NCBI GenBank assembly: GCA_963664305.2
Contig: CAXXLV010000002.1
Location: 1,632,001 to 1,696,000 of the forward strand
From: an uncultured Aliarcobacter sp.
GTDB lineage: Bacteria > Campylobacterota > Campylobacteria > Campylobacterales > Arcobacteraceae
Direction of reading: 5' to 3'
DNA: 64,000 nucleotides
Shown piece after piece: positions 1 through 64,000 of the stretch. The notes beneath the pieces were generated by a model that was given only the letters and a program-made list of their open reading frames with translations, was not told the DNA's origin and searched no databases. How positions within the stretch are numbered: position 1 is the first letter of the stretch; every line of letters starts with the position of its first letter. The translations under genes were made by a program, and so were the position numbers.

Positions 1-1893
1 AAAGCTACTTTAGAAAATTTAATATCTGAACTAAAAAATGACATCTCAAATAAAGAGATACTTGAAGAACTTTCAAATACAAAAAATTATCTAGATAATC
101 AAAAATTCTCAATCGGAATTACTGGTGTTATGAATGCTGGTAAATCTACAATGCTTAACGCTCTAATGGGAAGAGAAATTCTTGGAAGTGCAGTTGTTCC
201 AGAAACTGCAAACTTAACAATTGTAAAACACAATCCAACTGATACAGCAAAAGTTTATTATTGGAATCAACAAGAGTGGGATAGAATTGTAAAATCAGCA
301 GAACAACTTGAATCAATGAAAGATTTTGTTAATGAAACAAATAAAATCTTTGGAGAGAATTTAAAAAACTATATAAGACCTGTTTCGAGATTTGATGAAG
401 TTGATATTAAAGATTTATCTTCATATACTTCAGCAGAAGCTAGCGGAAAAAAATGTAATCTTGTAAAATATGTAGAATTAGGTTCTCAACTTGATTTCTT
501 AAGTGATGGAATTGAAATAGTTGACACACCAGGACTTGATGACCCTGTTATTCAAAGAGAAGAGATAACAAAAGAGTATATCAGTCAATGTGATATGATG
601 TTACACCTAATGAATGTATCTCAAAGTGCAACTCTAAAAGATGTTGATTTTATCATTGATGCTGTTTTATATCAAAATATTTCAAAACTTTTAATTGTAA
701 TTACACGTGCAGATACAGTTACAAAAGAACAACTTGATGAAGTTATTAAATATACTAAATCATCAATTGAAAAACAGTTAAAAGCTCAAAATAAAGATTC
801 TCAATTAGATTACATATTAAAAACTATTAAATTCATTCCTATTTCTGGAAGAATGGCTCTATTACATAGAACTGGTCGAGCACAAGAGGCATTAGATGCT
901 GGATTTACTTTAGAGCAAACTGGTATTTTAGAAATTGAAAAATATTTAACTGAAACACTTTTTGGAACAAATTCTCAAAAAGGTGAACTTGTAATTCAAT
1001 CTTCTAAAAATCAATTACAAAAAATTATTGAGAAACAAACATCTTTTTACAACTATGAATTAAAACTTTTATCAAAATCAAAAGATGAATTAGAAAAAGA
1101 GCTAGAAGAGTTTAACAAGAAAAAAGCTGTAAATACAAGAATTTTCCAAGCAATGAGTGAAGATATTAATTTCTATAAAAATGATGCAAAATCATATATT
1201 GACTCACTTGAAACTTTTTTACAAAGTGAATTAATTGACTTACAAACAGTTATAAAACAAAGAGTTGTAAGTGATGTTAGATACTCTTTTGAAAAAACTA
1301 AAAAAAGACCAGAAAATAGTAGAATCAAAGTTATTGTTGAAACAGCAATAAAAGATGGAATTATTGATGTAATTAGAGATTATAGATATAAATTTATCAA
1401 AAAATCTCAAACTATTGGTGAGCAATGTGAACAAAAATACCATGATATGGGATTTACAATTGGTCATAAGAATGAGAACTTTGATGCAAGAGGATTTTTC
1501 CAAGATGACTTCAAATCAGGATTTTTAACTTCAAATAATGAAGTTTTAATTTCTCAAATAACTGAAGCTGTTTCAAAATCAAAAGAATCAAAAATAAATG
1601 AATTAGATAGAGAAATTGAAGGATTAATTTCAAATCAATTTACTTCTATTGAAGAAGATATAAAATCAAAAGCTAAAAAAGTTAGTACATTACTGATTGA
1701 TTCTTTCTTCAAAACTTTAAATGCTCCATTAAAATCATTTGAACAAAAACTTAAAAATGATGAAGAAACACTTCAAAATCAAATCAATTCATTTGAAGAA
1801 AATGACAAAAATAGAGCTCAATTATCAATTGATATACATAAAAACATTAAAAAACTTGAAAATATTTCAACAACTATTAAAGGATTATACTAA
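1..1893 (+). CDS. Dynamin-like GTPase (DLP1-type), 5' end lies before the window
   Basis: The frame is open from base 1 (KATLENL...FSIGITGVMNAGKST). P-loop GVMNAGKST, DTPG and TRAD G-motifs, followed by a long helical C-terminus. Confidence 0.85.
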   Translation, partial: KATLENLISELKNDISNKEILEELSNTKNYLDNQKFSIGITGVMNAGKSTMLNALMGREILGSAVVPETANLTIVKHNPTDTAKVYYWNQQEWDRIVKSAEQLESMKDFVNETNKIFGENLKNYIRPVSRFDEVDIKDLSSYTSAEASGKKCNLVKYVELGSQLDFLSDGIEIVDTPGLDDPVIQREEITKEYISQCDMMLHLMNVSQSATLKDVDFIIDAVLYQNISKLLIVITRADTVTKEQLDEVIKYTKSSIEKQLKAQNKDSQLDYILKTIKFIPISGRMALLHRTGRAQEALDAGFTLEQTGILEIEKYLTETLFGTNSQKGELVIQSSKNQLQKIIEKQTSFYNYELKLLSKSKDELEKELEEFNKKKAVNTRIFQAMSEDINFYKNDAKSYIDSLETFLQSELIDLQTVIKQRVVSDVRYSFEKTKKRPENSRIKVIVETAIKDGIIDVIRDYRYKFIKKSQTIGEQCEQKYHDMGFTIGHKNENFDARGFFQDDFKSGFLTSNNEVLISQITEAVSKSKESKINELDREIEGLISNQFTSIEEDIKSKAKKVSTLLIDSFFKTLNAPLKSFEQKLKNDEETLQNQINSFEENDKNRAQLSIDIHKNIKKLENISTTIKGLY

Positions 1894-3917
1894 TGAGTGC
1901 AAATCTAAATATCCTAAAAAGTTTTATTAACGAATACAAAGAAACATATAATATTGAAGAAATTGTTTATGATGAAGGTTTAGTAGGAGATATAAAAAAA
2001 GTTCAAGATAAACTTCTTGATGAAAAGTTTTTTCCATCAAACCAACTAAAAAATATTTTAAATAAACAAATTAGACGTGCACGTTATCCTATGGAAGTTG
2101 CAATTACTGGACAATTTTCTGCTGGTAAATCAACATTTTTAAATGCCCTTCTTTCAAGAAATATTTTACCAACAGGAATTACACCAGTTACTTCAAAAGT
2201 AAACTTTATAAATTATGGTGAAGAGTATAAACTAAAAATCACTTATCATTCAGGAGCTCAAGAGTTTGCTCCAATTGAATCAATAGCTGATTTTACAGAC
2301 CAAAGAGAACATGAGATGAAAGATATAAAATATCTTACACTTTATGCACCTATGGAAATTTTAAAAGATATCTCTTTTGTAGATACGCCAGGTCTTAACT
2401 CTCAATCTCAAAGTGATACAGAAACAACAAGAAAAGTTTTAAGAGATGTGGGTGGTATTATTTGGTTAACGCTTATTGATAATGCAGGAAAACTATCTGA
2501 AGCTGAAGTTTTAGAAGAGTATATGCAACACTTTAAAAATAAATCTTTATGTGTTTTAAATCAAAAAGATAAATTAACTCCAGAACAAGTTGAAACTACA
2601 ACAAAATATGTAAGTGAAAAATTCTCAAAATTCTTTGCTAAGGTTGTTCCAATTTCTGCAAGGATGGCACTTGAATCAAGAGCTCAACACAAAGATATTT
2701 TAATTGAAGATGAATATACAAAAATTGTAAGTCAATTTAAAAAAGATTTACTTGAAAAAAATGTTGATGATTTAGATTTCTTTGAAAATAGTTTTAAAGA
2801 GTACAAAAATAAAATTCACTCTATTCAAAACTCAGATGCAACAACAAATACAAAACTTTTAGAAGAATCAAATATTCAAGATGTATTAGATTTTATAAAT
2901 GACACAATTAGACCACAAGCAGCAGAAGCTAAAGAGTTTGCTATTAAAAAAGATTTAAAAGGTATTTGTGAAATTTTAGTAAAAGAGTATGAAACAATAA
3001 CTAAAGTTTACGATGCATTGATTGAAGTTTTAAAATCATGTGAACCAAAAGTAATTGAACATTTTGAAAATATTCATAAAAGATACTCTAAAGAACTATT
3101 TAATATCTATAACTCTTTAGAATCAATCATGGAAAAAATTGCCCATGAAACATATAAAAATATTAAAAAAAGAAAAGCTTTTAGATTTGAAGAATCGAAA
3201 GGTTTTTTAGGTGAAAAAATAGAAAAATTTGCTTATGAAACTTTCTGGATTGATTCAGACGCAGTTTATAAATCTTTATTTTATGATGACCAAACTGTAG
3301 ATAAAATGTTTAAAAGATCAATAAAACTTCTTAAAAATATCGAATTAAATACAGATGATGCCTTTAGAGAAGGTTATAATCTGATAAAAAATGAGGTTTC
3401 AAAATGGCAAGAGCCTTATGAATTAATTAGAAAACACAGAGAAATTGCATCTGATTTTGAATTTTCAAACACAAGACACTTTGCTGCTAAAGTACATGAA
3501 AATGTTTTAAAAGCTTATCAAACTGCAATTTTAGAAAATATTTCAGCTTTAAGAAAAAAATTCGCATACTTTAATGGAGCTTTATCATATTCATATATTC
3601 AAACAACTCAAGCAACTATTGCTCACTTTGAACAACAAATACATGAATCAGAAGAGTTATATAAAAAAGAGCCTTCAAGATTTTCGATTTCACATCCAAG
3701 AGAAGATGAAATTGTTGCAAAATTAAAAGCGAACTTTGGATTTGAGAAAATTGAAGATTTCTTAACTTCAAAAAGAAACTACTTATTTAAAATCATCAAG
3801 TATTCAAAAGAGCAATATCTTGAAATAAATGAAGATAGAATCAAATTTGTAACATCAAGAAAAGAACAATATCTTGATAAAATAAAAGATTTAGAGAAAA
3901 TAAAAGAGGAAATTTAA
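1893..3917 (+). CDS. Dynamin-like GTPase (DLP2-type)
   Basis: GQFSAGKST, LPTGITPVT, DTPG and NQKD motifs; TAATG overlap with the upstream DLP gene. Confidence 0.85.
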   Translation: MSANLNILKSFINEYKETYNIEEIVYDEGLVGDIKKVQDKLLDEKFFPSNQLKNILNKQIRRARYPMEVAITGQFSAGKSTFLNALLSRNILPTGITPVTSKVNFINYGEEYKLKITYHSGAQEFAPIESIADFTDQREHEMKDIKYLTLYAPMEILKDISFVDTPGLNSQSQSDTETTRKVLRDVGGIIWLTLIDNAGKLSEAEVLEEYMQHFKNKSLCVLNQKDKLTPEQVETTTKYVSEKFSKFFAKVVPISARMALESRAQHKDILIEDEYTKIVSQFKKDLLEKNVDDLDFFENSFKEYKNKIHSIQNSDATTNTKLLEESNIQDVLDFINDTIRPQAAEAKEFAIKKDLKGICEILVKEYETITKVYDALIEVLKSCEPKVIEHFENIHKRYSKELFNIYNSLESIMEKIAHETYKNIKKRKAFRFEESKGFLGEKIEKFAYETFWIDSDAVYKSLFYDDQTVDKMFKRSIKLLKNIELNTDDAFREGYNLIKNEVSKWQEPYELIRKHREIASDFEFSNTRHFAAKVHENVLKAYQTAILENISALRKKFAYFNGALSYSYIQTTQATIAHFEQQIHESEELYKKEPSRFSISHPREDEIVAKLKANFGFEKIEDFLTSKRNYLFKIIKYSKEQYLEINEDRIKFVTSRKEQYLDKIKDLEKIKEEI

Positions 3918-3926
3918 TCCTCTTTT

Positions 3927-4418
3927 ATGAAATATTTAAGCCACTATCCAAAAGATTTACAAGATAAAATTAAAGTCTTAATTGATAAAGAAAAACTATC
4001 TTCTTATATAAAAACAAAATATCCTACAGCACATACATATACAAATGACAAAGCTTTATACTCATATGTAATGGATTTTAAAAATGAATATTTTAAAAAA
4101 TACCAAGTTTCAAAAGTTATGTATGATGGAAAAATAAATGTTATAAACAATGCTTTAGGAATGCACTCTATAGTTTCAAGAGTTCAAGGCTCAAAACTAA
4201 AATCAAAAAATGAGATAAGAGTTGCAAGTGTGTTTAAAAATATGCCTGAAGAATTTTTACAAATGATAGTTGTACATGAACTTGCACACTTTAAAGAAAG
4301 AGAACATGATAAAGCTTTTTATAATCTTTGTACTTTTGTAATGCCCTCTTATCATCAAGTTGAATTTGATTTAAGAGTCTATTTGACTCACATAGATTTA
4401 CTAGGAAAACTCTACTAA
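3927..4418 (+). CDS. YgjP/DUF45-like zinc metallohydrolase
   Basis: IVVHELAHFKEREHDKAFY (HExxH) and the YgjP-like start MKYLSHYP. Confidence 0.75.
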   Translation: MKYLSHYPKDLQDKIKVLIDKEKLSSYIKTKYPTAHTYTNDKALYSYVMDFKNEYFKKYQVSKVMYDGKINVINNALGMHSIVSRVQGSKLKSKNEIRVASVFKNMPEEFLQMIVVHELAHFKEREHDKAFYNLCTFVMPSYHQVEFDLRVYLTHIDLLGKLY

Positions 4419-4493
4419 AAAATTATTTTTTAATGCTTTTTTGTTGCGATACTTTAATGCTAGAATTTTCTAGAAATTTTAAAGGAGTTACAA

Positions 4494-5606
4494 ATGAGTA
4501 AATTTTTATATATTACAGATCAAGATGAATACGCTGATCATAGTTTCATAGGTCCACTATTTCAAAAATATTTAACAAAACATTTTGATATAAATACTAC
4601 ATTTTTTTCAAATACAAAAAAAGAGATAGAGTTTGAAGAAAAAGGAAGAATTATTATTCCTAAAAAGTTTCAAAATAATATTTTAGAAGAGTTAGAAAAA
4701 GCACAAATAAATCTAAATGAATTTCAGTTTGTTGTAATTAGAAATAATATCGAATTGTTAAAAGAAGTTTTAGATAAAAAACAAAATTACAACTTCAAAG
4801 TTGGATTTAGACTCTCTTTTCCAAAACGAATTGCAAAACTTCAAACAGATGAAGCAAATAATAAAAAATCATTATTTGATGCAATTACAAATAAAATAAA
4901 AACATATTCAGAAATAAATCTAATAAATAAATGTGATATATTTTTGCCAACTTCTTTTCAAATGAAAAATGACTATTTTAAAGATGTAAAAACAAGAAGT
5001 TTTGTAATTCCATCTGCAATTGACCCTGAAAATTTGCATGAAAACATTCATCATTTAGGTGAAGAAAAAAGATTTTTTTATGCAGGAACTCTTGATAAGT
5101 TAAGAGAATTTGAAACTATTTTAGAAGCATTTAGTAATATAAATAGTTCAAATTACAAATTAATGATCTCTACAAAAGACCCAGAATATTTAGATGATTT
5201 ATTAGAAAAATTTGACAATATAAAAGAAAATATTGAAGTATATAATACAAGTAATAGAAATGACCTTCTTGATTTGATTGCAAAGGCAGATATTGGACTT
5301 GCAGTTCTTCCAAATATTGCACTATTTAACTCTTCAACTCCAATGAAAGTTTTAGATTACTACTCAAGTGCAATTCCTTGTATTATGAGTAATAATGAAA
5401 ATAATGCTTCAATTTTTGAAGACAATGTTAGTGCTTGGTTTACAGATTTTGATAAAGAATCTATCAAAAACAAACTTGAATATATTATCTCTTTATCAAA
5501 AGATGAAGTAACACAAGTTGGAATTAATGGTCAAAATAGATTATTGTCTGTTAGAAATTATGAAAGAATAGCAGCTGATTTAGCTCACCAACTAAATATT
5601 TTATAA
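4494..5606 (+). CDS. Glycosyltransferase family 4 (GT-B)
   Basis: YAGTL..., ADIGL, STPMKVLDYYSSAIPCI motif typical of the GT4 C-terminal domain. Confidence 0.75.
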   Translation: MSKFLYITDQDEYADHSFIGPLFQKYLTKHFDINTTFFSNTKKEIEFEEKGRIIIPKKFQNNILEELEKAQINLNEFQFVVIRNNIELLKEVLDKKQNYNFKVGFRLSFPKRIAKLQTDEANNKKSLFDAITNKIKTYSEINLINKCDIFLPTSFQMKNDYFKDVKTRSFVIPSAIDPENLHENIHHLGEEKRFFYAGTLDKLREFETILEAFSNINSSNYKLMISTKDPEYLDDLLEKFDNIKENIEVYNTSNRNDLLDLIAKADIGLAVLPNIALFNSSTPMKVLDYYSSAIPCIMSNNENNASIFEDNVSAWFTDFDKESIKNKLEYIISLSKDEVTQVGINGQNRLLSVRNYERIAADLAHQLNIL

Positions 5607-5625
5607 GAAGATTTTCTTCTTATAA
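5601..5625. terminator. Hairpin at the 3' end of the glycosyltransferase gene
   Basis: ttataagaaga-ttt-tcttcttataa, an 11-bp inverted repeat. Confidence 0.45.
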
Positions 5626-5704
5626 ATCTATCTTGATTCAAATCATTTATATACTTCAAACTTTTAGATAACATCACTTTTATTTTAAATTATAAAGTTT
5701 GTAA

Positions 5705-6268
5705 ATGCAAAAATTTTTTAAACAATTCAAAAAAATAAACTCTGAACCTATGGAAAAATCGAACCTTATTTGGTCATGGATTGGTTCATTTATAGGAATT
5801 CTAGCTATCTCTTTTTTTCATCGTGATATTTTAGATGATAAAGATTTAACTTTAGTTATTGGCTCTTTTGGTGCAAGTGCTGTTTTGGTTTATGGAGCTG
5901 TTAATTCTCCTTTGGCACAACCAAGAAATCTAATAGGTGGACATATTTTATCAGCGATTATTGGAGTAATATCATTTAAACTTTTTTCACAAAATCTATT
6001 GTTTGCTTCTGCATTTGCTGTTGCAACTTCTATTTTGATTATGCAATTAACCCTAACATTACATCCACCAGGAGGTGCAACTGCTTTAATTGCAGTTATT
6101 GGAAGTGAAAAAATTCATAGTTTGGGATTTTTATATGTTTTATATCCTGTAACAACAGGTGCTTTTCTTTTATTAATTATTGCTCTTGTTGTAAACAATA
6201 TTCCAAAACATAGATATTATCCTGAATCTTTAAAAGATTACAATAAAAAATGGTTTAGCGATGAATAA
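5705..6268 (+). CDS. HPP family membrane protein
   Basis: SFGASAVLVYG...SPLAQPRN and LHPPGGATAL motifs. Confidence 0.9.
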   Translation: MQKFFKQFKKINSEPMEKSNLIWSWIGSFIGILAISFFHRDILDDKDLTLVIGSFGASAVLVYGAVNSPLAQPRNLIGGHILSAIIGVISFKLFSQNLLFASAFAVATSILIMQLTLTLHPPGGATALIAVIGSEKIHSLGFLYVLYPVTTGAFLLLIIALVVNNIPKHRYYPESLKDYNKKWFSDE

Positions 6269-6435
6269 AATTCCCAAAGGAATAGAAGATGTATTAAGCA
6301 TAATATATCTATCAAAAAGGATTTATTATGTTAAATTATTTAAAAAAAGCCCTATCAGGAATTTTTGTTTCAAAATCAAAAAGTATTTATATCTACAACA
6401 AAAAGAGTTTTACAAACTAGTTGTAAAATTCTTCT

Positions 6436-8616
6436 CTATATTTTTTTTAGTTTTAATCTCAAAGAGTTTAATACAACTGTTACAGAAGAAAAACTCATAG
6501 CAATTCCAGCGTACATTGGACTTAGCATCACTCCAAATATTGGATAAAATAATCCAGCTGCTAAGGGAATTCCAGCAGCATTATAAATAAATGCCCAAAA
6601 TAGATTTTGTTTTATGATTTTCATTGATTCAATTGATAAATTAATACTTTTTAAAACAGCACTTAACTCGTTGTTAATAAGTATTATATCTCCTGCATCT
6701 TTAGTTATATCCGAACCAGAATTTAGTGTAATTCCAATATCTGCTTGTTTGATTGAAGGTGAATCATTTATTCCATCTCCCACAAACATAACCTTTGCCT
6801 CTTTTTGAAGTTCCATAATTACTTTATATTTTTCAGCAGGAAGAACTTGAGCATATACTTTTTCTATTCCTAATTTTTGAGCTACACTATTTGCTGTAGT
6901 TTTATTGTCACCTGTTAATAAAATAGGTGTTATCTCTTTTAGTTTTAAATTCTCTATTAACTCTTTAGCACCCTCTTTTATCGTATCTGCCAAGGCAAAA
7001 ACTGCAACGCATTTTTTATCAAAAGAAGTTAGGATAACTCCACTTCCTTCCTCTAGTGATTTATTGTAAAACTCTAAATATTTATTTTCTAATAAAACTT
7101 CATTTTTTTCTAAAAAATCAAGATTCCCAATCAATACTTTTTTATCTTCGAAGTCTGCACTTATTCCTTTTCCTGCTATGATTTGAATATTTGTAAATAT
7201 TTTGTCACAAGCTAGATTTTTTGCTTTTACAAAATTTACAACTGCTTTTGAAATAGGATGTTCACTTTGTGTTTCAAGTGAAGCTAATACCTCAAGATAT
7301 TTTTCTTCATACAAAGCATCTTTAACACTTATAATTCCTGTTGTTAAAGTTCCAGTTTTATCAAAAACTGCATATTTTATATCTTTTATAAGTTCAAGTA
7401 TTTCTGGATTTTTTATCAAAATTCCCTCACGTGCACCTTTTCCAACGGAACTAACTATTGCAATTGGAGTTGCTAAACCTAAAGCACAAGGGCAAGAGAT
7501 AATCAAAACAGAAATAGAAGCTAAAATAGCATCTAAGGCATCACCTAAAATAAAAAACCAAATCAAAAAAGTAACAATGGAAATAACTATAACAGTTGGC
7601 ACAAAAATATTTGCAACCTTATCCGCAAATCTACTAATTGGAAGTTTTTTACTTTGAGCTGTACTTAAAAGAGCAACTATTTTAGAAAGAGTTGTATCTT
7701 TTGACTCTTTTAAAACTTCAACTTCAATAACACCCGAAGTATTTAAAGTTCCAGCTATTACCTCATCACCTATTGTCTTATATACAGGCATTGATTCACC
7801 AGTAAGCATAGAAGTATCAATATCTGCACTTCCTTTTTTTATGATTGCATCTGTTGATATTTTTTCTCCTGATTTTATAAGAACTTTATCTCCAACTTTT
7901 AACTGTGTTGCTAAAATAGTTTTATATGTTCCATCTTCACAAATCAAAGTTGCATTCAAAGGAGCTAAATCCATCAATTTTTTTAAAAAATCTGTTGCTT
8001 TTGCTTTTGAACGCTCTTCAAGTAATCGCCCTAAAAGTATAAAAGTGATAATCACAACCGCACCATCAAAATATAAAAATCTTAAATGCTCAGGGAATAA
8101 AGAGGGAAATAAAACTACAAAAACAGAATAAAAATATGCAGCACTAGTTCCAAGAGCAACTAAAACATTCATATCATAATTTTTATTACTAACTGCCTTG
8201 TATGCCAAAATATAAAATCTTGCTCCTGCATAAAATTGAACAATCGAAGCTAAAAAAAACATCAGATATTGATTTGTTTGCATATTTTTTAGAGGAAAAA
8301 ACATAAAATAAAACATAAGTGCTGCAATACTAACACTAAGAATAAAAACTCTTTTTAGTTCGTTATATGCTTTTAGTTTACTCTTTTCCAAAGCTTCTAA
8401 ATCTTCTTCGACTGTATAACCTAGCTTTTCTATTTTATTGATTAGACTTTGTTTATCTAAAAAATTTGTGTCTATATAAAATTCGCCTTCATTTGAAGCA
8501 AAACTAACTTTTGAAGATTCTAAACCTTTCATCTTTGAAACGGCTCGTTCAATTCCATTTGAACAATTTACACAAGTCATTCCAGAAATATTTAATTTGA
8601 TTTTTTCTTTTGACAT
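6436..8616 (-). CDS. copA: Copper-translocating P1B-type ATPase
   Basis: GMTCVNC HMA domain, TGES, CPCALGLATP, DKTGTLT, SEHP, GDGIND, YN and MSFSS copper-type motifs. Confidence 0.93.
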   Translation of the reverse strand: MSKEKIKLNISGMTCVNCSNGIERAVSKMKGLESSKVSFASNEGEFYIDTNFLDKQSLINKIEKLGYTVEEDLEALEKSKLKAYNELKRVFILSVSIAALMFYFMFFPLKNMQTNQYLMFFLASIVQFYAGARFYILAYKAVSNKNYDMNVLVALGTSAAYFYSVFVVLFPSLFPEHLRFLYFDGAVVIITFILLGRLLEERSKAKATDFLKKLMDLAPLNATLICEDGTYKTILATQLKVGDKVLIKSGEKISTDAIIKKGSADIDTSMLTGESMPVYKTIGDEVIAGTLNTSGVIEVEVLKESKDTTLSKIVALLSTAQSKKLPISRFADKVANIFVPTVIVISIVTFLIWFFILGDALDAILASISVLIISCPCALGLATPIAIVSSVGKGAREGILIKNPEILELIKDIKYAVFDKTGTLTTGIISVKDALYEEKYLEVLASLETQSEHPISKAVVNFVKAKNLACDKIFTNIQIIAGKGISADFEDKKVLIGNLDFLEKNEVLLENKYLEFYNKSLEEGSGVILTSFDKKCVAVFALADTIKEGAKELIENLKLKEITPILLTGDNKTTANSVAQKLGIEKVYAQVLPAEKYKVIMELQKEAKVMFVGDGINDSPSIKQADIGITLNSGSDITKDAGDIILINNELSAVLKSINLSIESMKIIKQNLFWAFIYNAAGIPLAAGLFYPIFGVMLSPMYAGIAMSFSSVTVVLNSLRLKLKKI

Positions 8617-8668
8617 TGTTATTCCTTTGTGATTCTTTTAATCACTAATAAAAAAAAATTATAAATTT

Positions 8669-8875
8669 TTACTCTTCTATAATTTCAAATCCTAAAGATG
8701 CCATCTCTTCTTTAAAAATAAGTTCTTGTTTTTCATCTGAAATTTCTACACTAACTTCTTTTGGATTAGTTTCTAAATTCACATCAATTGTTCCAAAATC
8801 ATCTTCTAGTGAACCTTTAATCAAATTTGCACAACTATTACAAGATATATTTTTAGCTTTAAATGTCTTTTTCAT
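8669..8875 (-). CDS. copZ: HMA-domain copper chaperone (CopZ-like)
   Basis: ISCNSC metal-binding motif; 68 aa; directly upstream of copA. Confidence 0.75.
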   Translation of the reverse strand: MKKTFKAKNISCNSCANLIKGSLEDDFGTIDVNLETNPKEVSVEISDEKQELIFKEEMASLGFEIIEE

Positions 8876-8934
8876 CTTAACTCCAAATTTTTTATTATTT
8901 TAGTAGTTCATTCTAGCACTTATGAGATATATTA

Positions 8935-11064
8935 TCAATTATCTTTCGTTTCATTTGATAAATATTCATACAAATACAAATATTGTCTTAACTCTTTTAG
9001 GCTTTCAAGTTTAATTCCCTCTTCTATCCAAGCTTTAATATTTGAAGGAATTTCAAGTGGTTTTAATAACTCCTCTTTCTTCTTTTTTGAAATTTTTTCA
9101 TGTTCTGCTAATACTGAAATATGACCCAGAATTGAAGTTAATCCTAAATCTCTAATTTGTGCAATTTCTTCTACACTTTTTCCTTCATTTAAAAGTTCAT
9201 AAGTTTCAAGATATGTTTTTGTGAGTTTCTTTAATGGCTCTTTATTTTGTAATTTTTCTTTGTATTCTTCTTTTATCTCTTTAGATAAATTTAAAAAATC
9301 TTCTCCATATTTTTCATACTTTACAAGACCAACACCATTTATATTTAACATATCATCTTTTGTTATTGGAAGTTTTAAAGCAAACTCTTTTAAAGTCTTA
9401 TCACCAAAAATAACATAAGCTGGAACTTCATGTTCTAATGCAATCTCTTTTCGTAAAGTTCTAAATCTTTCGTAAATCAACTCATCAAAACTCAGTTCTG
9501 TTTCTTCCTCTTGGATTTTTGAAGCTACACCTAATTTATCACTATCTATAAAAAGTTTCTCTTTTCCTTTTAATATTTCTAATCCTAAAGAGCTTATTTT
9601 CAAAGCTCGAAATTCCCCTAAATTTAAAGCTTCTATATCTATTAATTTATCAGCAATTGCTATCCATTCATTTTTACTTTTATCAATTCCTAGATTATAA
9701 ACACTTAATTTATCATGTTCTAACTCTAAAAGTTTTTGATTTTTTGAACCCCTTAAAATATCTATGATGTGATTTAGTCCAAATCTTTGTTCACTTCTAT
9801 AAATAGCACTTAAAAGTTTTTGAGCATCAACACTTACATCTACAAGTTCAACTTCACCTTTTGTACAGTTATCACATAGAGTTTTACAAGCTTCAATCTC
9901 ATCTTCAAAATAACCTGCAATCATTTTATGACGACAATTATTACTCACACAATACCTATACATAAATTCCAATTTATCAAGGGCAGTTTGTTTGTATTCA
10001 TCATCAATAGCTTCTTCGATTTGTATTTTTCTTTTTACCTCATCACTTTTTGAATAAAGCATATAAACATAAGACATTTCACCATCACGCCCTGCCCGAC
10101 CGATTTCTTGATAGTAATTTTCAAGGGTTTTAGGTAAACTTGTATGTATTACAAAACGAATATTTGATTTATCAATTCCCATTCCAAAAGCGATGGTTGC
10201 TACTACAATATCTATTTTTTCATATACAAAATCATTAAAAACTTCATTTTTTCTGTCACTACTAAGCCCTGCATGATAGGCTTTTGCACTATATCCATTT
10301 TCACTCAAAAACTCTGCTGTTGATTCTGCTTCTTTTCTTGTAAAAGTGTAGATGATTCCACATAAACCTTTGTGAGTTTTTAAGAAGTTTAGTATTTGAG
10401 TTTTTCCGTTTGCTATTCGTGGTTCTACTTTTATATCAAGATTATCTCTTACAGTTTTTGCTCTAAAATGTTTTGGATTTTGTAAATTCAAAGATGAAGC
10501 AATATCAGCTTCAACTTTTTTTGTAGCAGTTGCAGTAAATGCACAAATTGAAGTATTTGGGAAAAATCTTTTTAGTCTATCAAGATTTCTATACTCAGCT
10601 CTAAACTCATGTCCCCAAGCAGATACACAATGGGCTTCATCTATTACAAAATAGTTTATATTTATTCGCTGTAAAACTGCTACGAATTCATTTGAAGTAA
10701 ATCTTTCAGGTGCAACATAGATAAATTTTAACTCCCCATTTAAAAGCTTTAGAAGAGTAAAACTATTTTCATCATTTGAAGTTGCTGAACTAATCATATC
10801 TGCACTAATATTTAAATCATTCAGAGCTTTTATCTGGTCTTGCATAAGTGCAATAAGAGGAGAAATTACAACAGTAGTTCCTTCCATAAGAAGAGTTGGA
10901 AGTTGATAACAAAGTGATTTTCCTCCACCTGTTGGCAAAATTGTCAAAACATCTTGTTTTGCAAGAATTGTATCAACAACTTCTTCTTGGAAAGAACGAA
11001 AAGTATCGTGTCCGAAAATATCTTTTAGTATTTGGTATTTTTTATTCATTTTGGATGGTAACAT
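8935..11064 (-). CDS. recQ: ATP-dependent DNA helicase RecQ (start may be the ATG at 11049)
   Basis: PTGGGKSLCYQ, DEAHCVSAWGHEFR, QEIGRAGRDG, plus RQC and HRDC (VPAYVIFGDKTL) domains. Confidence 0.95.
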   Translation of the reverse strand: MLPSKMNKKYQILKDIFGHDTFRSFQEEVVDTILAKQDVLTILPTGGGKSLCYQLPTLLMEGTTVVISPLIALMQDQIKALNDLNISADMISSATSNDENSFTLLKLLNGELKFIYVAPERFTSNEFVAVLQRININYFVIDEAHCVSAWGHEFRAEYRNLDRLKRFFPNTSICAFTATATKKVEADIASSLNLQNPKHFRAKTVRDNLDIKVEPRIANGKTQILNFLKTHKGLCGIIYTFTRKEAESTAEFLSENGYSAKAYHAGLSSDRKNEVFNDFVYEKIDIVVATIAFGMGIDKSNIRFVIHTSLPKTLENYYQEIGRAGRDGEMSYVYMLYSKSDEVKRKIQIEEAIDDEYKQTALDKLEFMYRYCVSNNCRHKMIAGYFEDEIEACKTLCDNCTKGEVELVDVSVDAQKLLSAIYRSEQRFGLNHIIDILRGSKNQKLLELEHDKLSVYNLGIDKSKNEWIAIADKLIDIEALNLGEFRALKISSLGLEILKGKEKLFIDSDKLGVASKIQEEETELSFDELIYERFRTLRKEIALEHEVPAYVIFGDKTLKEFALKLPITKDDMLNINGVGLVKYEKYGEDFLNLSKEIKEEYKEKLQNKEPLKKLTKTYLETYELLNEGKSVEEIAQIRDLGLTSILGHISVLAEHEKISKKKKEELLKPLEIPSNIKAWIEEGIKLESLKELRQYLYLYEYLSNETKDN

Positions 11065-11109
11065 AGTTTGAATAAGGGGTTAGTAAAAGGTATTTAGTTA
11101 TATTTATAA

Positions 11110-12447
11110 CTAATACATTTGAATATCCTTTTCCATTTCTTTAATACTTTTATAAATTAATTTATTAAATATATATTCAATTTCATTAGATTTGACATTT
11201 TTCAAATTAAAAATATCAATTAATATCTCTCTTTTTTCATCTTTTGTTAAATCTGAAAAATTTGGTATATATTTTGTATTTGTTCTATTTTTTAAAATCT
11301 CAAAATAAGTTCGAATAAATTTTTTAACTTCTTTTTTATCATATTCAATATTGAATTTTTTAAACATATTTAATATAAAAGTATCTAATCTAAATAAAAG
11401 AGTGGTGTCATTGATTTGAGAGAAAAAATATAACCAACCATATTTTTTACCTTCAAATTTACAACCAGTAATTTTTAAATTTAATTTCCAATATAAAAAA
11501 TTTATATTTTGTTCTTTTGAATGTTTATACTGTGTGAAAATATTTATTATTGATGTATGCAAGTTATCGATAGAAGATTTTCTAACTGATATTAAATTAT
11601 TACTATATGAATAACCTAGGAAATAAAAAGTATCACTTAAACTTCCTATCTCAGTTTTATCTTTACTTTTCCCTATTTCATGTATTTTTAAATCTAAATT
11701 ATTCATATCATTTTCTAACAATTTAAATACACTAAATGTATCTTGTTTATTACATAGAATTAATATATCATCAACATATCTAAAGTATTCATAGTTTATT
11801 TGGGAAGAATGTTTCTTGTCAAATTCTATAAAATAAATTGAAGCAAGTATATTTGATATTGATAGTCCTTGAGGTACACCTTTGTTATTAGAATATTTTT
11901 CAATATATCTATTACTTTTATTTACCGTTTCTTGTTTTATTGATTTGATTAATAAATCTGTAAATTGAATTTTTTTAGTTCTTTTATATAGAAATTTAAC
12001 TAATATTTCATGATTTATAGAGGGATAAAAATTTTCTATATCCGTTTTAATATAGCTATCAAATTTACCACTTTGAATACTTGTTTTTATTTTATTTATT
12101 TTTGAATGAATTAATTCATTTGTTAATTCCTCTTCAAATATCTCATTCAATGTATTAAAAATAATTTTTAGTACTATTTTATCTCTTATTGTAGGAATTG
12201 AAATTATTCTTGGAAATTTATTTTTACCTTTTGAAATTAATTTTTCTTTATAAAATGAAAAATTATATGTTTTATTCAAAATTTTCCTATTTATTAATTC
12301 AAACTCAGAATTTTGTTTTTTTTCATAACTTTTAATATTTATGCCATCAATTCCTATTGATGGCTTATTCTTAATAGTATCATCAAAAACTTTTTTTATA
12401 TTTTTTATTTTGATATTTTTATTAAATATCCTGAATGGATATTTCAT
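11110..12447 (-). CDS. Reverse transcriptase, DRT10/UG17-like defence-associated RT
   Basis: GIDG; PRIISIPTIRDKIV; motif A KTDIENFYPSINH; motif B GVPQGLSISNILASIY; motif C YFRYVDDILI (YVDD at 11767-11778); FLGY; C-terminal YGWLYFFSQIND. The RT call is firm; the subfamily is inferred from the SLATT and ncRNA context. Confidence 0.9.
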   Translation of the reverse strand: MKYPFRIFNKNIKIKNIKKVFDDTIKNKPSIGIDGINIKSYEKKQNSEFELINRKILNKTYNFSFYKEKLISKGKNKFPRIISIPTIRDKIVLKIIFNTLNEIFEEELTNELIHSKINKIKTSIQSGKFDSYIKTDIENFYPSINHEILVKFLYKRTKKIQFTDLLIKSIKQETVNKSNRYIEKYSNNKGVPQGLSISNILASIYFIEFDKKHSSQINYEYFRYVDDILILCNKQDTFSVFKLLENDMNNLDLKIHEIGKSKDKTEIGSLSDTFYFLGYSYSNNLISVRKSSIDNLHTSIINIFTQYKHSKEQNINFLYWKLNLKITGCKFEGKKYGWLYFFSQINDTTLLFRLDTFILNMFKKFNIEYDKKEVKKFIRTYFEILKNRTNTKYIPNFSDLTKDEKREILIDIFNLKNVKSNEIEYIFNKLIYKSIKEMEKDIQMY

Positions 12448-13007
12448 TGAAAAGATATACTTACAATTAAAATAATAACTGGAAGTATGACTAAAAAGAA
12501 AAGTGTAACAAAATCTCTAATTTTATACATCCATCTTTTTACACTTTTTTCAAATGTCCATTTTCCATTAATTTCTTCATACTTTTTTTGGTTTCTAACT
12601 TCATGCATTACTTGTAAATAATCATTTTCCGAATGATTTTCTGTTAAACTAATTATCATATTATATTGATTTTTCAAATCACTATAATCTTCTTTATTAT
12701 TTTCTTTTTTGAGAATATCATCATATAATTTTGCCATCAGTACATATGATGTTTGAAGTATCAAGGCTCTTTCTTTATAATTCATTGCAAAAATAAAAAT
12801 TGATACTATAACTATCAATATAGATAAAATTAATGTTAATATTTCAAAATTTATATTTTCACATTTAATATCAACAATAGTAATTGCAATTATAAAAAAA
12901 GAATAATATGCAATCAATATTTGAGAAATTAAATCATTTCTCTTAAATCTTTCAGAAGTATTAATTCTAGATTTTCTTGTTTTCCATACATTATCACTAA
13001 AAGCCAT
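12444..13007 (-). CDS. SLATT-domain membrane protein (SLATT_5-like), putative effector
   Basis: N-terminal WKTRKSRINTSERF followed by two hydrophobic helices, a helical soluble segment ending in ENHSENDY, and a C-terminal TM helix. AGGGA RBS; ATGA overlap with the RT gene. Confidence 0.75.
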   Translation of the reverse strand: MAFSDNVWKTRKSRINTSERFKRNDLISQILIAYYSFFIIAITIVDIKCENINFEILTLILSILIVIVSIFIFAMNYKERALILQTSYVLMAKLYDDILKKENNKEDYSDLKNQYNMIISLTENHSENDYLQVMHEVRNQKKYEEINGKWTFEKSVKRWMYKIRDFVTLFFLVILPVIILIVSISFQ

Positions 13008-13031
13008 ATAAAGTCCCTATTAAAGTTAAGA

Positions 13032-13159
13032 GTAAAGTTCCCAAAAAATTAGTTTAAAATGTCTTAAAATAAGACCTATAAATAAAATGTAAACATTTAT
13101 TAATTAGTTATGTTTCAAAAGTGAAACCTATCTTTTTGTAGAAAGATAAGGAACTTTAC
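13032..13159 (-). ncRNA. Putative RT-associated structured ncRNA (~128 nt)
   Basis: Perfect 10-bp terminal inverted repeat (gtaaagttcc 13032-13041 / ggaactttac 13150-13159) enclosing four hairpins, immediately upstream of SLATT-RT and just downstream of a TATAAT box. Confidence 0.75.
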
Positions 13160-13165
13160 ATGATT

Positions 13166-13171
13166 ATTATA
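13166..13171 (-). promoter_or_regulatory. Sigma70 -10 box for the ncRNA-SLATT-RT transcript
   Basis: TATAAT on the minus strand, 6 nt before the first G (13159) of the ncRNA terminal stem. The region is AT-rich, so a chance match is possible. Confidence 0.55.
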
Positions 13172-13310
13172 TTTTAAAACTAATAATAATTAAATAAAAA
13201 TTATTTTTATATCTAAAGTTTTATTTAATCAATTTTTTAAATAAAGTGAAAATACTAATTTTATTATTTATGATATATATCGAGAATGCAAAAACACCCT
13301 CAATATAAAA

Positions 13311-13913
13311 TTATTGTCTTTGTTTCATTTGATGATTTAAGAACTCTTCTTTACTAATATTTCCATCTTTATTAGTATCTATATCTGAAAATGATGGTTG
13401 ATTATCAATATTTTTCATCATTCTTCCTTCAGATAGTTTTTCTTCCATTCTTTTCTCTCTAGCTTCTTCCATCTCTTTAGTACTAATCATTCCATCATGA
13501 TTCATGTCATAATTTTCAAAACTTGGCATATTAAAATGTTGTCCCATTCCTTGACCCATCATACCTTGCCCAAAGCCTTTGTTTCCTTGATTAAGTTGCA
13601 TTTGTTTATTTTGACCTTTTAATAACTCTATTTCAGTCAATTTTCCATCTTTATTTGTATCAAACATACTAAAATCTGGAGCATTATCTATATTTCTCAT
13701 AGGCATTCCTGCTTCTTGTTTTTGCTCCATTCTTTGTAGTCTAATATCATTGAACTCTTTTTCACTTACAAATCCATCTTTATTTGTATCATAAGTTGAG
13801 AATTCTATCGGACCTCGATTTGATATATCTTCTGCATTAACAGTGCTTATCATAATAGATAAAGAACTAGCAACAACTAAACCTAATTTAACTGTTCGTG
13901 ATAAATTTTTCAT
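13311..13913 (-). CDS. Secreted EF-hand repeat protein
   Basis: Four DxNxDG loops (DTNKDGFVS, DTNKDGKLT, DMNHDGMIS, DTNKDGNIS); signal peptide ending VNA-E; an AGGA RBS supports the ATG at 13913. Confidence 0.8.
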   Translation of the reverse strand: MKNLSRTVKLGLVVASSLSIMISTVNAEDISNRGPIEFSTYDTNKDGFVSEKEFNDIRLQRMEQKQEAGMPMRNIDNAPDFSMFDTNKDGKLTEIELLKGQNKQMQLNQGNKGFGQGMMGQGMGQHFNMPSFENYDMNHDGMISTKEMEEAREKRMEEKLSEGRMMKNIDNQPSFSDIDTNKDGNISKEEFLNHQMKQRQ

Positions 13914-13982
13914 TATCTCATCCTTTTTATTTAGATGATTCATTCTACTCTTTATTTAATATAATTACCATAACTTAATTTA

Positions 13983-15275
13983 TTATTTTAAAACGACTTT
14001 TACTTTATCTAAACTATTTGTGTTAGCAAAGTCATTTATAAGAGTTGCTAATTGTAAAACATCACTATTTTTCATTCTAATACAACCAGCTGATTCATTT
14101 GTACCAATTGTTTTTTCATTTAAAGTTCCATGTATTCTATATGTACTTTTTCCATCAACAATATGCGTAAGATTTATTTTAGCTGCACCCATATAGTTAT
14201 ATTTATCTCCAGGAGGTACAACAGAAGGAAGATTTATTCCTCTTTTTCTAAAACTTTTTATTGTATCAGCTGTTGGATACCAAACTGGGTTTAAAGAAAT
14301 TTGAGAGATTTTTCCAACACCAAAAGGTTTTTTTACATCATCTTTTCCAGTTGAAACTCTGTAAGTTTTTATCTCTTTTAAATGGTCATCTATTTGAGCT
14401 TTTACTGTCATATAATTTGTAACAGAATTTACTTCAATAATAAGTTGTTGATAATCTGAAATATTTGCTTCAATATCTTCTTCAACTTCTTTTAAAGGTG
14501 TAGGTTTAATTTCTTCTTTTTTAGGTATCTCTTTTTTGATTACTTTTGGTTTTTCATAACTTTTTGTGATTTTTTGAACTTTTTCTTTTTTTTCAAGTTG
14601 CTCATTCGCTCTATCAAATTCATCCATACTGATTTGTCTTAACTCTTCTTCGTATGAAGCAATTTTTTCATCATTTTCTTTTTCTTCTTTAGCACTCTCT
14701 TCTTTTGCTAAAGGTACAACCTCCTCTTTTATTTCTGGTTTTTCTTCCACATCTTCATCATCTACAAATCTTTTTCCCTCAGCAAATGGATAAGAACTAA
14801 CTAATTTAAACTCTTCTGTATTTGGAACAGCAGAAACCAAAGGAAACTCTTCTACTTTTTTTAAAGGAACAGTTACTTCATTTTCTTTTGGTATTACTGT
14901 TTCAACTATTTCTTGTTGAATTACTGAATCTTCTAAATCAATATAAACTTTTTTATTGTTCTCTTTTAATTTTAATACTTTTTCTTCTAACTCTTTTACA
15001 TAAGGTTTTTGTTGTTTTACATAAGTTGAAGAATTTTTTATAGTTTGATTAGCAATTTTTTTATCATCATAAACATTTAAATATGTAAAATATCTATTCT
15101 TATCTTTTACAATAAGTACTTCTGCATTCATACTATCTAGTATTCGTTTTTTACAAGTTAATGCATTTTCTAGATTTGAAGTTACACAAACTGAAATAGT
15201 ATATTTTTGCGTATTTGCAAAAACAAAAGAACTATTAAAAATAATAAATAATAAAGTTAAAATTTTTCTAATCAT
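13983..15275 (-). CDS. L,D-transpeptidase (YkuD family)
   Basis: YRIHGT...ESAGCIRMKN catalytic motif; signal peptide; Glu/Lys-rich linker. Confidence 0.85.
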   Translation of the reverse strand: MIRKILTLLFIIFNSSFVFANTQKYTISVCVTSNLENALTCKKRILDSMNAEVLIVKDKNRYFTYLNVYDDKKIANQTIKNSSTYVKQQKPYVKELEEKVLKLKENNKKVYIDLEDSVIQQEIVETVIPKENEVTVPLKKVEEFPLVSAVPNTEEFKLVSSYPFAEGKRFVDDEDVEEKPEIKEEVVPLAKEESAKEEKENDEKIASYEEELRQISMDEFDRANEQLEKKEKVQKITKSYEKPKVIKKEIPKKEEIKPTPLKEVEEDIEANISDYQQLIIEVNSVTNYMTVKAQIDDHLKEIKTYRVSTGKDDVKKPFGVGKISQISLNPVWYPTADTIKSFRKRGINLPSVVPPGDKYNYMGAAKINLTHIVDGKSTYRIHGTLNEKTIGTNESAGCIRMKNSDVLQLATLINDFANTNSLDKVKVVLK

Positions 15276-15428
15276 AATTATATTTTACTCTTTCTATCGA
15301 TTTGTTGGTATTTTACCTTTTAATTGTTGTAAATTTATTTATATTCTTATGATAAATATACTAAAATTTATCATTTAATATAATAACTATGTTAAACTTC
15401 CACTTTCAAAATAATTAACAATATAAGG

Positions 15429-16655
15429 ATGTTCATGTTCACTGATGATGATTTTATTGAACTTAACTCAAAATTTTACACAACTTGTAAACCTCAATCA
15501 AGAATTTTTACACTACTTACTGTACCTGCTGCTTTATTTGCAATTGTATTAGTATGTTATTTAGGATTTTTGCCTTTAAAAGTTGAAATTCACAGTGTTG
15601 TTTTAATCGGTTTTATATTTTTCATTTACCTATTCTTTGTAAAACACAATGCCTATTTTGTTTCTTGTAAATTTAAAACTCAATATTCAGAATTGGTTTT
15701 TTATCTAAAAGAATATATCAATAAAAACTTATTAACAATTGGTGAAACAACTAAAGCAAATGGAAGTGTTGATGACTTTTTAAAAGACTATACAAGTAAT
15801 ATAAGAAATACAAATTTCTCTTCAATCGCTTCTGGAATTTTCCCAACACTAGGAATTTTAGGAACATTTATCTCTATTGCATTTAGTATGCCTGATTTTA
15901 CTTCTGGAACAACAAGTGCTTTAGAATCTGAAATTTCAAAACTTTTAGGTGGAGTTGGAACTGCCTTTTATGTTTCAATTTATGGTATTTTCTTATCAAT
16001 TTGGTGGATATTCTTTGAAAAAATTGGAATGAGTAGATTTGACCATGATACTTTTGTAATCAATGAAAATACTAAACATTTTTTCTGGACAAAAGTTGAT
16101 ATTGAATCAATTCACATAAAAAGTAATTTAGATAACTTTACAAAAATGAGTGAAGTATTTAATCAATTAACATCAAGCAATATTTTAGAAAATATTAACT
16201 CTTCAATCGAACATAGATTTGAAGTTTTAGAAGAGATATTAAAAAAAGAGCTAATTTTATCTTCTAAAATTGCAGAAAATATTGATAATAATGAAAGATT
16301 ATCAATGATGTTAAAAGATATGACTTTAAATATGCAAACGACAATAAAAAGCTTTGAAAAACAAAAAGATTTATATGCTTTAAATGCAGAATTATTAAAT
16401 GCAAATATTGAAAAATTAAATTCTCACATGGGGAACTTAAGTTCAGATAATTTAAAAGCAATTTATACAAATATTGTAAAAAGTATCGAAACTATGAAAA
16501 GTGATATGGAAAAAATTGAATGGAAATTTAAACAAGGTCTTGAAGAGTATGATGAAAATATTACTTTTAGATTGAAAAACTCTCTTGAGTTAATAGATGA
16601 AGAGACTACAAAAATCATAAAAGATTTTAAAGAATTTAAAGAAATATCAAAGTAG
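15429..16655 (+). CDS. MotA/TolQ/ExbB-family membrane protein with a long cytoplasmic helical tail (ZorA-like architecture)
   Basis: FPTLGILGTFISI...LLGGVGTAFYVSIYGIFLS channel motif, followed by a ~200-aa helical tail. Confidence 0.75.
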   Translation: MFMFTDDDFIELNSKFYTTCKPQSRIFTLLTVPAALFAIVLVCYLGFLPLKVEIHSVVLIGFIFFIYLFFVKHNAYFVSCKFKTQYSELVFYLKEYINKNLLTIGETTKANGSVDDFLKDYTSNIRNTNFSSIASGIFPTLGILGTFISIAFSMPDFTSGTTSALESEISKLLGGVGTAFYVSIYGIFLSIWWIFFEKIGMSRFDHDTFVINENTKHFFWTKVDIESIHIKSNLDNFTKMSEVFNQLTSSNILENINSSIEHRFEVLEEILKKELILSSKIAENIDNNERLSMMLKDMTLNMQTTIKSFEKQKDLYALNAELLNANIEKLNSHMGNLSSDNLKAIYTNIVKSIETMKSDMEKIEWKFKQGLEEYDENITFRLKNSLELIDEETTKIIKDFKEFKEISK

Positions 16656-16661
16656 TAAAAA

Positions 16662-17693
16662 ATGTACAATAAAGAACAAAAAAATGATGAAAACTTTTGG
16701 ATATCTTATGCCGATTTAATGGCAGGATTACTTTTTGTATTCATCTTAGTAATTGGAGCTATTGTAATAAAATATGTTTATACACAAAGTAATTTAGAAA
16801 AAGAAAAAGCAGCTTTAAACTCAAGTGAAGAGGCAAAATCAAAACTTTTTTATGAATTAGCAAAAGCAAAAAATCTATACGAAACTACAAAAAGTGATTT
16901 AGATAAAGCAGCATCTGAACTAAAAGATAAAGATAATAAAATCTCTTTAAATCTTGCAGAAATTGAAAAATTAAAAGCTTTACTTTTAGAGTATGAATTA
17001 AATGTAAAAGATGAAAAAAGTAAAAATGAGAAGTTATCAGCAGAATTAACTGAAAAAACAAATATGATTAGTTTAAAAGATGAAGAGTTAACTATGCTTG
17101 CTGATAAGTTATTAGTTCAAACACAAATTCATCAAAAAATGGTTGAAGAGTTTGATATAGCAAAAATCAAAATCAAAAACTTAACAGGTATAAAATTAAC
17201 TGTTATTGCAAAACTAAAAGAAAAACTTGGAAAATCAATTAATATAGATGAAAAAAGTGGAGCTATAAAATTCTCTTCAAATATTTTATTTGACCAAAAC
17301 TCTTATATTTTAAAAGAAGATGCAAAAAAAGAACTAAGTAATACTCTAAAAAAATATTTGAATACTTTGCTTGGCGATAAAGAGATGAAAAAATATATTG
17401 AAAGTATTACTATTGAAGGACATACAAATAGTGATGGAACTTATCTTTCAAATCTTTCATTATCTCAACAAAGAGCACACGCAGTTATGCAGTTTTTATA
17501 TGATTCTAATATCATAGATAAAAATCTTTTATCAACTTATGTAAATTCAAGTGGAAGATCTTCTTCTGATTTGATTTTAAATAAAGACGGAGTTGAAGAT
17601 AAAGATGCTTCAAGAAGAATAGAGATTAAATTTACAATAAAAAATGAAGAAGCTATAAGAGAAATTCAAAATTATTTAGGTGAGAAAAAATAA
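16662..17693 (+). CDS. MotB/OmpA-family protein (ZorB-like)
   Basis: FWISYADLMAGLLFVF (conserved Asp in the TM helix), coiled coil, and peptidoglycan-binding domain IEGHTN...NLSLSQQRA...SRRIEI. Confidence 0.85.
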   Translation: MYNKEQKNDENFWISYADLMAGLLFVFILVIGAIVIKYVYTQSNLEKEKAALNSSEEAKSKLFYELAKAKNLYETTKSDLDKAASELKDKDNKISLNLAEIEKLKALLLEYELNVKDEKSKNEKLSAELTEKTNMISLKDEELTMLADKLLVQTQIHQKMVEEFDIAKIKIKNLTGIKLTVIAKLKEKLGKSINIDEKSGAIKFSSNILFDQNSYILKEDAKKELSNTLKKYLNTLLGDKEMKKYIESITIEGHTNSDGTYLSNLSLSQQRAHAVMQFLYDSNIIDKNLLSTYVNSSGRSSSDLILNKDGVEDKDASRRIEIKFTIKNEEAIREIQNYLGEKK

Positions 17694-17824
17694 TGGAAAT
17701 ATCAAAAGAGCATCTTTATAAACCTCAAAATTTAGAAGAGTTATCAAAAGAGGTAAAAGAAAAGATTGAAAAAAAGAGATTATCTTTTTTTCAAAAACTT
17801 TTCAGATTTTTATTTAGAAAATAA
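17693..17824 (+). CDS. Small hypothetical protein (43 aa) with an amphipathic C-terminus; not in the ORF track
   Basis: TAATG coupling to the MotB-like gene; translates to MEISKEHLYKPQNLEELSKEVKEKIEKKRLSFFQKLFRFLFRK*. Confidence 0.45.
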   Translation: MEISKEHLYKPQNLEELSKEVKEKIEKKRLSFFQKLFRFLFRK

Positions 17825-18740
17825 AATCTTCTATATTCTGAGCAACCATTTCTACAAGTCTAGTTCTAGCTTCAATACTTGCCCAACCAATATGTGGAGT
17901 TAATAAAAGTCTATCTTTGTTTTTAACTTTTAAAAGAGGATTTGACTCTTCAATTGGTTCTTTATTAACAACATCAATCCCACAATAAATCTCTTTTTCA
18001 TCTATAAGTTTTGCCAAATCATTTTCATTGATAATTCCACCACGACCAAGATTTAGTAAAATTGCACCTTTTTTCATATTTTTCATGTTTTCATAATTTA
18101 ATAAATCTTTTGTATTTTCATTTAAAGGTGCGTGAATAGAGATAATATCACTTGTTTTTAATAACTCATCAAGACTTGCTTGTTTATATTCACTATTTGA
18201 ATTTTTTCCACTTGTTGAAAAATAAACTACTTCACAATCAAAAGCTCGTGCTTTTTTTGCTAAATTTCGACCTATTTCACCAAGACCAATAATTCCTACT
18301 CTTTTTTTATCAAGTTCATAAAATGGTTCATCTATATGTGTAAAAATTTTTGATTTTTGCCATTTCCCCTCATCTACATAAGATTTATAATAATTTAATT
18401 TTTGAACAAAATAAAAAATCATTGAAAATGCAACTTGAACAACACTTGAAGTTGAATATCCAGCTACATTTTTTACTTCAATATCTTTTTCTTTTGCATA
18501 AACTAAATCTACATTATTCGTTCCTGTTGCAGTTATACAAATAAGTTTTACATTTGAATCATCCATTTCATCTTTACCAATAACAACTTTATTAGTAAGA
18601 ACTATATCTGCATCTTTTATTCTTTCTTTTGTTTTTTCTTTTTTTGTTACATCATAAGAAGTAACTTCTCCATATTTTTCAAAAATAGAAACATCAATAT
18701 CAAAACCTAAAGTTGCCCTATCTAAAATTACTATTTTCAT
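17814..18740 (-). CDS. D-2-hydroxyacid dehydrogenase
   Basis: GIIGLGEIG Rossmann motif, HAPL, LNLGRGG, LTPHIGW. Confidence 0.9.
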   Translation of the reverse strand: MKIVILDRATLGFDIDVSIFEKYGEVTSYDVTKKEKTKERIKDADIVLTNKVVIGKDEMDDSNVKLICITATGTNNVDLVYAKEKDIEVKNVAGYSTSSVVQVAFSMIFYFVQKLNYYKSYVDEGKWQKSKIFTHIDEPFYELDKKRVGIIGLGEIGRNLAKKARAFDCEVVYFSTSGKNSNSEYKQASLDELLKTSDIISIHAPLNENTKDLLNYENMKNMKKGAILLNLGRGGIINENDLAKLIDEKEIYCGIDVVNKEPIEESNPLLKVKNKDRLLLTPHIGWASIEARTRLVEMVAQNIEDFIF

Positions 18741-18749
18741 ATTTATCCT

Positions 18750-19727
18750 TTAATTTCTTCTTTGCCCAGCTTTTGGAGCACTTACATCTTTTTGTAAATC
18801 TACACTCAAATTATTATAAAAAAGTTCACCATAATTTGTCTCACGATTTATAGTTTCATAGGCTTGTTTTATGTCATTACTATATTTTAAAGCATCTTGT
18901 AAAATCTTTATTATCTTTACAGATTCTAAAAAGTTCACATGAGATGGAGCTTCAATAGGTGAACTATAATATTTATGCATTCTTTCAACTAATGATTTAT
19001 TTCTAATTTCAATAAAAACTGATTCAATTGGAGATTTAAAAAATAGAATTTTTTGTTTTACATTTATTGAAATATATGTAGTTTCCATTCCATATATTTT
19101 TCTTGAGAAAGAATCAAATAAAAATAGTTTTTTATTGTAATTATTATTGAATAGTTCATAAATCAATTCAAGAATTTTTATTTTTTCTTCTTTTGTATAA
19201 AAGTTTCCAATACTAGCAAAACAAAATGATAAAATTGATTTTATTGAATACCATTCAGTTGTATCGTAGTCATATCTTAGCATTTGGTCAATTCTTGCTT
19301 GCTTTAATTCTTCAATATCTGGACTCGTAGAACTTTTGTACACTTTCTGTACAGCAGAATCTCTATACATAGGTCCTGGAAACTGCGCTTGAATTACAAA
19401 TCTTCTGTTTTTTTCCATTTCCATTATATATTTTAATCTACCGTAATAGTCTTCATCTATAATTCTTACTTCTTTTTGAGGAATTTGTGTAATAGATTTT
19501 AAAAACTCTTCACCATAACATCCCTCTTCCCAAATATAATCAGGATATCTAAAAATCTGACAAATTTTATCTTTAATATCTTTATTTGGTTCAATATCAG
19601 TTACATTATCAATCCACGATGTAACAGTTCTTCTATCCTTATTTATCATTGAAGCAAACTTTGAAATACTCAAATTTGATCTTTTAAATATCTCTATAAA
19701 TTTTTCTATTGAATTTTTATAATTCAT
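18750..19727 (-). CDS. Putative transcriptional regulator (N-terminal XRE-like HTH), divergent from the prp operon
   Basis: LSISKFASMINKDRRTVTSWID looks like an HTH; the C-terminal domain is not recognised. Confidence 0.5.
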   Translation of the reverse strand: MNYKNSIEKFIEIFKRSNLSISKFASMINKDRRTVTSWIDNVTDIEPNKDIKDKICQIFRYPDYIWEEGCYGEEFLKSITQIPQKEVRIIDEDYYGRLKYIMEMEKNRRFVIQAQFPGPMYRDSAVQKVYKSSTSPDIEELKQARIDQMLRYDYDTTEWYSIKSILSFCFASIGNFYTKEEKIKILELIYELFNNNYNKKLFLFDSFSRKIYGMETTYISINVKQKILFFKSPIESVFIEIRNKSLVERMHKYYSSPIEAPSHVNFLESVKIIKILQDALKYSNDIKQAYETINRETNYGELFYNNLSVDLQKDVSAPKAGQRRN

Positions 19728-19751
19728 AATGCACCTTCAAGTTAATATGTT

Positions 19752-19874
19752 CAAATATTGTACCATTTTTTATCATAAAAAACAAATATTGTACATTTAT
19801 TATTTTTTGTAAAATAAATTGCAATTTATCTTCCAAAAATCATACAATCCTTGTATGTATAAATCATGTATAAT
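19752..19874. promoter_or_regulatory. Operator-like repeats and -10 box in the regulator/prpB divergent region
   Basis: Direct repeat CAAATATTGTAC at 19752 and 19783; palindrome ATAAATTGCAATTTAT at 19814-19829; inverted repeat CATACAA-tcc-TTGTATG at 19841-19857; TATAAT at 19869-19874. Confidence 0.5.
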
Positions 19875-19903
19875 GACATTCAACTTAAATTTAAAGGATG
19901 TGT

Positions 19904-20788
19904 ATGAGCGCAGGAAAAAAATTTAGAGAAGCCTTAAAACAAGAGTCTCCTTTACAAATCGTAGGAACAATTAATGCTTACCAAGCATTACAAGCTACAA
20001 AAGTAGGACACAAAGCTATCTACTTATCAGGTGGAGGTATTGCAAATGCTTCTTACGGTTTACCAGACTTAGGTATGACAATGATTGAAGACGTATGTAT
20101 TGATATTAGAAGAATTACTTCTATTTGTGATACTCCATTAATCGTTGATGCTGATACTGGTTGGGGACATGCATTTAATGTTGCTAGAACAGTTAAAGAA
20201 TTTATTAGATCTGGTGCTGCTGGTATGCATATTGAAGATCAAGTTGCTGCAAAAAGATGTGGACACAGACCAAATAAAGAATTAGTTTCTACTGAAGAAA
20301 TGTGTGACAGAATTAGAGCAGCAGTTGATGCTAAAATGCAATTAGACCCAGATTTCTACATCATTGCTAGAACTGATGCACATGCATCTGAAGGTCAAGA
20401 AGCTGCAATCGCTAGAGCTAAAGCTTACGTTGAAGCTGGAGCAGACGCAATTTTTGCTGAAGCAGTTCACACTTTAAAAGAATACAAAGAATTTACAGAG
20501 CAAATGAGCGTTCCAGTACTTGCAAATATTACTGAGTTTGGTGCTACACCATTATTCACAACTGAAGAATTAGCATCTGTTGGTATTGCAATGGTTTTAT
20601 ATCCATTATCAGCATTTAGAGCAATGAACAAAGCTGCTTTAGCTGTATACCAAGAATTAAAAGATAAAGGTACACAAGAAGGTGTTCTTAATACAATGCA
20701 AACAAGAATGGAATTATACGATATGTTAAATTACCATGCTTATGAGCAAAAAATGGATGAATTATTTTCAAAAGGTAAAGCTAAATAA
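19904..20788 (+). CDS. prpB: 2-methylisocitrate lyase
   Basis: [36 protein letters not shown]; the AAGGA RBS favours the ATG at 19904. Confidence 0.95.
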
Positions 20789-20839
20789 TTTTAGCTTTAC
20801 AAAAAACAAAATTTGAATAAATAAAACTAAGGAGAAAAT

Positions 20840-21949
20840 ATGGGTGGATTAGCAGGTGTTACAGCTGGAAGTTCAGCAATTTGTACATGTGGATTAGGAA
20901 ATGGTTTAAATTATAGAGGATATGCAATTCAAGATTTAGCTTTAAAAGCAAATTTTGAAGAAGTAGCATATTTATTATTAGTTGGTGAATTACCAAATAA
21001 AGCTCAATTAAAAGATTTCACTAGAAAAATCATTGCAGGAAGAGAATTACCAATTTCTGTTAAAAATGTTTTAAAATCAATTCCAGCTTCTTCTCATCCA
21101 ATGGATGTTATGAAAACAGCTACTTCAGCTTTAGGTTGTGTTGAACCAGAAGCAGAAGATTTTTCTGACCAAATGGCTAAAATCATTAGATTATTAGGTG
21201 CTTTCCCATCATTTTTAGTTTACTGGCACCACTGGCACAAAAATGGTAAAGAAATCGAATTAAAATCTGAAGAAACTACAATTGCTGGTTATATCTTAGA
21301 AAGATTAAAAGAGACTAAACCATTAGCTGTTGAAGTAAAAGCTATGAACGCTATGTTAACTTTATATGCTGAGCACGAATTTAATGCATCTACTTTTGCA
21401 AACAGAATTACAGCTTCTACATTATCAGACATCTACTCTTGTATGACAACTGGTATTGGTACTTTAAAAGGTCACTTACATGGTGGAGCTAACGAAGTTG
21501 CTATCAAATTCGTATTACAATTCGACAATGTTGAGCATGCATTAAAATCAGTTGATGAATTATTTGCTAAAAAAGAAAAAATCATGGGATTCGGACACAG
21601 AGTATACAGAAATGTAGACCCAAGATCTCCAGTTGGATTTGAATTAGCAAACGAATTAAAAGAGTTAGAAACTTCTGACCCTAAATTATTTGATATTGCA
21701 AAAGCTATCAGAGACAAAGTAAAAGCTGAAAAAGGTTTACCAGATAATATCGACTTCTTCGGTGGATTAATTTACCACTACATGGAAATCGAAAGATTAT
21801 ACTATACACCATTATTCATTATGTCAAGAGCTGCTGGATGGGCTGCTCACGCATTTGAACAAAGAGCAAACAACAGAATTATCAGACCAAGTTCAGAGTA
21901 TACTGGACCAGAGCCAAGAGAATTCGTTCCTATGGAAGATAGAAAATAA
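20840..21949 (+). CDS. prpC: 2-methylcitrate synthase
   Basis: YAEHEFNASTF, LHGGANE, IMGFGHRVY, NRIIRPS; prp operon context. Confidence 0.92.
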   Translation: MGGLAGVTAGSSAICTCGLGNGLNYRGYAIQDLALKANFEEVAYLLLVGELPNKAQLKDFTRKIIAGRELPISVKNVLKSIPASSHPMDVMKTATSALGCVEPEAEDFSDQMAKIIRLLGAFPSFLVYWHHWHKNGKEIELKSEETTIAGYILERLKETKPLAVEVKAMNAMLTLYAEHEFNASTFANRITASTLSDIYSCMTTGIGTLKGHLHGGANEVAIKFVLQFDNVEHALKSVDELFAKKEKIMGFGHRVYRNVDPRSPVGFELANELKELETSDPKLFDIAKAIRDKVKAEKGLPDNIDFFGGLIYHYMEIERLYYTPLFIMSRAAGWAAHAFEQRANNRIIRPSSEYTGPEPREFVPMEDRK

Positions 21950-22057
21950 TTCTATTTTTAAATTCAAACTTTCAAGTTAAGCTTTAAAAGCTTACTTGAA
22001 AATTGGTGGGCATTTGCCCAAATTCCCATAAAACTATATTAATACGGATATAAAAAT

Positions 22058-24655
22058 ATGACAAACGAAAAATATCTTAAAGACCTTCCAGGTGTTGATG
22101 GTGTTAAGTATTATGATGTTAAATCTGCAGTAGAAGATATCACTGCTGGTTCATTTGCAAAACTTAACTACACTTCAAGAGTATTAGCAGAAAACTTATT
22201 AAGAAAATGTCCTTCTGAAGATTTAAAAGATTCATTAGTACAATTAATTGAAAAAAGAACAGACAAAGATTTCCCTTGGTATCCATCAAGAGTTATTTGT
22301 CACGATATCTTAGGTTTAACTGCATTTGTTGACTTAGCAGGATTAAGAGAAGCTGTTGCTTCAAAAGGTGGAGACCCACTAAAAGTAAATCCAGTAGTAC
22401 CTACTCAATTAATCGTTGACCACTCATTAGCAGTTGAGTGTGGTGGATTTGATCCAGATGCATTCCAAAAAAATAGAGATATCGAAGATAGAAGAAATGC
22501 AGATAGATTCCACTTTATTAACTGGACTAAAGAAGCATTTAATAACGTTGATGTTATTCCTCCAGGTAACGGTATTATGCACCAAATCAACCTTGAGAAA
22601 ATGTCTCCAGTTGTTCACTTAAATGATGGTATTGCATCTCCTGATACATTAGTTGGAACTGACTCACATACTCCTCACGTTGATGCACTTGGTGTTATCG
22701 CTGTTGGTGTTGGTGGATTAGAAGCTGAAAACGTAATGCTTGGAAATCCTTCTTATATGAGGGTTCCTGAAATCATTGGTGTTGAAATCGTAGGAACAAG
22801 AGCTCCTGGAATTACAGCTACTGATATTGCATTATCATTAACTTCTTTCTTAAGAGAAAACAACGTAATTTCTGCATACTTAGAATTCTATGGTTCAGGA
22901 ATCAAATACCTTAACTTAGGTGATAGAGCTACTATTGCAAATATGACTCCTGAATATGGTGCAAGTGCAGGTATGTTCGCTATTGATGACCAAACTATTT
23001 CTTATTTAAGAGTAACAGGTAGAGAAGAAAAACAATGTCAATTAGTTGAAGCTTATGCTAAAGCTAATGGTTTATGGGCAGATGCTTTTGCAGAAGCTAC
23101 ATATGCTAGAACTTTAAAATTTGATTTAACATCAGTTTCAAGATCTTTAGCTGGACCTTCTAAACCACATAAATTAGTACCAACTTCTACTTTAAAAGCT
23201 GAAGGTATTGTAAAAGAGTGGAAACAAGATGGTGATAAAATTCCAGATGGTGGTATTTTAATTGCTGCTATTACTTCTTGTACAAATACTTCAAACCCAA
23301 GAAACGTTATTGCTGCTGGTTTAGTAGCTAAAAAAGCTAACGAACTTGGATTAACAAGAAAACCATGGGTTAAATCTTCATTAGCACCAGGTTCAAAAGT
23401 AATTGAAGTTTATTTAAAAGAAGCTGGATTATTACCTGAATTAGAAAAATTAGGATTCGGTGTAGTTGGTTTTGCATGTACTACTTGTAACGGTATGTCA
23501 GGTGCTTTAGATCCAAAAATCCAACAAGAAGTTATTGATAGAGATATCTATTCAACAGCTGTATTATCTGGAAACAGAAACTTTGATGGAAGAATCCACC
23601 CATACGTAAAAGAAGCATTCTTAGCATCTCCTGCATTAGTTGTTGCATACGCATTAGCTGGAACTGTAAGATTTGATATTGAAAATGATTCTTTAGGTAA
23701 AGATGCTAATGGTAAAGATATTAAATTAGCTGATTTATGGCCAACAGATGCTGAAATTGATGCAATTGAGAAAGAGTATGTAAGACCAGAGATGTATAAA
23801 GCTATTTATGATCCAATGTTTGCAAGAAATGGATTAACTGGAACATCAGCATCTCCATTCTACAAATGGAATACTCAATCAACATATATTAACAAACCTC
23901 CTTATTGGGAAGATGAATATATGCAAATGCCAGCATTAAAAAATATGAGACCATTAGGGGTATTCCCAGATAATATCACTACTGACCACTTATCTCCATC
24001 TAATGCGATTTTACCAACGTCTGCGTCTGGTGAATATTGTTTAAAAATGGGATTACCAGTAGAAGACTTAAACTCTTATGCAACACATAGAGGGGATCAC
24101 CATACAGCTTCAAGAGCTACTTTAGCTAACCCTAAATTATTTAACGAAATGGTTAAAAAAGAAGATGGTTCAGTTAAACAAGGTTCTTTAACAAAAATTA
24201 TGCCTGAAGGTAAAGAATCTAGAATGTGGGAAGCTATAGAAGAGTACACAAATAGAAAACAACCTTTAATCATCATTGCTGGAACTAACTATGGTCAAGG
24301 GTCTTCTAGAGACTGGGCTGCAAAAGGTGTAAGACTTGCAGGTGTTGAAGTTTTAATTGCTGAGTCAATTGAAAGAATTCACAGAACTAACTTAGTTGGA
24401 ATGGGTGTATTACCATTACAATTCAAAGATGGTGACACAAGACATACTTATGCAATCGATGGATCTGAAACTTTTGACATCGAAGGTGAAATCACTCCAA
24501 GATGTGACTTAACTGTTGTTATGACAAGAGCAAATGGTGAAGTTGTTAAATTCCCTGTAACTTGTAGATTAGATACTTCTGCTGAAGTTGATGTTTACAA
24601 AAATGGTGGAATCTTACAAAAATTCGCTAAAGATGTTATTGCATCTTCAAAATAA
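22058..24655 (+). CDS. acnD: Fe/S-dependent 2-methylcitrate dehydratase
   Basis: CHDILG, DSHTPH, AAITSCTNTSNPRN, ACTTCNGMSGAL, YGQGSSRDWAAKG; lies between prpC and prpF. Confidence 0.93.
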   Translation: MTNEKYLKDLPGVDGVKYYDVKSAVEDITAGSFAKLNYTSRVLAENLLRKCPSEDLKDSLVQLIEKRTDKDFPWYPSRVICHDILGLTAFVDLAGLREAVASKGGDPLKVNPVVPTQLIVDHSLAVECGGFDPDAFQKNRDIEDRRNADRFHFINWTKEAFNNVDVIPPGNGIMHQINLEKMSPVVHLNDGIASPDTLVGTDSHTPHVDALGVIAVGVGGLEAENVMLGNPSYMRVPEIIGVEIVGTRAPGITATDIALSLTSFLRENNVISAYLEFYGSGIKYLNLGDRATIANMTPEYGASAGMFAIDDQTISYLRVTGREEKQCQLVEAYAKANGLWADAFAEATYARTLKFDLTSVSRSLAGPSKPHKLVPTSTLKAEGIVKEWKQDGDKIPDGGILIAAITSCTNTSNPRNVIAAGLVAKKANELGLTRKPWVKSSLAPGSKVIEVYLKEAGLLPELEKLGFGVVGFACTTCNGMSGALDPKIQQEVIDRDIYSTAVLSGNRNFDGRIHPYVKEAFLASPALVVAYALAGTVRFDIENDSLGKDANGKDIKLADLWPTDAEIDAIEKEYVRPEMYKAIYDPMFARNGLTGTSASPFYKWNTQSTYINKPPYWEDEYMQMPALKNMRPLGVFPDNITTDHLSPSNAILPTSASGEYCLKMGLPVEDLNSYATHRGDHHTASRATLANPKLFNEMVKKEDGSVKQGSLTKIMPEGKESRMWEAIEEYTNRKQPLIIIAGTNYGQGSSRDWAAKGVRLAGVEVLIAESIERIHRTNLVGMGVLPLQFKDGDTRHTYAIDGSETFDIEGEITPRCDLTVVMTRANGEVVKFPVTCRLDTSAEVDVYKNGGILQKFAKDVIASSK

Positions 24656-24760
24656 TTAAATATCTAAAAAGCATCTTATGATGCTTTTTAGTTCTAAAAC
24701 TTAACTAGAGAAATCAAAGATTTTTTTATTTAATTTTTAAAATTTAAAAAGGAGAAACGA

Positions 24761-25936
24761 ATGGCATATCAACCACAATTTAAAGTTAAAGCTACATATA
24801 TGAGAGGTGGTACTTCAAAAGGAACATTCTTTAATATTGCAGATTTACCAAAAGAAGCACAAGAAGATTCAAGAAAAAGAGATAAATTATTACAAAGAAT
24901 CGTAGGTTCTCCAGACGTTTATAAACAACAAATGGATGGAATGGGAGGAGCAACTTCAAGTACATCTAAAGCTATTTTAGTTGGAAAATCAACTGTTCCA
25001 AATCATGATGTAGATTACTATTTCTGTCAAGTTGCAATTGATAAAGATTTCGTTGATATGAGTGGAAACTGTGGTAATTTAAGTTCTGCAGTTGGACCTT
25101 TTGCTATTAAAGAAGGATTAGTTGATAATGTACCTGAAAATGGTGTTTGTTGTGTAAGAATTTGGCAAGCAAATATCAAAAAAACTATTTTATGTTATGT
25201 AAAAATGGAAAATGGAATGGTTAAAGAAATGGGAGATTACTATATTGATGGTGTTGCTTTCCCAGCTGAAGAAATCGTTTTAGAATTTGCTGAGCCTGTT
25301 GATCCAAGTGAAGAATTATTCCCAACTGGAAATTTAGTAGATGATTTAGAAGTTCCAGGAATTGGTACATTTAAAGCAACTATGATTACTGCAGGAATTC
25401 CAACTTGTTTTGTTAACGCTGCTGATATTGGATATAAAGGAACTGAGCTTCAAGTTGATATCAATAATGATGCTGAAGCACTTGCTAGATTTGAAGTTAT
25501 TAGATCTTATGCTGCATTAAAAATGGGATTAATTTCTGATTTAAAAGAAGCAGAAACAAGACAACACACTCCAAAAATTGCTTTTGTTGCTCCTAAATCT
25601 GATTTTACTACTTCAAGTGGTAAAGAAGTTAAAGCAGATGAAATAGATTTACATGTAAGAGCATTATCTATGCAAAAATTACACCACGCTATGATGGGAA
25701 CTGCTTCAGTTGCTATTGGTGTTGCTGCTTGTATTCCAGGAACTTTAGTAAACTTAGCTGCTGGTGGTGGAGAAAAAACTGCTGTTGAATTTGGTCACCC
25801 ATCAGGAACTTTAAAAGTTGGTGCAGTTATTAAAGAAGAAAATGGAAAATTTGTTGTTGATAAAGCAACAATGAGTAGAAGTGCAAGAATAATTATGGAA
25901 GGTTATGTTCACGTTCCAGCAGGAACAATGGAATAA
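24761..25936 (+). CDS. prpF: 2-methylaconitate cis-trans isomerase
   Basis: YMRGGTSKG, GNCGNL, LHHAMMGT, GHPSGTL, SRSARIIMEG. Confidence 0.95.
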   Translation: MAYQPQFKVKATYMRGGTSKGTFFNIADLPKEAQEDSRKRDKLLQRIVGSPDVYKQQMDGMGGATSSTSKAILVGKSTVPNHDVDYYFCQVAIDKDFVDMSGNCGNLSSAVGPFAIKEGLVDNVPENGVCCVRIWQANIKKTILCYVKMENGMVKEMGDYYIDGVAFPAEEIVLEFAEPVDPSEELFPTGNLVDDLEVPGIGTFKATMITAGIPTCFVNAADIGYKGTELQVDINNDAEALARFEVIRSYAALKMGLISDLKEAETRQHTPKIAFVAPKSDFTTSSGKEVKADEIDLHVRALSMQKLHHAMMGTASVAIGVAACIPGTLVNLAAGGGEKTAVEFGHPSGTLKVGAVIKEENGKFVVDKATMSRSARIIMEGYVHVPAGTME

Positions 25937-25967
25937 TAATTATTAATTAGTTATTTTTATTAGAAAT

Positions 25968-25998
25968 AAGGTTTAGAAGTAATTTCTAAACCTTTTTT
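25968..25998 (+). terminator. Intrinsic terminator of the prp operon
   Basis: aaggtttagaa / ttctaaacctt stem followed by a T tract. Confidence 0.7.
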
Positions 25999-26053
25999 AT
26001 TTCCTATTAAACATTTTATGATAACATACCAAAAAAAATTTATGGAGTAAATA

Positions 26054-27058
26054 TTGGATAAACAATTCAAATTCAATCCATATGAAGCCCTTAAATCTAT
26101 TCTTGAAATCACTTCATATCATACTGGTGATGAGTTTATTGAACATACTGCAATAGAGATAAAAAAACTTTTCCAAGCAGATTTAGTTTATATTACAAAA
26201 GCTATTGATTTTAATCCAACAACACAAGTCGAAGTAATATATTCAACAAATAATAAAGTTCCAAAAATTATTGACCTAAATGGTATTCCTGGTAAATTTG
26301 TATTTGATAATAAAATTATAAAAATTAAAGAACATGTAAAATACAATTTTTTAGATTTATTAGAAGAAAAGTTTGAAAGTTTTTATGGAATACCAATTAC
26401 TGATGTGAAACAAAATTGCATAGGACATATTGCGATATATTCTTGTAAAATTAGAGAATTACCAAGTGAATTGGATGATATAGCTTTAATTTATTCAAGA
26501 AAAATTGAAAGAGAATTAAGAAGAGTTGCTTTAGAAAATGAAAATTTTCTTATTAGAAAACAATTAGAAGAATTAACTATTACAGATACTCTTACTAATT
26601 TATATAATCGAAGATATTTTGGAAAAGTATGTTCTAATGTTTTTGCCCAGATTAAAAGAGATTTTTTACAAGCAACTTTGGCTTATATAGATATTGATAA
26701 TTTTAAAAGCATAAATGACAAATTTGGACATGATGGTGGAGATTTTGTTCTTAAGTATTTTGCAGATATTTTACTTGAAGAATCAAGAAAAGGTATAGAT
26801 TTTATTTTCAGACTTGGTGGAGAAGAATTCTGTATTATTAGTATAAATACTCCATTAAATTATGCAACAGAATATTTAGAAAGAATTATGAAAACAACAT
26901 CAAATAGATTTTCAAAAACAAAATTTGGTGAAATAACTCTAAGTATAGGATTAGTTGAATTTGATAAAAAATTTGACTCTTATGAAGAGATACTTAGTCT
27001 TGCAGATAAAAAAATGTATACAGCTAAAAATGAAGGAAAAAACTCTATAGTAAAATAG
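26054..27058 (+). CDS. Diguanylate cyclase with a GAF-like sensor domain
   Basis: TDTLTNLYNRR, DIDNFKSINDKFGHDGGD, RLGGEEF; TTG start with a GGAG RBS. Confidence 0.9.
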   Translation: MDKQFKFNPYEALKSILEITSYHTGDEFIEHTAIEIKKLFQADLVYITKAIDFNPTTQVEVIYSTNNKVPKIIDLNGIPGKFVFDNKIIKIKEHVKYNFLDLLEEKFESFYGIPITDVKQNCIGHIAIYSCKIRELPSELDDIALIYSRKIERELRRVALENENFLIRKQLEELTITDTLTNLYNRRYFGKVCSNVFAQIKRDFLQATLAYIDIDNFKSINDKFGHDGGDFVLKYFADILLEESRKGIDFIFRLGGEEFCIISINTPLNYATEYLERIMKTTSNRFSKTKFGEITLSIGLVEFDKKFDSYEEILSLADKKMYTAKNEGKNSIVK

Positions 27059-27064
27059 AAAATT

Positions 27065-27607
27065 CTATTTTACTAAGTTTGAAATCTCTTTAAAACAAGG
27101 ATTTTTTGCATTTAAAGTTAATTCAAATAATAAAGATTCATAAGTCGTTGGGATAACTCCTGCTTGAATCAATCTTTGTAGAGCTATATCAGTATCTCTT
27201 TGTTTTCTAGAGCTACAACAATCAGTTACTAAAACAACTTCTAATCCAGCTTCTATTAAATCAATACAAGTTTGTAAAACACAAACATGCGTTTCAATTC
27301 CTGCAACAATAACTACTTTTTTATCAGCAGCTTTAATTGCCTCCATTGTTGGTTCATTTTGACAACATGAAAAAGTAGTTTTTTCAAATGATGGATAACT
27401 ATCAACCAATTCTTTTAAAGAAGGAATTGTTTCACCTATTCCTTTTTTATATTGTTCATTTACAATAAATGGAACATTTAAAGCTTTTAAACCTTTTACT
27501 AAAATTAGTAAATTTTTTTCTAATTCTTCTTTATTTGAAATGTGTGGAAATAATTTTTCTTGAACATCAACCAAACAAAAAAGTGCATCTTCGACATTTA
27601 TTCTCAT
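27065..27607 (-). CDS. Isochorismatase-family hydrolase
   Basis: VDVQEKL, EKTTFSC, AGIETHVCVLQT. Confidence 0.88.
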   Translation of the reverse strand: MRINVEDALFCLVDVQEKLFPHISNKEELEKNLLILVKGLKALNVPFIVNEQYKKGIGETIPSLKELVDSYPSFEKTTFSCCQNEPTMEAIKAADKKVVIVAGIETHVCVLQTCIDLIEAGLEVVLVTDCCSSRKQRDTDIALQRLIQAGVIPTTYESLLFELTLNAKNPCFKEISNLVK

Positions 27608-27649
27608 TTTATCTCTCCTTAAAATGGTAAAAAATATTCTACAATTCTT

Positions 27650-28588
27650 TTATTTAAAAGCTGTTTTTTCTGCTCTTTCTAATAAATCTTTAGCACCTTG
27701 GTCTATAAAAGTTTGAGCTAAATTTAGCCCTACTTTTTCGAAATCTTTAATATCAGCAGTTATATCTTCACTTAAATATTCACTACCATCAGGCATTCCA
27801 ACGATTGCTTGAACTCTAATAGAATTTTCATCAATGATTGTTGCTTTTACACCTATTGGAACTTGACAACCACCTTGTAATGTATCTACAAAACTTCGCT
27901 CAATTGTTGATTCAATATGAGCATTTTCATCATTTAATACTTTTACAATTTCTAATACTTTTGGGTCATTTGTTGTTTCAATTCCAAGTGTTGCTTGTCC
28001 CATAGAAGGAATCATAACGTCAGTTGAAATTGGATTAAAATATTTAACTTCATTTTCAATTTTTAATTTTTGAATACCAGTTGCTGCTAAGATAATTGCA
28101 TCATATTCGCCTGCATTTAATTTAGCGATTCTAGTATTTATATTTCCTCTTAAATCTTTAAGTACGATATCTGGTCTTAAGATTTTTAAAGCCATTCTTC
28201 TTCTTAAACTTGTAGTTCCTACAACTGCACCTTGAGGTAATTCTTCAATTGAACTATATTTATTACTCAAAATCGCATCTCTTGGGTCAAATCTTTTAGT
28301 AACAGCAGCAAGCATCAAACCATCTTCAAATTGTGTTGGTACATCTTTTAACGAATGAACTGCAAGATGTGCACTTCCTTCTAACATTGCAACTTCTAAC
28401 TCTTTTGTAAATAGTCCTTTACCACCAATTTTAGCTAAAGGAACATCTAATATTTTATCTCCCTTTGTTACAAATTCTTGTAATTCAATTTGCATATCAG
28501 GATAGTGTTCTAAAAGTAGTGATTTTACATATTCACTTTGCCAAAGAGCTAATTGACTTCTTCTTGTTGCTATTACTAATTTTTCCAT
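27650..28588 (-). CDS. hemC: Hydroxymethylbilane synthase
   Basis: ATRRSQLALWQ, GGKGLFTKELE, VHSLKDVP, LRGNINTR, GGCQVPIG. Confidence 0.97.
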   Translation of the reverse strand: MEKLVIATRRSQLALWQSEYVKSLLLEHYPDMQIELQEFVTKGDKILDVPLAKIGGKGLFTKELEVAMLEGSAHLAVHSLKDVPTQFEDGLMLAAVTKRFDPRDAILSNKYSSIEELPQGAVVGTTSLRRRMALKILRPDIVLKDLRGNINTRIAKLNAGEYDAIILAATGIQKLKIENEVKYFNPISTDVMIPSMGQATLGIETTNDPKVLEIVKVLNDENAHIESTIERSFVDTLQGGCQVPIGVKATIIDENSIRVQAIVGMPDGSEYLSEDITADIKDFEKVGLNLAQTFIDQGAKDLLERAEKTAFK

Positions 28589-28607
28589 ATTACCTTCTTA
28601 ATAAAAT

Positions 28608-29441
28608 TTATTTTTTCCCTAAAGTTTCATATTTTTGTCTTGAAGAATCTTTCACTCCATTTATAAAAATAGTTGGTGTCCCTTGAACCATAACTTCTTC
28701 ACCCATTGCAATATCTTTTTGAAGTTTTTCGTTTAATTCTTTTGTATTAATCTCTTCAAGTTTAATATCTGTTTTAAACTCTTTATTAAACGCTTCTAAG
28801 ATTTTTTTCTCATCAGTTGATTTTGCTGTAAAATATGGTTCCCAATCAATTTTGTAAGTTTTTAACTCAACATCTTTTATTCCTTTATGTTTTGCAACTT
28901 CAATAATTTTTGCTAAAGGTGCAGCTGCTGGATGTAATCCAATTAATGGGAAATGATAATAATATAAAGCTACACTATCACTATTTTTATTTACAAAATT
29001 TATAACCTCAGGAACATAATCTATACAAAATGGACATAAAGGATCAGAGAAAATTACAATCTTATCTTTTGCATTTGGATTTCCTGCAATTATTTTTGAT
29101 TTATCATAATATTTATCAGTTAAGTTTGGAGTAACTAAATCTTTTAATGATTTTCCAGTTTTTGCATCAAGTAACTCTAAAGATACATATTTACCATCAC
29201 TAAAAATTATATCTTTTACGTTTACTTCTTTACCTTGAACATTTGCTTTTACATCTAATATATAACCATTCCAACCACTTAAAGGTAACTCTTTTTTCGT
29301 GTTTACTTTTATATCAATAACTTTTACATTTGGATTTTGAGATACTCTTGTTTTTTCGAATTCAACAACAACATCATCATTTGCAAATAATGAAGCTGAT
29401 AATAAAATACTTAGAGATAATATTTTTGAAAGTTTATTCAT
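28608..29441 (-). CDS. Periplasmic thioredoxin-fold (DsbA/DsbC-like) protein
   Basis: Signal peptide, FSDPLCPFC, VQGTPTIFING. Confidence 0.85.
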   Translation of the reverse strand: MNKLSKILSLSILLSASLFANDDVVVEFEKTRVSQNPNVKVIDIKVNTKKELPLSGWNGYILDVKANVQGKEVNVKDIIFSDGKYVSLELLDAKTGKSLKDLVTPNLTDKYYDKSKIIAGNPNAKDKIVIFSDPLCPFCIDYVPEVINFVNKNSDSVALYYYHFPLIGLHPAAAPLAKIIEVAKHKGIKDVELKTYKIDWEPYFTAKSTDEKKILEAFNKEFKTDIKLEEINTKELNEKLQKDIAMGEEVMVQGTPTIFINGVKDSSRQKYETLGKK

Positions 29442-29508
29442 TTATTTTTTTCCTTTTTTAAAGCTTTGCGCTAGTCTATCTATTTTATATTAATCAAAAG
29501 TTAATATT

Positions 29509-31464
29509 TTAACTTCTTGTTTTTACTGTAATCTTTTTAATATCAAATAACTCTTTTGCTTTATCTAACATCTTTGAATTTAATAAATCATTTAATTCTA
29601 ACTCTTTTTGAGATGGCGTTACAACTGAACTTTTTGTCATATCTGCCACACAACCTGCACTCATTTCAATAGATTCTAACATTGAACTTGTTTCTTCAAC
29701 ATCTAAACTATTTTCTTCTAAAGTCTCTTTTTGCTCAACTATTTCTTCTTTTTCATTTGTTGTTTCTAGTACGGAGGGTTCTTCCTTTTTAAAATCTAGT
29801 TCAACATCATTTCCAAAGATGTCTTGGGCAAAAGTTTTTATAATTCCAAAATGTTTATATAAAAGCTTTCTATCTTCATCTTGTGCATAAGAGATAATAT
29901 GAAGTTTATTATTTTCAAATCCATTAAATATAAAATTCTTTTCAAAACATTCACCTAAAGCATAATCTCTATCATATACTTTTGCAGTTAATTGGTCATA
30001 TAAATCATTTTTTTCATATACTTCTTCCTCTTCTTCAAAAGGAACAACTTCAATTTCTTGAGAACTATTTACAAAAACTTGTTCTTCATAAACTATAGGT
30101 TCAATTTCTAGCTCTTTTACTTCTTCAACTTTTTCTTCTTCAACTAAAATTCTAGCTGGTTTTTCCATATCAAGCTCATCAAATGGTGTTGCATAATGAA
30201 CTGTTTCAATTGAATCAGTTATTCCTAAATCAACAATATTATTTGTTTGAACTAATACTTCATCAAATGGTGTAACTTCTTCTATTCTAGTCTCTTCTTC
30301 AATAATAAGAGTTTTTTCTTCAACTTTTTGTATAACTGGTTTTTCCACAACTTTTTCTACAACAGTTCTTTCAACTATCACTTCTTTTTTAGGCTCAATT
30401 TTTTCAACTTGATTTATAATATCATCTATTGATCTTAAATTTGTTGCTTCAATCATTTTCATAAATGTTAAAATTAATACAAAAGTTCCATCACTATTAA
30501 TTGCTAATAGATGTTTTGCATCACTTAAAATTCTAAAAAATCTGTCAAATAAAAGTAAATCAAATCTTCTATCTTTTGAAATCATTTTATCTTTTAAATA
30601 AATTGTCATTTCATCACATATTTGAGAGACTTCATAGATTTCTAACTCTTTGATAATATCATTTACATCACCTTTATTTAAAATGATTGAAAAAATATTA
30701 TCCATAAGTTTTGGGTCAATAAGTCCTAACATATCAACAACACTTGTTGTGTTTACTTTTCCCTTTGAAAAAATTATAGCTTGGTCAAGAAGTGTTAAAG
30801 TATCTCTTAAACTTCCTTGTCCACTTCTTGCAAGTATTTCTAATGCATCTTTTTCAAAATCAATATTTTCTTCATTTAAAATATGTGATAAATGGTGAAT
30901 TACATCACTTTGAGCAATTTTATTAAATCTAAAATGTTGTGTTCTACTTAAAATTGTTGCAGGAAGTTTTAGTGGGTCTGTTGTTGCTAAAATAAATTTT
31001 ACAAATCCAGGAGGTTCTTCTAAAGTTTTTAATAAAGCATTAAAAGCTTGAGTTGTAAGCATATGAACTTCATCGATGATAAATACTTTAAATCTAGCGC
31101 TACTTGGTTTATATTTTGTATGTTCAATTAAATCTTTAATATCATCAATACCTCTATTTGAAGCGGCATCCATTTCAATAATATCAAGATGTCTATTTGA
31201 ATTTGCACTAATACAATTTGGACAAACTTCACAAGGTTTTGATGTAGGTCCATTTGAACATAAAAGTGCTTTTGCCATAATTCTGGCAGTTGATGTTTTT
31301 CCTGAACCTCTAAGTCCTGAAAAAAGATATGCATGTGATAATCTATTTAAATCTAAAGCTAAAGATAAAGTTTGAGAAACTGTACTTTGCCCAACTAAAT
31401 CCTCAAATCTTTGAGGTCTATATTTTAAAGCTAAAACTTTATCTTCTAAATTTTCTTTATTCAT
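29509..31464 (-). CDS. dnaX: DNA polymerase III subunit gamma/tau
   Basis: LALKYRPQRF, GLRGSGKTS, EMDAASNRG, DEVHMLT, NALLKTLEEPP. Confidence 0.96.
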   Translation of the reverse strand: MNKENLEDKVLALKYRPQRFEDLVGQSTVSQTLSLALDLNRLSHAYLFSGLRGSGKTSTARIMAKALLCSNGPTSKPCEVCPNCISANSNRHLDIIEMDAASNRGIDDIKDLIEHTKYKPSSARFKVFIIDEVHMLTTQAFNALLKTLEEPPGFVKFILATTDPLKLPATILSRTQHFRFNKIAQSDVIHHLSHILNEENIDFEKDALEILARSGQGSLRDTLTLLDQAIIFSKGKVNTTSVVDMLGLIDPKLMDNIFSIILNKGDVNDIIKELEIYEVSQICDEMTIYLKDKMISKDRRFDLLLFDRFFRILSDAKHLLAINSDGTFVLILTFMKMIEATNLRSIDDIINQVEKIEPKKEVIVERTVVEKVVEKPVIQKVEEKTLIIEEETRIEEVTPFDEVLVQTNNIVDLGITDSIETVHYATPFDELDMEKPARILVEEEKVEEVKELEIEPIVYEEQVFVNSSQEIEVVPFEEEEEVYEKNDLYDQLTAKVYDRDYALGECFEKNFIFNGFENNKLHIISYAQDEDRKLLYKHFGIIKTFAQDIFGNDVELDFKKEEPSVLETTNEKEEIVEQKETLEENSLDVEETSSMLESIEMSAGCVADMTKSSVVTPSQKELELNDLLNSKMLDKAKELFDIKKITVKTRS

Positions 31465-32246
31465 ATTTCACATTTCCTAATTTCAATATTGTTATTTTCC
31501 AAAATAGTCTCTACCATATTTATATTTATATGACCTGTATGTAAAATCAAGATTTTCAATTCTCCTTGATTTATATGTTCTCTATCTTTACTCAAATTCA
31601 AAAGTCTTTTTGCTATTGCATCACCTGTTTCAATTAAAACAACTTCTTCACCCATTATCTTTTTTATAACATTGTCAACTAAAGGATAATGTGTACATCC
31701 AAGAACTATTGTATCTACATTTGATGCTTTCATCGGTTTCAACCAATTTTCTAACATTTCATATGTTTTAGAATTATCAATTTCACCTTTTTCAATTTGT
31801 TCAACTAAACCAATACATGCTTGTTCATAAAGTTTTACTTTTTTTATAGATGATAAATCGTTTACTAAAAGTTGATATTTATCCCCTTTTAATGTTGCAG
31901 GTGTTGCTAGTATTCCTACATTTAAACTTTTTGTATTTAATATTGCAGGTTTAATTCCAGGTTCTGTTCCAATTACAATTAAAAATGGAAATTTTTCTCT
32001 CAAATGTTTTATCGCAGCACTTGTTGCAGTATTACAAGCAACAATCAAAGCCTCTATTCCATAATTTTCAAGTAAATATTCAGTTATTTTGTCACATCTA
32101 TTTAAAATCTCTTCAGATTTTTTCTCTCCGTAAGGAGCATACGCAGTATCAGCTATGTAAAAAATTTCAGCATTTCTAAAAACTTTTAAAATAGATTTTA
32201 GAACTGTTAATCCTCCAAGCCCAGAATCAAATACACCAACTTTCAA
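31461..32246 (-). CDS. murI: Glutamate racemase
   Basis: FDSGLGGLTV, PYGEK, VACNTAT, LGCTHYP. Confidence 0.96.
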   Translation of the reverse strand: MKVGVFDSGLGGLTVLKSILKVFRNAEIFYIADTAYAPYGEKKSEEILNRCDKITEYLLENYGIEALIVACNTATSAAIKHLREKFPFLIVIGTEPGIKPAILNTKSLNVGILATPATLKGDKYQLLVNDLSSIKKVKLYEQACIGLVEQIEKGEIDNSKTYEMLENWLKPMKASNVDTIVLGCTHYPLVDNVIKKIMGEEVVLIETGDAIAKRLLNLSKDREHINQGELKILILHTGHININMVETILENNNIEIRKCEI

Positions 32247-32320
32247 TTTATACCTTTATTAGTAATAAGTGATTATTTTAACATAAGTTTTTAAATAAAA
32301 TTATTAGGAGAAAGAAGAAA

Positions 32321-32349
32321 TAACAATACTCTTTATTAGAGTATTGTTA
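32321..32349 (-). terminator. Intrinsic terminator after gdhA
   Basis: taacaatactct / agagtattgtta 12-bp stem with a U-rich tail on the minus strand. Confidence 0.6.
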
Positions 32350-32358
32350 AAAAAAGAA

Positions 32359-33732
<1,374 letters not shown>

Positions 33733-33830
33733 TTAAAAAATTATTTTATCGAAAAATGTTTATATTTTATACAATAATGATAATATTTAATCATTTATAT
33801 AAAAAATATACTTTATTTGAAAGGTTACAA

Positions 33831-34496
33831 TTGTTTTATCACTATCATCCATATAAACCAATTTTAAATTCTGCAACAAAAAGCTTGATTATTGGAACTC
33901 TTCCTCCTCCTAGGTTTTCTATAAAAGAATTAAAACTAAAAGATGTAGATTTCCCTTATGGTTCTTGTGATAATCTTTTATGGCAAATCATTGATAAAAT
34001 TTATAAATTAGATTTACTTTTTGATAATTCTCCTATTGCTGTTATCCAAAGAGAAAAATTTTTAATAGACAATAATATAGGAATTTGTGATATTGTTGAA
34101 AGTTGTCAAAGAGAAAGATTTGATGCTAGTGATTTAGCTATGCAAAATGTAATTCTAAGAGATATTTTATACTACCTAGAAACTTATAAAAATATTGATA
34201 AAATCATTTTTACAGGTGGAAGTTCAAAAAACAGCCCTCAATATTTTCTAAAAAAAATACTAAAACAAAATGATATAAAATTTATTGTAAAAGAAAAAAA
34301 TAATCCAAAAATTCATCAATTTATATTTGATAATAGAGTTTTTACAACTTATTCTTTAATTTCTCCATCAAATGCAGCGAATAAATCTATTGGAGCAAAT
34401 ATTTTATTTAAACAAAAAAAAGAAAAAAATCCAAGATATACAACTTTTGATTTTAGAATTGATGAATATAAAAAAGTTTTTAAAAGTTTAGAATAA
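33831..34496 (+). CDS. Uracil-DNA glycosylase-like family protein
   Basis: HPYKP...LIIGTLPP...FPYGS..NLLW and SPS motifs; TTG start at 33831 after an AAGG RBS. Confidence 0.7.
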   Translation: MFYHYHPYKPILNSATKSLIIGTLPPPRFSIKELKLKDVDFPYGSCDNLLWQIIDKIYKLDLLFDNSPIAVIQREKFLIDNNIGICDIVESCQRERFDASDLAMQNVILRDILYYLETYKNIDKIIFTGGSSKNSPQYFLKKILKQNDIKFIVKEKNNPKIHQFIFDNRVFTTYSLISPSNAANKSIGANILFKQKKEKNPRYTTFDFRIDEYKKVFKSLE

Positions 34497-34512
34497 AAAA
34501 GAAAAATCTTTT

Positions 34513-35841
34513 TTATTCATTCATTGAGTTAAAGAACTCTTCGTTATCTTTTGTTTTTTGCATTTTTGAGTATAAGAATTTAAGAGCTTCAACTTCATCC
34601 ATTTGAGAAATTGCATTTCTTAAAATCCAAGTTTTTTGTAAAACATCAGGAGTAAGAAGTAACTCTTCTTTTCTTGTTCCAGATTTTGTAATATCAAGAG
34701 CTGGATAAACTCTTTTATTTGCAGCATTTCTACTTAAAACTACTTCACTATTTCCAGTTCCTTTGAACTCTTCAAAAATAACTTCATCCATTTTTGAACC
34801 AGTTTCAATAAGTGCTGTAGAAATAATTGTTAAACTACCACCCTCTTCAATATTTCTAGCAGCTCCAAAAAATCTTTTTGGTTTATGTAAAGCATTTGCA
34901 TCAACCCCACCTGAAAGAACTTTTCCAGAAGATGGTGTTACAGTATTATAAGCACGTGCAAGTCTAGTAATAGAATCAAGTAAAATTACAACATCTTTTC
35001 TCATTTCTACAAGTCTTTTTGCTTTTTCAATTACAATTTCAGCAACTCTAACATGATTTTGTGCAGGTAAATCAAAAGTAGAACTATAAACTTCACCTCT
35101 TACACTTCTTTGCATATCAGTTACCTCTTCAGGTCTTTCATCAATTAAAAGTACCATTAAAGTTACTTCAGGATGATTTCTACTAATTGCATGTGCTAAT
35201 TCTTTTAACAATTCAGTTTTACCAGTTTTTGGTGGAGCAACAATAAGTCCTCTTTGACCTTTACCCATTGGTGCAAAAAGGTCTAGCATTCTTCCTGTCA
35301 TTTTTTGAGAATCATATTCGAAGTTAAATCGTGATGTTGAATAAAGTGGCGTTAAGTTATCAAATAAAGGTCTATTTTTTGATTCTTTAACTGGTAGATA
35401 ATTTATTGCTTCAATTTTTAATAAAGCATTATATTTTTCACTCTCTTTGTTAGGAGGTCTTACCTGCCCTGTTACGATATCTCCTGTTCTTAATGCAAAT
35501 TTTCTAATTTGAGTTGCACTTACATAAGAATCATTTGATGTATCAGAGAAATTACCATCAATTGCTCGAAGGAAACCAAATCCCCCTTCTTTAATCTCTA
35601 AAATTCCTGTAAATAAAATAAATCCACCAGCATCAATTTGAGATTTAAGAATCATAAACATTAAATCTTGTCGTTTTAATTCTTGAGGATTTTCAACTTC
35701 TAATTCATTTGCTATATTGATTAGTTCTTCTAAAGGTAATTCCCTTAGTTGTTCAATTTTATAACCTTCAACAGGAATATGTGTTCTTGTTTTTTTTGAG
35801 TTTGTCGTTTTTACTTTCGTTTCTTCTTTAGACTCTTCCAT
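34513..35841 (-). CDS. rho: Transcription termination factor Rho
   Basis: [46 protein letters not shown]. Confidence 0.98.
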
Positions 35842-35920
35842 GAGTATGTTTGCCTTTGATTTTACATAATAAGATATGTAGTTTTTGTAGTTTTTTGTAG
35901 TTTTTTAAAGTAATGCCGTA

Positions 35921-35949
35921 ATTGTAGTGTTTATTTGAGAATTTGTCAA
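35921..35949 (-). promoter_or_regulatory. Sigma70 promoter of rho
   Basis: TTGACA (35949-35944), 17-bp spacer, TACAAT (35926-35921) on the minus strand. Confidence 0.7.
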
Positions 35950-35966
35950 TAAAATCTATTTTTAAT

Positions 35967-35995
35967 AAAAAAAGGTACCAATATATGGTACCTTT
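35967..35995 (-). terminator. Intrinsic terminator after ahpC
   Basis: aaaggtacca / tggtaccttt stem with a U tract on the minus strand. Confidence 0.7.
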
Positions 35996-36013
35996 AATGC
36001 TAAAAAATAAATA

Positions 36014-36610
36014 TTATAATTTACCTTCATTTTTTGCTAAGTACTCAGCAACACCAGCAGTGTTAGCTTTCATACCTTCGTCACCTTTTGCCCAACCAGC
36101 TGGACAAACTTCACCATGCTCATTTGTAAATAACATTGCATCTACCATTCTGATCATTTCATCAATATTTCTTCCTAATGGTAAATCATTAACTACTGCA
36201 TGTCTGATTGTTCCATCTGCATCAATTAAGAAAGAACCTCTTAATGCAACAGATTCTCCAAATAATACATCGTAATCTCTTGAAATTGATTTTGATAAGT
36301 CTGCAACTAATGGGAATTTTACTCTTCCGATTCCACCATTTTCAACTGGTGTTTCTCTCCATGCAAAGTGTGAGAATTGAGAATCAACTGAACAACCAAT
36401 TACAGAAATTCCTCTTGAAGTAAATTCATCAATTCTTTTTGAGAAAGCAATAATTTCAGATGGACAAACGAATGTAAAATCTAATGGGTAAAAGAATAAT
36501 ACTGCACCTTTTTCACCAATGTTTTCATATAAATTAAAGTTTTCAACTATTTGACCATCTGCAAGTACAGCCTTTGCTGTAAAATCTGGAGCTTTTTTTG
36601 TAACTAACAT
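36014..36610 (-). CDS. ahpC: 2-Cys peroxiredoxin
   Basis: FYPLDFTFVCPSE and GEVCPAGW. Confidence 0.93.
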   Translation of the reverse strand: MLVTKKAPDFTAKAVLADGQIVENFNLYENIGEKGAVLFFYPLDFTFVCPSEIIAFSKRIDEFTSRGISVIGCSVDSQFSHFAWRETPVENGGIGRVKFPLVADLSKSISRDYDVLFGESVALRGSFLIDADGTIRHAVVNDLPLGRNIDEMIRMVDAMLFTNEHGEVCPAGWAKGDEGMKANTAGVAEYLAKNEGKL

Positions 36611-36864
36611 TTTTTAATCCTTTTGTAATTTTATTAATTTTTTTTATCGTAGCGAAATTATATAACAAAAAATTTAAAACAAACTGTATTTTAGCTTAAA
36701 TTTTTAAATTTATGAAAATATTTATTTCTTAATAATAATTATCCTATTTAATCTTTTTAAAAAAGTTACAGTTTAAAAAACTGATATTTTTAATTTAGAT
36801 TTTTTAAAGATACTTTTATATTTACTGTGATAAAGTTTGTTAAAATTTAATAAGGAGATATACA

Positions 36865-37137
36865 ATGGCAGTAAAAATTACTGATATCTGTATTAGTTGT
36901 GATGCTTGTTTAGATGAGTGTCCAGTAGAAGCAATCGTAGATAATGATGAAAATCCAACAGGGCAAGATACATATTATGTATATGCTGACAAATGTGTTG
37001 AGTGTGTAGGTCATAATGATTCTCCTGCATGTGCTGATGCATGTCCAACTGAAGGATGTATTGTATGGGATGAAGCTGGTTCTGGTTCAGTAGAAAAAGA
37101 AGACAGAGGAACTCCTGGTACTCCTGTAGTTGAATAA
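36865..37137 (+). CDS. fdxA: 2[4Fe-4S] ferredoxin
   Basis: CISCDACLDECP and CVECVGH...CADACP; divergent from ahpC. Confidence 0.85.
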   Translation: MAVKITDICISCDACLDECPVEAIVDNDENPTGQDTYYVYADKCVECVGHNDSPACADACPTEGCIVWDEAGSGSVEKEDRGTPGTPVVE

Positions 37138-37165
37138 TTAATTTAATTAATTTTACTATTATTTT

Positions 37166-37197
37166 AAAGGCAAGTAATATTTTACTTGCCTTTTTTT
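37166..37197 (+). terminator. Intrinsic terminator after the ferredoxin gene
   Basis: aaaggcaagtaa / ttacttgccttt stem followed by a T tract. Confidence 0.75.
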
Positions 37198-37247
37198 ATT
37201 TTTTTCGATATAATCCGCGACTTAAAAAAAATCGAGGAATATAAGCA

Positions 37248-37661
37248 ATGGAACAAACATTATCAATCATCAAACCAGATGCTGTAGCAAAAAATGTAGT
37301 TGGAAAAATCTTAGATAGATTTGAAACAGCTGGATTAAGAATTGCAGCAACTAAAAAAATGCAATTAAGCAAAGCTGATGCAGAAGCTTTTTATGCAGTT
37401 CACGCAGCTAGACCTTTCTTTAAAGATTTAGTTGAATTTATGATTTCAGGACCAGTTGTAGTTTCAGTTTTAGAAGGTGAAAATGCAATGGCTAAAAATA
37501 GAGAATTAATGGGTGCAACTAATCCTAAAGAAGCAGCAGCTGGAACAATCAGAGCAGATTTTGCAGAATCAATTGATGCAAATGCAGTTCATGGTTCAGA
37601 TTCATTAGAAAATGCAGCAATCGAGATTAATTTCTTCTTTGCACAAAAAGAAATTTGTTAA
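37248..37661 (+). CDS. ndk: Nucleoside diphosphate kinase
   Basis: [26 protein letters not shown]. Confidence 0.98.
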
Positions 37662-37687
37662 TTAACTATTAATAATTTAGTTTTATA

Positions 37688-38065
37688 ATGAAAATTGAAT
37701 TTAAGAAAGTACCACAAATTCGTAAAGAATTATTAACTGAACTTAATTCAGTTAAAATTGAAGGTACTTTTTGTAGAATATCGCAATCATTAGTAAAAAT
37801 TGATGCTGTATTAAAAGGTAATACAGAAATCAATTGTTGTAGATGCGGAACTACTGAAGTTATAGAAGTTGATGAAGAACTTAAATTACTTTTAAGTGAT
37901 GGTATCTATAAAGGTAATGAAGAGGAATACTTAGTAATTGAAGTAGAAAATAGTTTAATTGACTTTGATGAAATAATTGAAAGTGAATTAAATAGTATAA
38001 GAAGTGACTATTATATATGTGATGAATGTTCACAATATGGTGACAATTTTGAAAAAGAATTTTAA
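37688..38065 (+). CDS. YceD/DUF177-like protein
   Basis: CCRC and CDEC motifs; lies upstream of rpmF. Confidence 0.7.
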
Positions 38066-38076
38066 GGAGAATTAAA

Positions 38077-38229
38077 ATGGCAGTACCTAAGAGAAGAGTA
38101 TCTCATACTAGATCAGCAAAAAGAAGAACACACTACAAAATAACATTAAAAAAACCTGTTAAAGATAGCGATGGTTCTTGGAAAATGCCTCACATGGTTA
38201 ATCCAAATACTGGTGAATATAAAAACTAA
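38077..38229 (+). CDS. rpmF: 50S ribosomal protein L32 (not in the ORF track)
   Basis: [21 protein letters not shown]...TGEYKN*, 50 aa, AGGAG RBS, TAATG overlap with plsX. Confidence 0.95.
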
Positions 38230-39236
38230 TGCTAAAAATTGCAATAGATGCTATGGGTGGGGACTTCGGTCCTGAACCTATAATAGAAGGCTTAATAAGC
38301 GCACTTAAAAAAAACAATAACTTCAAAGCAATAGCTGTTGGTAAAAAAGACCAACTTTTAGAACTTATCCCACAAAATTTTCTGTCAAGAATTGAAATAT
38401 TAGATACAAATGATGTAATCAGTATGAGTGATTCAGCAACAGATGCACTAAAAAGAAAAGATTCAACTATTTATAAAGCCATTGAATTAGTAAGAGAAGG
38501 AAATGCAGACGCTGTTGTTTCTGCTGGACATTCTGGTGCTTCAATGTCTCTTGCAACATTAAGAATAGGAAGAATTAAAGGTGTAAGTAGACCTGCAATT
38601 GCAACATTAATGCCAACAAGCGAAAATCAAAATACTCTAGTATTAGACGTTGGAGCAAATGTTGACAGTGATGCAAAAAACTTATTCGAATTTGCTGTTA
38701 TGGGACAAGTTTATGCTCAATATGCATTAAGACTTGATGAACCAATAGTTGGTCTTTTAAGTAATGGTGAAGAAGATAGTAAGGGTAATGAAGTAACTAA
38801 AGAAGCTTATAAACTTATATCTAAAATCCCAAATTTTGCTGGAAATGTTGAAGGTAGTGATATTTTCAAAGGAACAGTAGACGTTGTTGTTTGTGATGGT
38901 TTTGTTGGTAATATATTACTTAAAACAGCTGAAGGTGTTGCAGACACTATTGGTAAAATTATTAAAAAGAATTTAAAAAGATCTCTAATTTCAATTGCTG
39001 GTGCAGTTCTTATGAGAAAAGTTTTCAAAAACTTAAAAGTAAGAGTTGATTATGCTGAATACGGTGGAGCACCACTTTTAGGAGTAAAAGCACCTGTTAT
39101 AATTGCTCATGGAAAATCTAATCCAAAAGCAATTCAAAATGCAATATTCCAAGCAATTAATGCAGCAAGTTCAAATTTAGATAATATAATTGAACAGAGA
39201 TTAGAGAAATATAGTAGTACACAACAAGAAAATTAA
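38229..39236 (+). CDS. plsX: Phosphate acyltransferase
   Basis: [39 protein letters not shown]. Confidence 0.97.
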
Positions 39237-39265
39237 TACTACTATATCAAATTAAGGATATGTAA

Positions 39266-40264
39266 ATGACATATGCAGCTTTTAGATCTATTGGAGCTTA
39301 TATTCCTCCAAAGATTATGACAAATGCAGATTTTGAAAAAATTATTGATACTAGTGATGAATGGATTACTAAAAGAACTGGTATTAAAGAAAGAAGAATT
39401 TCAGAAGTTGATGAAGCTTCATCTGATTTAGGAGCAAGAGCAGCGGAAGTTGCTATTGAAAGAGCAGGAATATCTAAAGAAGAGATTGATTTAGTTATTT
39501 GTGCTACTGTTACTCCTGATTATTTATGTATGCCATCAACTGCATGTTTAATTGCGTCAAAATTAGGACTTCCACCTGTAATGGCTTATGATATTAGTGC
39601 TGCATGTACAGGATTTGTATATGCACTTAGTGTTGCAAAAGCATTTATTGAATCTGGAATGAAAAAAAATGTACTTATTGTTGGTGCAGAAACATACAGT
39701 TCAATTTTAGATTATACAGATAGAGGAACTTGTTTTATCTTTGGGGATGGTGCAGGAGCAGCAATTATTTCTGCAACAACAAATAAAGATGAAGCAATTA
39801 TTGATGTTAATTGTTCAAGTGATGGGAATTATGAAGATTTAATTAAAACTCCTGGTGGTGGAAGTAAACATCCATGTTCACAAGAAGTTTTAGAAAATAA
39901 AATGGCATGTATAAAAATGAAAGGTAATGAAACTTTTAAACTTGCTGTTAAAACATTAACTTCTGACGTTCAAGTAATGATGCAAAAACATAATCTTACA
40001 AATGAGGATATAAAACACTTTATTCCTCATCAAGCAAACTATAGAATTATAAAAGCTGTAGGTGAAGCTTTAGGATTAAGTGATGAACAAACTGTTGTAA
40101 CTGTAGATAAATACGGAAATACTTCAGCTGCATCTATTCCTATGGCAATGAACTATGCTTATGAACAAGGTAGAATAAAAGCTGGTGATACAGTACTTTT
40201 TGATGCCTTTGGTGGTGGATTAACTTGGGGTTCTGCTCTATTTAAATTCGCACCAAAAAAATAA
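39266..40264 (+). CDS. fabH: Beta-ketoacyl-ACP synthase III
   Basis: DISAACTGF, FGDGAGA, PHQANYRII, YGNTSAASIP. Confidence 0.97.
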   Translation: MTYAAFRSIGAYIPPKIMTNADFEKIIDTSDEWITKRTGIKERRISEVDEASSDLGARAAEVAIERAGISKEEIDLVICATVTPDYLCMPSTACLIASKLGLPPVMAYDISAACTGFVYALSVAKAFIESGMKKNVLIVGAETYSSILDYTDRGTCFIFGDGAGAAIISATTNKDEAIIDVNCSSDGNYEDLIKTPGGGSKHPCSQEVLENKMACIKMKGNETFKLAVKTLTSDVQVMMQKHNLTNEDIKHFIPHQANYRIIKAVGEALGLSDEQTVVTVDKYGNTSAASIPMAMNYAYEQGRIKAGDTVLFDAFGGGLTWGSALFKFAPKK

Positions 40265-40285
40265 AATAGGTTTTAACCTATTTTA
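40262..40285. terminator. Likely bidirectional terminator between fabH and azlD
   Basis: taaaataggtt / aacctatttta inverted repeat between convergent genes. Confidence 0.55.
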
Positions 40286-40603
40286 TACTAACTGAACTAA
40301 TCCCATATAAAAAATCGTTCCTACAAAAATTGAAATCAAATAATTTTTAAATGTTAAATGTAAAATTGCTGTAAATATAATAGCAACTATCTCTTTTAAA
40401 CCATATGGAAATATTGAAAACTCTACATCTTTTAAAGTAAAAACAATTAAAATTGTCATAATCACTGCAGGGAAATATTTTCCTAAAAATAAAAAATAGT
40501 TTGGTAACTCTTTGTTTCTAAAAAATAAAAATGGTAAAGCCCTTACAAAATAACTAATAATTGACATTATTGCAATTGCAATAAAAATTTCACTGTTATT
40601 CAT
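40283..40603 (-). CDS. azlD: Branched-chain amino acid exporter small subunit
   Basis: RALPFLFF, LGKYFP, LISIFVGT; follows azlC. Confidence 0.8.
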   Translation of the reverse strand: MNNSEIFIAIAIMSIISYFVRALPFLFFRNKELPNYFLFLGKYFPAVIMTILIVFTLKDVEFSIFPYGLKEIVAIIFTAILHLTFKNYLISIFVGTIFYMGLVQLV

Positions 40604-41282
40604 TTTCTATCTTTTTTTGAAATAAAAAAATCATTGCTATAGAAATAAAAATAGATACTATTAACATTTTATCACTAGGAACAAATATTAAAGAAAATAG
40701 TGAAGAAATAAAAGCAATAATGAATGGTATAGCATTTTTTAAATTTTTGTATTGTTCAATACATAAAACCACAAAAAGTGCTGTTAATGAAAATTCTAAA
40801 CCTTGTGTTTGAAATTTAATATTCGAACCAAAAACTGCACCTAAAGTTGAACCAATTAACCAATATAATTGACTAAAAAATAGTAAAAAAAAGTAATACC
40901 ACTTTTTATTTAAACTCTCATCATCTTTTATAGATGTTAATAAAGCATAGTTTTCATCTGTTAGAGCAAAAATCAAATAAGGTTTTAGTTTTCCAGAATT
41001 ATTAAATCTCTTTAATAAAGATAAACCATAAAAAGCTTGTCTAATATTTATAAAAAAAGAGGCTATTGCTATATCTACATACCCAGCTTTTATATTAAAA
41101 AAATTGATTGCAATAAATTGTAAAGCTCCTGTATAAATAAAAAAAGACATAATAGGAGCTAAGTACCAAGAATAATCAAAAGAGACTAACAGTAAGCCAA
41201 ATGCAAAGCCTAAAACTAGATATCCCATCATTATAGGGATAGAGATTTTAAAAGCTTTTTTTAATTCATTTTCATATTTCAA
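40596..41282 (-). CDS. azlC: Branched-chain amino acid exporter
   Basis: GYLVLGFAFG, YTGALQF, NIRQAFYGLS, LTDENYA. Confidence 0.88.
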   Translation of the reverse strand: MKYENELKKAFKISIPIMMGYLVLGFAFGLLLVSFDYSWYLAPIMSFFIYTGALQFIAINFFNIKAGYVDIAIASFFINIRQAFYGLSLLKRFNNSGKLKPYLIFALTDENYALLTSIKDDESLNKKWYYFFLLFFSQLYWLIGSTLGAVFGSNIKFQTQGLEFSLTALFVVLCIEQYKNLKNAIPFIIAFISSLFSLIFVPSDKMLIVSIFISIAMIFLFQKKIENE

Positions 41283-41294
41283 TATTTTATGTCT

Positions 41295-41729
41295 TTAGTT
41301 AAATTTCTTATTATTTGGATTATTTTTAAATACATTAAATGAATTCTTTTTTAAATCTTTATTGAATTTGTCAACTGTCGCTACAGAATTGATATATAAA
41401 ATTGATTCATCTACAATTATTTGAAAGATTGAATGTAAAGGAATTTTTACAACACTACCAAAATTTTCATTTCCGAAACCAGCTTCAAAACTTAAAAATT
41501 CATCATCAACTTGTACAGTTGTATATGTATAATTACTCAAAATAAATAAAGAAAATTTATGCATTTGTTCTTTTATAACTTTTGGTAATTCAGGATTAAA
41601 TGTAATTGGTTCGATATTTGCTGTTATTGAAAATTCTTGATTTTTTTCTAATAAAAATAAAATAGTTTCTTTTATCTGCTTTTCTACTAAAATTCTATAA
41701 TTATCATTTTCTACAATATCTCGAATCAT
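41295..41729 (-). CDS. Hypothetical protein, possibly SspB-like fold
   Basis: LSFEAGFG...VKIPLHSIFQI resembles the SspB pattern; weak. Confidence 0.45.
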   Translation of the reverse strand: MIRDIVENDNYRILVEKQIKETILFLLEKNQEFSITANIEPITFNPELPKVIKEQMHKFSLFILSNYTYTTVQVDDEFLSFEAGFGNENFGSVVKIPLHSIFQIIVDESILYINSVATVDKFNKDLKKNSFNVFKNNPNNKKFN

Positions 41730-41769
41730 AATTTATTCCTATTTTAAAAATTTGATGCTATTATAACTT

Positions 41770-42411
41770 ATGAAACAACTAATTTTCCTTATTCTTATTA
41801 TTTCAGCACCATTGTTTGCTTATGAATTTAAATTAAATCAAAAAGATATTAATTATATAAATAACCATCCTAAAAAATCTTTTATCCTAAATAGATTAGA
41901 AAAATTTCAATCATTAAAAAAACAAGTTAAAGATTATGAACTAATAAGAAAATTATCTCATATAAATACATTTATAAATAGAATTTTTCCAGCTCAAGAT
42001 ATTTCTACAGCTTCTTCACTTGATTATTGGGCAACACCTAAAGAATTTTTACTTCAAGGTCATGGTGATTGTGAAGATTATGTAATTGCAAAATATTTTA
42101 CACTTTTAGAACTAGGTATAAAAAAAGAAAATTTATACTTTGCAGTTGTAAATGTAAAAGGACAAAAAGATGCTCATATGGTTTTATTATATGTTGAAGA
42201 TAAAAACTCTTCACCATTGGTTTTAGATAATTTAAGCACAAAGGTTATTCCATTTACAAAAAGACCAAGACTTATCCCAAAATTTGCCTTTAATGAAATA
42301 GATGCTTACCTTTTTACTGCAAATAAATTTACTCAAAAAACAAAAATCAATTGGGGTAAAGACAATAAATGGGAAAAACTTTTAAATAGAGTTTATAATT
42401 TAAATGAGTAG
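41770..42411 (+). CDS. Transglutaminase-like cysteine peptidase (LapG/BTLCP family)
   Basis: Signal peptide; DYWATPKEF...GDCEDYVIAKY...HMVL...LVLDNL. Confidence 0.88.
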   Translation: MKQLIFLILIISAPLFAYEFKLNQKDINYINNHPKKSFILNRLEKFQSLKKQVKDYELIRKLSHINTFINRIFPAQDISTASSLDYWATPKEFLLQGHGDCEDYVIAKYFTLLELGIKKENLYFAVVNVKGQKDAHMVLLYVEDKNSSPLVLDNLSTKVIPFTKRPRLIPKFAFNEIDAYLFTANKFTQKTKINWGKDNKWEKLLNRVYNLNE

Positions 42412-42965
42412 TCTTTTATCTCATCAAAACCTATCATTGCATTCATCAAAGCAATTTTAGAAGCATTTTTTAACATCTCTAAAGAGATATCTTTTTCTAT
42501 TAATCTTTTCTCTTCAATCAATCTAGCTCTTGTTGTACCTTCCAATAAACATTTTTTAGAAGTAATCCAACTATTTTCAAAAAGTATTGCTATATTTGCA
42601 ATAGATGTATCTGTAACTATTCCATTTTTTATGATAATTACCTCATCACATTCTTCTTTTTTTGCAAATAATTCATCTATTTTAGTTCTATCTAAATATT
42701 TTTTTGAATATACTATTTCATCATCAAAGATTATTTTAAAACTATGGATTTCTCTTTTTTTATATGGAAAATATAAAACATCAACTATTCCATCTTTATC
42801 ATAAATAACTTTGCATCTTAGAAGTTCATTTGAGATTGGATAAACATACTCTTGTAAATTTAAATTTAATCCTATCGTGTTTGCTACTCTTTTATTGTGA
42901 TATTCTAAATTAAAAATTTCAGAATCATCACATTTTATAGTTTCAAAATATTTTGTTGTTTTCAT
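42393..42965 (-). CDS. pabC: Aminotransferase class IV / aminodeoxychorismate lyase
   Basis: DTSIANI, LLEGTTRARL, LMNAMIG; downstream of pabB. Confidence 0.75.
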   Translation of the reverse strand: MKTTKYFETIKCDDSEIFNLEYHNKRVANTIGLNLNLQEYVYPISNELLRCKVIYDKDGIVDVLYFPYKKREIHSFKIIFDDEIVYSKKYLDRTKIDELFAKKEECDEVIIIKNGIVTDTSIANIAILFENSWITSKKCLLEGTTRARLIEEKRLIEKDISLEMLKNASKIALMNAMIGFDEIKDYSFKL

Positions 42966-42975
42966 ATTTTTCCTT

Positions 42976-43941
42976 TTAAAATGGCAAATAAATCTTATCT
43001 AAAAGTTCTTCATACTCTAAATTAACATCACTATCACAAGTGATTCCTCCACCACTTTTATAAAACTTTTCACCATTTTTTTCTTCAATAAATCTAATCA
43101 TTACTGAACTATCAAGATTTTTTCCATCAAATACTCCAAAAATTCCTGTATAAAAATCTCTATCATAATCTTCTATATTTTTTAATATTTCAATAGTTTT
43201 CTTTTTTGGTGTTCCAGTTATTGAACCTGCTGGTAAAATTGAAGTGATTATATCTCCAATATTTTCACTCCAATTATCTTCTAAAGATGCAGAAATTTTT
43301 GAGCTAACTTGCAATAACTCTTTATTTCCCGCATTTATTGTATCAATATATCTAAAACTTTCAACTCTCACATTTGAAGCAATAATCCCTAAATCATTTC
43401 TAAGTAAATCAACTACCATGGTATGTTCTGACATCTCTTTTAAATTATTTAGAATCTTTTCTTTAGCATTTGGAATATTGGCATCAATCGTACCTTTCAT
43501 AGGATATGTAAAAATTTTATTTTCTTTGATTTCTACAAATCTCTCAGGAGAAAAACATACAAAATCTTCATCTTGATTTTTAAATCTTAATTTAAATTTA
43601 CTTTTTGTATTTTCAAAAATTTCATCTAAAGATAAATCTATTTTAATTTTTGTTTTTGCAGTTAAATTTAAAAGATAACTATTACCTTTTTTTATCTCTT
43701 CTTGTAAAATATCAAACTTCTTTTTATATTCGTCAAAAGATATAGGAAATTTTTCAAGGTTTGATTTTTTAGAAGTTGTTGGAGATTCTTCTTTTTGATT
43801 TAATTCATATTTAATTGAAGATGGAAGAGAAGATAGCTTTTCTATGTAAAACTTACTTAGGTCGTAAGATATTACAAATAAAAATGGCTCTTTTAAAGAA
43901 CCAAATTTATTTAGTTTTTCTTTTATTAATTCTTTGCTCAA
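42976..43941 (-). CDS. pabB: Aminodeoxychorismate synthase component I
   Basis: FSPERF, PMKGT, EHTMVVDLLRNDL, PAGSITGTPK, SGGGIT. Confidence 0.88.
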   Translation of the reverse strand: MSKELIKEKLNKFGSLKEPFLFVISYDLSKFYIEKLSSLPSSIKYELNQKEESPTTSKKSNLEKFPISFDEYKKKFDILQEEIKKGNSYLLNLTAKTKIKIDLSLDEIFENTKSKFKLRFKNQDEDFVCFSPERFVEIKENKIFTYPMKGTIDANIPNAKEKILNNLKEMSEHTMVVDLLRNDLGIIASNVRVESFRYIDTINAGNKELLQVSSKISASLEDNWSENIGDIITSILPAGSITGTPKKKTIEILKNIEDYDRDFYTGIFGVFDGKNLDSSVMIRFIEEKNGEKFYKSGGGITCDSDVNLEYEELLDKIYLPF

Positions 43942-43944
43942 TTT

Positions 43945-44823
43945 TTACTTTAAAATTAGTTTTTTTAGCACTGCAGCACGAATAGCAACACCATGAGTAA
44001 CTTGTTGTAAAACTTTACATCTTGGGTCTTTTAACATTTCATCACTAATATCTACATTTCTATTTACTGGACCTGGATGTAAAAGTAAAATATCTCTATC
44101 TCCAACTACTTCATTTGTAATACAATAATCTTTTGCGTACTCATTTAATGATTCAAAATATACTTGATTATGTCTTTCAAGTTGAGTTCTTAAACTCATA
44201 ATTACATCTAGTTCATCAATTACATCTGATAGTTTTGTGTAAGTTTTGAAATCAGTTCCTTCATATCTAAAACATTCAGGACTTACAAAACAAACTTCCA
44301 TTCCAAAAGTTGGTAATAATCTTTTATTTGACCCAGCAACTCTTGAAGTTCTTACATCTCCAACAATCGCAACTTTTTTACCTTCTGTTTTTCCATCAAA
44401 ATGCTCATAAATTGTAAATAAATCTAATAAAGCTTGAGTTGGATGTGCATGTTTTCCATCACCTGCGTTTATAATTGGACAATCTACAAATCCCGTTAAA
44501 CTCTCTGGTAATCCACATTCACTGTGTCTAATAATAATTGCGTCAGGTTTCATCGCATTTATATTTGCAACTGTATCAAAAATTGTTTCACCTTTACTTG
44601 TTGAAGACGTACTTACATCTAAAGAAACAACTTCAGCTCCCAATCTTTTAGCTGCAATTTCAAATGAACTTCTTGTTCTTGTAGAATTTTCAAAAAACAG
44701 AGTAACAATAATTTTACCTTTTAAAATTTCATTTGGTTCAAATTTTAAAAACTCTCTTGTATCTTCAAATAAACTAAAAATTTCTTCTTTAGAAAAATCA
44801 GAAGTTCTAATCAAATGCTGCAT
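43945..44823 (-). CDS. pyrB: Aspartate carbamoyltransferase catalytic subunit
   Basis: FFENSTRTRSSF, NAGDGKHAHPTQALLD, HPGPVNR. Confidence 0.97.
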   Translation of the reverse strand: MQHLIRTSDFSKEEIFSLFEDTREFLKFEPNEILKGKIIVTLFFENSTRTRSSFEIAAKRLGAEVVSLDVSTSSTSKGETIFDTVANINAMKPDAIIIRHSECGLPESLTGFVDCPIINAGDGKHAHPTQALLDLFTIYEHFDGKTEGKKVAIVGDVRTSRVAGSNKRLLPTFGMEVCFVSPECFRYEGTDFKTYTKLSDVIDELDVIMSLRTQLERHNQVYFESLNEYAKDYCITNEVVGDRDILLLHPGPVNRNVDISDEMLKDPRCKVLQQVTHGVAIRAAVLKKLILK

Positions 44824-44919
44824 TTTTTTCCTTTAATTTTAGTTTGGATTTTAGCAAAAAGGAGTTTAAAAAATAAAACTTTTTGTATAATTCAAAACTT
44901 TATTTTTTAAGGCTTTTTT

Positions 44920-47250
44920 ATGAAATTACAATTTATTTTTATTTTTTTGTTTACTCTTTTATTCACAGCTTGTTCAGTAAAACCTTTAGAACCTGTAAAT
45001 TTTGAAACTGTAAATAAAGAAATTTCTTTTACAAAAGATATAAAACCAATTTTAGATAACAGATGTGTTTCTTGTCACTCATGTTATAACTCTCCTTGTC
45101 AATTAAAACTCTCTTCTTATGAAGGATTAGAAAGAGGAGGCTCAAAAGCTAATGTTTATGCAAATAGAATGAATGCTGAAGACCCTACAAGACTATTTGT
45201 TGATGCTACAAATGAAAAAGCTTGGAGAGGAAAAGGCTTTTTTTCTATGGTTGATTATTTAGAAAATTCAAATGAATCAATTATGATGCAATATCTTTTT
45301 CAAAAAGACAAAAATCCTTTAAACATAGGAACTTATTCACCTGAAACAGATAAAGTATCATGTGTAAAAGATAAAGAAGAGTTAGCAATATTTTTTGATG
45401 AAAATCCTCATAAAGGAATGCCTTATGGATTTCCAGCACTTAAAAAAGAAGAATACAATCTTTTAATGACTTGGTTAAAGCAAGGAGCAATAGATGATAC
45501 AAAAAAAGATGATTTTAATAATTTTGAAAGAGAACAGATAAAAAAATTTGAAGAATTTTTAAATAACAAAGAGACAAAACATCAAGTAACAGCAAGATAT
45601 ATTTATGAACATCTATTTTTAGCTCATATTACTTTTGATGAAAAAAGTGGCAATTTTTTTGAATTAATTCGTTCAAGAACTCCAAGTGGATATAAACCAA
45701 AAATCATTGCAACAAGATTTCCTTATGATGAAGTAAAAGAACCTTTTTATTATAGATTTAGAAAAATTGAATCAACAATTGTTCATAAAACACATATGGT
45801 TTATGAATTGAATGATAAAAAATTAGCTAGATACAAAGAATTATTTCTTGAACCAAAATGGGAGCAAAAACCATATTTACCCCCTTATGATAGCAAAATT
45901 TCTGCAAATGCTTTAAGAACTTTTGAACAAATACCTGCAAGTAGTAGATATCAATTTTTACTTGATGATATTCATTTTATTATTATGAATTTTATTAGAG
46001 GTCCAGTTTGTAGAGGACAGATTGCATTAAATGTGATAAATGACCATTTTTGGGTAATGTTTTTGGACCCAAAATATGATTTAAGTTTACAAGATAAATA
46101 TTTTTTACATGATAATATTCCAAACTTATCAATTCCAAATGAATATGGAGAAGACCCAAGTTTATTTAAAACATTTAAAGCATTGGATAATTATGAATTA
46201 GCAAAAAAATATGAAACAAATAAAGCCTTAGTATATAAACAATATTATCCAAAAGGTTTAAATCTTGATGCTATTTGGAAAGGAAATAAACAAGAAGAAA
46301 ATGATTCAATTTTAACAATATATAGACATTTTGATTCAGCTTCTGTTCATAAAGGAGCTCTTGGTGATATTCCAAAAACTTTATGGGTAATTGATTTTCC
46401 TTTACTTGAAAGAATTTATTACTCTTTAGTTGCAGGTTTTGATATATTTGGAAATACTGCTCATCAATTACTTGTTAGAACACATATGGATAGACTTAGA
46501 ATTGAGGGAGAGAGTAATTTCTTAGAATTTTTACCAAAGGAATCAAGGCAAGATTATTTTAACTCTTGGTATGAAGGTTGGCTTGCTCAATATTTAGCTG
46601 TTTATGTTCCTTCAAATAATCCTGTTGATATAAAATATAAAACAAAAGATTTCAAAAAAGAGTTTGTAAATAGAGTCTTAGATTATACAAATACAAAAAG
46701 AGATTCTATTAATTTTATAGAAGACAATTATAAAAAAAGTGAAATAAAAAAAGTTTACAATACAAAAGAAGAGATAGAAGAGACATTTAAAACTCTAACT
46801 TTACCAAACAGTTCTGAAATAATAAAACATTTTACAGATGGTGAATCAAATCTAGCTCATATTAGAATAAAAATGAATTCGGGTGAAGACTTTGTTTATA
46901 CACTTGTAATCAATAGATGGCACAAAAATGTAGCTTTACTTTTTGATGAAGAATCAAGACTTGACCCATCAAAAGACAGAATAAATTTTGTAAGAGGACT
47001 AATAGGTTCTTATCCTAATGTTTTTGTGGTTGTAAATCAAAATGATTTAAGTGATTTTTTCAATCTTTTACAAAATTATAAAGATACTCCAAATGATGAT
47101 ATTAGAATTGCAAAATATGCTGTAAATAGAGCTGATTCTAATTTTTGGGAAAATTATGATTGGTTTAATGAGGCGCTTAAAAAACAAGACCCCTTACAAT
47201 CTGGTCTATTTGATTTAAATAGATATTATAGTAAAGCTATAAAACGATAA
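44920..47250 (+). CDS. cti: Fatty acid cis/trans isomerase (heme c lipoprotein)
   Basis: Lipobox LFTAC; RCVSCHSCYNSPCQLKL (CxxCH); YIYEHLFLAH; FIRGPVCRGQIALNVI; RHFDSASV; DLNRY. Confidence 0.88.
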   Translation: MKLQFIFIFLFTLLFTACSVKPLEPVNFETVNKEISFTKDIKPILDNRCVSCHSCYNSPCQLKLSSYEGLERGGSKANVYANRMNAEDPTRLFVDATNEKAWRGKGFFSMVDYLENSNESIMMQYLFQKDKNPLNIGTYSPETDKVSCVKDKEELAIFFDENPHKGMPYGFPALKKEEYNLLMTWLKQGAIDDTKKDDFNNFEREQIKKFEEFLNNKETKHQVTARYIYEHLFLAHITFDEKSGNFFELIRSRTPSGYKPKIIATRFPYDEVKEPFYYRFRKIESTIVHKTHMVYELNDKKLARYKELFLEPKWEQKPYLPPYDSKISANALRTFEQIPASSRYQFLLDDIHFIIMNFIRGPVCRGQIALNVINDHFWVMFLDPKYDLSLQDKYFLHDNIPNLSIPNEYGEDPSLFKTFKALDNYELAKKYETNKALVYKQYYPKGLNLDAIWKGNKQEENDSILTIYRHFDSASVHKGALGDIPKTLWVIDFPLLERIYYSLVAGFDIFGNTAHQLLVRTHMDRLRIEGESNFLEFLPKESRQDYFNSWYEGWLAQYLAVYVPSNNPVDIKYKTKDFKKEFVNRVLDYTNTKRDSINFIEDNYKKSEIKKVYNTKEEIEETFKTLTLPNSSEIIKHFTDGESNLAHIRIKMNSGEDFVYTLVINRWHKNVALLFDEESRLDPSKDRINFVRGLIGSYPNVFVVVNQNDLSDFFNLLQNYKDTPNDDIRIAKYAVNRADSNFWENYDWFNEALKKQDPLQSGLFDLNRYYSKAIKR

Positions 47251-47311
47251 TTATATATATTTTAGATATAATTTTTGCCAAAAATATATCTAATTTTTTT
47301 AGGAAAAATAA

Positions 47312-48511
47312 ATGAATGAACAATTAGAACAAATGGATAAAGAGTATGTACTTCATACTTATGCAAGAAATTATGTAAATTTTAAAAAAGGTATAAATGC
47401 TACTTTATTTGATGAGAATGATAAAGATTATATAGATTTTACTTCTGGAATTGCAGTTTGTAGTGTAGGTCACGGAAATAAAAGAGTTGCTGATAAAATT
47501 TATGAACAAGTTTCAAATATAACTCATATTTCAAATTTATATGCAATTGAACCTCAAGCAAAATTAGCAAAAAGAATAAAAGAGTTAAGTGGTTACGATA
47601 TTAGAACATTTTTCTCAAATAGTGGTGCAGAAGCAAATGAAGGTGCTATTAAAATTGCTAGAAAATATGGTGAAACAAAATTTGAAAATAAAAGATATAA
47701 AGTTATCACTTTAGAGCACTCTTTTCATGGAAGAACAATTACAACTGTAAAAGCGACTGGACAAAGTTCTATGCACACTCCAAACTTTGCTCCATATCCT
47801 GATGGTTTTTCATATCACAATAAAATTGATGATATTTATAACTCTATTGATAATGAAACTGTTGCTGTTATGATTGAACTTGTTCAAGGAGAAGGTGGAG
47901 TTCAACCTTTTGATAAAAAAGAGATTCAAGAGTTAGCGAAATTCTTAAAAGAGAATGATATTTTACTAATTATTGATGAAGTTCAAACAGGAGTATTTAG
48001 AACTGGTGAATTTTTAGCTTCAAATTTATATGAAATTGAACCAGATATTGTTACATTAGCAAAAGGTTTAGGTGGTGGTGTTCCAATTGGTGCAGTATTA
48101 ACTACACATAAAGATATTTTCAATCCTGGTGACCATGGTTCAACTTTTGGAGGAAATTATTTAGTAACAACTGCTGCTTTAGAAGTTTTAGATATTTTAG
48201 AAGAGACTAAAGATAGTGGTGTATTAGATGAAACTATTATATATTTCAATACAAAACTAAATGAAGTATATGAAAAAAACACAGAACTATTTACTGACAA
48301 TGTAGGTCTTGGACTTATGAGAGGATTAAGAGCAAAAGATGCAGATACTTTAGCACTTATCATAAAAACTGCATTTGAATATGGTGTTTTAGTTTTAAAA
48401 GCAGGTAAAAATACTCTAAGACTTCTTCCTGCACTTACTATTTCAAAAGCTGAGATTGACGAAGGTTTCAGAAGGTTAGAAAATGCACTTGATAAAATCA
48501 AGCAAGGTTAA
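47312..48511 (+). CDS. argD: Acetylornithine aminotransferase
   Basis: NSGAEANEGAIK, SFHGRT, VQGEGG, DEVQTG, LAKGLGGG, HGSTFGGN. Confidence 0.9.
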   Translation: MNEQLEQMDKEYVLHTYARNYVNFKKGINATLFDENDKDYIDFTSGIAVCSVGHGNKRVADKIYEQVSNITHISNLYAIEPQAKLAKRIKELSGYDIRTFFSNSGAEANEGAIKIARKYGETKFENKRYKVITLEHSFHGRTITTVKATGQSSMHTPNFAPYPDGFSYHNKIDDIYNSIDNETVAVMIELVQGEGGVQPFDKKEIQELAKFLKENDILLIIDEVQTGVFRTGEFLASNLYEIEPDIVTLAKGLGGGVPIGAVLTTHKDIFNPGDHGSTFGGNYLVTTAALEVLDILEETKDSGVLDETIIYFNTKLNEVYEKNTELFTDNVGLGLMRGLRAKDADTLALIIKTAFEYGVLVLKAGKNTLRLLPALTISKAEIDEGFRRLENALDKIKQG

Positions 48512-49679
48512 ACTACTTCTTTGTAGTTTAATCTCATTAAATCTTTTTGCTTCAAATGACAATTTTGATGAAAAAATAATTTCAGAAAAAAGATTAAAAG
48601 ATATTGAACTTTCACGTGAACAAATAAAAGAAGATAGTTCGAAACTTAGAAAAGATTGGATAAATCCTATTCAATATCAATACACAAAAAATTTAGGTGA
48701 AGATGATGAAACTGAACGTTCAGTGATTTCTATAAATCAACCTATTTTTCAAAGTGGTGGAATTTACAAAGCAATAAAATATGCAGATTCAACTTATGAT
48801 TATGCAGCACTTGAATTGGATAATCAACAAAAAGAATTAGTAAAACAAGCTTTAAATTATTTATACAATATTGAAAAAACAAATTTAAATATTGAAAAAG
48901 CAAAATATACTTTGGAAAATGCAAAAATTGATGTAAATAGAAAAAAAGAACAAGTTTTAAATGGCTTTTTAGATGCTTCTTATTTAGATGATGCTTTACT
49001 TACTTTAAATACTACAAAACATAATTTAGTAGATTTAAAATATCAAAAACAAGAACTTATAAATAACTTCAATAATATTTCATCAGCTGATTACACAAAA
49101 TTCGAACTTCCTATATTTAAACTTTTTAGTGAAAAAGAATTTATTGAAAATAATATAGAACTAAAAAAAGCACAAGCAGATATTGAAAAAAAAGGAAATT
49201 ATTCATATATGACTATGGCAAAATATTTGCCAAGTGTTAATGCATATTATACCTACTCAAAATATCATGATTCAGATAATAATTTTACAAAATATCCAAA
49301 AGATGCAACTCAAAATTTTGGACTTACATTAAATATTCCACTTGATACAAGAACGTTCAATGACATCCAAAGTAAAAGAATTGATTATTTAAAATCAAAA
49401 TTAAATTTTGAGAATAGCATAGATGATGAAAAAACTTTTTTCAAAACAAAACTTGAAAAGATTTCAATGCTTGATGAAAGACTACAAATTACAAGGGAAG
49501 ATTTAGAAGTTTATGATTCTATTTTAAAAATCATAAATGAAGAAAAACAAGCTCAGATAAAAACTCAAAGTGATGTCGACACTTTACAAAATTCACAAAA
49601 AATCAAATCTTTAGATTTAAAAATCTATGAAATTGATAGACAACTTGAACTTTTAGAGTTGTATGCAAAACTTCATTAG
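48483..49679 (+). CDS. TolC-family outer membrane protein
   Basis: Signal peptide, ISINQPIFQSGG, KYLPSV, GLTLNIPLD and long helical segments. Confidence 0.75.
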   Translation: MHLIKSSKVKLLLCSLISLNLFASNDNFDEKIISEKRLKDIELSREQIKEDSSKLRKDWINPIQYQYTKNLGEDDETERSVISINQPIFQSGGIYKAIKYADSTYDYAALELDNQQKELVKQALNYLYNIEKTNLNIEKAKYTLENAKIDVNRKKEQVLNGFLDASYLDDALLTLNTTKHNLVDLKYQKQELINNFNNISSADYTKFELPIFKLFSEKEFIENNIELKKAQADIEKKGNYSYMTMAKYLPSVNAYYTYSKYHDSDNNFTKYPKDATQNFGLTLNIPLDTRTFNDIQSKRIDYLKSKLNFENSIDDEKTFFKTKLEKISMLDERLQITREDLEVYDSILKIINEEKQAQIKTQSDVDTLQNSQKIKSLDLKIYEIDRQLELLELYAKLH

Positions 49680-49698
49680 AAGTTTTGCAAATATTCAA

Positions 49699-51165
49699 CT
49701 ATTTAGATTTTTTCTCTTTTTCTTTAGTTTCTTTAAAATTTAAATAATATTCCATTTCTGATGGAGTTAAGATTTTAATAGTATTTGTACTTCCTGGCAT
49801 TCCAACTGGATAACCAACTGTTGCTACATATAAACCTTTTTTATTTAATAAACCTTTTTCATCTAAAGCTTTTAACATTTTTTGAAACATTTTAGAAGCT
49901 TGTGCCTCTTTGATTGTTCCAACTGGTTCAACTCCCCAAATAGCAGTTAGAGAATTTAATATTTTTTTCTTATGTGTAAATGTAAATATAGGAGTTTTAG
50001 GTCTATATCTTGACATTTTTGTAGCAGATTTTCCTGAACTTGTTAATGCTAAAATACCATCAGCTTTTAAATCATCTGCAAGTTTTGTAACTGTTGCTTG
50101 AATAACATCAAATTCATCTAAATATGGGAATTTATATTGTTTATCATAATTATAAATACCTTCTGTTTTAGCAATAATATTATGCATTGTATCAACTACG
50201 TTTACTGGGTCTTCTCCAACTGCACTCTCTTCACTAAGCATTACAACATCTGTCCCATCTAAAACAGCATTTGCAACGTCTGAAATTTCAGCTCTAGTTG
50301 CTCTTTCATTTTGAGTCATTGATAAAAGCATTTGAGTTGCAGTAATTACTGGAATTCCTTTTAAATTTGCTTTTTTGATAAGCATTTTTTGAATAGTAGG
50401 AACATCATAATATGGAACTTCAATTCCTAAATCTCCCCTAGCAACCATTAATCCATCACTAGCTTCAATAATTTCATCAATATTTTCAACAGCATCAAAT
50501 TTTTCAATTTTTGCTATTAATTTCCCTTTGTAACCATTTAAAAGATTTCTAGCTTTTCTCATATCTCTTGCATTTTGAACAAATGAAATAGCAAAATAAT
50601 CTACTTCATTTTCAACACCCCAAGCGATATCTTTTTCATCTTTTTTTGTAATTACATCAATATCAATTACTGTATTTGGAAAATTCACACCTTTTCTTGA
50701 AGATAAAGTTCCATGATTTTCAATTTTTGCTTTTACTTCTTTTCCTGTTTCAATAACTTTTGCTCTAATTGTTCCATCATATAAATAGATATATTCATCA
50801 ATTTTCACTTTATCTAAAATATCTGGATAATTAATTGATACAACATACTCTTTATCAGCTTTTTTATATCCAACTATTTCATCTTTTAAAAAAGTTATAA
50901 CATCATCTCTATAAAGTGAAAAAGGCTCTTTTAAATCCCCTATTCTTACTTTTGGTCCTGAAATATCTTGTAAAATACCTACTGTTTTCCCTGTATTTTT
51001 CATTGCTGTTCTAATATTATTTAATGTTTCTAAATGATATTCATGACTTCCATGTGAGAAATTTAATCTAAACATGTTTGCACCAGCTTTAATCAATCCT
51101 TCAATCATTTCTATACTATGGCTTGCTGGGCCTAAAGTTGCTAATATTTTTGTTCTTTTTTCCAT
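49699..51165 (-). CDS. pyk: Pyruvate kinase
   Basis: TKILATLGPAS, RLNFSHG, MVARGDLG, ATQML, MLSEESA. Confidence 0.97.
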   Translation of the reverse strand: MEKRTKILATLGPASHSIEMIEGLIKAGANMFRLNFSHGSHEYHLETLNNIRTAMKNTGKTVGILQDISGPKVRIGDLKEPFSLYRDDVITFLKDEIVGYKKADKEYVVSINYPDILDKVKIDEYIYLYDGTIRAKVIETGKEVKAKIENHGTLSSRKGVNFPNTVIDIDVITKKDEKDIAWGVENEVDYFAISFVQNARDMRKARNLLNGYKGKLIAKIEKFDAVENIDEIIEASDGLMVARGDLGIEVPYYDVPTIQKMLIKKANLKGIPVITATQMLLSMTQNERATRAEISDVANAVLDGTDVVMLSEESAVGEDPVNVVDTMHNIIAKTEGIYNYDKQYKFPYLDEFDVIQATVTKLADDLKADGILALTSSGKSATKMSRYRPKTPIFTFTHKKKILNSLTAIWGVEPVGTIKEAQASKMFQKMLKALDEKGLLNKKGLYVATVGYPVGMPGSTNTIKILTPSEMEYYLNFKETKEKEKKSK

Positions 51166-51293
51166 AGATTCTCCTTTTAAACTTATGAAAATTATAACAT
51201 AAAATAATTACAATAAAGTAACGAATCTGTTTCACTATTTTTACATGATTAATATGTTAAAATCAGCTATCAATTAAATTAAAAAGGTTTATT

Positions 51294-52019
51294 ATGAAAT
51301 TTATTAATATTAAAACTTTATTATCAGGTGCAGTAATTGCTAGTTTACTAACTGGTTGTGCACAAAAAACTGGAAATGAAACTTATGATAATAATCAAAA
51401 TGCGATTATAGGAACAACTATTGGAGCAATTGCTGGTATTGTTTTAGGAAATAATATTGGTGGTGGTAACAAAGGAAGAAATAAAGTAATTGGTGCAGTT
51501 GCTGGTGCAGCTATTGGTGGAGCTATTGGATATAGTATGGATAAACAAGCTCAAGAAGTTGCTCAAAGTTTAAATACTAATGTAAATAATAATCCAAATG
51601 CCGTTTTAGACCCAAATCAAGATTTAATCGTTTCAAATACTGACAACTACGTAAAAGTTATGTTCAGAGATGATATGATGTTTGAAACAAACTCTGCAAA
51701 TCCAACTTACAGTGCTCAAACAAAGATTGCTAAAATAACTTCTGTTTTAGATAAATATCCAAATACTTTAGTTCAAGTTGTTGGTCATACAGATAGTAGG
51801 GGTTCACATGCATATAACCAAACATTATCTGACCAAAGAGCTTCAAATGTTGGAAATATTATTTATAATTCAGGTGTAAAAAATCAAATCTTCTCAAGAG
51901 GTTGTTCTTTTGATAAACCAGTTGCATTAAACAATAGTGATGCAAATATGGCTCTAAATAGAAGAGTTGAAGTTTATTTATATCCAAATCAACAATCTGT
52001 AATTGATGTTTGTAAATAA
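51294..52019 (+). CDS. OmpA-family lipoprotein with a glycine zipper
   Basis: Lipobox LTGC, GAIAG repeats, GHTDSRG, NRRVEV. Confidence 0.9.
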   Translation: MKFINIKTLLSGAVIASLLTGCAQKTGNETYDNNQNAIIGTTIGAIAGIVLGNNIGGGNKGRNKVIGAVAGAAIGGAIGYSMDKQAQEVAQSLNTNVNNNPNAVLDPNQDLIVSNTDNYVKVMFRDDMMFETNSANPTYSAQTKIAKITSVLDKYPNTLVQVVGHTDSRGSHAYNQTLSDQRASNVGNIIYNSGVKNQIFSRGCSFDKPVALNNSDANMALNRRVEVYLYPNQQSVIDVCK

Positions 52020-52048
52020 AAGGTAAAACCTTTTATTTACACCTTTTT
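52011..52048 (+). terminator. Hairpin/terminator after the OmpA-family gene
   Basis: tgtaaataaaaggt-aaa-accttttatttaca 14-bp stem followed by a T tract. Confidence 0.55.
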
Positions 52049-52062
52049 TGATACAATCATAT

Positions 52063-53070
52063 ATGATTAAATTTAGTACATATTTTAATGATTGGCTTTA
52101 TGGCGAAAATGGATATTATTCAAACTACAAAGAGATAGGAAAAGATGGTGATTTTTTCACTTCCGTCTCAACTTCTTCTTTTTTTGGTGGTACAATTGCA
52201 AAAAAAATCATTAGCTCAATTGAAGATGGATTTCTACCAAAAAATACAACAATTTTAGAAATTGGTGCTCATCATGGATATTTACTTGCAGATATAATTC
52301 AATTTATATATACATTAAAACCCAAACTTCTTGATACTCTAAATTTTGCAATAGTTGAAAGATTTGAAAATCTTCAAAATCAACAAAAAAAATATTTACA
52401 AGAATCTTTTGGAAATATTATCAAACTAAAACATTTTAATGATATTTCTGAAGTTAAACTTGAAAATGCCTATATTATTGCAAATGAAATTTTCGACGCT
52501 TTTTCTTGTGATTTAGTTTATACAAATAATAAAAATATTTTACAAATTGCAATGGTAGAAAATCACAAAATAGAGTTTATTGATTGTGTTGATGAAGAAA
52601 TTTTAAGTCATTGTAAAAAATACTCTATCACAAAAGGTGAAGTTGCTTTATCTTACAAAGATTTCGTAAATACAATTTGTAAAAATATAACTCATTTTGA
52701 ATTTTTAACTTTTGATTATGGTGACAGATTTCCAAGAAATGATTTTAGTACAAGAGTTTATGAAAAACATGCTGTTTATCCAATTTTTGAAGAAAATTTA
52801 GATTTAGAGAAACTCTATAAAAATTCAGATATTACTTATGATGTTCACTTTAATTATTTAAGTGATTGTTTTAAAGAAAATGGAATAAAAGATATAGTTT
52901 TTAATACTCAATTAAAGTCTTTAGTTGAATTTGGAATTTTAGAATTATTAGAAATTTTAAAAGCAAATGTAAACGAAAATAGTTATTTAAAAGAGATTCA
53001 AAAAGTAAAAATTTTACTAGAACCAACTGGAATGGGTGATAGATTTAAAACATTGAATATCAGAAAATAA
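52063..53070 (+). CDS. SAM-dependent methyltransferase (MidA/NDUFAF7 family)
   Basis: GYY...IGKDGDFFTS, EIGAHHGYL, ANEIFDAF, FDYG, DITYDVHF, MGDRFK. Confidence 0.85.
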   Translation: MIKFSTYFNDWLYGENGYYSNYKEIGKDGDFFTSVSTSSFFGGTIAKKIISSIEDGFLPKNTTILEIGAHHGYLLADIIQFIYTLKPKLLDTLNFAIVERFENLQNQQKKYLQESFGNIIKLKHFNDISEVKLENAYIIANEIFDAFSCDLVYTNNKNILQIAMVENHKIEFIDCVDEEILSHCKKYSITKGEVALSYKDFVNTICKNITHFEFLTFDYGDRFPRNDFSTRVYEKHAVYPIFEENLDLEKLYKNSDITYDVHFNYLSDCFKENGIKDIVFNTQLKSLVEFGILELLEILKANVNENSYLKEIQKVKILLEPTGMGDRFKTLNIRK

Positions 53071-53122
53071 GTTAAGTGTTTGTATAATCAAACTTTATAA
53101 AAAATATAAAAAGGTTTAAAAT

Positions 53123-53323
53123 ATGACACTGATTGTAAATGGTGAAACAAAAGAGTTTGACAACTCATTTTCACTACAAGATATAATAACAAATTTACAA
53201 ATTGAAAATAAAGTAATGGCTGCTGCTGTTAATATGAATATTGTAAAAAAAGATGATTGGAAAAATTTTATTCCAAAAAACAACGATAAAATAGAACTTC
53301 TTCAATTTGTTGGTGGTGGTTGA
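53123..53323 (+). CDS. thiS: Sulfur carrier protein
   Basis: 66 aa, ubiquitin-like, ends in FVGGG. Confidence 0.92.
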   Translation: MTLIVNGETKEFDNSFSLQDIITNLQIENKVMAAAVNMNIVKKDDWKNFIPKNNDKIELLQFVGGG

Positions 53324-53327
53324 TTTT

Positions 53328-53660
53328 ATGAGTAGAGAAAAAGGAGAGTTTGCTGAAAAAAAAGCAATCTCTTTTTTAGAAAACTTAAATTTTAAAATTA
53401 TTGAAAAAAACTTTTACGCTAAAAAGTTAGGTGAAATCGACATCATCGCATTAAAAAATGAAACTTATCATTTTATAGAAGTAAAATCTGCACCTGATTA
53501 TGAAACCGCAATAAACAATATCACTCCTTCTAAACTTTCAAAAATAAAAAGAAGTATAAATTACTATTTACAAATTAAAAAAATTGATGTTATTTATTCT
53601 ATTGATGCAATTATTGTAAATGAAGAAAATATTGAATTAATTGAGAATATAACTATGTGA
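53328..53660 (+). CDS. yraN: YraN family (UPF0102) nuclease-like protein
   Basis: KGEFAE...NF...GEIDIIA...FIEVK; ATG at 53328. Confidence 0.88.
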   Translation: MSREKGEFAEKKAISFLENLNFKIIEKNFYAKKLGEIDIIALKNETYHFIEVKSAPDYETAINNITPSKLSKIKRSINYYLQIKKIDVIYSIDAIIVNEENIELIENITM

Positions 53661-53727
53661 TAAAGTAAGGGGTGAAGGTCGCAAAAACACCCCTTACTAG
53701 GATTTACTCGTACTTAAAATTAGTAGA
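53660..53727 (-). ncRNA. Candidate small regulatory RNA
   Basis: Extended -10 TGTTATAAT (53741-53733, minus strand) and an 11-bp GC-rich stem (53664-53674 / 53688-53698) with a C/U-rich 13-nt loop. Confidence 0.4.
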
Positions 53728-53841
53728 CTCAAATTATAACAATTCATAATAGCAATAAACTAGCAATAAAAACAAATTTCAAAATTTAACTTTTTCTTAG
53801 TAATAATTGGTTACTATTCAAAAATACTTACGGAGAATTTT

Positions 53842-54948
53842 TTGTACTCAAAAGAACTTGAATCTATTAAAAAGTCTAACCGTTTTAGAACAAGAGATAT
53901 ATTTGATGAAAATCTTATAGACCTTGCATCAAACGATTATTTAGGCCTTTCTACAAATAAAAATCTTTTTCAAAAAGCTTACGAAAATGTTTTAAATCAA
54001 AATTTCCATTCCCCACGTGCTTCAATGTTAGTAAATGGTTATAACCAAATCCATAAAAATTTTGAAGATAAATTGTGTGATGTAAATAAATTTGAAGCTG
54101 GTATCACTGTTGGTTCTGGTTTCTTAGCAAATATCTCAATGATTGAAGCGCTGGTTAGAAAAAATGATACTTTATTTATAGATGAAGAATATCATGCAAG
54201 TGGAATTTTAGCTACAAAACTACTAAAACCTGAACAAGTTATTGTATTTAATCACAATGACTATGAGGATTTAGAAAATAAGATTATAGAAAATAAAAGA
54301 ACAGGTAGAAACATAATAGCAATTGAAGGTGTTTATTCAATGGGTGGAGATATTGCACCAATTGAAATATTTAAAATTGCAGATAAATATAAATCTCTTT
54401 TAATTGTAGATGAAGCTCATAGTTCAGGAGTTATTGGTAAAAATCTTTTAGGTATTTTTGATTATTATGAAATTAAACCAAATAAATATCACATTAAAAT
54501 GGGAACTTTAGGAAAAGCTTATGGTTCTTATGGAGCTTATATCTTAGCTTCAAAAGAAATTATAGATTTTTTAACAAATAGAGCTAAACCTATTATTTAT
54601 TCTACTGCTCCCTCATTATTTGATACAGCCCTTGCACTTGAATCTTTGAATTATATAGTTAATAATAAAAAAGATTTAAAGGAACATATAGAAAAAAATT
54701 TGAATATTATTTATGAAATTTTAAATATTAAATCTCAAAGCTTGATTATTCCAATTGAAATTGGTGATAATAAAAGAGTAAAAGAGATTCAAGAGATATT
54801 AAAACAAAAAGGTTATTTGGTTGGAGCAATTAGACAACCAACAGTAAAAAGTGCAATTATTAGATTAATTGCAAAAATTGATATAGATACAAATAATTTA
54901 ATTAATGTATGTAACTTATTAAAGGATTTAAAAAATGTTGATAAATGA
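53842..54948 (+). CDS. bioF: 8-amino-7-oxononanoate synthase-like PLP enzyme
   Basis: LASNDYLGL, SGFLAN, HAS, EGVYSMGGD, VDEAHSSG, GTLGKAYG; TTG start. Confidence 0.85.
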   Translation: MYSKELESIKKSNRFRTRDIFDENLIDLASNDYLGLSTNKNLFQKAYENVLNQNFHSPRASMLVNGYNQIHKNFEDKLCDVNKFEAGITVGSGFLANISMIEALVRKNDTLFIDEEYHASGILATKLLKPEQVIVFNHNDYEDLENKIIENKRTGRNIIAIEGVYSMGGDIAPIEIFKIADKYKSLLIVDEAHSSGVIGKNLLGIFDYYEIKPNKYHIKMGTLGKAYGSYGAYILASKEIIDFLTNRAKPIIYSTAPSLFDTALALESLNYIVNNKKDLKEHIEKNLNIIYEILNIKSQSLIIPIEIGDNKRVKEIQEILKQKGYLVGAIRQPTVKSAIIRLIAKIDIDTNNLINVCNLLKDLKNVDK

Positions 54949-55588
54949 TTTAATAAAAGGTAATAAAAAATTTAGAGAAGCTAGTTTTCCAAAGTATGAA
55001 AGTGATTTACAACAATTAGTTGAAACAGGACAAAAACCAGAAATTCTTTTTATTGGTTGTAGTGATAGTAGAGTTACTCCTGATTTAATGCTTGATACAA
55101 AACCTGGTGATATGTTTATTTTAAGAAATGTAGGAAATTTTATTCCACCGTATAATCCAGATAATGATTACCATGGAAGTTCTGCTGTTATTGAATATGC
55201 AGTAAATGTTTTAGGTGTAAAACATATCATCGTTTGTGGTCACTCTCATTGTGGAGCTTGTAAAAGTTTATATCAAGATTTAGGTGATTCTCCTGATTTA
55301 ATAAATATTAGAAAATGGTTAGATTTAGGAAAACGTGCAAAAGAATATACACTTTTAGCAATTCAAGATAAATCAGATATGGAACAACTTTATAGAACAA
55401 CAGAAAAAATCTCTGTAGTTCATCAAATGGAAAACTTACTAACTTTCCCATATATTGAGAAAAAAGTTAAGAATAAAGAGTTACAAATTCATGGTTGGTA
55501 CTATAAAATTGAAAATGGTAGTATCGAGTATTATGATGGTGAAGAGTGTTCATTTAAACCATTAAAAGAGAATGAACATGCAAAGTGA
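54935..55588 (+). CDS. Beta-class carbonic anhydrase
   Basis: GCSDSRV, RNVGN, CGHSHCGAC. Confidence 0.95.
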   Translation: MLINDLIKGNKKFREASFPKYESDLQQLVETGQKPEILFIGCSDSRVTPDLMLDTKPGDMFILRNVGNFIPPYNPDNDYHGSSAVIEYAVNVLGVKHIIVCGHSHCGACKSLYQDLGDSPDLINIRKWLDLGKRAKEYTLLAIQDKSDMEQLYRTTEKISVVHQMENLLTFPYIEKKVKNKELQIHGWYYKIENGSIEYYDGEECSFKPLKENEHAK

Positions 55589-55895
55589 AATTAGAAGACT
55601 TCCTAAAAAAACTATTTTTATTATAGGGGCAATAATTATTATTGCTCTTATAGGTTTTTTATTTTTAAAGAATTTAAAAGAACAAAAATTAGTAGAAATT
55701 CTTGAATCAATTGGATATAAAAATATAAAAGATGTAACTGTAATTAATAAATTAAGTGTTGAAGATGCAGAAACAAGATATAGAAGTACAGTTTATAAAG
55801 TTATGTTTTTTAATCAAGATTCAAATCAAACTTGTATAGGATTCATTCATAAAGAAAGAGATGAACATTATACAAAAGATTTTGATTGTAAATAA
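55572..55895 (+). CDS. Hypothetical single-pass membrane protein
   Basis: 107-aa ORF in operon position with an N-terminal TM helix. Confidence 0.65.
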   Translation: MNMQSEIRRLPKKTIFIIGAIIIIALIGFLFLKNLKEQKLVEILESIGYKNIKDVTVINKLSVEDAETRYRSTVYKVMFFNQDSNQTCIGFIHKERDEHYTKDFDCK

Positions 55896-55905
55896 GTAGG
55901 AAAAA

Positions 55906-56967
55906 ATGAGTATTATTGAAAAATTAAAAAGAAATGAAAGATTAGAGTATGAAGATGCAATTAAACTATATGATTTAGATTTATTTACATTGGCTTCATT
56001 TGCAAATAGAATTAGAACAAATAGACATGGTAAAAAAACATATTTTAATATAAACAGACATATTAATCCAACAAATATTTGTAAAGATGTTTGTCAGTTT
56101 TGTGCCTATAGTGCAAGTAGAAAAAATCCACACCAATATACAATGACACATGAAGAGATACTTGATATTGTAAAAAACTCTTCAAAAAACAATATAAAAG
56201 AAGTTCATATAGTTTCAGCTCATAATCCACACACAGGATTACAATGGTATATGGATGTATTTAAAAAGATTAAAGAAAATTTCCCATCAATTCATGTAAA
56301 AGCTTTAACAGCTGCAGAAATTCATTTTTTAAGTACAGAATATAATCTATCATACGAAGAAATTATAAATATGATGATTGAACATGGAATTGACTCTATG
56401 CCTGGTGGTGGAGCTGAAATTTTTGATGAAACAGTTAGAAAAAGAATTTGTGGTGGTAAAGTTACATCTGAACAATGGCTAAATATCCACAAACTTTGGC
56501 ATCAAAAAGGAAGAAAAAGTAATGCAACTATGCTTTTTGGTCATGTAGAAGATAGAAATCATAGAATTGACCATATGTTAAGATTAAGAAAATTACAAGA
56601 CGAAACTGGTGGATTTAATGCATTTATTCCTTTAGTTTATCAAACAGAAAACAATTATCTAAAAGTAAAAGAAGCATTAACTGGACAAGAAATTTTAAAG
56701 ACTTATGCAATTGCTAGAATTTTACTTGATAATATTCCAAATATTAAAGCTTATTGGGCAACTTCAACTGTTAAACTTGCATTAATTGCTCAAGAATTTG
56801 GTGCAAATGATGTTGATGGTACAATTGAGAAAGAAGCAATTCAAAGTGCTGCTGGAGCTTCTAGTGCAAATGGTATTGCTCAAATGGAATTTGTTGATTT
56901 GATAAAAAATTCAGGATTTATTCCTGTAGAGAGAGATTCTATTTATAATGAACTAAAAACTTGGTAA
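55906..56967 (+). CDS. mqnE: Aminofutalosine synthase (radical SAM)
   Basis: NRHINPTNICKDVCQFCAY, MPGGGAEIF, NATMLFGH, IKAYW. Confidence 0.9.
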   Translation: MSIIEKLKRNERLEYEDAIKLYDLDLFTLASFANRIRTNRHGKKTYFNINRHINPTNICKDVCQFCAYSASRKNPHQYTMTHEEILDIVKNSSKNNIKEVHIVSAHNPHTGLQWYMDVFKKIKENFPSIHVKALTAAEIHFLSTEYNLSYEEIINMMIEHGIDSMPGGGAEIFDETVRKRICGGKVTSEQWLNIHKLWHQKGRKSNATMLFGHVEDRNHRIDHMLRLRKLQDETGGFNAFIPLVYQTENNYLKVKEALTGQEILKTYAIARILLDNIPNIKAYWATSTVKLALIAQEFGANDVDGTIEKEAIQSAAGASSANGIAQMEFVDLIKNSGFIPVERDSIYNELKTW

Positions 56968-56974
56968 AAAGTTT

Positions 56975-58546
56975 TTAGTTTTTTAGCTGATTAAATTCTA
57001 AAGTAAATTCTACTTCTATACCAGCTTCTGTTTTCATCATAATTATTGGATATGTAATATTTATAGAATACAATTCATTATTAATTGTATCAATTAAATT
57101 AAAAAACTCTTTTGGTTCTTTTACTAATATATTAACAACATAAGTAAATTTACTTATATTCTTATTTGAACTTGACGAAAACCTAATAATTGCATTTTCT
57201 GGCATTAAGATTTTTAATTGTTCAGTAACTCTTTCAACAGATATAGTTTCATCTGTAATATACTCTTTTTCAAACTTTTTATAATTTGAATTTATTTCTA
57301 TACTATCTTTTGAAATCACATTTGTATAGAAATCTGTTTTTTTCTCTGGGTCAACTAAATTAAATTGCGAAGCTTTATACAAAGTATCAAGAGAAGGTTT
57401 TAATAAAGCTAAATTTTCTTCCTTTGAAGAAAATACTTTTAGTTCTAAATCATTAGAATTTATTTTCATATATTCAATCATAACACCACTTGGAATTGTG
57501 TTAAATACTGCTTTTATTCTCTGTTCGATTTTATCATTCAAATTTACGTGATTAGGTAATGATGTTAAATTTTCTTCAATTTTTTCACTCTTCTCTATTT
57601 TTTCTGTAGTAAAAAATTTATCAAAATCAATCATAGTATAAATTTTGTATCCACCTAAAGCTAAAACAACTAATAATAAAACTAAATAAAGATATTTGAA
57701 ATCTCTTTTTTTCTTTTTCTTTCTTGGTTTTGTAAAACTTTTTTTAAGATGTTTATCTCTTGATAATTCAAAAATCTCTTCATCAATATTAATTGGATGA
57801 TAATCAACTTTTAACATAAATTCTTGAGCTAATTGTTCTATTTCTTCATTTGTTAGCTGTTTTAAAACATATAAAATTGTAATTTTTTCAACAAATACAC
57901 CATTTTTCTTTGCATAAAAATCATTTAATGTTTTTTGGATTATCTCATGAAATTCTAAATAATAAATTTCATCAAATAATTTTTGACCTTCTAAATCGTC
58001 TTCATAAAAGTGTGTCTTTTTTACTGATTCAAAAGTTGGTAAATCAACTATTTCATTATAAACTACAATACCTGATTGATTTAGTATCAGAATAAATGCT
58101 TTGTTATTATATAAAAGTAAAAGAAGCTCATTTCTACAAACATTCTTTTCTATATGTAAACTTAAAATATGAAATGCTGAATAAATATAATCAATTCCTG
58201 TTTTGACAAAATAGTTTTTAGTTTCAAAAAGAGTTGTTTTTAATACTGCAATATCATATTCATTGTTAAATCTTGCAATTTCACAATCTGTTAATTTTGA
58301 AGATAAAGATTTTGGAACGAGTTTAGTAGTATCACTAATAAGTAATGTAGAAATATATGTAAAATCTGTTTCTTCTTGAGAAGTATTGATTTTTTGTGCA
58401 ATATCTTGAGGTAAAATATCATTATCAATTAAAAAAACAGAATTATTTGTATCAATTATATCTTCATTATTTAACTTTTTATACTCAAGTTTTAATTGTG
58501 TATCGTATTTAATTGCATTGATATATAAAGACTCTTTAGTAAACAT
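56975..58546 (-). CDS. Membrane-anchored protein, possible PilM-PilN-PilO-like fusion
   Basis: ~280-aa cytoplasmic domain, basic KPRKKKKKR, a single TM helix and two short periplasmic alpha/beta domains; synteny after miaB-DUF374. Confidence 0.45.
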   Translation of the reverse strand: MFTKESLYINAIKYDTQLKLEYKKLNNEDIIDTNNSVFLIDNDILPQDIAQKINTSQEETDFTYISTLLISDTTKLVPKSLSSKLTDCEIARFNNEYDIAVLKTTLFETKNYFVKTGIDYIYSAFHILSLHIEKNVCRNELLLLLYNNKAFILILNQSGIVVYNEIVDLPTFESVKKTHFYEDDLEGQKLFDEIYYLEFHEIIQKTLNDFYAKKNGVFVEKITILYVLKQLTNEEIEQLAQEFMLKVDYHPINIDEEIFELSRDKHLKKSFTKPRKKKKKRDFKYLYLVLLLVVLALGGYKIYTMIDFDKFFTTEKIEKSEKIEENLTSLPNHVNLNDKIEQRIKAVFNTIPSGVMIEYMKINSNDLELKVFSSKEENLALLKPSLDTLYKASQFNLVDPEKKTDFYTNVISKDSIEINSNYKKFEKEYITDETISVERVTEQLKILMPENAIIRFSSSSNKNISKFTYVVNILVKEPKEFFNLIDTINNELYSINITYPIIMMKTEAGIEVEFTLEFNQLKN

Positions 58547-58567
58547 TTATCCCTACTTACTTTTATT

Positions 58568-59179
58568 TTAAGGCATTGAGTGTATCAACATTTTTTCTTT
58601 GATAAATTCCCTTGCTTGTTCAAATTCCATATTTTTAACATTTATTGGTTCACTAATATAAAAATCTATTCTACCAAAAGGTTTAGGTAAAATAAATTTA
58701 TCCCAAGATTTAAATTGCCAATATTTTGTTGGTATTGTATTAAAACATACAATTTTTGCTTCACTTTTTTGTGCTAACGCAATTACACCATCAGCAACTG
58801 AATATCTAGGTCCTCTTGGACCATCAGGAGTTATAGCTAAGTCATTTCCTTCTTTTAGTTCTTTTAAAGCACTAATTAAAACTTTAGCTGCTCCTTTTGA
58901 TGATGATCCACGAACTGAGCCAATTTTAAAATAAGAAGCTAATTTTGCAATAATCTCTCCATCTTTATTATGGCTAATCATTGCTTTTACATTTCCCTTT
59001 TTTCTAAATGAAAAATAGTTATATATTTGAGATAGTAAATCTCCATGCCACATACAAATTATAATAGGTTTTCCATCATCTTTTGGAAAATGATAAACCT
59101 TTTTATTTGTCAAATAAATAATCCTAACAAACAAATATAACATGTATGGAAGTATATTTAATTTAAAATACTTTTGCAT
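58568..59179 (-). CDS. DUF374 lysophospholipid acyltransferase family (LpxJ-like)
   Basis: WHG, SHNKDGE, VRGSSSKG, ITPDGPRGP, SWDKFILPKPF. Confidence 0.85.
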   Translation of the reverse strand: MQKYFKLNILPYMLYLFVRIIYLTNKKVYHFPKDDGKPIIICMWHGDLLSQIYNYFSFRKKGNVKAMISHNKDGEIIAKLASYFKIGSVRGSSSKGAAKVLISALKELKEGNDLAITPDGPRGPRYSVADGVIALAQKSEAKIVCFNTIPTKYWQFKSWDKFILPKPFGRIDFYISEPINVKNMEFEQAREFIKEKMLIHSMP

Positions 59180-60489
59180 TACGCTACAACTTCACCCTTT
59201 AGTGTAGTTCTTGTTGCTTCAGTAATTTTTACATTTACAAATTTTCCAAGTAATTCATCACTACCTTTAGCAAAAACTTGTAAATAATTATCTGTGTAAC
59301 CTGAAACTTCACCATTAGGTTTTAAACTTTCAACTAAAACATTTAATGTTGTTCCAACGTGATTTACCATAGATTCTTCTAAATATCTTTTATGAAGTTC
59401 AATTAACTCAATTAATCTAGCACTTCCTATTTCATCTGGAAGTTCTTGTTCTTTTAAATTTAAAGCCTCTGTTCCAGGTCTTGGAGAGTATTTAAAATTA
59501 AAAATTTGATCAAACTTAACTTGATTTACAACATCTAATGTATCTTCAAAATCTTTTTGTGTTTCTCCTGGGAATGCAACAATTATATCTGTTGTAATTC
59601 TTAAATCAGGAATTAATTCTCTCATCTTTGCAGCTCTATTTAAGAACCACTCTTTCGTGTATCCTCTTTTCATTGCTTTTAAAACTTCAGTTGAACCACT
59701 TTGTAAAGGCATATGAATACATTTTGAAATTTTTTCATTTCTTGCAAATTCTTCAATAAAATCATCATCCATATGTAAAGGATGAGGAGAAGTAAATCTA
59801 ATTCTTTTTAAACCTTCAACTTTTGAAATATCTTGTAAAAGTTTAGTAAATGTATATTTTTCTCTTCCATCAGAAAATCTTCTACCATAAGAGTTTACAT
59901 TTTGTCCAAGAAGCATAACTTCAACTGCACCTTGTTCAACTGATTTTTTCACCTGTTCAACAATCATTTCAGGTGGAATAGAAATCTCTTCACCCCTTGT
60001 ACTTGGAACAATACAATATGTACATTTTTTATCACAACCTATAGAGATATTTACACTAGCTCTATATTTGTTTGTTTTAGCTGTTGAAAATTCATATGTT
60101 GATTCATCATTATCAATTGCTACTTCGACTGCGCCTTTTACATCAACAACATCTTTTATTTTTGAGATATTTCTAGCCCCAACAACAAAATCTACATAAG
60201 GTGCTCTTTTGATAATATCATGTCCTAAGTGTGAAGCTGTACAGCCACAAACACCAATTTTTGCACCCTCTTTTTTCTTTTTGTTAAATTGACCTATTTC
60301 AGAAAAAAGTTTAGAAACAGGTTTTTCTCTAACTGAACAAGTATTAATAATAATTAAGTCTGCATCTTCAATTTTGTCAGTTGCAGTATAGCCTTTATGT
60401 TTTTCAAGTTCAGCTTGAATATGCTGGCTATCAGTGTCATTCATTTGACACCCTAATGTTTGTATAAATAATTTTTTGTTTAAACTCAT
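59179..60489 (-). CDS. miaB: tRNA-2-methylthio-N6-dimethylallyladenosine synthase
   Basis: TLGCQMN, NTCSVRE, GCDKKCTYCIVP, LGQNVNSY, and a TRAM domain. Confidence 0.96.
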   Translation of the reverse strand: MSLNKKLFIQTLGCQMNDTDSQHIQAELEKHKGYTATDKIEDADLIIINTCSVREKPVSKLFSEIGQFNKKKKEGAKIGVCGCTASHLGHDIIKRAPYVDFVVGARNISKIKDVVDVKGAVEVAIDNDESTYEFSTAKTNKYRASVNISIGCDKKCTYCIVPSTRGEEISIPPEMIVEQVKKSVEQGAVEVMLLGQNVNSYGRRFSDGREKYTFTKLLQDISKVEGLKRIRFTSPHPLHMDDDFIEEFARNEKISKCIHMPLQSGSTEVLKAMKRGYTKEWFLNRAAKMRELIPDLRITTDIIVAFPGETQKDFEDTLDVVNQVKFDQIFNFKYSPRPGTEALNLKEQELPDEIGSARLIELIELHKRYLEESMVNHVGTTLNVLVESLKPNGEVSGYTDNYLQVFAKGSDELLGKFVNVKITEATRTTLKGEVVA

Positions 60490-60512
60490 ATTTTATATAA
60501 CACTAAAAAAGA

Positions 60513-60755
60513 TTAAAGTGCATGAACCTCATACATATATTCATCATCTGCTAAACCATATTTTATTTCTCTAAAGTATACATTGTAACCGTCTGCTTCT
60601 AATGAATCAACTAAAGACATCATATCTTTGTGAGAATTGTCTCTATCGAAATAAAATATTTTTTGACCATCTTTACTTAAATCTTCTTTTATTTTATCTA
60701 ATTGCACTTTTTTTGGTTTTTCGTTTAACTCATTTCTTGCAAATAATAATTCCAT
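60513..60755 (-). CDS. HP0268-family small nuclease
   Basis: MELLFAR...IFYFDRDNSHKD...REIKYGL...YEVH; upstream of miaB. Confidence 0.8.
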   Translation of the reverse strand: MELLFARNELNEKPKKVQLDKIKEDLSKDGQKIFYFDRDNSHKDMMSLVDSLEADGYNVYFREIKYGLADDEYMYEVHAL

Positions 60756-60908
60756 TTATTAAGCCTTTTTTCTTTGTTTATTAGTTGTATATTTTATCTC
60801 AAAATTACTTTAATTTCTATAAAAGGCTATTTTAGATATACTATCCAACTATACTACATTGAAAATCATCCTAATCATTTCAATGTCAACAAATTAAGAG
60901 GTTATTTA

Positions 60909-62093
60909 ATGGATAAAATAATAGATATTTTAGATTCAATCGCATATGAGAAAGGTCTCAAAATTGATGATGTTGAAAATGCACTAAAAGAAGCTTTAAT
61001 TAAAACTGCACAAAAAATGGTAGATGCTACTTTAACTTTTGATGCAAATATTGACAGAGCAAATAAAAGACTTGAACTATTCCAAAAAATTGAAGTAGTT
61101 TCAGAAGATGATGAAAGATTACTTGCTAATGCTGTTAATAAATATGGTGAAGCAATTAATTACGAAAATTTTATCACGTTAGAAGAAGCAAAAGAAATTG
61201 ACCCAGATTTAGAAATTGGTGATTTTATGAATTACGATTTAGAATTTGAAAATATGGGAAGAAATGCTGCGACTATTTTACATAGTAATTTTGAATTTAG
61301 ACTTCAAAGATTTATTGAAGAAAATATCGTAAATAAATATAAAGACAAAATTGGAAAAACTGTTTCAGGAACAGTTACAAGAGTAGATAAACAAGATAAT
61401 ACATTTATTGAAATTGGTGAAGTAAAAGGAATTTTACAAAGAAAAAGTAGAATAAAAGGTGAATCTTTTAAAGTTGGTGATGTTGTAAAAGCCGTTGTAA
61501 AAGGTGTAAATATTGATAAATCAAATGGTTTATTAGTTGATATTTCAAGAACTTCTCCAAAATTTTTAGAAAATCTTTTAACTCTTGAAGTACCTGAATT
61601 AAAAGATAAAAAAATCACTATTGAATCAAGTGCTAGAATTCCAGGAACTAGATCAAAAATCGCACTTTCTACTATAGATCCACAAATTGACCCTATTGGT
61701 GCAGTTGTTGGAGTAAAAGGTGTTAGAATTGGTTCTGTTTCAAAACAACTTCATGGAGAAAATATTGATTGTGTTGAGTTTTCAACAATTCCTGAAATGT
61801 TTATCTCAAGAGCTTTATCACCTGCAATTGTTCATAGTGTAAAAATTGAAAAAGCTCCAAGTCATGGAGAAAAAGGGAAAGCTGTAGTTACAATTCCAAG
61901 TGATCAAAAATCAAAAGCTATTGGAAAAGCAGGTTTAAATATCAGATTAGCATCAATGCTAACAAAATATGATATTGAATTAATTGAGATTAATTCAGCG
62001 GCAACAAATTCTTCTAATGCTGAAACACAAAACAATTCAGCTAATGAAGAAAAAACAACTGATACTGCATCATTAGAAGCACTATTTAAGTAA
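60909..62093 (+). CDS. nusA: Transcription termination/antitermination factor NusA
   Basis: MDKIIDI start with a GAGG RBS; S1 and KH domains (ARIPGTRSK, DPIGAVVGVKG, AIGKAGLNIRLAS). Confidence 0.96.
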   Translation: MDKIIDILDSIAYEKGLKIDDVENALKEALIKTAQKMVDATLTFDANIDRANKRLELFQKIEVVSEDDERLLANAVNKYGEAINYENFITLEEAKEIDPDLEIGDFMNYDLEFENMGRNAATILHSNFEFRLQRFIEENIVNKYKDKIGKTVSGTVTRVDKQDNTFIEIGEVKGILQRKSRIKGESFKVGDVVKAVVKGVNIDKSNGLLVDISRTSPKFLENLLTLEVPELKDKKITIESSARIPGTRSKIALSTIDPQIDPIGAVVGVKGVRIGSVSKQLHGENIDCVEFSTIPEMFISRALSPAIVHSVKIEKAPSHGEKGKAVVTIPSDQKSKAIGKAGLNIRLASMLTKYDIELIEINSAATNSSNAETQNNSANEEKTTDTASLEALFK

Positions 62094-62098
62094 AAAAG

Positions 62099-63502
62099 AT
62101 GAATAAAATACATATTTTTGATTCAGTACTAAAAGAAAAAGTAGAATTTAACCCTATTGTAGAAGGTAAGGTTAAAATCTACGTTTGTGGACCAACTGTT
62201 TATGATGATTCTCATTTAGGACACGCAAGAAGTGCAATTGCTTTTGATTTACTTCATAGGGTTTTAAAAGTAAATAACTATGAAGTTACAATGACAAAAA
62301 ACTTTACTGATATTGATGATAAAATCATCAAAAAAATGTACGAAACTAACAAATCTCTTGATGAGATTACTTCAACTTACATAAATGCTTATAAAGCTGA
62401 TATGAGAGCCTTAAATATTCTAGATAATACAATAGAACCAAAAGCAACAGAAAATCTTGAAATTATGAAAGATATGATATCAAATCTAATTTCAAAAGAT
62501 ATTGCTTATAAAACAAGTGATAGTGTATATTTTGACACATCTAAAGATAATGCTTATGGAACATTATCTCATAAAATAAATGATGAAAACTCTCAAGCAA
62601 GAGTTGAAATAAATGTTGAAAAAAGAAATCCTTCTGATTTTGCCTTATGGAAATTTGAAAAAGCTAATGATGTTAGTTTTGATTCTCCATTTGGAAAAGG
62701 AAGACCTGGATGGCATATTGAATGCTCTGCTATGATTGAAAAACATTTAGCATATAAAGATGGTTCTTATCAAATAGATATTCATGGTGGTGGAGCAGAT
62801 TTACTTTTCCCACATCATGAAAATGAAGCAGCACAAACTAGATGTTCTTCTGGACAAAATTTAGCAAAATATTGGATGCATAATGGTTTTGTAAATATCA
62901 ATGGCGAAAAAATGAGTAAATCTTTAGGTAATTCATTTTTCTTAAAAGATGTTCTTAAATCATATAGTGGAGAAGTGATTAGATTTTATTTAATGTCTAC
63001 ACATTACAGAGCTAATTTTAATTTTAATGAAGAAGATTTACTTTCATCTAAAAAAAGACTTGACAAACTTTATAGAGTTAAAAAAAGAGTTTATGGGATG
63101 GAAGGTTCAACAGTAAATAAAACATTTAAAGAAGCTATTTTAAATGCTTTAAATGATGATATGAATACATCAATTGCCTTATCAGTTATCGATGAAATGA
63201 TAAATTCTTCAAATGATAAACTAGATGCAAATCCAAAAGATAAAAATCTTAAAAAAGAGTTGATTTCAAATATAAATTTTATTGAAGAAATTCTTGGAGT
63301 TGGAGGTAATGATGCTTATTCTTATTTCCAATTTGGGATTGATGAATTAACAAAACAAAAAATAGAAGATTTAATTTTAAAAAGAAATGAAGCTAAAAAA
63401 ATCAAAGATTTTGAGACAGCTGATAAAATCAGAAATGAATTAACTTCTATGGAAATATCTTTAATGGATACAGCTAATGGAACGGTTTGGGAAAAATTAT
63501 AA
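62099..63502 (+). CDS. cysS: Cysteine--tRNA ligase
   Basis: YVCGPTVY, HLGH, GRPGWHIECS, FPHHENE, KMSKS. Confidence 0.98.
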   Translation: MNKIHIFDSVLKEKVEFNPIVEGKVKIYVCGPTVYDDSHLGHARSAIAFDLLHRVLKVNNYEVTMTKNFTDIDDKIIKKMYETNKSLDEITSTYINAYKADMRALNILDNTIEPKATENLEIMKDMISNLISKDIAYKTSDSVYFDTSKDNAYGTLSHKINDENSQARVEINVEKRNPSDFALWKFEKANDVSFDSPFGKGRPGWHIECSAMIEKHLAYKDGSYQIDIHGGGADLLFPHHENEAAQTRCSSGQNLAKYWMHNGFVNINGEKMSKSLGNSFFLKDVLKSYSGEVIRFYLMSTHYRANFNFNEEDLLSSKKRLDKLYRVKKRVYGMEGSTVNKTFKEAILNALNDDMNTSIALSVIDEMINSSNDKLDANPKDKNLKKELISNINFIEEILGVGGNDAYSYFQFGIDELTKQKIEDLILKRNEAKKIKDFETADKIRNELTSMEISLMDTANGTVWEKL

Positions 63503-63694
63503 ATTTTCCTCATTCTGTTTTAATAATTTTGGCATCATCTCACCTATTTCTTTAAAATCATAATCAAAGCTTTTTACTACTACACTATACAAGTTGTGTT
63601 GATTATATTTCTCATGCCATTTTTCTTCTTTTTTTTCATACAAATTATAATATTCAAATCGTAATCGTAAAGCAGTTTTAAGTGTTTTATTCAT
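63497..63694 (-). CDS. Small hypothetical protein
   Basis: 65-aa ORF with an AGAG RBS filling the cysS-rpsR gap. Confidence 0.5.
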   Translation of the reverse strand: MNKTLKTALRLRFEYYNLYEKKEEKWHEKYNQHNLYSVVVKSFDYDFKEIGEMMPKLLKQNEENL

Positions 63695-63712
63695 TTTTCT
63701 CTTTGTATAAAC

Positions 63713-63747
63713 AAAAAAAGGGAAGAAGTAAAAACCTCTTCCCTTTT
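63713..63747 (-). terminator. Intrinsic terminator after rpsR
   Basis: aaaagggaaga / tcttccctttt stem with a U tract on the minus strand. Confidence 0.7.
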
Positions 63748-63764
63748 ATTTACTAAAACAATTC

Positions 63765-64000
63765 TTAGTAGAATGATCTTGCGTAAGCAGAATCTGTAAT
63801 GTTTTTAGTATCAACAATATATGGTACTAAAGCCATGTGTCTTGCTCTTTTGATTGCTTTTTCAACCATTTCTTGAGCATTTTTAGAGTTACCTGTAAGT
63901 CTTCTAGGCATAATTTTACCTCTTTCACTCATAGATAATTTTAATAAATCTGTATTTTTATAATCAATGAAATCAACTTTCATTTCAGTATATTTACAAT
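63765..64000 (-). CDS. rpsR: 30S ribosomal protein S18, 5' end lies beyond the window
   Basis: IDYKN...[13 protein letters not shown]...[13 protein letters not shown]. Confidence 0.96.

Follow-up and report, generated by a model that had tools for sequence, protein, structure and literature searches.

A DRT10 (UG17)-type cassette with a conserved structured RNA in an uncultured Aliarcobacter

In a 64,000-nt stretch of DNA from an uncultured Aliarcobacter sp. (hereafter the window), we identified a minus-strand locus that is very probably a complete DRT10 (UG17) anti-phage cassette. In DRT10, the RT converts a short part of its own small RNA into repeat DNA, and a membrane protein is the effector. 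A UG17 reverse transcriptase (RT) combined with a SLATT protein and a non-coding RNA is the layout of DRT10 (PMC12632851, sections 6-8; 10.64898/2026.04.29.721553, sections 28, 29, 35 and 37; 10.64898/2026.06.29.735271, sections 5-8), and the function of the family is covered in sections 6-8 of the first of these sources and sections 28-37 of the second. Preprints from 2025-2026 already cover the system together with its RNA, structure and tandem-repeat product; the locus is therefore another DRT10 member and not a discovery, and it leaves the picture of what DRT10 is unchanged. What it adds is an AT-rich Campylobacterota lineage with an RNA gene mapped in full from sequence, which routine annotation would miss, and a testable template prediction.

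Layout of the cassette

The first-pass annotation had proposed a unit made of a TATAAT box, a 128-nt RNA, a 187-aa protein and a 445-aa RT, all of which are present (Table 1). The TGA of the SLATT_5 gene and the start codon of the RT gene overlap as ATGA (12444-12447), again as first read, and the RT gene is translationally coupled to the SLATT_5 gene. The earlier claim that no transposase, integrase, intron or cas gene lies nearby holds within the scope covered, namely the 19 adjacent ORFs (Pfam), the 54 ORFs of 100 aa or longer in the window (PADLOC) and positions 10500-14000 (Rfam).

Table 1. Features of the cassette and of its RNA, in window coordinates.
Feature	Position	Strand	Basis
RT gene, UG17-class, 445 aa	11110-12447	minus	ORF, PADLOC RT_UG17, Pfam RVT_1
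SLATT_5 membrane effector gene, 187 aa	12444-13007	minus	ORF, Pfam, NCBIfam, PADLOC RTasSLATT
DRT10-type ncRNA, 128 nt, G13159 to C13032	13032-13159	minus	fold, covariation, model R1
SL1 closing stem	13159-13149 paired with 13042-13032	minus	predicted fold
SL2	13148-13129	minus	predicted fold
SL3	13127-13112	minus	predicted fold
Loop A, AUAACUAAUUAAU, unpaired between SL3 and SL4	13099-13111	minus	block of highest sequence conservation in the RNA
SL4	13098-13085	minus	predicted fold
SL5	13075-13061	minus	predicted fold
Loop B, AUUUUAAACUAAUUUUUU, 18 nt, unpaired between SL5 and the SL1 3' arm	13043-13060	minus	predicted template loop
TATAAT, -10-like box of the ncRNA promoter	13166-13171	minus	read in sequence, position in relatives
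Inserted cassette, approximate extent	11096-13262	minus	comparison with empty sites G418, G406 and G424

The reverse transcriptase and the SLATT protein

The RT matches PADLOC RT_UG17 with an E-value of 6e-153 and 507.7 bits over profile positions 5-427 of 429, while the runner-up PADLOC models, generic RT and UG4, score 134.5 and 103 bits and the Drt2 profiles 60-73 bits; Pfam RVT_1 matches as well. Its catalytic motif is intact (YVDD at residues 224-227, within FRYVDDILILC) and invariant in alignments of 48 and 51 RT sequences. The protein ends in DIQMY, with M444 preceding the last residue, Y445, which is conserved in at least 90% of the 51-sequence clade alignment, and a Ser or Tyr is found among the last three residues in all 145 UG17 RTs whose C-terminus could be read. 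In the AlphaFold2 model (pLDDT 88.2, pTM 0.82) a predicted helix at residues 420-443 abuts the terminus, and the closest solved folds are the G2L4, GsI-IIC and DRT9 RTs; a sequence search of the PDB found no DRT10 entry. A C-terminal helix with a terminal priming residue has been described in a DRT10 RT (10.64898/2026.06.29.735271, section 7), and the predicted helix and terminal Tyr seen here resemble it; by homology, Tyr445 is the predicted priming residue.

The 187-aa protein had been proposed to carry a SLATT domain, an identity borne out by scores above both curated SLATT_5 cut-offs (Pfam, 2.3e-29 and 102.6 bits against 29.5; NCBIfam, 131.8 bits against 60) and by a match to PADLOC RTasSLATT at 3.2e-44. 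It has three hydrophobic peaks, at residues 27-45, 56-74 and 166-184 (Kyte-Doolittle, 19-residue windows). With the UG17 score, the passed SLATT_5 cut-offs and the covariation of the RNA described below, the DRT10/UG17-type layout suggested at first reading stands.

A conserved structured RNA upstream of the genes

In its predicted fold, the RNA is closed by a stem of 11 bp and has four small hairpins and two unpaired loops. The minimum free energy over 168 nt is -29.9 kcal/mol; shuffled sequences average -19.5 (z = -3.3), and one in 200 is as stable. We consider the fold to be more than chance because it covaries in relatives. RNAalifold on a MAFFT alignment of the locus and five Campylobacterota relatives, which share the fold, gave 38 pairs, 21 of which show compensatory changes on both sides. 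Pairing is seen in 91.2% of cells, as compared to 37-55% with the partners slid, and none of 500 shuffles reaches the observed values. On 18 sequences aligned by a model, 37 of the 38 pairs covary, the alignment itself being fitted to that model. The structured RNA is thus real and conserved beyond chance folding, and the 128-nt segment of the first-pass annotation holds up.

A covariance model built on this Campylobacterota clade (R1) matches once in the 2.78-Mb host genome (E 3.7e-21), with no second match at E<=10, and has 34 matches at E<=1 across 161 sources. Outside the window, 31 of the 33 matches lie on the coding strand and end -4 to +60 nt from the start of a SLATT or RT gene, and the RNA is found in this place in Bacillota, Nitrospirota, Chloroflexota and other phyla; at the same threshold R1 does not detect the RNAs of enterobacterial and Pseudomonas loci. 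A marginal match in G424 (E 0.97) was taken as chance.

The TATAAT precedes the closing stem by 6 nt, and a hexamer of the TAnnAT type is placed 4-8 nt upstream of that stem in all six clade members (TAAAAT, TAGAAT, TATAAT, TATTAT and TAGAAT in the relatives). It is this conserved position that supports a -10 box, and not the generic consensus promoter scan, which found 22 sites against 26.7 expected and is uninformative in such AT-rich DNA. The same applies to the terminator scan, which found none in the 24-nt gap between the RNA and the SLATT start codon; the 3' end of the RNA is thus a predicted one, and the RNA may be part of a longer transcript. Among the sequencing runs, the whole stretch is present only in two runs of one sample, and the remaining runs, three RNA-labelled studies included, contain 6-27% of its words.

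Loops, template and predicted product

Within Loop A, UAAUUAA is invariant in the six-sequence alignment, and forms akin to it, CUAAUCAACAA and GUAAUUAACAA, recur in distant phyla. By analogy with the site described in 10.64898/2026.06.29.735271 (sections 5-6), Loop A may act as a second, abortive RT site. Loop B lies where the published template loop does, between the last hairpin and the closing stem, and at 18 nt is close in length to that of Eco3DRT10 (19 nt).

A DRT10 template would be expected to show an A-B-A' pattern, in which the template start is repeated after the template, and Loop B offers three candidates: UAA-AC-UAA (13056-13049), UUU-AAACUAA-UUU and AUUUU-AAACUA-AUUUU. Enrichment of the pattern was rejected as evidence for a template, since nearly all shuffles of an AU-rich loop contain it (97.7-99.98% for the five AU-rich loops, with 99.98% for the Loop B of the window); for the loop of L024 the share is 72%. 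Our tentative preference, held with slightly less than even confidence, is for a template of RNA UAAAC followed by UAA, which would yield (GTTTA)n. The AC/U junction of this candidate is common to the relatives L020-L023, and its linkers would be 4 nt on the 5' side and 6 nt on the 3' side, where Eco3DRT10 has 2 and 4 nt. A less probable alternative, which we find rather doubtful, is that the same DRT10 system makes another product by copying a longer stretch of Loop B and resetting on the U-run, giving a 10-nt (TTAGTTTAAA) or 11-nt (TAGTTTAAAAT) repeat or, in a further form, variable-length repeats with A-tracts through slippage on UUUUUU. Both longer patterns do exist in the loop: the one of period 10 would leave linkers of 2 nt (5') and 3 nt (3'), the closest to the geometry of Eco3DRT10 (10.64898/2026.06.29.735271, section 8), and the one of period 11 has the longest homology, 5 nt. 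However, L022 and L023 show neither pattern at the aligned positions, the clade does not keep the U-run, and the linkers of the period-11 pattern (0 nt 5' and 2 nt 3') fall beyond the tolerance of Eco3DRT10. Template and product thus stay predictions read from the loop, with the 5-nt repeat favoured and 10-11 nt possible.

In the relatives, the loop motif UUAUUAC/UUAU predicts GTAATAA, which, read in a different register, is the 7-mer of the AGTAATA repeat that was measured for the UG17-A system of Escherichia sp. E3659 (10.64898/2026.04.29.721553, section 35). Across the six related loops, single-base differences change the predicted repeat to 5, 6 or 7 nt, and the loops thus form a natural series in which the setting of template boundaries could be tested.

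Alternative readings and related systems

It is extremely improbable that the RT derives from a retron or a group II intron. Group II intron RTs are among the closest solved folds and there are weak cross-matches, yet the scores against TIGR04416 (134.6 bits) and retron St85 (NF038233, 46.5 bits) lie far below cut-offs of 300 and 235, the UG17 profile is ahead by about 370 bits, and Rfam returned only chance-level matches at E<=10 in 10500-14000, with no intron or retron RNA. At the level of family profiles the retron or intron identity is refuted. More is to be said for the RNA serving only as a 5' leader in the control of SLATT-RT expression, and not a template bound by the RT: the SLATT start codon follows closely with no terminator found in between, and the short gap in 31 of 33 relatives makes co-transcription likely. 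We nonetheless hold this to be very unlikely, given that in three E. coli systems the RT binds homologous RNAs from this position and uses them as template (PMC12632851, sections 6-8), that the fold is kept across phyla while the template loop varies, and that in L058 and L061 the same RNA stands directly before the RT with no SLATT gene between them. An inactive remnant, or a role in the host other than defence, is hardly more probable. UG17 is rare in the order, with full-length matches (E ~1e-152) in two of 401 sampled genomes and one split copy (G062), which would suit a remnant; against it, neither ORF is interrupted, conservation extends to the catalytic and C-terminal residues, and the stems are maintained by compensatory change across a clade of 50-95% RT identity, which together argues for selection.

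The reading as a DRT10 cassette can be set against the characterized members (Eco1, Eco2 and Eco3DRT10 and Escherichia sp. E3659 UG17-A), with which the locus shares a full-length UG17 match and a SLATT_5 effector. An overlap of stop and start codon also belongs to the SLATT-RT arrangement of DRT10. By published description, their RNAs likewise have 5'/3' pairing, small hairpins and two unpaired loops, and lie upstream of SLATT with a length of about 130-145 nt, as compared to 128 nt here. A C-terminal helix with a terminal Tyr is shared as well (Y445 here; Eco1DRT10 primes on Y444). The predicted template (5 nt) is shorter and its linkers are longer than published. Identity of the RT to proteobacterial members, as to experimentally tested homologs, is only about 40%.

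Among other systems, DRT9 (UG28 RT and ncRNA, poly-dA synthesis) likewise has a class 2 UG RT with C-terminal protein priming and a template in the loop after a hairpin, and its structures 9vma and 9nlv are among the top structural matches of the RT model. However, the PADLOC Drt9 profile falls outside the 25 best models for the RT, and DRT9 has a conserved poly-U template and forms hexamers, whereas the U-run of the clade is not conserved. DRT2 (UG2) and telomerase share the logic of a template inside the RNA with a short repeat at its flank, on which the DNA end resets, but the DRT2 template is about 120 nt long and encodes a gene, and telomerase lengthens chromosome ends and does not prime on protein. 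Retrons, too, join an RT to an adjacent structured RNA and an effector in abortive infection; the retron RT profile is far below its cut-off for the RT of this locus.

A possible mechanism

By homology to the E. coli systems, at about the RT identity given above, the RNA would be made constitutively and serve as a scaffold for two RT molecules. DNA synthesis could then be primed by Tyr445 on the short Loop B template, with hairpin SL5 setting its 5' limit. After each copy the DNA end would re-anneal to A', the short repeat of the template start, and be extended again, building up long, RT-attached single strands of tandem-repeat DNA. Phage infection might change this pool of repeat DNA and so activate the SLATT protein, which would damage the membrane and abort the infection.

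Host, distribution and genomic site

In a FastTree of 156 RTs, a set that held no named reference of UG17 subtype A, B or C (Sanchez-Nieto et al., 2026), the locus belongs to a six-member Campylobacterota clade (support 91). This clade stands beside two Bacillota rows and RT-first loci, with weak support (87), and away from the Pseudomonadota-rich half. The metagenome scan gave 80 loci with a single close relative (L100, 94%), in which the RNA region is missing. The host genome (99.96% complete, with 8000 bases withheld) has no match to PF08411, the C-terminal domain of exonuclease I, and the SbcB-based control described for E. coli DRT10 therefore cannot apply unchanged. One could go further and propose that the clade forms a sub-lineage of DRT10 distinct from the three published subtypes, with its own RNA variant, a 5-nt (GTTTA)n repeat and hosts that lack an SbcB-type exonuclease I, so that another nuclease or trigger would set the activation threshold; we regard this combined proposal as unlikely. 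With a host that lacks the exonuclease controlling the E. coli systems, the lineage could nevertheless reveal which elements of the published control circuit hold in general.

The cassette forms an insert of about 2.2 kb between the terminator of an EF-hand gene and the leader of recQ, with boundaries read by eye to a precision of about 10 nt. At the empty sites of the same genus (G418, G406 and G424), only 68-94 nt separate the EF-hand gene from recQ. Eleven same-genus loci have the EF-hand gene; recQ is directly adjacent in three, and the other eight hold different cargo: AbiTii, AIPR/AbiU, MNT-HepT (twice), HARE-HTH (twice), sigma70 with AraC/GyrI, and a 1.2-kb stretch in which no ORF reaches 90 aa. 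The cassette is thus cargo of a variable site that elsewhere holds defence or toxin-antitoxin genes. At E<=1e-30, the phage collection contained no relative of the RT, and the plasmid search returned eight records with RT relatives, at 27-41% identity.

Identity of the cassette

The first-pass annotation had laid out four parts on the minus strand of 11110-13171, namely an RT, a membrane-protein ORF, an RNA and a TATAAT box, and all of them lie where it put them, together with the ATGA overlap that joins the 187-aa ORF to the RT. In three reports, DRT10 is the name for a UG17 RT with a SLATT protein and an upstream ncRNA (PMC12632851; 10.64898/2026.04.29.721553; 10.64898/2026.06.29.735271; see also 10.64898/2026.10.08.757509 and, for UG17, PMC9226505). 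As described there, the RT binds the RNA, two RT molecules to each, and a C-terminal Ser or Tyr that comes after a conserved helix primes DNA synthesis. The loop following the last hairpin holds a short template, its limits set geometrically by that hairpin and the closing stem. Because the bases that open the template (A) occur again just downstream (A'), it is copied over and over, and defence requires RT, RNA and SLATT together (PMC12632851; 10.64898/2026.04.29.721553; 10.64898/2026.06.29.735271). The DRT10 layout that had been proposed is present in full; judged by sequence, the cassette has each feature of DRT10 visible at that level, and the locus is supported as a well-documented further case of this already known system.

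Features of the DRT10 cassette and its flanks
Feature	Position	Strand	Remarks
recQ	8935-11064	-	one flank of cassette; full RecQ domain set
DRT10 cassette	about 11096-13262	-	between EF-hand gene and recQ
UG17 RT ORF	11110-12447	-	445 aa, motif FRYVDDILILC
SLATT_5 ORF	12444-13007	-	187 aa, stop overlaps RT start as ATGA
Non-coding RNA	G13159 to C13032	-	128 nt
TATAAT hexamer	13171-13166	-	read from sequence
EF-hand protein gene	13311-13943		other flank of cassette

The best PADLOC profile for the RT is RT_UG17 (E 6e-153, 507.7 bits, profile positions 5-427 of 429), followed by the generic RT model (134.5 bits), UG4 (103) and Drt3a (98); Pfam returns RVT_1 only. Its expected position outside retrons and group II introns held, and NCBIfam scores for group II intron, Drt3a, Drt2 and retron St85 fall far under their curated cut-offs. 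In an AlphaFold2 model made from a 51-sequence alignment (pLDDT 88.2, pTM 0.82) the chain closes with a long helix (420-443) and then M444-Y445; this terminal Tyr after a predicted helix resembles the priming residue described for DRT10. Out of 160 loci, 145 gave a UG17 RT whose C-terminus could be read, and every one of these has Ser or Tyr among its last three residues; the final position is occupied by S (109 RTs), Y (15), G (13) or some other residue (8). The solved structures closest to the model in Foldseek are the G2L4, GsI-IIC and DRT9 RTs, and a sequence search of the PDB found no DRT10 entry.

The 187-aa protein scores above the curated SLATT_5 cut-offs of both Pfam (102.6 bits, cut-off 29.5) and NCBIfam (131.8 bits, cut-off 60), which bears out its earlier assignment, and matches the PADLOC RT-associated SLATT model (3.2e-44). 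The three hydrophobic segments ascribed to it were recovered as strongly hydrophobic 19-residue windows (residues 27-45, 56-74 and 166-184). SbcB-dependent control of DRT10 toxicity is reported for E. coli. Judging from gene content, this control cannot operate unchanged in the present host, since no match to PF08411, the C-terminal domain of exonuclease I, was found in its genome (99.96% complete, 8000 bases withheld), although the E. coli genome used as a control does match.

The RNA and its predicted template

Folded alone, 13008-13175 forms an 11-bp closing stem, SL1 (13159-13149 with 13042-13032), four small hairpins (SL2-SL5) and two unpaired loops (MFE -29.9 kcal/mol, z = -3.3). The same layout lies upstream of SLATT in five Campylobacterota relatives (L020-L024), whose RTs share 51-72% identity with the window RT (tblastn). 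On a plain MAFFT alignment of these six sequences (A3), RNAalifold gives 38 pairs, 21 of them with two-sided changes. The share of cells that pair is 91.2%, against 37-55% after sliding partners by 1-3 columns. None of 500 shuffles came as high as the real alignment in pairing, in compensatory counts or in covariation score; as the sequences are related, these shuffle counts are not probabilities. On an 18-row alignment 37 of the 38 pairs covary, the rows having been fitted to the model and hence leaning towards it.

A covariance model built from the six RNAs (R1) has the window RNA as its single match at E<=10 in the 2.78-Mb genome of origin. A search of 161 sources with R1 yielded 34 matches at E<=1, among them the six training sequences and several near-identical duplicates (L030/L105; L161/162/165/179; L151/154/156). 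Outside the window there are 33 matches, of which 31 are on the coding strand with their ends -4 to +60 nt from a SLATT or RT start; the exceptions are L127 (opposite strand) and L113 (overlapping the SLATT start). The matches reach Bacillota, Nitrospirota, Chloroflexota, Acidobacteriota, Bathyarchaeota and gut-metagenome loci. At this threshold no enterobacterial or Pseudomonas locus among the sources was matched, in agreement with the statement in 10.64898/2026.04.29.721553 that a UG17 RNA model works only inside its own subtype. No Rfam family was found for the RNA. In all six clade members a hexamer of TAnnAT type stands 4-8 nt before the closing stem, which supports a predicted transcription start at that stem; a generic promoter scan, with a number of sites below the chance expectation, has no weight either way. 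The RNA's most conserved block lies in the unpaired loop between SL3 and SL4, where UAAUUAA is invariant across the clade and has related forms in distant phyla.

Loop B, between SL5 and the 3' arm of the closing stem, reads AUUUUAAACUAAUUUUUU and measures 18 nt, compared with 19 nt for the template loop of Eco3DRT10. It holds the A-B-A' patterns UAA-AC-UAA (period 5), UUU-AAACUAA-UUU (period 10) and AUUUU-AAACUA-AUUUU (period 11), and further ones on its U-run. Such patterns are no evidence in themselves, because nearly all shuffles of the loop contain one (99.98%; 97.7-99.5% for four relatives and 72% for L024). The loops of the relatives show UUAUU-AC-UUAUU (L020), UUAU-AC-UUAU (L021), UUAU-UAC-UUAU (L022) and UAU-UAC-UAU (L023), all resetting at a conserved AC|U junction. 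The L021 loop aligns with Loop B without gaps and differs at four positions, and two of these differences shift the register from 6 nt to 5 nt. The pattern of L020 and L022 predicts a GTAATAA repeat; read in a different register, this is the 7-mer AGTAATA measured as the repeat of Escherichia sp. E3659 (10.64898/2026.04.29.721553).

It is this homology to the relatives' loops that leads us to favour, tentatively, a 5-nt repeat, and the product might then be (GTTTA)n. Such a product needs linkers of 4 and 6 nt, whereas Eco3DRT10 has 2 and 4 nt, a geometry that a 10-nt repeat fits better; we consider a 10-11-nt or slipping product the less likely of the two, and the remaining likelihood falls to something else.

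Distribution

UG17 is rare in the order, where full-length matches (E about 1e-152) occur in 2 of 401 sampled genomes; the window's own genome has one copy. At E<=1e-30, RT relatives were found on 8 plasmids and none among phage records. A FastTree of 156 RTs (the window and 155 of the 160 UG17 loci L020-L179, leaving out rows with an alignment <380 residues or stop codons), which includes no named reference of UG17 subtypes A, B or C, places the window RT inside a six-member Campylobacterota clade (support 91; inner five 98). Its neighbours are two Bacillota rows and loci with the RNA directly before the RT (weak support, 87, drawn open), and the clade stands apart from the Pseudomonadota-rich half of the tree.

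One further genome of the order, G062, has a UG17-like RT split into adjacent frames of 202 and 205 aa (L011/L019, G062:C36:3211-4223) that match UG17 profile positions 18-177 and 229-395. R1 found no RNA in that genome, and the split RT is probably a decayed copy or another subtype. Two other Campylobacterota loci (L058:201-2606 and L061:2414-8292) carry a UG17 RT (PADLOC E about 1e-121, ending ...EFY) with an R1 match directly before it and, downstream, a 260-aa MYG1/UPF0160-family ORF (PF03690), not a SLATT gene. In L061, genes for an ExoX-like exonuclease and an SSB lie immediately upstream, and one for a 'HisKin-conflict'-ankyrin protein lies downstream. The ORFs that follow in the sister loci L122 and L140 could not be annotated. 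The MYG1 arrangement may be a DRT10 variant in which the effector has been swapped, or the genes may simply be neighbours; MYG1 is not mentioned in the DRT10 papers searched.

Genomic site

The EF-hand gene, next to which follows a YkuD L,D-transpeptidase gene, is present in 13 of 40 other same-genus genomes sampled, and 11 of those loci were examined. Three are empty (G418, G406 and G424), with recQ starting 68-94 nt past the EF-hand gene. The other eight hold differing cargo: AbiTii (G415), an AIPR/AbiU protein (G404), MNT-HepT pairs (G420 and G414, the latter contig ending before recQ is reached), a HARE-HTH protein (G382 and G408), sigma-70 and AraC/GyrI-like genes (G413), and a 1.2-kb stretch free of ORFs of at least 90 aa (G409). 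The EF-hand-recQ intergenic site (L181-L199) is thus a small variable hotspot in same-genus genomes, and the DRT10 cassette, which carries no mobility gene, is one of several alternative cargoes there. A PADLOC 'DpdF' match to recQ (2.6e-193) was rejected as a sign of a Dpd system: it is a cross-match, because the gene encodes all the domains of a RecQ helicase (DEAD, Helicase_C, RecQ_Zn_bind, RQC, HRDC) and is kept as a neighbour in same-genus genomes at 85-95% identity.

Elsewhere in the window, 15429-17693 (+) holds a two-gene pair, a 408-aa MotA/ExbB-like protein (PADLOC ZorA 3.2e-14) with an apparent long coiled-coil-looking tail, judged by eye from the translation, and then a 343-aa OmpA/MotB-like protein (PADLOC ZorB1 3.9e-59). 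None of the 54 window ORFs tested matched ZorC or ZorD, and the two genes may encode either a stator of Zorya-like type or an ordinary relative of MotAB/TolQR. Two dynamin-family GTPase genes (587 and 674 aa) lie side by side at 130-3917 (+), the second with a weak PADLOC LeoBC match (6.2e-13).

Follow-up and report, generated by a model that had tools for sequence, protein, structure and literature searches.

The combination of a reverse transcriptase (RT) of the UG17 group with a SLATT_5 protein has been named DRT10 (Tang et al. 2025, PMC12632851; Sanchez-Nieto et al. 2026, bioRxiv 10.64898/2026.04.29.721553), a subject on which a further report (Chen et al. 2026, bioRxiv 10.64898/2026.10.08.757509) and another paper on the topic (Mestre et al. 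2022, PMC9226505) are available. The E. coli DRT10 ncRNA, which is 137 to 143 nt long and encoded just upstream of the SLATT gene, binds the RT and is needed for defence (PMC12632851; 10.64898/2026.04.29.721553; Ramirez et al. 2026, bioRxiv 10.64898/2026.06.29.735271). Tang et al. depict it as a central stem with four smaller stem-loops (PMC12632851), and according to Ramirez et al. it scaffolds two RT protomers (2:1 RT:ncRNA) in a pseudo-symmetric arrangement with two single-stranded loops, A and B (10.64898/2026.06.29.735271). Loop B contains a short A-B-A' template downstream of a boundary stem-loop (PMC12632851; 10.64898/2026.06.29.735271), and loop A of Eco3DRT10 yields only short abortive cDNA (10.64898/2026.06.29.735271). 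The RT primes on its own C-terminal serine or tyrosine, Tyr444 in the case of Eco1DRT10, to which it adds kilobases of 7-9-nt tandem repeats (PMC12632851; 10.64898/2026.06.29.735271). The flanking stems serve as the reference by which the template window is measured, and Eco3DRT10 shows linker requirements as well as a preference for purines (10.64898/2026.06.29.735271). For the system of Escherichia sp. E3659 the template ACUUAUUACU and the resulting AGTAATA repeat were shown experimentally, and no poly-dA is reported to have been found (10.64898/2026.04.29.721553).

The window analysed here, a stretch of 64,000 nucleotides from an uncultured Aliarcobacter sp., harbours a locus which resembles these systems. 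As in Eco1-, Eco2- and Eco3DRT10, an RNA element is situated just upstream of the genes for SLATT and the RT and on the same strand, its length being 128 nt compared to 137 nt. A basal stem joining the two ends encloses four hairpins arranged in halves which resemble each other at the level of sequence and secondary structure, and the predicted template loop, which carries an A-B-A' repeat, extends from the last hairpin to the basal stem, again as in the Eco DRT10 RNAs. The single-stranded loops comprise 14 and 19 nt (12 and 19 nt in Eco3), and the RT ends in a tyrosine as does that of Eco1. With the UG17-A system of E3659, in which the basal stem SL1 is essential, the locus shares both the order ncRNA-SLATT-RT and the overlap of the SLATT stop with the RT start codon. 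Differences are likewise evident. No similarity in RNA sequence to the Eco DRT10 RNAs was detected, as the covariance model R1 described below misses the Eco3-like loci L062-L079. Around loop A the hairpins are distributed as 2 + 2, in contrast to 1 + 3 in Eco3 and 2 + 3 in Eco1; moreover, the RNA is of very low GC content (22%) and its predicted repeat unit amounts to 5 nt instead of 7-9 nt. For the E3659 RNA, in turn, a length of 143 nt is given and six stem-loops are predicted, and the window's own loop B has diverged to UAAAC/UAA. While the main hosts of the three UG17 subtypes are given as Pseudomonadota, Bacteroidota and Bacillota (10.64898/2026.04.29.721553), the relatives of the window locus stem from Campylobacterota MAGs.

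More remote parallels exist with DRT9 (UG28) and DRT2 (UG2), which also combine a Class 2 UG RT with an upstream structured ncRNA whose internal template is read repeatedly. Unlike the window locus with its UG17 RT, however, DRT9 converts a conserved poly-U into poly-dA and DRT2 copies a long template in rolling-circle fashion. Tang et al. draw an analogy to telomerase RNA (PMC12632851), which likewise features a short internal template, repeat synthesis by realignment and a template-boundary helix on the 5' side. In contrast to telomerase, a DRT10 system would be protein-primed rather than acting on a chromosome end, would use one RNA with two RTs and would serve defence instead of end maintenance.

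The element and its operon

The first-pass annotation had described, from the letters of the window, a minus-strand RNA consisting of a 10-bp closing stem around four hairpins; its sequence and all five helices agree with the letters at the + strand positions assigned to them. The features of the locus are compiled in Table 1, where RNA position p corresponds to 13160 - p in window coordinates.

Table 1. Coordinates of the element, its parts and the surrounding cassette in the window
Feature	Position	Strand	Remarks
Probable DRT10-type ncRNA, 128 nt	13032..13159	-	Fold, covariation in nine sequences, model R1
Basal stem SL1, 5' arm	13150..13159	-	10 pairs, formed with 13032-13041
Hairpin 1, RNA 12-31	13129..13148	-	7 pairs, 98.4% paired, 5 double-sided changes
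Hairpin 2, RNA 33-48	13112..13127	-	6 pairs, 98.1% paired, 2 double-sided changes; preceded by AUAGG motif
Loop A, RNA 49-62, AUAACUAAUUAAUA	13098..13111	-	Most conserved stretch
Hairpin 3, RNA 59-79	13081..13101	-	Inner 4-5 pairs solid, outer pairs weak
Hairpin 4, RNA 85-99	13061..13075	-	6 pairs, 81.5% paired, 2 double-sided changes; preceded by second AUAGG
Loop B, RNA 100-118, AUUUUAAACUAAUUUUUUG, predicted template loop	13042..13060	-	A-B-A' repeats
Predicted template UAAAC, 13052-13056 (U104-C108), and A' UAA, 13049-13051 (U109-A111)	13049..13056	-	Shared frame
-10-like hexamer TATAAT	13166..13171	-	6 nt before the RNA's first G
SLATT_5 two-TM effector gene, 187 aa	12444..13007	-	Pfam PF18160 2.3e-29, residues 4-181; PADLOC RTasSLATT 3.2e-44
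UG17 (DRT10) reverse transcriptase gene, 445 aa	11110..12447	-	PADLOC RT_UG17 6e-153; Pfam RVT_1 4.2e-19
Whole cassette (promoter, ncRNA, SLATT, RT), 2,205 nt	11072..13276		Between recQ and the EF-hand protein gene

The minimum free energy fold of the 128-nt RNA reproduces the closing stem, lengthened by one G-U pair, around four hairpins, of which hairpins 1, 2 and 4 are as formerly described and hairpin 3 is confined to its inner five pairs. With -28.4 kcal/mol this fold is considerably more stable than those of dinucleotide-shuffled sequences (-14.42 ± 2.95 kcal/mol; n = 200; z = -4.74), none of which is as good, so that the proposed structure withstands this comparison. Since the complementary strand folds equally well (z = -5.01), energy alone does not discriminate between the strands. 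Open reading frames of at least 20 aa overlapping 13032-13159 were not found. Rfam 15, searched with permissive thresholds between 10000 and 16000, yields no match on the element, and its four matches elsewhere in this segment are chance-level hits to snoRNA or plastid families (E 2.3-7.8). As judged by a search with model R1, the element is present as a single copy in the genome.

A distance of 24 nt separates the element from the start codon of SLATT, the first gene of the RT operon, which is encoded on the same strand and overlaps the RT gene by 4 nt, its stop codon running into the RT start codon. The match of the RT to the RT_UG17 model extends over positions 5-427 of 429. All five aligned RTs share the YVDD sequence of the catalytic motif (residues 224-227) as well as Tyr445 at the C-terminus, and the invariance of the latter fits priming from the C-terminal tyrosine as in Eco1DRT10 (Y444).

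With the exception of L006, all of the nine sequences considered below possess a hexamer of the form TAnnnT 5-6 nt ahead of the basal stem's first G, and this conserved -10-like box suggests that the RNA starts at the stem. A generic sigma-70 scan, returning 21 promoter-like sites compared to 26.4 ± 5.3 in shuffles, is uninformative due to the AT-richness of the DNA. The terminator scan reveals none between RNA and SLATT, its sole candidate site being located within the RT gene and on the wrong strand. Hence, the 3' end would result from processing or read-through, and the RNA could be a processed leader rather than a separate transcript. Twelve public runs are listed. Two of them, of unspecified kind, contain the whole stretch, and the nine recorded or guessed as RNA contain only a fraction of 0.06-0.18 of the sampled words; these runs provide no evidence of expression or habitat.

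Covariation among the relatives of the locus

A protein-guided search of species genomes gave three close loci, from a Sulfurimonas MAG (L001, RT 72% identical to that of the window), an Arcobacteraceae MAG (L002, 72%) and a Sulfurimonadaceae MAG (L003, 63%), to which an order-wide family search added L006 (60%). The same type of search in metagenomes yielded 46 loci. Four of these (L037, L038, L040 and L041; RT identity 62-69%) belong to the clade of the window, and the 40 loci L042-L081 are distant (32-44%). As L039 equals L002 over the 400 nt compared, the two were counted once, and neither L004 (RT 25% identical) nor L036 (94% identical, its contig beginning inside SLATT) could supply an upstream region. 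An open reading frame of at least 110 aa which ends no more than 120 nt from the projected RT start is present in 47 of 50 loci; in the other three the RT start lies at or very near the edge of the contig.

The window sequence and its eight relatives were aligned with MAFFT, i.e. blind to structure (alignment A3), and the 37 base pairs proposed by the first-pass annotation were laid on top. These pairs are retained in the eight relatives: 92.5% of the 333 cells are paired (85.1 ± 0.9 in shuffles; 36.5-54.1% if the partners are slid against each other), and 17 of the 37 pairs have changed on both sides (6.9 ± 1.7 in shuffles, none of 500 reaching 17), although these shuffle statistics overstate independence as the nine sequences are related. 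RNAalifold, applied to the nine sequences, likewise arrives at 37 pairs, 16 of them with compensatory changes, and individual folding recovers the five-helix shape in each of the nine clade members.

Compensatory changes are present in all helices with the exception of the outer segment of hairpin 3. Pairing reaches 94-99% in the closing stem, in hairpins 1 and 2 and in the inner helix of hairpin 3, each of which contains two to six covarying pairs. Nine of the ten basal pairs form one helix in the alignment, 98.8% paired and with six pairs changed on both sides, the tenth pair reaching 88.9%; in L006 the sequence of this stem is wholly different, yet its pairing is kept. Within hairpin 3 the inner helix is 94.4% paired with two pairs changed on both sides, whereas the outer part (A59-U61 with A77-U79, plus A62-U75) attains 75% with zero covariation and constitutes the sole weak spot of the structure. 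As to the unpaired regions, loop A measures 13-14 nt in all nine sequences and the segment between hairpins 2 and 3 contains the invariant ACUAAUUAA; loop B is unpaired in all nine folds and varies between 16 and 22 nt. The sequence AGGUUU at hairpin 2 is invariant in all nine members, and AUAGG is nearly invariant ahead of hairpin 2 and again ahead of hairpin 4.

This recurrence of AUAGG is part of a more extended internal repeat. The half AUAGG-hairpin 2-AU..AACUAAUU can be aligned with the half AUAGG-hairpin 4-AUUUUAAACUAAUU, the pattern common to both being AUAGG-hairpin-ACAUAA..ACUAAUU. For the window the alignment of the halves scores 31, compared to 18.4 ± 3.3 in shuffled halves of which none of 500 reaches 31. 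Across the clade, at most 31 of 500 shuffles match the score in eight of the nine sequences; the ninth, L040, fails, its half-molecule having been miscut by the script. Such a repeat at the level of sequence and secondary structure fits the pseudo-symmetric ncRNA of the cryo-EM work, and by analogy to the published fold we infer that the two halves carry the equivalents of Loop A and Loop B, loop A being assigned by its position.

A covariance model built from the nine clade sequences (R1) scores them with 83-127 bits on the operon strand, the window with 119 bits, whereas the three matches which it returns on the opposite strand, at elements of relatives, reach merely 19.2-19.5 bits. This difference, to which the G-U pairs contribute, settles the strand. 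Applied to 51 sources (245,708 bases), R1 recovers only its nine source sequences; below E 0.01, it matches none of the 40 loci with distant UG17 RTs and nothing in eight loci of the same genus. Its failure on the distant loci agrees with the remark by Sanchez-Nieto et al. that their models work within subtypes only (10.64898/2026.04.29.721553), and it implies that the tie to the E. coli RNAs consists in architecture and context rather than in homology of RNA sequence. The distant loci have upstream RNAs of their own, 18 of which cluster together. Seven distant loci carry CAAYGAUUCCAAU, in which the template of Eco3DRT10, complementary in reverse to the published GAATCATTG repeat, is succeeded by its A' segment, and the upstream RNA of L066 adopts a fold comprising a basal stem as well as inner hairpins.

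Within the order, a PADLOC search with the RT_UG17 family identified matches at E ≤ 1e-30 in 31 of 401 genomes, of which only two (G000 and G131) contain a full-length match (about 1e-152 to 1e-154). The matches in the other 29 genomes (1e-31 to 1e-48), mostly partial and within longer open frames, presumably represent other kinds of RT. One locus of the same genus (L089, G402:C1:221400-226400) encodes, in ORF 1881-3089, a shorter UG17-type RT of 402 aa (RT_UG17 5.8e-117) whose gene is 66% identical in DNA sequence to the RT gene of the window. R1 has no match there, and the SLATT family is absent among the three neighbouring ORFs scanned. Its neighbours are an upstream gene for an endonuclease-domain protein, a 126-aa ORF without assigned family and a gene for a MYG1-like protein, with a gap of 870 nt upstream of the RT. 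Among 14 named control genomes, the RT_UG17 model matches two, those of Bacteroides thetaiotaomicron and Methanosarcina acetivorans, which are candidate UG17 RTs only.

Loop B and its predicted template

Within loop B, all nine sequences contain a direct repeat of at least 3 nt in one shared A-B-A' frame comprising six different templates, a pattern which is to be read against the 9-24% rate at which in-frame A-B-A' repeats arise by chance in shuffled, AU-rich loops, where they are common. This repeat starts 3-5 nt past hairpin 4, with 5-6 nt left between its end and the basal stem. Written as template/A', it holds UUAUUAC/UUAU(U) in L001, L003, L038 and L041, UUAUAC/UUAU in L002, UAUUAC/UAU in L006, CUUA/CUUA in L037, UAAUC/UAAU in L040 and UAAAC/UAA in the window. 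The heptamer UUAUUAC is a cyclic permutation of the 7-nt unit of E3659 (template ACUUAUUACU, ACUUAUU/AGTAATA). Thus, the clade keeps the A-B-A' frame and changes the template, with units of 4, 5, 6 and 7 nt. That the frame is kept while the template varies provides support from natural variation for the published idea that the distance to the flanking stems, rather than the sequence, defines the template.

In the window, UAAAC/UAA starts 4 nt past hairpin 4, stops 6 nt ahead of the basal stem and is the only in-frame A-B-A' of loop B. By comparison with SL5 of Eco3DRT10, hairpin 4 is predicted to be the stem which bounds the template on its 5' side. We slightly favour the prediction that UAAAC is copied into a 5'-GTTTA-3' repeat, (GTTTA)n, with a unit of 5 nt. 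A start opposite U109 would use dATP and would agree with the purine preference of Eco3, which is a weak argument. A competing unit of 11 nt within the same loop, AUUUU-AAACUA-AUUUU, would give the product (TAGTTTAAAAT)n. It leaves no 5' linker and a 3' linker of 2 nt, and we regard it as distinctly less probable, although not negligible, because it is out of the family frame and conflicts with the linker requirements shown for Eco3.

The octamer AACUAAUU is present in both loops of the window RNA, and loop A possesses repeats of its own, UAAC/UAA and UAAU/UAAU. Across the clade the tandem UAAU/UAAU of loop A is invariant and UAAC/UAA occurs in five of the nine sequences. The shared octamer together with the repeats of loop A raises the question of whether both RT protomers might make repeat DNA, in contrast to Eco3DRT10 where one is productive and the other abortive. 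Following this line, the Campylobacterota RNAs would form a separate DRT10 ncRNA sub-family missed by a published model set and characterised by very short units (4-7 nt, 5 nt here), with both protomers perhaps producing repeat DNA; we consider this rather unlikely.

Assignment of the element and its genomic surroundings

The best explanation of these observations, to which we assign a probability of roughly 0.9, is that the element represents the ncRNA of a DRT10 anti-phage system (UG17 RT plus SLATT_5), serving as scaffold and template. The earlier reading of the element as scaffold and template RNA of the RT is thus supported by its position, strand, architecture and covariation, by the pseudo-symmetry of its two loops at the level of sequence and secondary structure and by the A-B-A' repeat of the 3' loop. 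That the window RNA binds the RT and is copied by it is suggested by homology, and what is said here on binding to the RT, priming by protein, synthesis of repeats and activation of SLATT is carried over from the literature on the E. coli homologues. Accepting this analogy, the RNA would probably possess a -10 promoter of its own, with transcription beginning at the basal stem's first G or close to it, and this stem would keep the fold together. One RT protomer would dock on each half-molecule, the one consisting of hairpin 1-AUAGG-hairpin 2-loop A and the other of hairpin 3-AUAGG-hairpin 4-loop B. With its own C-terminal tyrosine as primer, the protomer at loop B would copy a short template beginning at a fixed distance 3' of hairpin 4, whereupon the cDNA end would unpair and re-anneal to A', the downstream copy of the template's first bases. 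Repetition of this cycle would give rise to long single-stranded tandem-repeat DNA. This DNA, or its change upon infection, would presumably activate the SLATT membrane protein and thereby lead to abortive infection.

Several other readings were weighed against a DRT10 ncRNA. The location of the element 24 nt ahead of the SLATT start without an intervening terminator, which might entail co-transcription with the operon, would also befit a structured 5' leader regulating translation or stability of the SLATT-RT mRNA solely in cis, neither bound nor copied by the RT. Yet, the ribosome-binding site of SLATT lies outside the fold, the A-B-A' frame persists while the template sequence changes, and the five-helix, two-loop, pseudo-symmetric design is that of RNAs shown to bind and template UG17 RTs, so that such a purely regulatory role is very unlikely. 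Extremely improbable is a retron msr-msd RNA, in which the inverted repeats a1/a2 at its flanks would prime the synthesis of msDNA, using the 2'-OH of a branching G. In line with it are the inverted repeat at the termini, which encloses hairpins, and an adjoining RT gene; however, the best family for the RT is UG17 (6e-153), none of the retron RT models being near it, the accessory gene encodes SLATT_5 as is typical of DRT10, and the RNA exhibits single-stranded loops of 14 and 19 nt instead of a long msd stem as well as no Rfam match.

Loop B of the window ends in six uridines (U112-U117), as does that of L040, and Tang et al. note a resemblance between the DRT9 and DRT10 ncRNAs (PMC12632851), which would accord with a DRT9-like RNA whose U-run templates poly-dA in place of a repeat of mixed sequence. 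Against this, which we judge highly improbable, stand the affiliation of the RT with UG17, the PADLOC Drt9 model being outside the best 25 families listed, the interruption or absence of the U-run in seven of the nine clade members, only two having it, and the lack of poly-dA reported for the tested DRT10 of E3659 (10.64898/2026.04.29.721553). Finally, a GC content of 22% and the ability of both strands to fold well might suggest that AT-rich DNA between genes folds in this way by chance, or that the closing stem derives from terminal inverted repeats of a mobile element. The chances of this are practically negligible in view of the 200 shuffles none of which folds as well and of the compensatory changes including the fully rewritten basal stem of L006; in addition, the cassette ends (11072 and 13276) do not coincide with the stem arms and have no terminal repeats.

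The assignment to DRT10 leaves the current picture of these systems unchanged and the kind of element is already known. What is new is modest: a member from a sequence-divergent Campylobacterota clade for which the survey of Tang et al. recorded no such RNA. Table S1 of that survey (PMC12632851) enters the two Campylobacterota loci identified in it, Aliarcobacter butzleri and Sulfurimonas sp. NZ_MIBZ01000043, our relative L001, with SLATT associated = 1 and ncRNA associated = 0, and the rows neighbouring those two (its first two) carry ncRNA = 1. The locus id of L001 has no second entry in Tables S1-S3 as examined, including those on ncRNA and A-B-A'. The clade may be covered in supplements of the papers available from bioRxiv only. 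For a DRT10 clade without a recorded ncRNA in the published survey, the present analysis contributes a seed alignment of nine sequences together with a model, and it illustrates that a reader of the bare sequence can spot the partner RNA of an RT.

The cassette is small (2.2 kb), self-contained and cleanly delimited as an insertion, which makes it an easy test system. Its GC content amounts to 18-22% compared to 27-32% in the flanks, and convincing terminal direct or inverted repeats were not found at its ends. A genome of the same genus (G418, locus L088) has the same flanks, 87-90% identical to those of the window, only 24 nt apart. The DRT10 system is, judging from this sequence comparison, a 2.2-kb low-GC insertion at the junction of recQ and the EF-hand gene. 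This junction varies within the genus, comprising 24 nt in G418 and the 2.2-kb DRT10 cassette in the window. In G413 (L090) the same junction holds about 2.3 kb encoding a sigma-70-region-2 protein, a 106-aa ORF without family match and an AraC/GyrI-like regulator; PADLOC gave no match for these three genes.

The gene which immediately follows the cassette on its downstream side, at 8935-11064 on the minus strand, encodes a RecQ helicase of full length with the domains DEAD, Helicase_C, RecQ_Zn_bind, RQC, HRDC and HTH_40. It also attains a very high score with the PADLOC DpdF models (2.6e-193). As it is conserved at the same place in genomes of the same genus (82-90% DNA identity), it looks like a housekeeping recQ and not like a defence gene. 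Upstream of the element, at 13311-13943 on the minus strand, lies the gene for a 210-aa protein with four EF-hand calcium-binding motifs and a hydrophobic N-terminus which is a putative signal peptide. The adjoining gene encodes a 430-aa protein which, judging from its C-terminus, may resemble an L,D-transpeptidase.

Follow-up and report, generated by a model that had tools for sequence, protein, structure and literature searches.

DRT10 defence systems consist of a UG17 reverse transcriptase (RT), a SLATT_5 protein and an upstream non-coding RNA (ncRNA) (PMC12632851), and an arrangement in which the SLATT stop codon overlaps the RT start has been described (10.64898/2026.04.29.721553). In the characterised systems realignment is driven by an A-B-A' repeat in the RNA (PMC12632851). 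For Eco3DRT10 it is reported that A-B is copied, that A' serves only for realignment and that 2-4 nt of homology are enough (PMC12632851). Eco1DRT10 has an 8-nt motif with a 2-nt A/A' pair and a cryptic site that adds GT (PMC12632851), and in E3659 the template ACU-UAUU-ACU, carried by an RNA with a promoter of its own, gives (AGTAATA)n (PMC12632851; 10.64898/2026.06.29.735271; 10.64898/2026.04.29.721553). The priming residue of DRT10 is a C-terminal Ser or Tyr (10.64898/2026.06.29.735271; 10.64898/2026.10.08.757509), namely the C-terminal Tyr444 in Eco1DRT10 (10.64898/2026.06.29.735271) and Tyr467 in a third system, which has 3' linkers of 6-7 nt (10.64898/2026.10.08.757509). Several rules of template geometry are given for Eco3DRT10 (10.64898/2026.06.29.735271): the hairpin is the reference point for the template boundary, and copying leaves out three bases that follow the SL5 stem, of which the first is a G in a G-G Hoogsteen pair and the other two form a linker; synthesis is initiated opposite the eighth base from SL1; the 3' linker must have at least 3 nt, and two or more deletions in the 4-nt 3' linker abolish synthesis; one U added to the 5' linker quickly abolishes the repeats; and misregistered templates give short products.

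The window (the whole 64,000-nt stretch of Aliarcobacter DNA analysed) contains a 128-nt structured RNA upstream of a SLATT_5 gene, followed by a UG17 RT gene (Table 1), and in the features that letters alone can test the locus is a DRT10 (UG17) system. The 445-aa RT matches the PADLOC RT_UG17 model at 6e-153 over profile positions 5-427 of 429, compared with 1e-39 or weaker for the next best PADLOC models, and matches Pfam RVT_1 at 4e-19. With no other model scoring the RT nearly as well as UG17, retron and group II intron readings were set aside. The 187-aa protein matches Pfam SLATT_5 (PF18160) at 2.3e-29 and PADLOC RTasSLATT at 3.2e-44, and the two open reading frames (13007..12444 and 12447..11110) overlap by 4 nt, the SLATT stop lying over the RT start. 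The catalytic YVDD is intact in the window RT and invariant in all 20 aligned homologues. The C-terminus reads ...EKDIQMY, with Tyr445 as the final residue, and among the 20 aligned proteins the last residue is Y in 11, S in 8 and S followed by F in one. The 11 closest, which include the window RT and four named as Campylobacterota by their source, end in ...DIQxY, and of the nine more distant ones eight end in ...IS, ...GS, ...AS or ...TS and one in ...ISF. This clean split indicates that Tyr or Ser priming follows clade.

The closest layout among described systems is that of the Tyr-primed Eco1 and E3659 type. Eco1DRT10 and the system of Escherichia sp. E3659 (UG17-A) share with the window the order ncRNA, SLATT_5 and RT, the overlap of stop and start, a conserved loop A of ACUAAU type, and a template-loop ACU about 10 nt ahead of the closing stem. 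The gene sizes are nearly identical (RT 1338 nt in both; SLATT 561 nt in E3659 and 564 nt in the window), and the window RT ends in tyrosine, like the Eco1 RT, whose final residue is Y444. The window RNA differs in having five stem-loops where the Eco1/E3659 type has six. In addition, the conserved AC(U) of Eco1-like systems and E3659 is itself A', with a second AC(U) near loop position 4 as A, whereas the clade of the window has one AC and a repeat that flanks it. Against Ser-type and other distant aligned homologues, a comparison that leaves Eco1 outside, the window RT is 41-50% identical.

Eco3DRT10 (Tang et al. 2025; Ramirez et al. 2026) resembles the window in its five stem-loops, its template loop between SL5 and SL1 and its A-B-A' realignment, with a template loop of 19-20 nt against 18 nt in the window. 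The purine opposite the base 5' of SL5 makes a G-G in Eco3 and a G-A in the window. Unlike the window, Eco3 primes on a C-terminal serine and has a 2-nt linker, a 4-5-4 A-B-A' and a 4-nt linker, giving the product GAATCATTG; the window loop is A/U-only plus one C and ambiguous in register. DRT9 (UG28), which makes poly-dA from a U-rich template, is likewise a protein-primed Class 2 UG RT whose ncRNA is similar in overall shape (PMC12632851), and the window RNA recalls it with a U6 run beside the closing stem. However, the window RT scores as UG17 rather than UG28, a SLATT partner is present, and by alignment the U6 run corresponds to the uncopied 3' linker of the relatives. Telomerase shares the short internal RNA template, the structured 5' boundary element and the alignment region that re-pairs with the DNA end (PMC12632851), but the window system is protein-primed, extends no chromosome end and belongs to bacterial defence. 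The RT matches Pfam RVT_1 only, with no TERT-specific domains (TEN/TRBD/CTE), in a bacterium of two contigs; the resemblance to telomerase is one of mechanism only.

The RNA shows the arrangement expected upstream of SLATT, a basal stem enclosing stem-loops. The minimum-free-energy fold of 13170..13020 (minus strand) is a closing stem around four hairpins at -29.6 kcal/mol (z -4.53), and none of 200 shuffles folds as well. We aligned the region upstream of SLATT from the window and the six closest distinct loci (L001, L002, L003, L004, L005 and L085; RT identity 52-72%). In the consensus fold of these seven clade sequences, 20 of the 36 pairs are changed on both sides yet still paired, and 96% of the cells across the alignment pair. 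None of 500 shuffles reached 20 compensatory pairs (mean 7.7), and a slid control, with partners moved by 1-3 columns, gave at most seven; the seven sequences are kin (L001 and L002 are close), which means that these counts overstate independence.

A covariance model built from the seven-sequence alignment (R1) scores the window RNA at 118 bits (E 8e-21) and finds 28 matches among 88 sources. Of the 17 R1 matches in loci with the RT at 2501, 15 start at 1629-1779, upstream of the SLATT-size ORF. The two exceptions are in the Bacillota loci L037 (2304-2454) and L058 (2323-2467), where the RT follows the match immediately and no SLATT-size ORF intervenes; their E-values are weak (0.06 and 0.14), and the placement may reflect an RT-SLATT gene order. 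Outside the clade, all nine matches with E < 0.001 are in Bacillota (Paenibacillus, Cohnella and clostridial loci), and the Enterobacterales loci L014 and L025 have none at E <= 1. Hence, the clade RNA resembles Bacillota-type RNAs more than Eco1-type RNAs. An Rfam 15 search with the window RNA gave nothing above noise, and the RNA falls in no Rfam family. The -10-like TATAAT next to the closing stem has a TAnAAT counterpart at the matching place in the aligned relatives, and together they suggest a promoter belonging to the ncRNA itself, with a putative transcription start. A simple promoter scan did not list this TATAAT because it has no -35 match.

Table 1 Features of the DRT10 locus in the window (positions are those of the whole stretch).
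Feature	Position	Strand	Basis or remark
Intergenic region	13310..13008	minus	
SLATT_5 two-transmembrane effector gene, 187 aa	12444..13007	minus	ORF, PF18160 and RTasSLATT matches
UG17 (DRT10) reverse transcriptase gene, 445 aa	11110..12447	minus	RVT_1 and RT_UG17 matches
Putative DRT10 non-coding RNA core, 128 nt	13032..13159	minus	fold, covariation and covariance model; predicted ends
-10-like TATAAT, candidate ncRNA promoter	13166..13171	minus	sequence reading; 7 nt upstream of the closing stem's first base
SL1 closing stem, 11 bp	13159..13149 with 13042..13032	minus	minimum-free-energy fold
SL2	13148..13129	minus	fold
SL3	13127..13112	minus	fold
Conserved loop A	about 13111..13099	minus	fold
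SL4	13098..13085	minus	fold
SL5, last hairpin	13075..13061	minus	fold
Predicted template loop (loop B), RNA positions 1-18, AUUUUAAACUAAUUUUUU	13043..13060	minus	unpaired in fold and consensus; positional homology to known template loops
AUUUU, loop positions 1-5 (A of the 11-nt register)	13056..13060	minus	
AUUUU, loop positions 12-16 (A' of the 11-nt register)	13045..13049	minus	2 nt left before the closing stem
UAA-AC-UAA, loop positions 5-12, alternative register	13049..13056	minus	X-AC-X layout of clade loops
Conserved AC in the template loop	13053..13052	minus	C 10 nt from the closing stem

An earlier note on this DNA had centred on the loop that separates the last hairpin from the closing stem. 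That note had placed AAAAT at 13045-49, TAGTTT at 13050-55 and AAAAT at 13056-60 of the plus strand, letters and coordinates that are exact, and had called the segment the longest single-stranded linker; in the fold 13060..13043 is indeed the longest unpaired run, flanked by the last hairpin (13075..13061) on one side and by the closing stem's 3' arm (13042..13032) on the other. Read on the minus strand it consists of AUUUU, AAACUA, AUUUU and UU, or 10 U, 7 A, 1 C and no G, and it is positionally homologous to the template loops of Eco1-, Eco3- and E3659-type DRT10 RNAs. The note had likewise rightly recognised the mechanism class, telomerase-like realignment as in DRT10, which was already known. 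In characterised DRT10 systems this loop is the template. Given a fold supported by covariation, telomerase-like realignment in the loop is to be expected.

By analogy with the characterised homologues, the stretch is probably the template loop of a DRT10 (UG17) anti-phage ncRNA. The ncRNA would be made from its own promoter, fold as a closing stem with four hairpins and be bound by two copies of the RT. One copy would start DNA on the hydroxyl of its own C-terminal Tyr445, opposite a base some 8-10 nt upstream of the closing stem, copy toward the last hairpin and halt a few bases before reaching it. The end of the new DNA would then slip back to a short downstream match and be extended anew, giving long single-stranded tandem-repeat DNA, the build-up of which may activate the SLATT membrane protein. 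Every register that we considered copies the single C and no G, and the product would therefore contain only G, T and A; the prediction of the earlier note that dCTP is dispensable thus holds whichever register is used.

The unit of the repeat is a more difficult matter, given that the loop allows several A-B-A' readings. Besides the 5-nt AUUUU repeat, it contains UAA-AC-UAA (period 5), UU/UU at positions 4-5 and 13-14 (period 9) and UUUU repeats in three registers on the 3' U6 run. In letter shuffles of the 18-nt loop (n = 20,000), a non-overlapping direct repeat of at least 5 nt occurs in 38.7% and one of at least 4 nt in 86%, and UAA-AC-UAA is matched in 6%. No register agrees with every published constraint, and we therefore give odds instead of a call. 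Outcomes with no processive repeat, or with something else altogether, are somewhat unlikely taken together.

The reading that we tentatively put first, and that is possible rather than established, is a 5-nt unit (GTTTA)n from UAA-AC-UAA, with UAAAC as the template. It follows a layout that recurs across the clade, in which a repeat X flanks the AC: UUAUU-AC-UUAUU in L001, UUAU-AC-UUAU in L002, UUAU-UAC-UUAU in L003, UAU-UAC-UAU in L004, UU-AC-UU (or CUUA-CUUA) in L085 and UAA-AC-UAA in the window. The form X-(U)AC-X with X of at least 3 nt is found in five of the seven clade loops, window included, at a per-loop shuffle frequency of 0.004-0.06 (0.06 for the window). All clade loops except that of L005 have a single AC, the C of which lies 9-11 nt from the closing stem in six of the seven. 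X varies between loci while the arrangement persists, which is the behaviour expected of a realignment repeat. After realignment the DNA end would be 9 nt away from the closing stem, in line with the relatives (9-10). By itself, a 3-nt repeat in an A/U loop (0.06 in shuffles) is weak evidence. Furthermore, copying in the 5-nt register would have to end at loop position 5, a base before the boundary at position 4 seen in Eco3, L001, L002 and L085; if it ran on to position 4, the end of the DNA would form a mismatch with the C at realignment.

Where copying stops is therefore central, and the relatives give some guidance. Within the clade, the repeat begins with loop position 4 in L001 (UUAUU-AC-UUAUU), L002 (UUAU-AC-UUAU) and L085 (CUUA-CUUA); in L003 it begins with position 5. 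We infer that the 8-nt motif of Eco1 with its 2-nt GT misaddition would fit loops of the L094 type, which would back a boundary near position 4. A heuristic parse of 98 loci, 77 of them with a SLATT-size ORF, left 33 past quality filters with 30 unique loops, 29 of which have a repeat of at least 3 nt; loop ends carry a possible error of 1-3 nt. The longest repeat starts at loop positions 2-5 in 17 of the 29, compared with 37% in shuffles (binomial 0.015), and at position 1 in none, compared with 13% (binomial 0.017), figures that are indicative only because the parsed loci are kin and the parse error is a few bases. Loop length minus period, a further test, is at most 8 in 4 of the 29 relatives (14%) and in 18% of shuffles; it does not separate the two and is not used as evidence. 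Its value in relative L028 is 7, equal to that of the 11-nt register.

Strict Eco3/Eco1 geometry would instead have copying stop at position 4 and the ...AA end re-pair with the UU at positions 13-14, giving a 9-nt unit TTAGTTTAA to which slippage on the U-run would add A's (units of 10-13 nt). The position-4 boundary is the rule that experiments support, A/A' pairs of 2 nt are functional in Eco1 and Eco2 (PMC12632851), and the resulting 3-nt 5' spacer and 4-nt 3' linker are the same as in Eco3. However, the realigned DNA end would lie 6 nt from the closing stem, compared with 8-10 nt in the characterised systems and 9-10 nt in the clade, two A:U pairs on a homopolymer define no register, and the arrangement is not conserved among relatives. 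We hold this register to be unlikely.

The earlier note had favoured an 11-nt unit, in which copying runs to the hairpin base (loop position 1) and AAAAT re-pairs with AUUUU at positions 12-16 to give TAGTTTAAAAT, a rotation of AAAATTAGTTT. It uses the longest repeat within the loop (5 nt), which also covers position 4, and its 3'-terminal T:A pair would set the register on the U-run. It lies within the published search window (A of 3-5 nt, B of 3-7 nt), the homology of Eco1-like loops often reaches 5' to loop position 2, and if copying ended at position 1, templating after realignment would resume at the eighth base from the closing stem, the place of initiation in Eco3. On the other hand, a repeat of at least 5 nt is within chance (39% of shuffles), and no longest repeat among the 29 relatives starts at position 1. 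The note had also seen in the second AAAAT, with its end exactly at the base of the hairpin, the placing expected of a template boundary; 13061 is indeed the final paired base of the last hairpin, but the Eco3 boundary lies about three bases beyond the hairpin, and the 11-nt register would place its own boundary 3 nt nearer to the hairpin than measured in Eco3 or seen in L001, L002 and L085. Its spacers of 0 and 2 nt compare poorly with the Eco3 linkers, given that removal of two of the four 3' linker bases of Eco3 abolishes synthesis, and the U6 run aligns with the U-rich uncopied 3' linker of the relatives (UUUCUU or UUCUU). An 11-nt unit is thus not favoured and in our judgement rather improbable.

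The loop might also have drifted so far that processive repeat addition is lost, leaving short protein-linked DNA (as with Eco3 loop A) or irregular A/T-rich DNA. No register fits both published boundary constraints together, many loop positions differ from the nearest relatives, and Eco3 templates in the wrong register collapse to short products, all of which would suit such a loss. Against this, the RT and SLATT reading frames are intact with their motifs kept, the RNA helices are kept, and the X-AC-X arrangement is retained, and we regard a drifted loop as quite improbable. Finally, a mere 5' leader or attenuator of the SLATT-RT operon that is not reverse transcribed would suit the scan, which found no terminator-like site between the RNA and the SLATT gene, but is very improbable given that position, architecture and the conserved loop-A motif match RNAs shown to bind RT and template cDNA, and that covariation maintains the fold.

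Two further repeats touch the loop. The 7-nt AUUUUAA occurs twice on the minus strand, 10 nt apart, at 13064-13070 (the top of the last hairpin) and at 13054-13060 (loop positions 1-7). This direct repeat is longer than the 5-nt AUUUU repeat and would be relevant only if the RT reads through the hairpin. The 8-nt word AACUAAUU common to loop A and the template loop carries no signal, given that an 8-mer in common with the remainder of the RNA is present in 31% of shuffled loops.

DRT10 itself was already described in 2025-2026, and with A-B-A' templates predicted for many DRT10 RNAs a further member is expected rather than surprising. The contribution here is the Campylobacterota clade RNA, which the first published models missed and which is now defined with covariation support, together with the X-AC-X layout recurring across the clade and an A/U-only loop as a case in which the longest repeat disagrees with published boundary geometry. 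In Table S1 of PMC12632851, the Sulfurimonas locus (L001) and the A. butzleri locus, whose RT (P0014) is 73% identical to the window RT, are listed with SLATT and with 'ncRNA associated' = 0. As this first survey lists both clade loci without an ncRNA, the clade RNA is a modest addition, and supplements of the Sanchez-Nieto preprint may already cover it. More speculatively, and with little credence on our part, the realignment repeat of the clade could be a freely varying sequence flanking an invariant AC at a distance of about 10 nt from the closing stem, rather than the conserved ACU as in the E. coli systems, and the competing 5-, 9- and 11-nt registers and U6 tract of the window may give DNA of mixed period or rich in A-tracts. 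If that were true, the locus would offer a natural experiment on whether the register is set by the length of the homology or by RNA geometry.

The DRT10 system is sporadic: of 401 genomes searched across the order, 2 carry the RT, and a search of 16 other genomes of the genus gave none. Our collection of RT relatives comprises 1657 proteins (E 1e-20 or better), 80 genome loci, 10 metagenome loci and 49 viral-contig loci. Among the 10 metagenome loci, the RNA was found only in L081 (its RNA is that of L001), L082 (its contig is that of L002) and L085; a further one, L083, is 94% identical and ends inside SLATT. None of the 49 IMG/VR loci exceeds 46% identity. In addition, 14 sequencing runs from wastewater, marine or seawater metagenomes, or without an organism label, hold 20-29% of the sampled words of the locus, which is a lead only and would mean that near DRT10 relatives may occur in such samples.

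The genes around the system include a full-length RecQ helicase (DEAD, Helicase_C, RecQ_Zn_bind, RQC, HRDC and HTH_40; 8935-11064, minus), which is the next gene downstream of the RT. It has strong PADLOC 'DpdF' scores, which seem to reflect similarity common to the RecQ family and not a Dpd system. The upstream neighbours are a 210-aa protein with EF-hand calcium-binding repeats (13311-13943, minus) and a YkuD L,D-transpeptidase (13983-15275, minus), neither of which has a defence-model match in the PADLOC and Pfam searches. As for repeats elsewhere in the clade, the template UUAUUAC is predicted both in the Sulfurimonas locus L001 (1778-1912) and in the Sulfurimonadaceae locus L003 (1792-1917), and would give GTAATAA. 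This is a rotation of the AGTAATA measured for E3659, and distant hosts may therefore make the same repeat.

Follow-up and report, generated by a model that had tools for sequence, protein, structure and literature searches.

The window, by which we mean the whole stretch of 64,000 nt analysed here, carries on its minus strand a gene for a UG17 reverse transcriptase (RT) directly preceded by a gene for a SLATT_5 effector. The two ORFs (13007..12444 and 12447..11110) overlap by 4 nt at the SLATT_5 stop and the RT start, and overlapping genes are how Sanchez-Nieto et al. describe the SLATT-RT arrangement. The match of the RT to the PADLOC model RT_UG17 spans residues 6-444, with the next best PADLOC model at 1e-39, and its active site is intact, with YVDD at residues 224-227 in columns that are invariant across 39 homologues. 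Between the 187-aa SLATT_5 ORF and the gene for an EF-hand protein (13943..13311) lies a gap of 303 nt, which holds two look-alike hairpin modules within a structured RNA that ends 24 nt before the SLATT start codon. As described by Tang et al. (PMC12632851), the DRT10 defence system consists of a UG17 RT, a SLATT protein and an upstream ncRNA; in the E. coli systems the ncRNA has been experimentally mapped at the same position upstream of SLATT, and phage protection was demonstrated there to need the ncRNA, SLATT and an active RT. Judged by gene content and order, the ncRNA, the SLATT_5 gene and the UG17 RT gene at this locus (Table 1) make up a complete, intact DRT10 module. It is an added member of the family from a very AT-rich genome, and the closest relatives of its RT bear Sulfurimonas and Arcobacteraceae record titles.

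Membership in DRT9 (UG28), DRT2 (UG2) or DRT3 (UG3+UG8) was considered and rejected: the RT scores 1.8e-28 on PADLOC Drt3a, 5.6e-18 on Drt2 and 7.5e-14 on RT_UG9_small, compared with 6e-153 on UG17, and UG28 is absent among the best 25 of the 34 PADLOC families listed for it. A sequence search of the PDB with the RT returned no DRT10 chain, the top matches being group II intron and retron-type RTs at approximately 1e-12. A prediction of the RT homodimer (score 0.01, mark 0.42) counts neither way on binding.

Two neighbouring loci also drew matches to defence models. At 15429-17693 on the plus strand, 2.3 kb from the DRT10 module, a MotA/ExbB-like gene (408 aa) and an OmpA/MotB-like gene (343 aa) form a pair that matches PADLOC ZorA (3.2e-14) and ZorB1 (3.9e-59), the ZorA-like protein falling far short of the ZorA profiles in length. 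Immediately downstream of the RT, the gene at 8935-11064 (minus strand) encodes a full RecQ helicase with DEAD, Helicase_C, RecQ Zn-binding, RQC and HRDC domains and scores 2.6e-193 on the PADLOC DpdF models; because this domain set fits a housekeeping RecQ, the DpdF match is probably cross-talk between families.

Table 1. Features of the DRT10 locus, in the 5' to 3' order of the minus strand, with the basis for each
Feature	Positions	Strand	Basis
Putative -10 box, TATAAT	13166..13171	-	Perfect match read from the sequence; ends 7 nt ahead of the RNA's first paired G
DRT10 ncRNA, 128 nt, bounded by closing stem SL1	13032..13159	-	Fold, covariation, R1 score of 113 bits
SL1 5' arm, GUAAAGUUCC	13150..13159	-	Pairs with 13041-13032; 11/11 pairs of helix 1 with two-sided changes
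SL2 (UAUCUUU / AAAGAUA)	13129..13148	-	Fold; helix 2 covaries at 7/7 pairs
Conserved unpaired G directly 5' of SL3	13128	-	G in 92% of 26 distinct rows (partly circular, see text)
SL3 (GUUUCA cuuu UGAAAC), hairpin of module 1, 5' anchor of Loop A	13112..13127	-	Helix 3 covaries at 7/7 pairs
Loop A, 13 nt, AUAACUAAUUAAU; short and conserved in sequence	13099..13111	-	1.17 bits per column (inflated, see text)
SL4 (AAAUGU uu ACAUUU), 3' anchor of Loop A, symmetry partner of SL1	13085..13098	-	Helices 4 and 5 covary
Linker UAUUUAUAG, 9 nt, vestigial counterpart of SL2, ends in AUAG	13076..13084	-	Hairpin in relatives
Second conserved G, at the end of the linker	13076	-	G in 88% of rows (partly circular, see text)
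SL5 (GUCUUA uuu UAAGAC), hairpin of module 2	13061..13075	-	Helix 6 covaries at 7/7 pairs
Loop B, 19 nt including its first A and last unpaired G; predicted template of tandem-repeat cDNA	13042..13060	-	Eco3 Loop B likewise 19 nt
Favoured A-B-A' candidate, UAA-AC-UAA, 5-nt unit	13049..13056	-	Inferred from position homologous to the repeats of L012-L014
SL1 3' arm, GGAACUUUAC, 3' anchor of Loop B	13032..13041	-	MFE fold, RNAalifold, covariation
SLATT_5 two-transmembrane effector gene, 187 aa	12444..13007	-	Pfam PF18160 2.3e-29; PADLOC RTasSLATT 3.2e-44
UG17 (DRT10) reverse transcriptase gene, 445 aa	11110..12447	-	PADLOC RT_UG17 6e-153; Pfam RVT_1

The RNA runs from the 5' arm of SL1 through SL2, an unpaired G, SL3, Loop A, SL4, the linker, SL5 and Loop B to the 3' arm of SL1, and is closed by a stem of 10 bp that pairs GUAAAGUUCC with GGAACUUUAC. 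Its minimum free energy fold has a z of -4.4, and none of 200 shuffles folds equally well. The putative -10 box is missing from a consensus promoter scan because no -35 match accompanies it; any transcription start placed from it is likewise putative. Rfam holds no family over the RNA; within 12000-14000, at E ≤ 10, we found just four chance-level matches (E 1.4-5.2), none of which lies in the RNA. A covariance model of the RNA, R1 (described below), finds it as the single match in the window's own genome. The plus strand of the same interval (13032-13159) gives a weak match to R1 (17.5 bits, E 0.88), as expected of an RNA built mostly of near-palindromic hairpins.

A sequence-only reading of this stretch had described the two modules as an internal duplication in the ncRNA. 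Re-reading the minus strand, we recovered the same coordinates, the same letters and the same two compensated stem differences. Module 1 (13131-13102) reads ATAG GTTTCA cttt TGAAAC AT AACTAATT, the AUA of its AUAG coming from the 3' arm of SL2, and module 2 (13079-13047) reads ATAG GTCTTA ttt TAAGAC ATTTTA AACTAATT. The stems of SL3 and SL5 differ at 2 of their 6 pairs, with Watson-Crick pairing retained in both. Within so AT-rich a stretch, the plain likeness of the modules is not beyond chance: a gapped self-alignment of 13158-13032 (127 nt, the RNA less one base) scores 22, a value reached or exceeded by 62 of 300 dinucleotide shuffles. We also searched for a composite pattern, in which two perfectly paired hairpins, 6 bp or longer, are each preceded on the 5' side by an identical 4-mer and each followed, within 16 nt on the 3' side, by a common 8-mer. 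None of 20,000 shuffles contained it, and the module pair is its sole instance on both strands of the 64-kb window, although these figures overstate its significance, because the pattern was defined after the data had been seen. The further argument that covariation is visible within this one molecule is partly circular, since differences between two hairpins are compensated by definition; we therefore took independent support from other genomes.

A protein search with the RT found 1657 relatives at E ≤ 1e-20 among 7992 scored candidates, with identities of up to 95%. The DNA loci compared comprise 80 from genomes and at least 80 from metagenomes; few of the metagenome loci listed are close relatives, and while RT homologues of 76-95% identity exist in the protein search, none of these loci comes from them. 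Five loci, L012-L016, whose RTs are 52-72% identical to that of the window, align with it across the whole RNA, and for these six RNAs RNAalifold returned 37 pairs, 20 of them with compensatory changes. The same six RNAs were used to build R1. At E ≤ 1, the model gave 25 matches in the first 100 sources and 14 in the other 62, two of the latter being the window itself, on either strand. At E ≤ 0.05, it gave 30 matches among 33 re-searched sources. All 30 lie on the strand of the RT, and 27 end 583-743 nt upstream of the RT match (coordinates read by hand), a gap of the size of a SLATT gene. The matches include Bacillota, Chloroflexota-like and archaeal MAG loci, and none of the Pseudomonadota loci compared.

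A few loci are arranged differently. The R1 matches at L049:2304-2454, L070:2326-2464 and L111:657-786 end 23-47 nt before the RT and are not upstream of SLATT, which suggests an RT-SLATT gene order or a missing SLATT gene. An order-level search of 401 genomes added one locus, on the same contig as L015. Among 41 genomes of the same genus or order, one of the same genus (G002) holds a UG17-like RT, 45% identical and with one in-frame TAA (L002, 1501-2748); no SLATT-sized ORF lies upstream of it, and just 5' of the RT is an AT-rich, hairpin-bearing stretch with UUACUAAUAAU. This locus may be a decayed or differently arranged DRT10.

The matches reduce to 26 distinct rows. Across these rows, 93.9% of cells pair, a share that drops to 49.9% at most once the partners are slid, and all 37 pairs show two-sided changes, observed values that were reached by 0 of 500 shuffles; these figures are flattered by an alignment that was fitted to R1 and so favours its structure. 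The hairpins SL3 and SL5 each show two-sided changes at 7 of 7 pairs in these homologues, which belong to several phyla. The untuned RNAalifold result for six sequences agrees in direction.

These comparisons bear on the suspicion that two AT-rich hairpins in the leader or terminator region of the SLATT mRNA resemble each other by chance, with no separate RNA involved. The self-alignment score, which is not significant, and the empty Rfam search are what one would expect in that case, and we list beside them that a consensus scan found no terminator-like site. Covariation of the whole fold in the 26 distinct homologues and in the six-RNA alignment argues to the contrary, as do the composite pattern, unique in the window and unmatched in the shuffles, and the mapping of the E. 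coli ncRNA to the same spot. A chance likeness is, in our judgement, scarcely credible.

Loss of the duplication in homologues had been named as the finding that would speak against a two-fold RNA; in the 26 distinct RNAs the layout is retained. Each half consists of a stem (SL2 or, in the second half, UAUUUAUAG), an unpaired G, an anchoring hairpin (SL3 or SL5), a loop (A or B) and a 3' anchoring stem (SL4 or SL1). Of the 26 rows, 24 have a Loop A of 12-13 nt and 25 a Loop B of 17-20 nt. The G is present 5' of SL3 in 92% and 5' of SL5 in 88% of rows; the conservation figures for this flanking G and for Loop A are partly circular, the R1 matches having been chosen by their likeness to the model. 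In L015 the segment corresponding to the linker UAUUUAUAG folds into a hairpin of 4 bp, and in L020 and L023 into a longer one. With a real hairpin in front of SL5 in several relatives, the full form of the RNA would have six stem-loops, three in each half, of which the window has lost one. Gene content, fold, covariation and the conserved layout can all be read directly from sequence.

We also observed, by eye, an ncRNA of six stem-loops with this same layout in a Serratia aquatilis record (L036), approximately 200 nt upstream of a SLATT ORF at 1882 and negative with R1. Its Loop A is UAACUAAUUUUG, which has AACUAAUU in common with the window, and its Loop B holds CACUA-UU-CACUA.

The sequence-only reading had treated the sequences flanking the two hairpins as identical. 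This holds for the AUAG/G flank, which is kept on both halves in the homologues, but not for the shared AACUAAUU: a common stretch of at least 7 nt occurs in both loops in just 4 of the 26 distinct RNAs (the window, L015, L049 and L037). The shared 8-mer is, on this count, particular to the window and not a feature of the family. The likeness between the stem sequences of SL3 and SL5 is likewise a trait of the window's own clade.

Taken together, the two modules are very probably the two pseudo-symmetric halves of the ncRNA of a DRT10 anti-phage system with a UG17 RT and SLATT. Two published structures give this layout its meaning. In Eco1 and Eco3 DRT10, cryo-EM shows two RTs on one pseudo-symmetric ncRNA (Ramirez et al., bioRxiv 10.64898/2026.06.29.735271), and an independent 2:1 complex is described for relatives in E. 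coli by Chen et al. (bioRxiv 10.64898/2026.10.08.757509). According to the latter, two equivalent Gs, located 5' of stem-loops 3 and 5, are flipped out into the equivalent pocket of each protomer, which we take as a direct explanation of the conserved G in both AUAG flanks. Ramirez et al. (10.64898/2026.06.29.735271) report that the two loops of Eco3 behave differently: Loop A (12 nt) yields a product of approximately 10 nt, while Loop B (19 nt), with its A-B-A' template, yields repeats of kilobase length.

The sequence-only reading had proposed two RT-binding sites, with long repeats made on the longer loop and a short product on the other, and homology with E. coli DRT10 supports this picture. 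We infer the stoichiometry, the products and the template unit at the window locus from that homology. One RT monomer would bind each half of the RNA, which would thus scaffold an RT dimer. The monomer at Loop B would copy a short A-B template, melt off and re-anneal through the A' microhomology, following the realignment model established by Tang et al. (PMC12632851), and repeated cycles of copying would give long, protein-primed DNA of tandem repeats, the presumed activator of the SLATT membrane effector. At Loop A, the other monomer would make a short product only. By analogy with the Eco3 elements, SL5 is the predicted 5' template-boundary element of Loop B, and Loop A the predicted template of a short, non-repetitive cDNA. 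The likeness between the halves (AUAG, a G-C closing pair and the A that follows) is best understood as the outcome of selection, with two copies of one protein resting on equivalent nucleotides; an ancient duplication is a possible source of the two halves.

The RNA might instead hold one RT in the lineage of the window, with module 2 (SL5 and Loop B) as the sole working site and module 1 as a scaffold or a relic of duplication. The second half is without a stem mirroring SL2, which makes the window RNA less symmetric than that of Eco1, and the RT is only 40-45% identical to those of the Pseudomonadota loci compared, so that the stoichiometry could differ. However, Eco3, with five stem-loops, is asymmetric as well and still holds two RTs, and a 2:1 ratio is reported in each of two structures, obtained independently from divergent DRT10 systems. 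Nor does a relic sit well with the conservation of Loop A and of the G that precedes SL3, which exceeds that of the other single-stranded parts of the RNA. We consider a single RT per RNA improbable and retain the reading of two RTs on two halves.

Which bases of Loop B would be copied is a question of register. The loop reads A-UUU-UAA-AC-UAA-UUUUUUG and holds, besides UAA-AC-UAA, three candidates of longer period; microhomology of 3 nt or more arises at periods of 5, 10, 11 and 12 alike, and the U6 run permits several registers. The sequence-only reading had pointed to an 11-nt AUUUU...AUUUU pattern. That pattern begins at the anchor base and leaves no 5' linker and a 3' linker of approximately 3 nt, a length against which the deletion data reported for Eco3 speak. 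By contrast, DRT10 template linkers are given as at least 2 nt on the 5' side and 4-7 nt on the 3' side (Ramirez et al., 10.64898/2026.06.29.735271; Chen et al., 10.64898/2026.10.08.757509), and UAA-AC-UAA leaves linkers of 3 and 7 nt. The nearest homologues have their repeats in the corresponding place. Specifically, Loop B reads A-GA-UUAUU-AC-UUAUU-UUCUUG in L012 (L012:1778-1912), A-GA-UUAU-AC-UUAU-UUUCUUG in L013 (L013:211-344), the RTs of both being 72% identical to that of the window, and A-UAA-UUAU-UAC-UUAU-CAAUUG in L014. In all three, the repeats begin 2-3 nt after the first loop base, an A that directly adjoins the SL5 stem. Because its linkers fall in the published ranges and because it agrees with the nearest homologues, the 5-nt unit is favoured over the 11-nt pattern, and the template unit would, with low confidence, be UAAAC, giving a GTTTA repeat.

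The UUAUUAC unit of L012 predicts the same circular repeat as AGTAATA, which was reported as the measured repeat of the distant Escherichia sp. E3659. Between close relatives, A and A' changed together, from UUAU to UAA, around a constant AC. This paired change is natural support for the microhomology model.

The claim that only the second linker carries an A-B-A repeat proved too strong. Loop A reads A-UAAC-UAAU-UAAU, and the window shares period-4 UAA or UAAU repeats in Loop A with 18 of the 25 other homologues. One could accordingly suppose that both loops template repetitive DNA, Loop A through its own 3-nt microhomology of period 4. Homology of 3 nt, and sometimes 2 nt, between A and A' is reported as sufficient (Tang et al., PMC12632851), and in DRT10 the two loops are interchangeable, as are the equivalent hairpins, either site being processive when given an A-B-A' pattern (Ramirez et al., 10.64898/2026.06.29.735271). 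Yet the published linkers would leave only about 4-6 nt of a 13-nt loop, too few for A-B-A', and a loop of A and U only yields short repeats by chance. We give this alternative very little credence, and we keep to a short product from Loop A and tandem repeats from Loop B.

In the clade recognised by R1, no other single-stranded part of the RNA is as conserved as Loop A. Over the 26 rows it averages 1.17 bits per column and Loop B 0.48; leaving out the six rows on which R1 was trained gives 1.12 and 0.47. These figures are inflated by the choice of matches through R1. The core of Loop A, UAAUUAA, stands at 0.69-1.0. The motif UAAU[UC]AA is found in 34 of the 93 unique regions that lie upstream of SLATT; the opposite strand has it in 6 of 93, and the regions downstream of the RT in 4 of 88. 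A pattern of 17 nt taken from Loop A also matched 15 viral contigs, none of which has an R1 match, and we rejected these as chance matches.

The published in vitro work, as far as its accounts of the loops go, reports few or no base-specific contacts between RT and loop and free exchange of loop sequences (Ramirez et al., 10.64898/2026.06.29.735271; Chen et al., 10.64898/2026.10.08.757509). It is the conservation of Loop A despite these properties that leads us to propose a sequence-specific role in vivo for the loop or its cDNA. That Loop A or its short cDNA is not a mere by-product is a tentative suggestion, and one we think rather doubtful; possible roles would be a constitutive RT-linked oligonucleotide that sets the threshold of activation, or a sensing site. 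The conservation itself may already be on display in published figures (Ramirez et al., Fig. 2b; Tang et al., Fig. 1E). It is strong, is unaccounted for by the in vitro results cited, and may merit the attention of specialists. In the window, Loop B has acquired the 8-mer of Loop A, so that the two monomers would be copying one and the same sequence close to the 3' ends of their loops; this shared 8-mer hints at an exchange of sequence between the two loops.

Because the mechanism proposed in the sequence-only reading is already in print, in the 2026 preprints, the window confirms known work and opens nothing new in that respect. What it does show is that sequence alone suffices here to recognise the two-fold layout in print, along with its flanking G anchors and its A-B-A' logic.

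Among known systems, the closest comparison is with Eco3 DRT10. In both, the ncRNA is followed by SLATT and then by the UG17 RT, and the RNA is pseudo-symmetric, with five robust stem-loops closed by SL1. Each loop follows an anchoring hairpin, with lengths of 12 nt for Loop A (13 in the window) and 19 nt for Loop B (approximately 19 in the window), and Loop B carries an A-B-A' pattern. The two RNAs differ in the position of the missing sixth stem, which is in the first half (SL1-SL2) in Eco3 and in the second half (SL4-SL5) in the window. They differ also in the base 3' of the anchoring hairpin, which is an A in the window and the G of a G-G Hoogsteen pair in Eco3, and in the template, which in the window is A/U-rich and ambiguous. 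The ncRNAs of Eco1 DRT10 and of Escherichia sp. E3659 UG17-A have six stem-loops, three on each side of the dyad, with Loop A and Loop B as in the window; compared with these, the fifth stem of the window is reduced to UAUUUAUAG, and its predicted unit (UAAAC) is different.

More distant likenesses are found in DRT9 and in telomerase. DRT9 (UG28), as described, shares with the window system a Class 2 UG RT, a structured ncRNA with a template loop between two anchored stem-loops, and, as predicted for the window, DNA synthesis that is protein-primed and repetitive. Unlike the window system, it forms a 6:6 complex with a conserved poly-U template and a poly-dA product, and is described with neither a SLATT partner nor a two-fold RNA. 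Telomerase RNA likewise combines a short internal template and an alignment segment with a stem-loop as 5' boundary and adds repeats by realignment (Tang et al., PMC12632851). The window system would differ in serving two RTs with one RNA, in protein priming and in its role in defence; the relationship to telomerase is one of analogy, together with a proposed distant ancestry.
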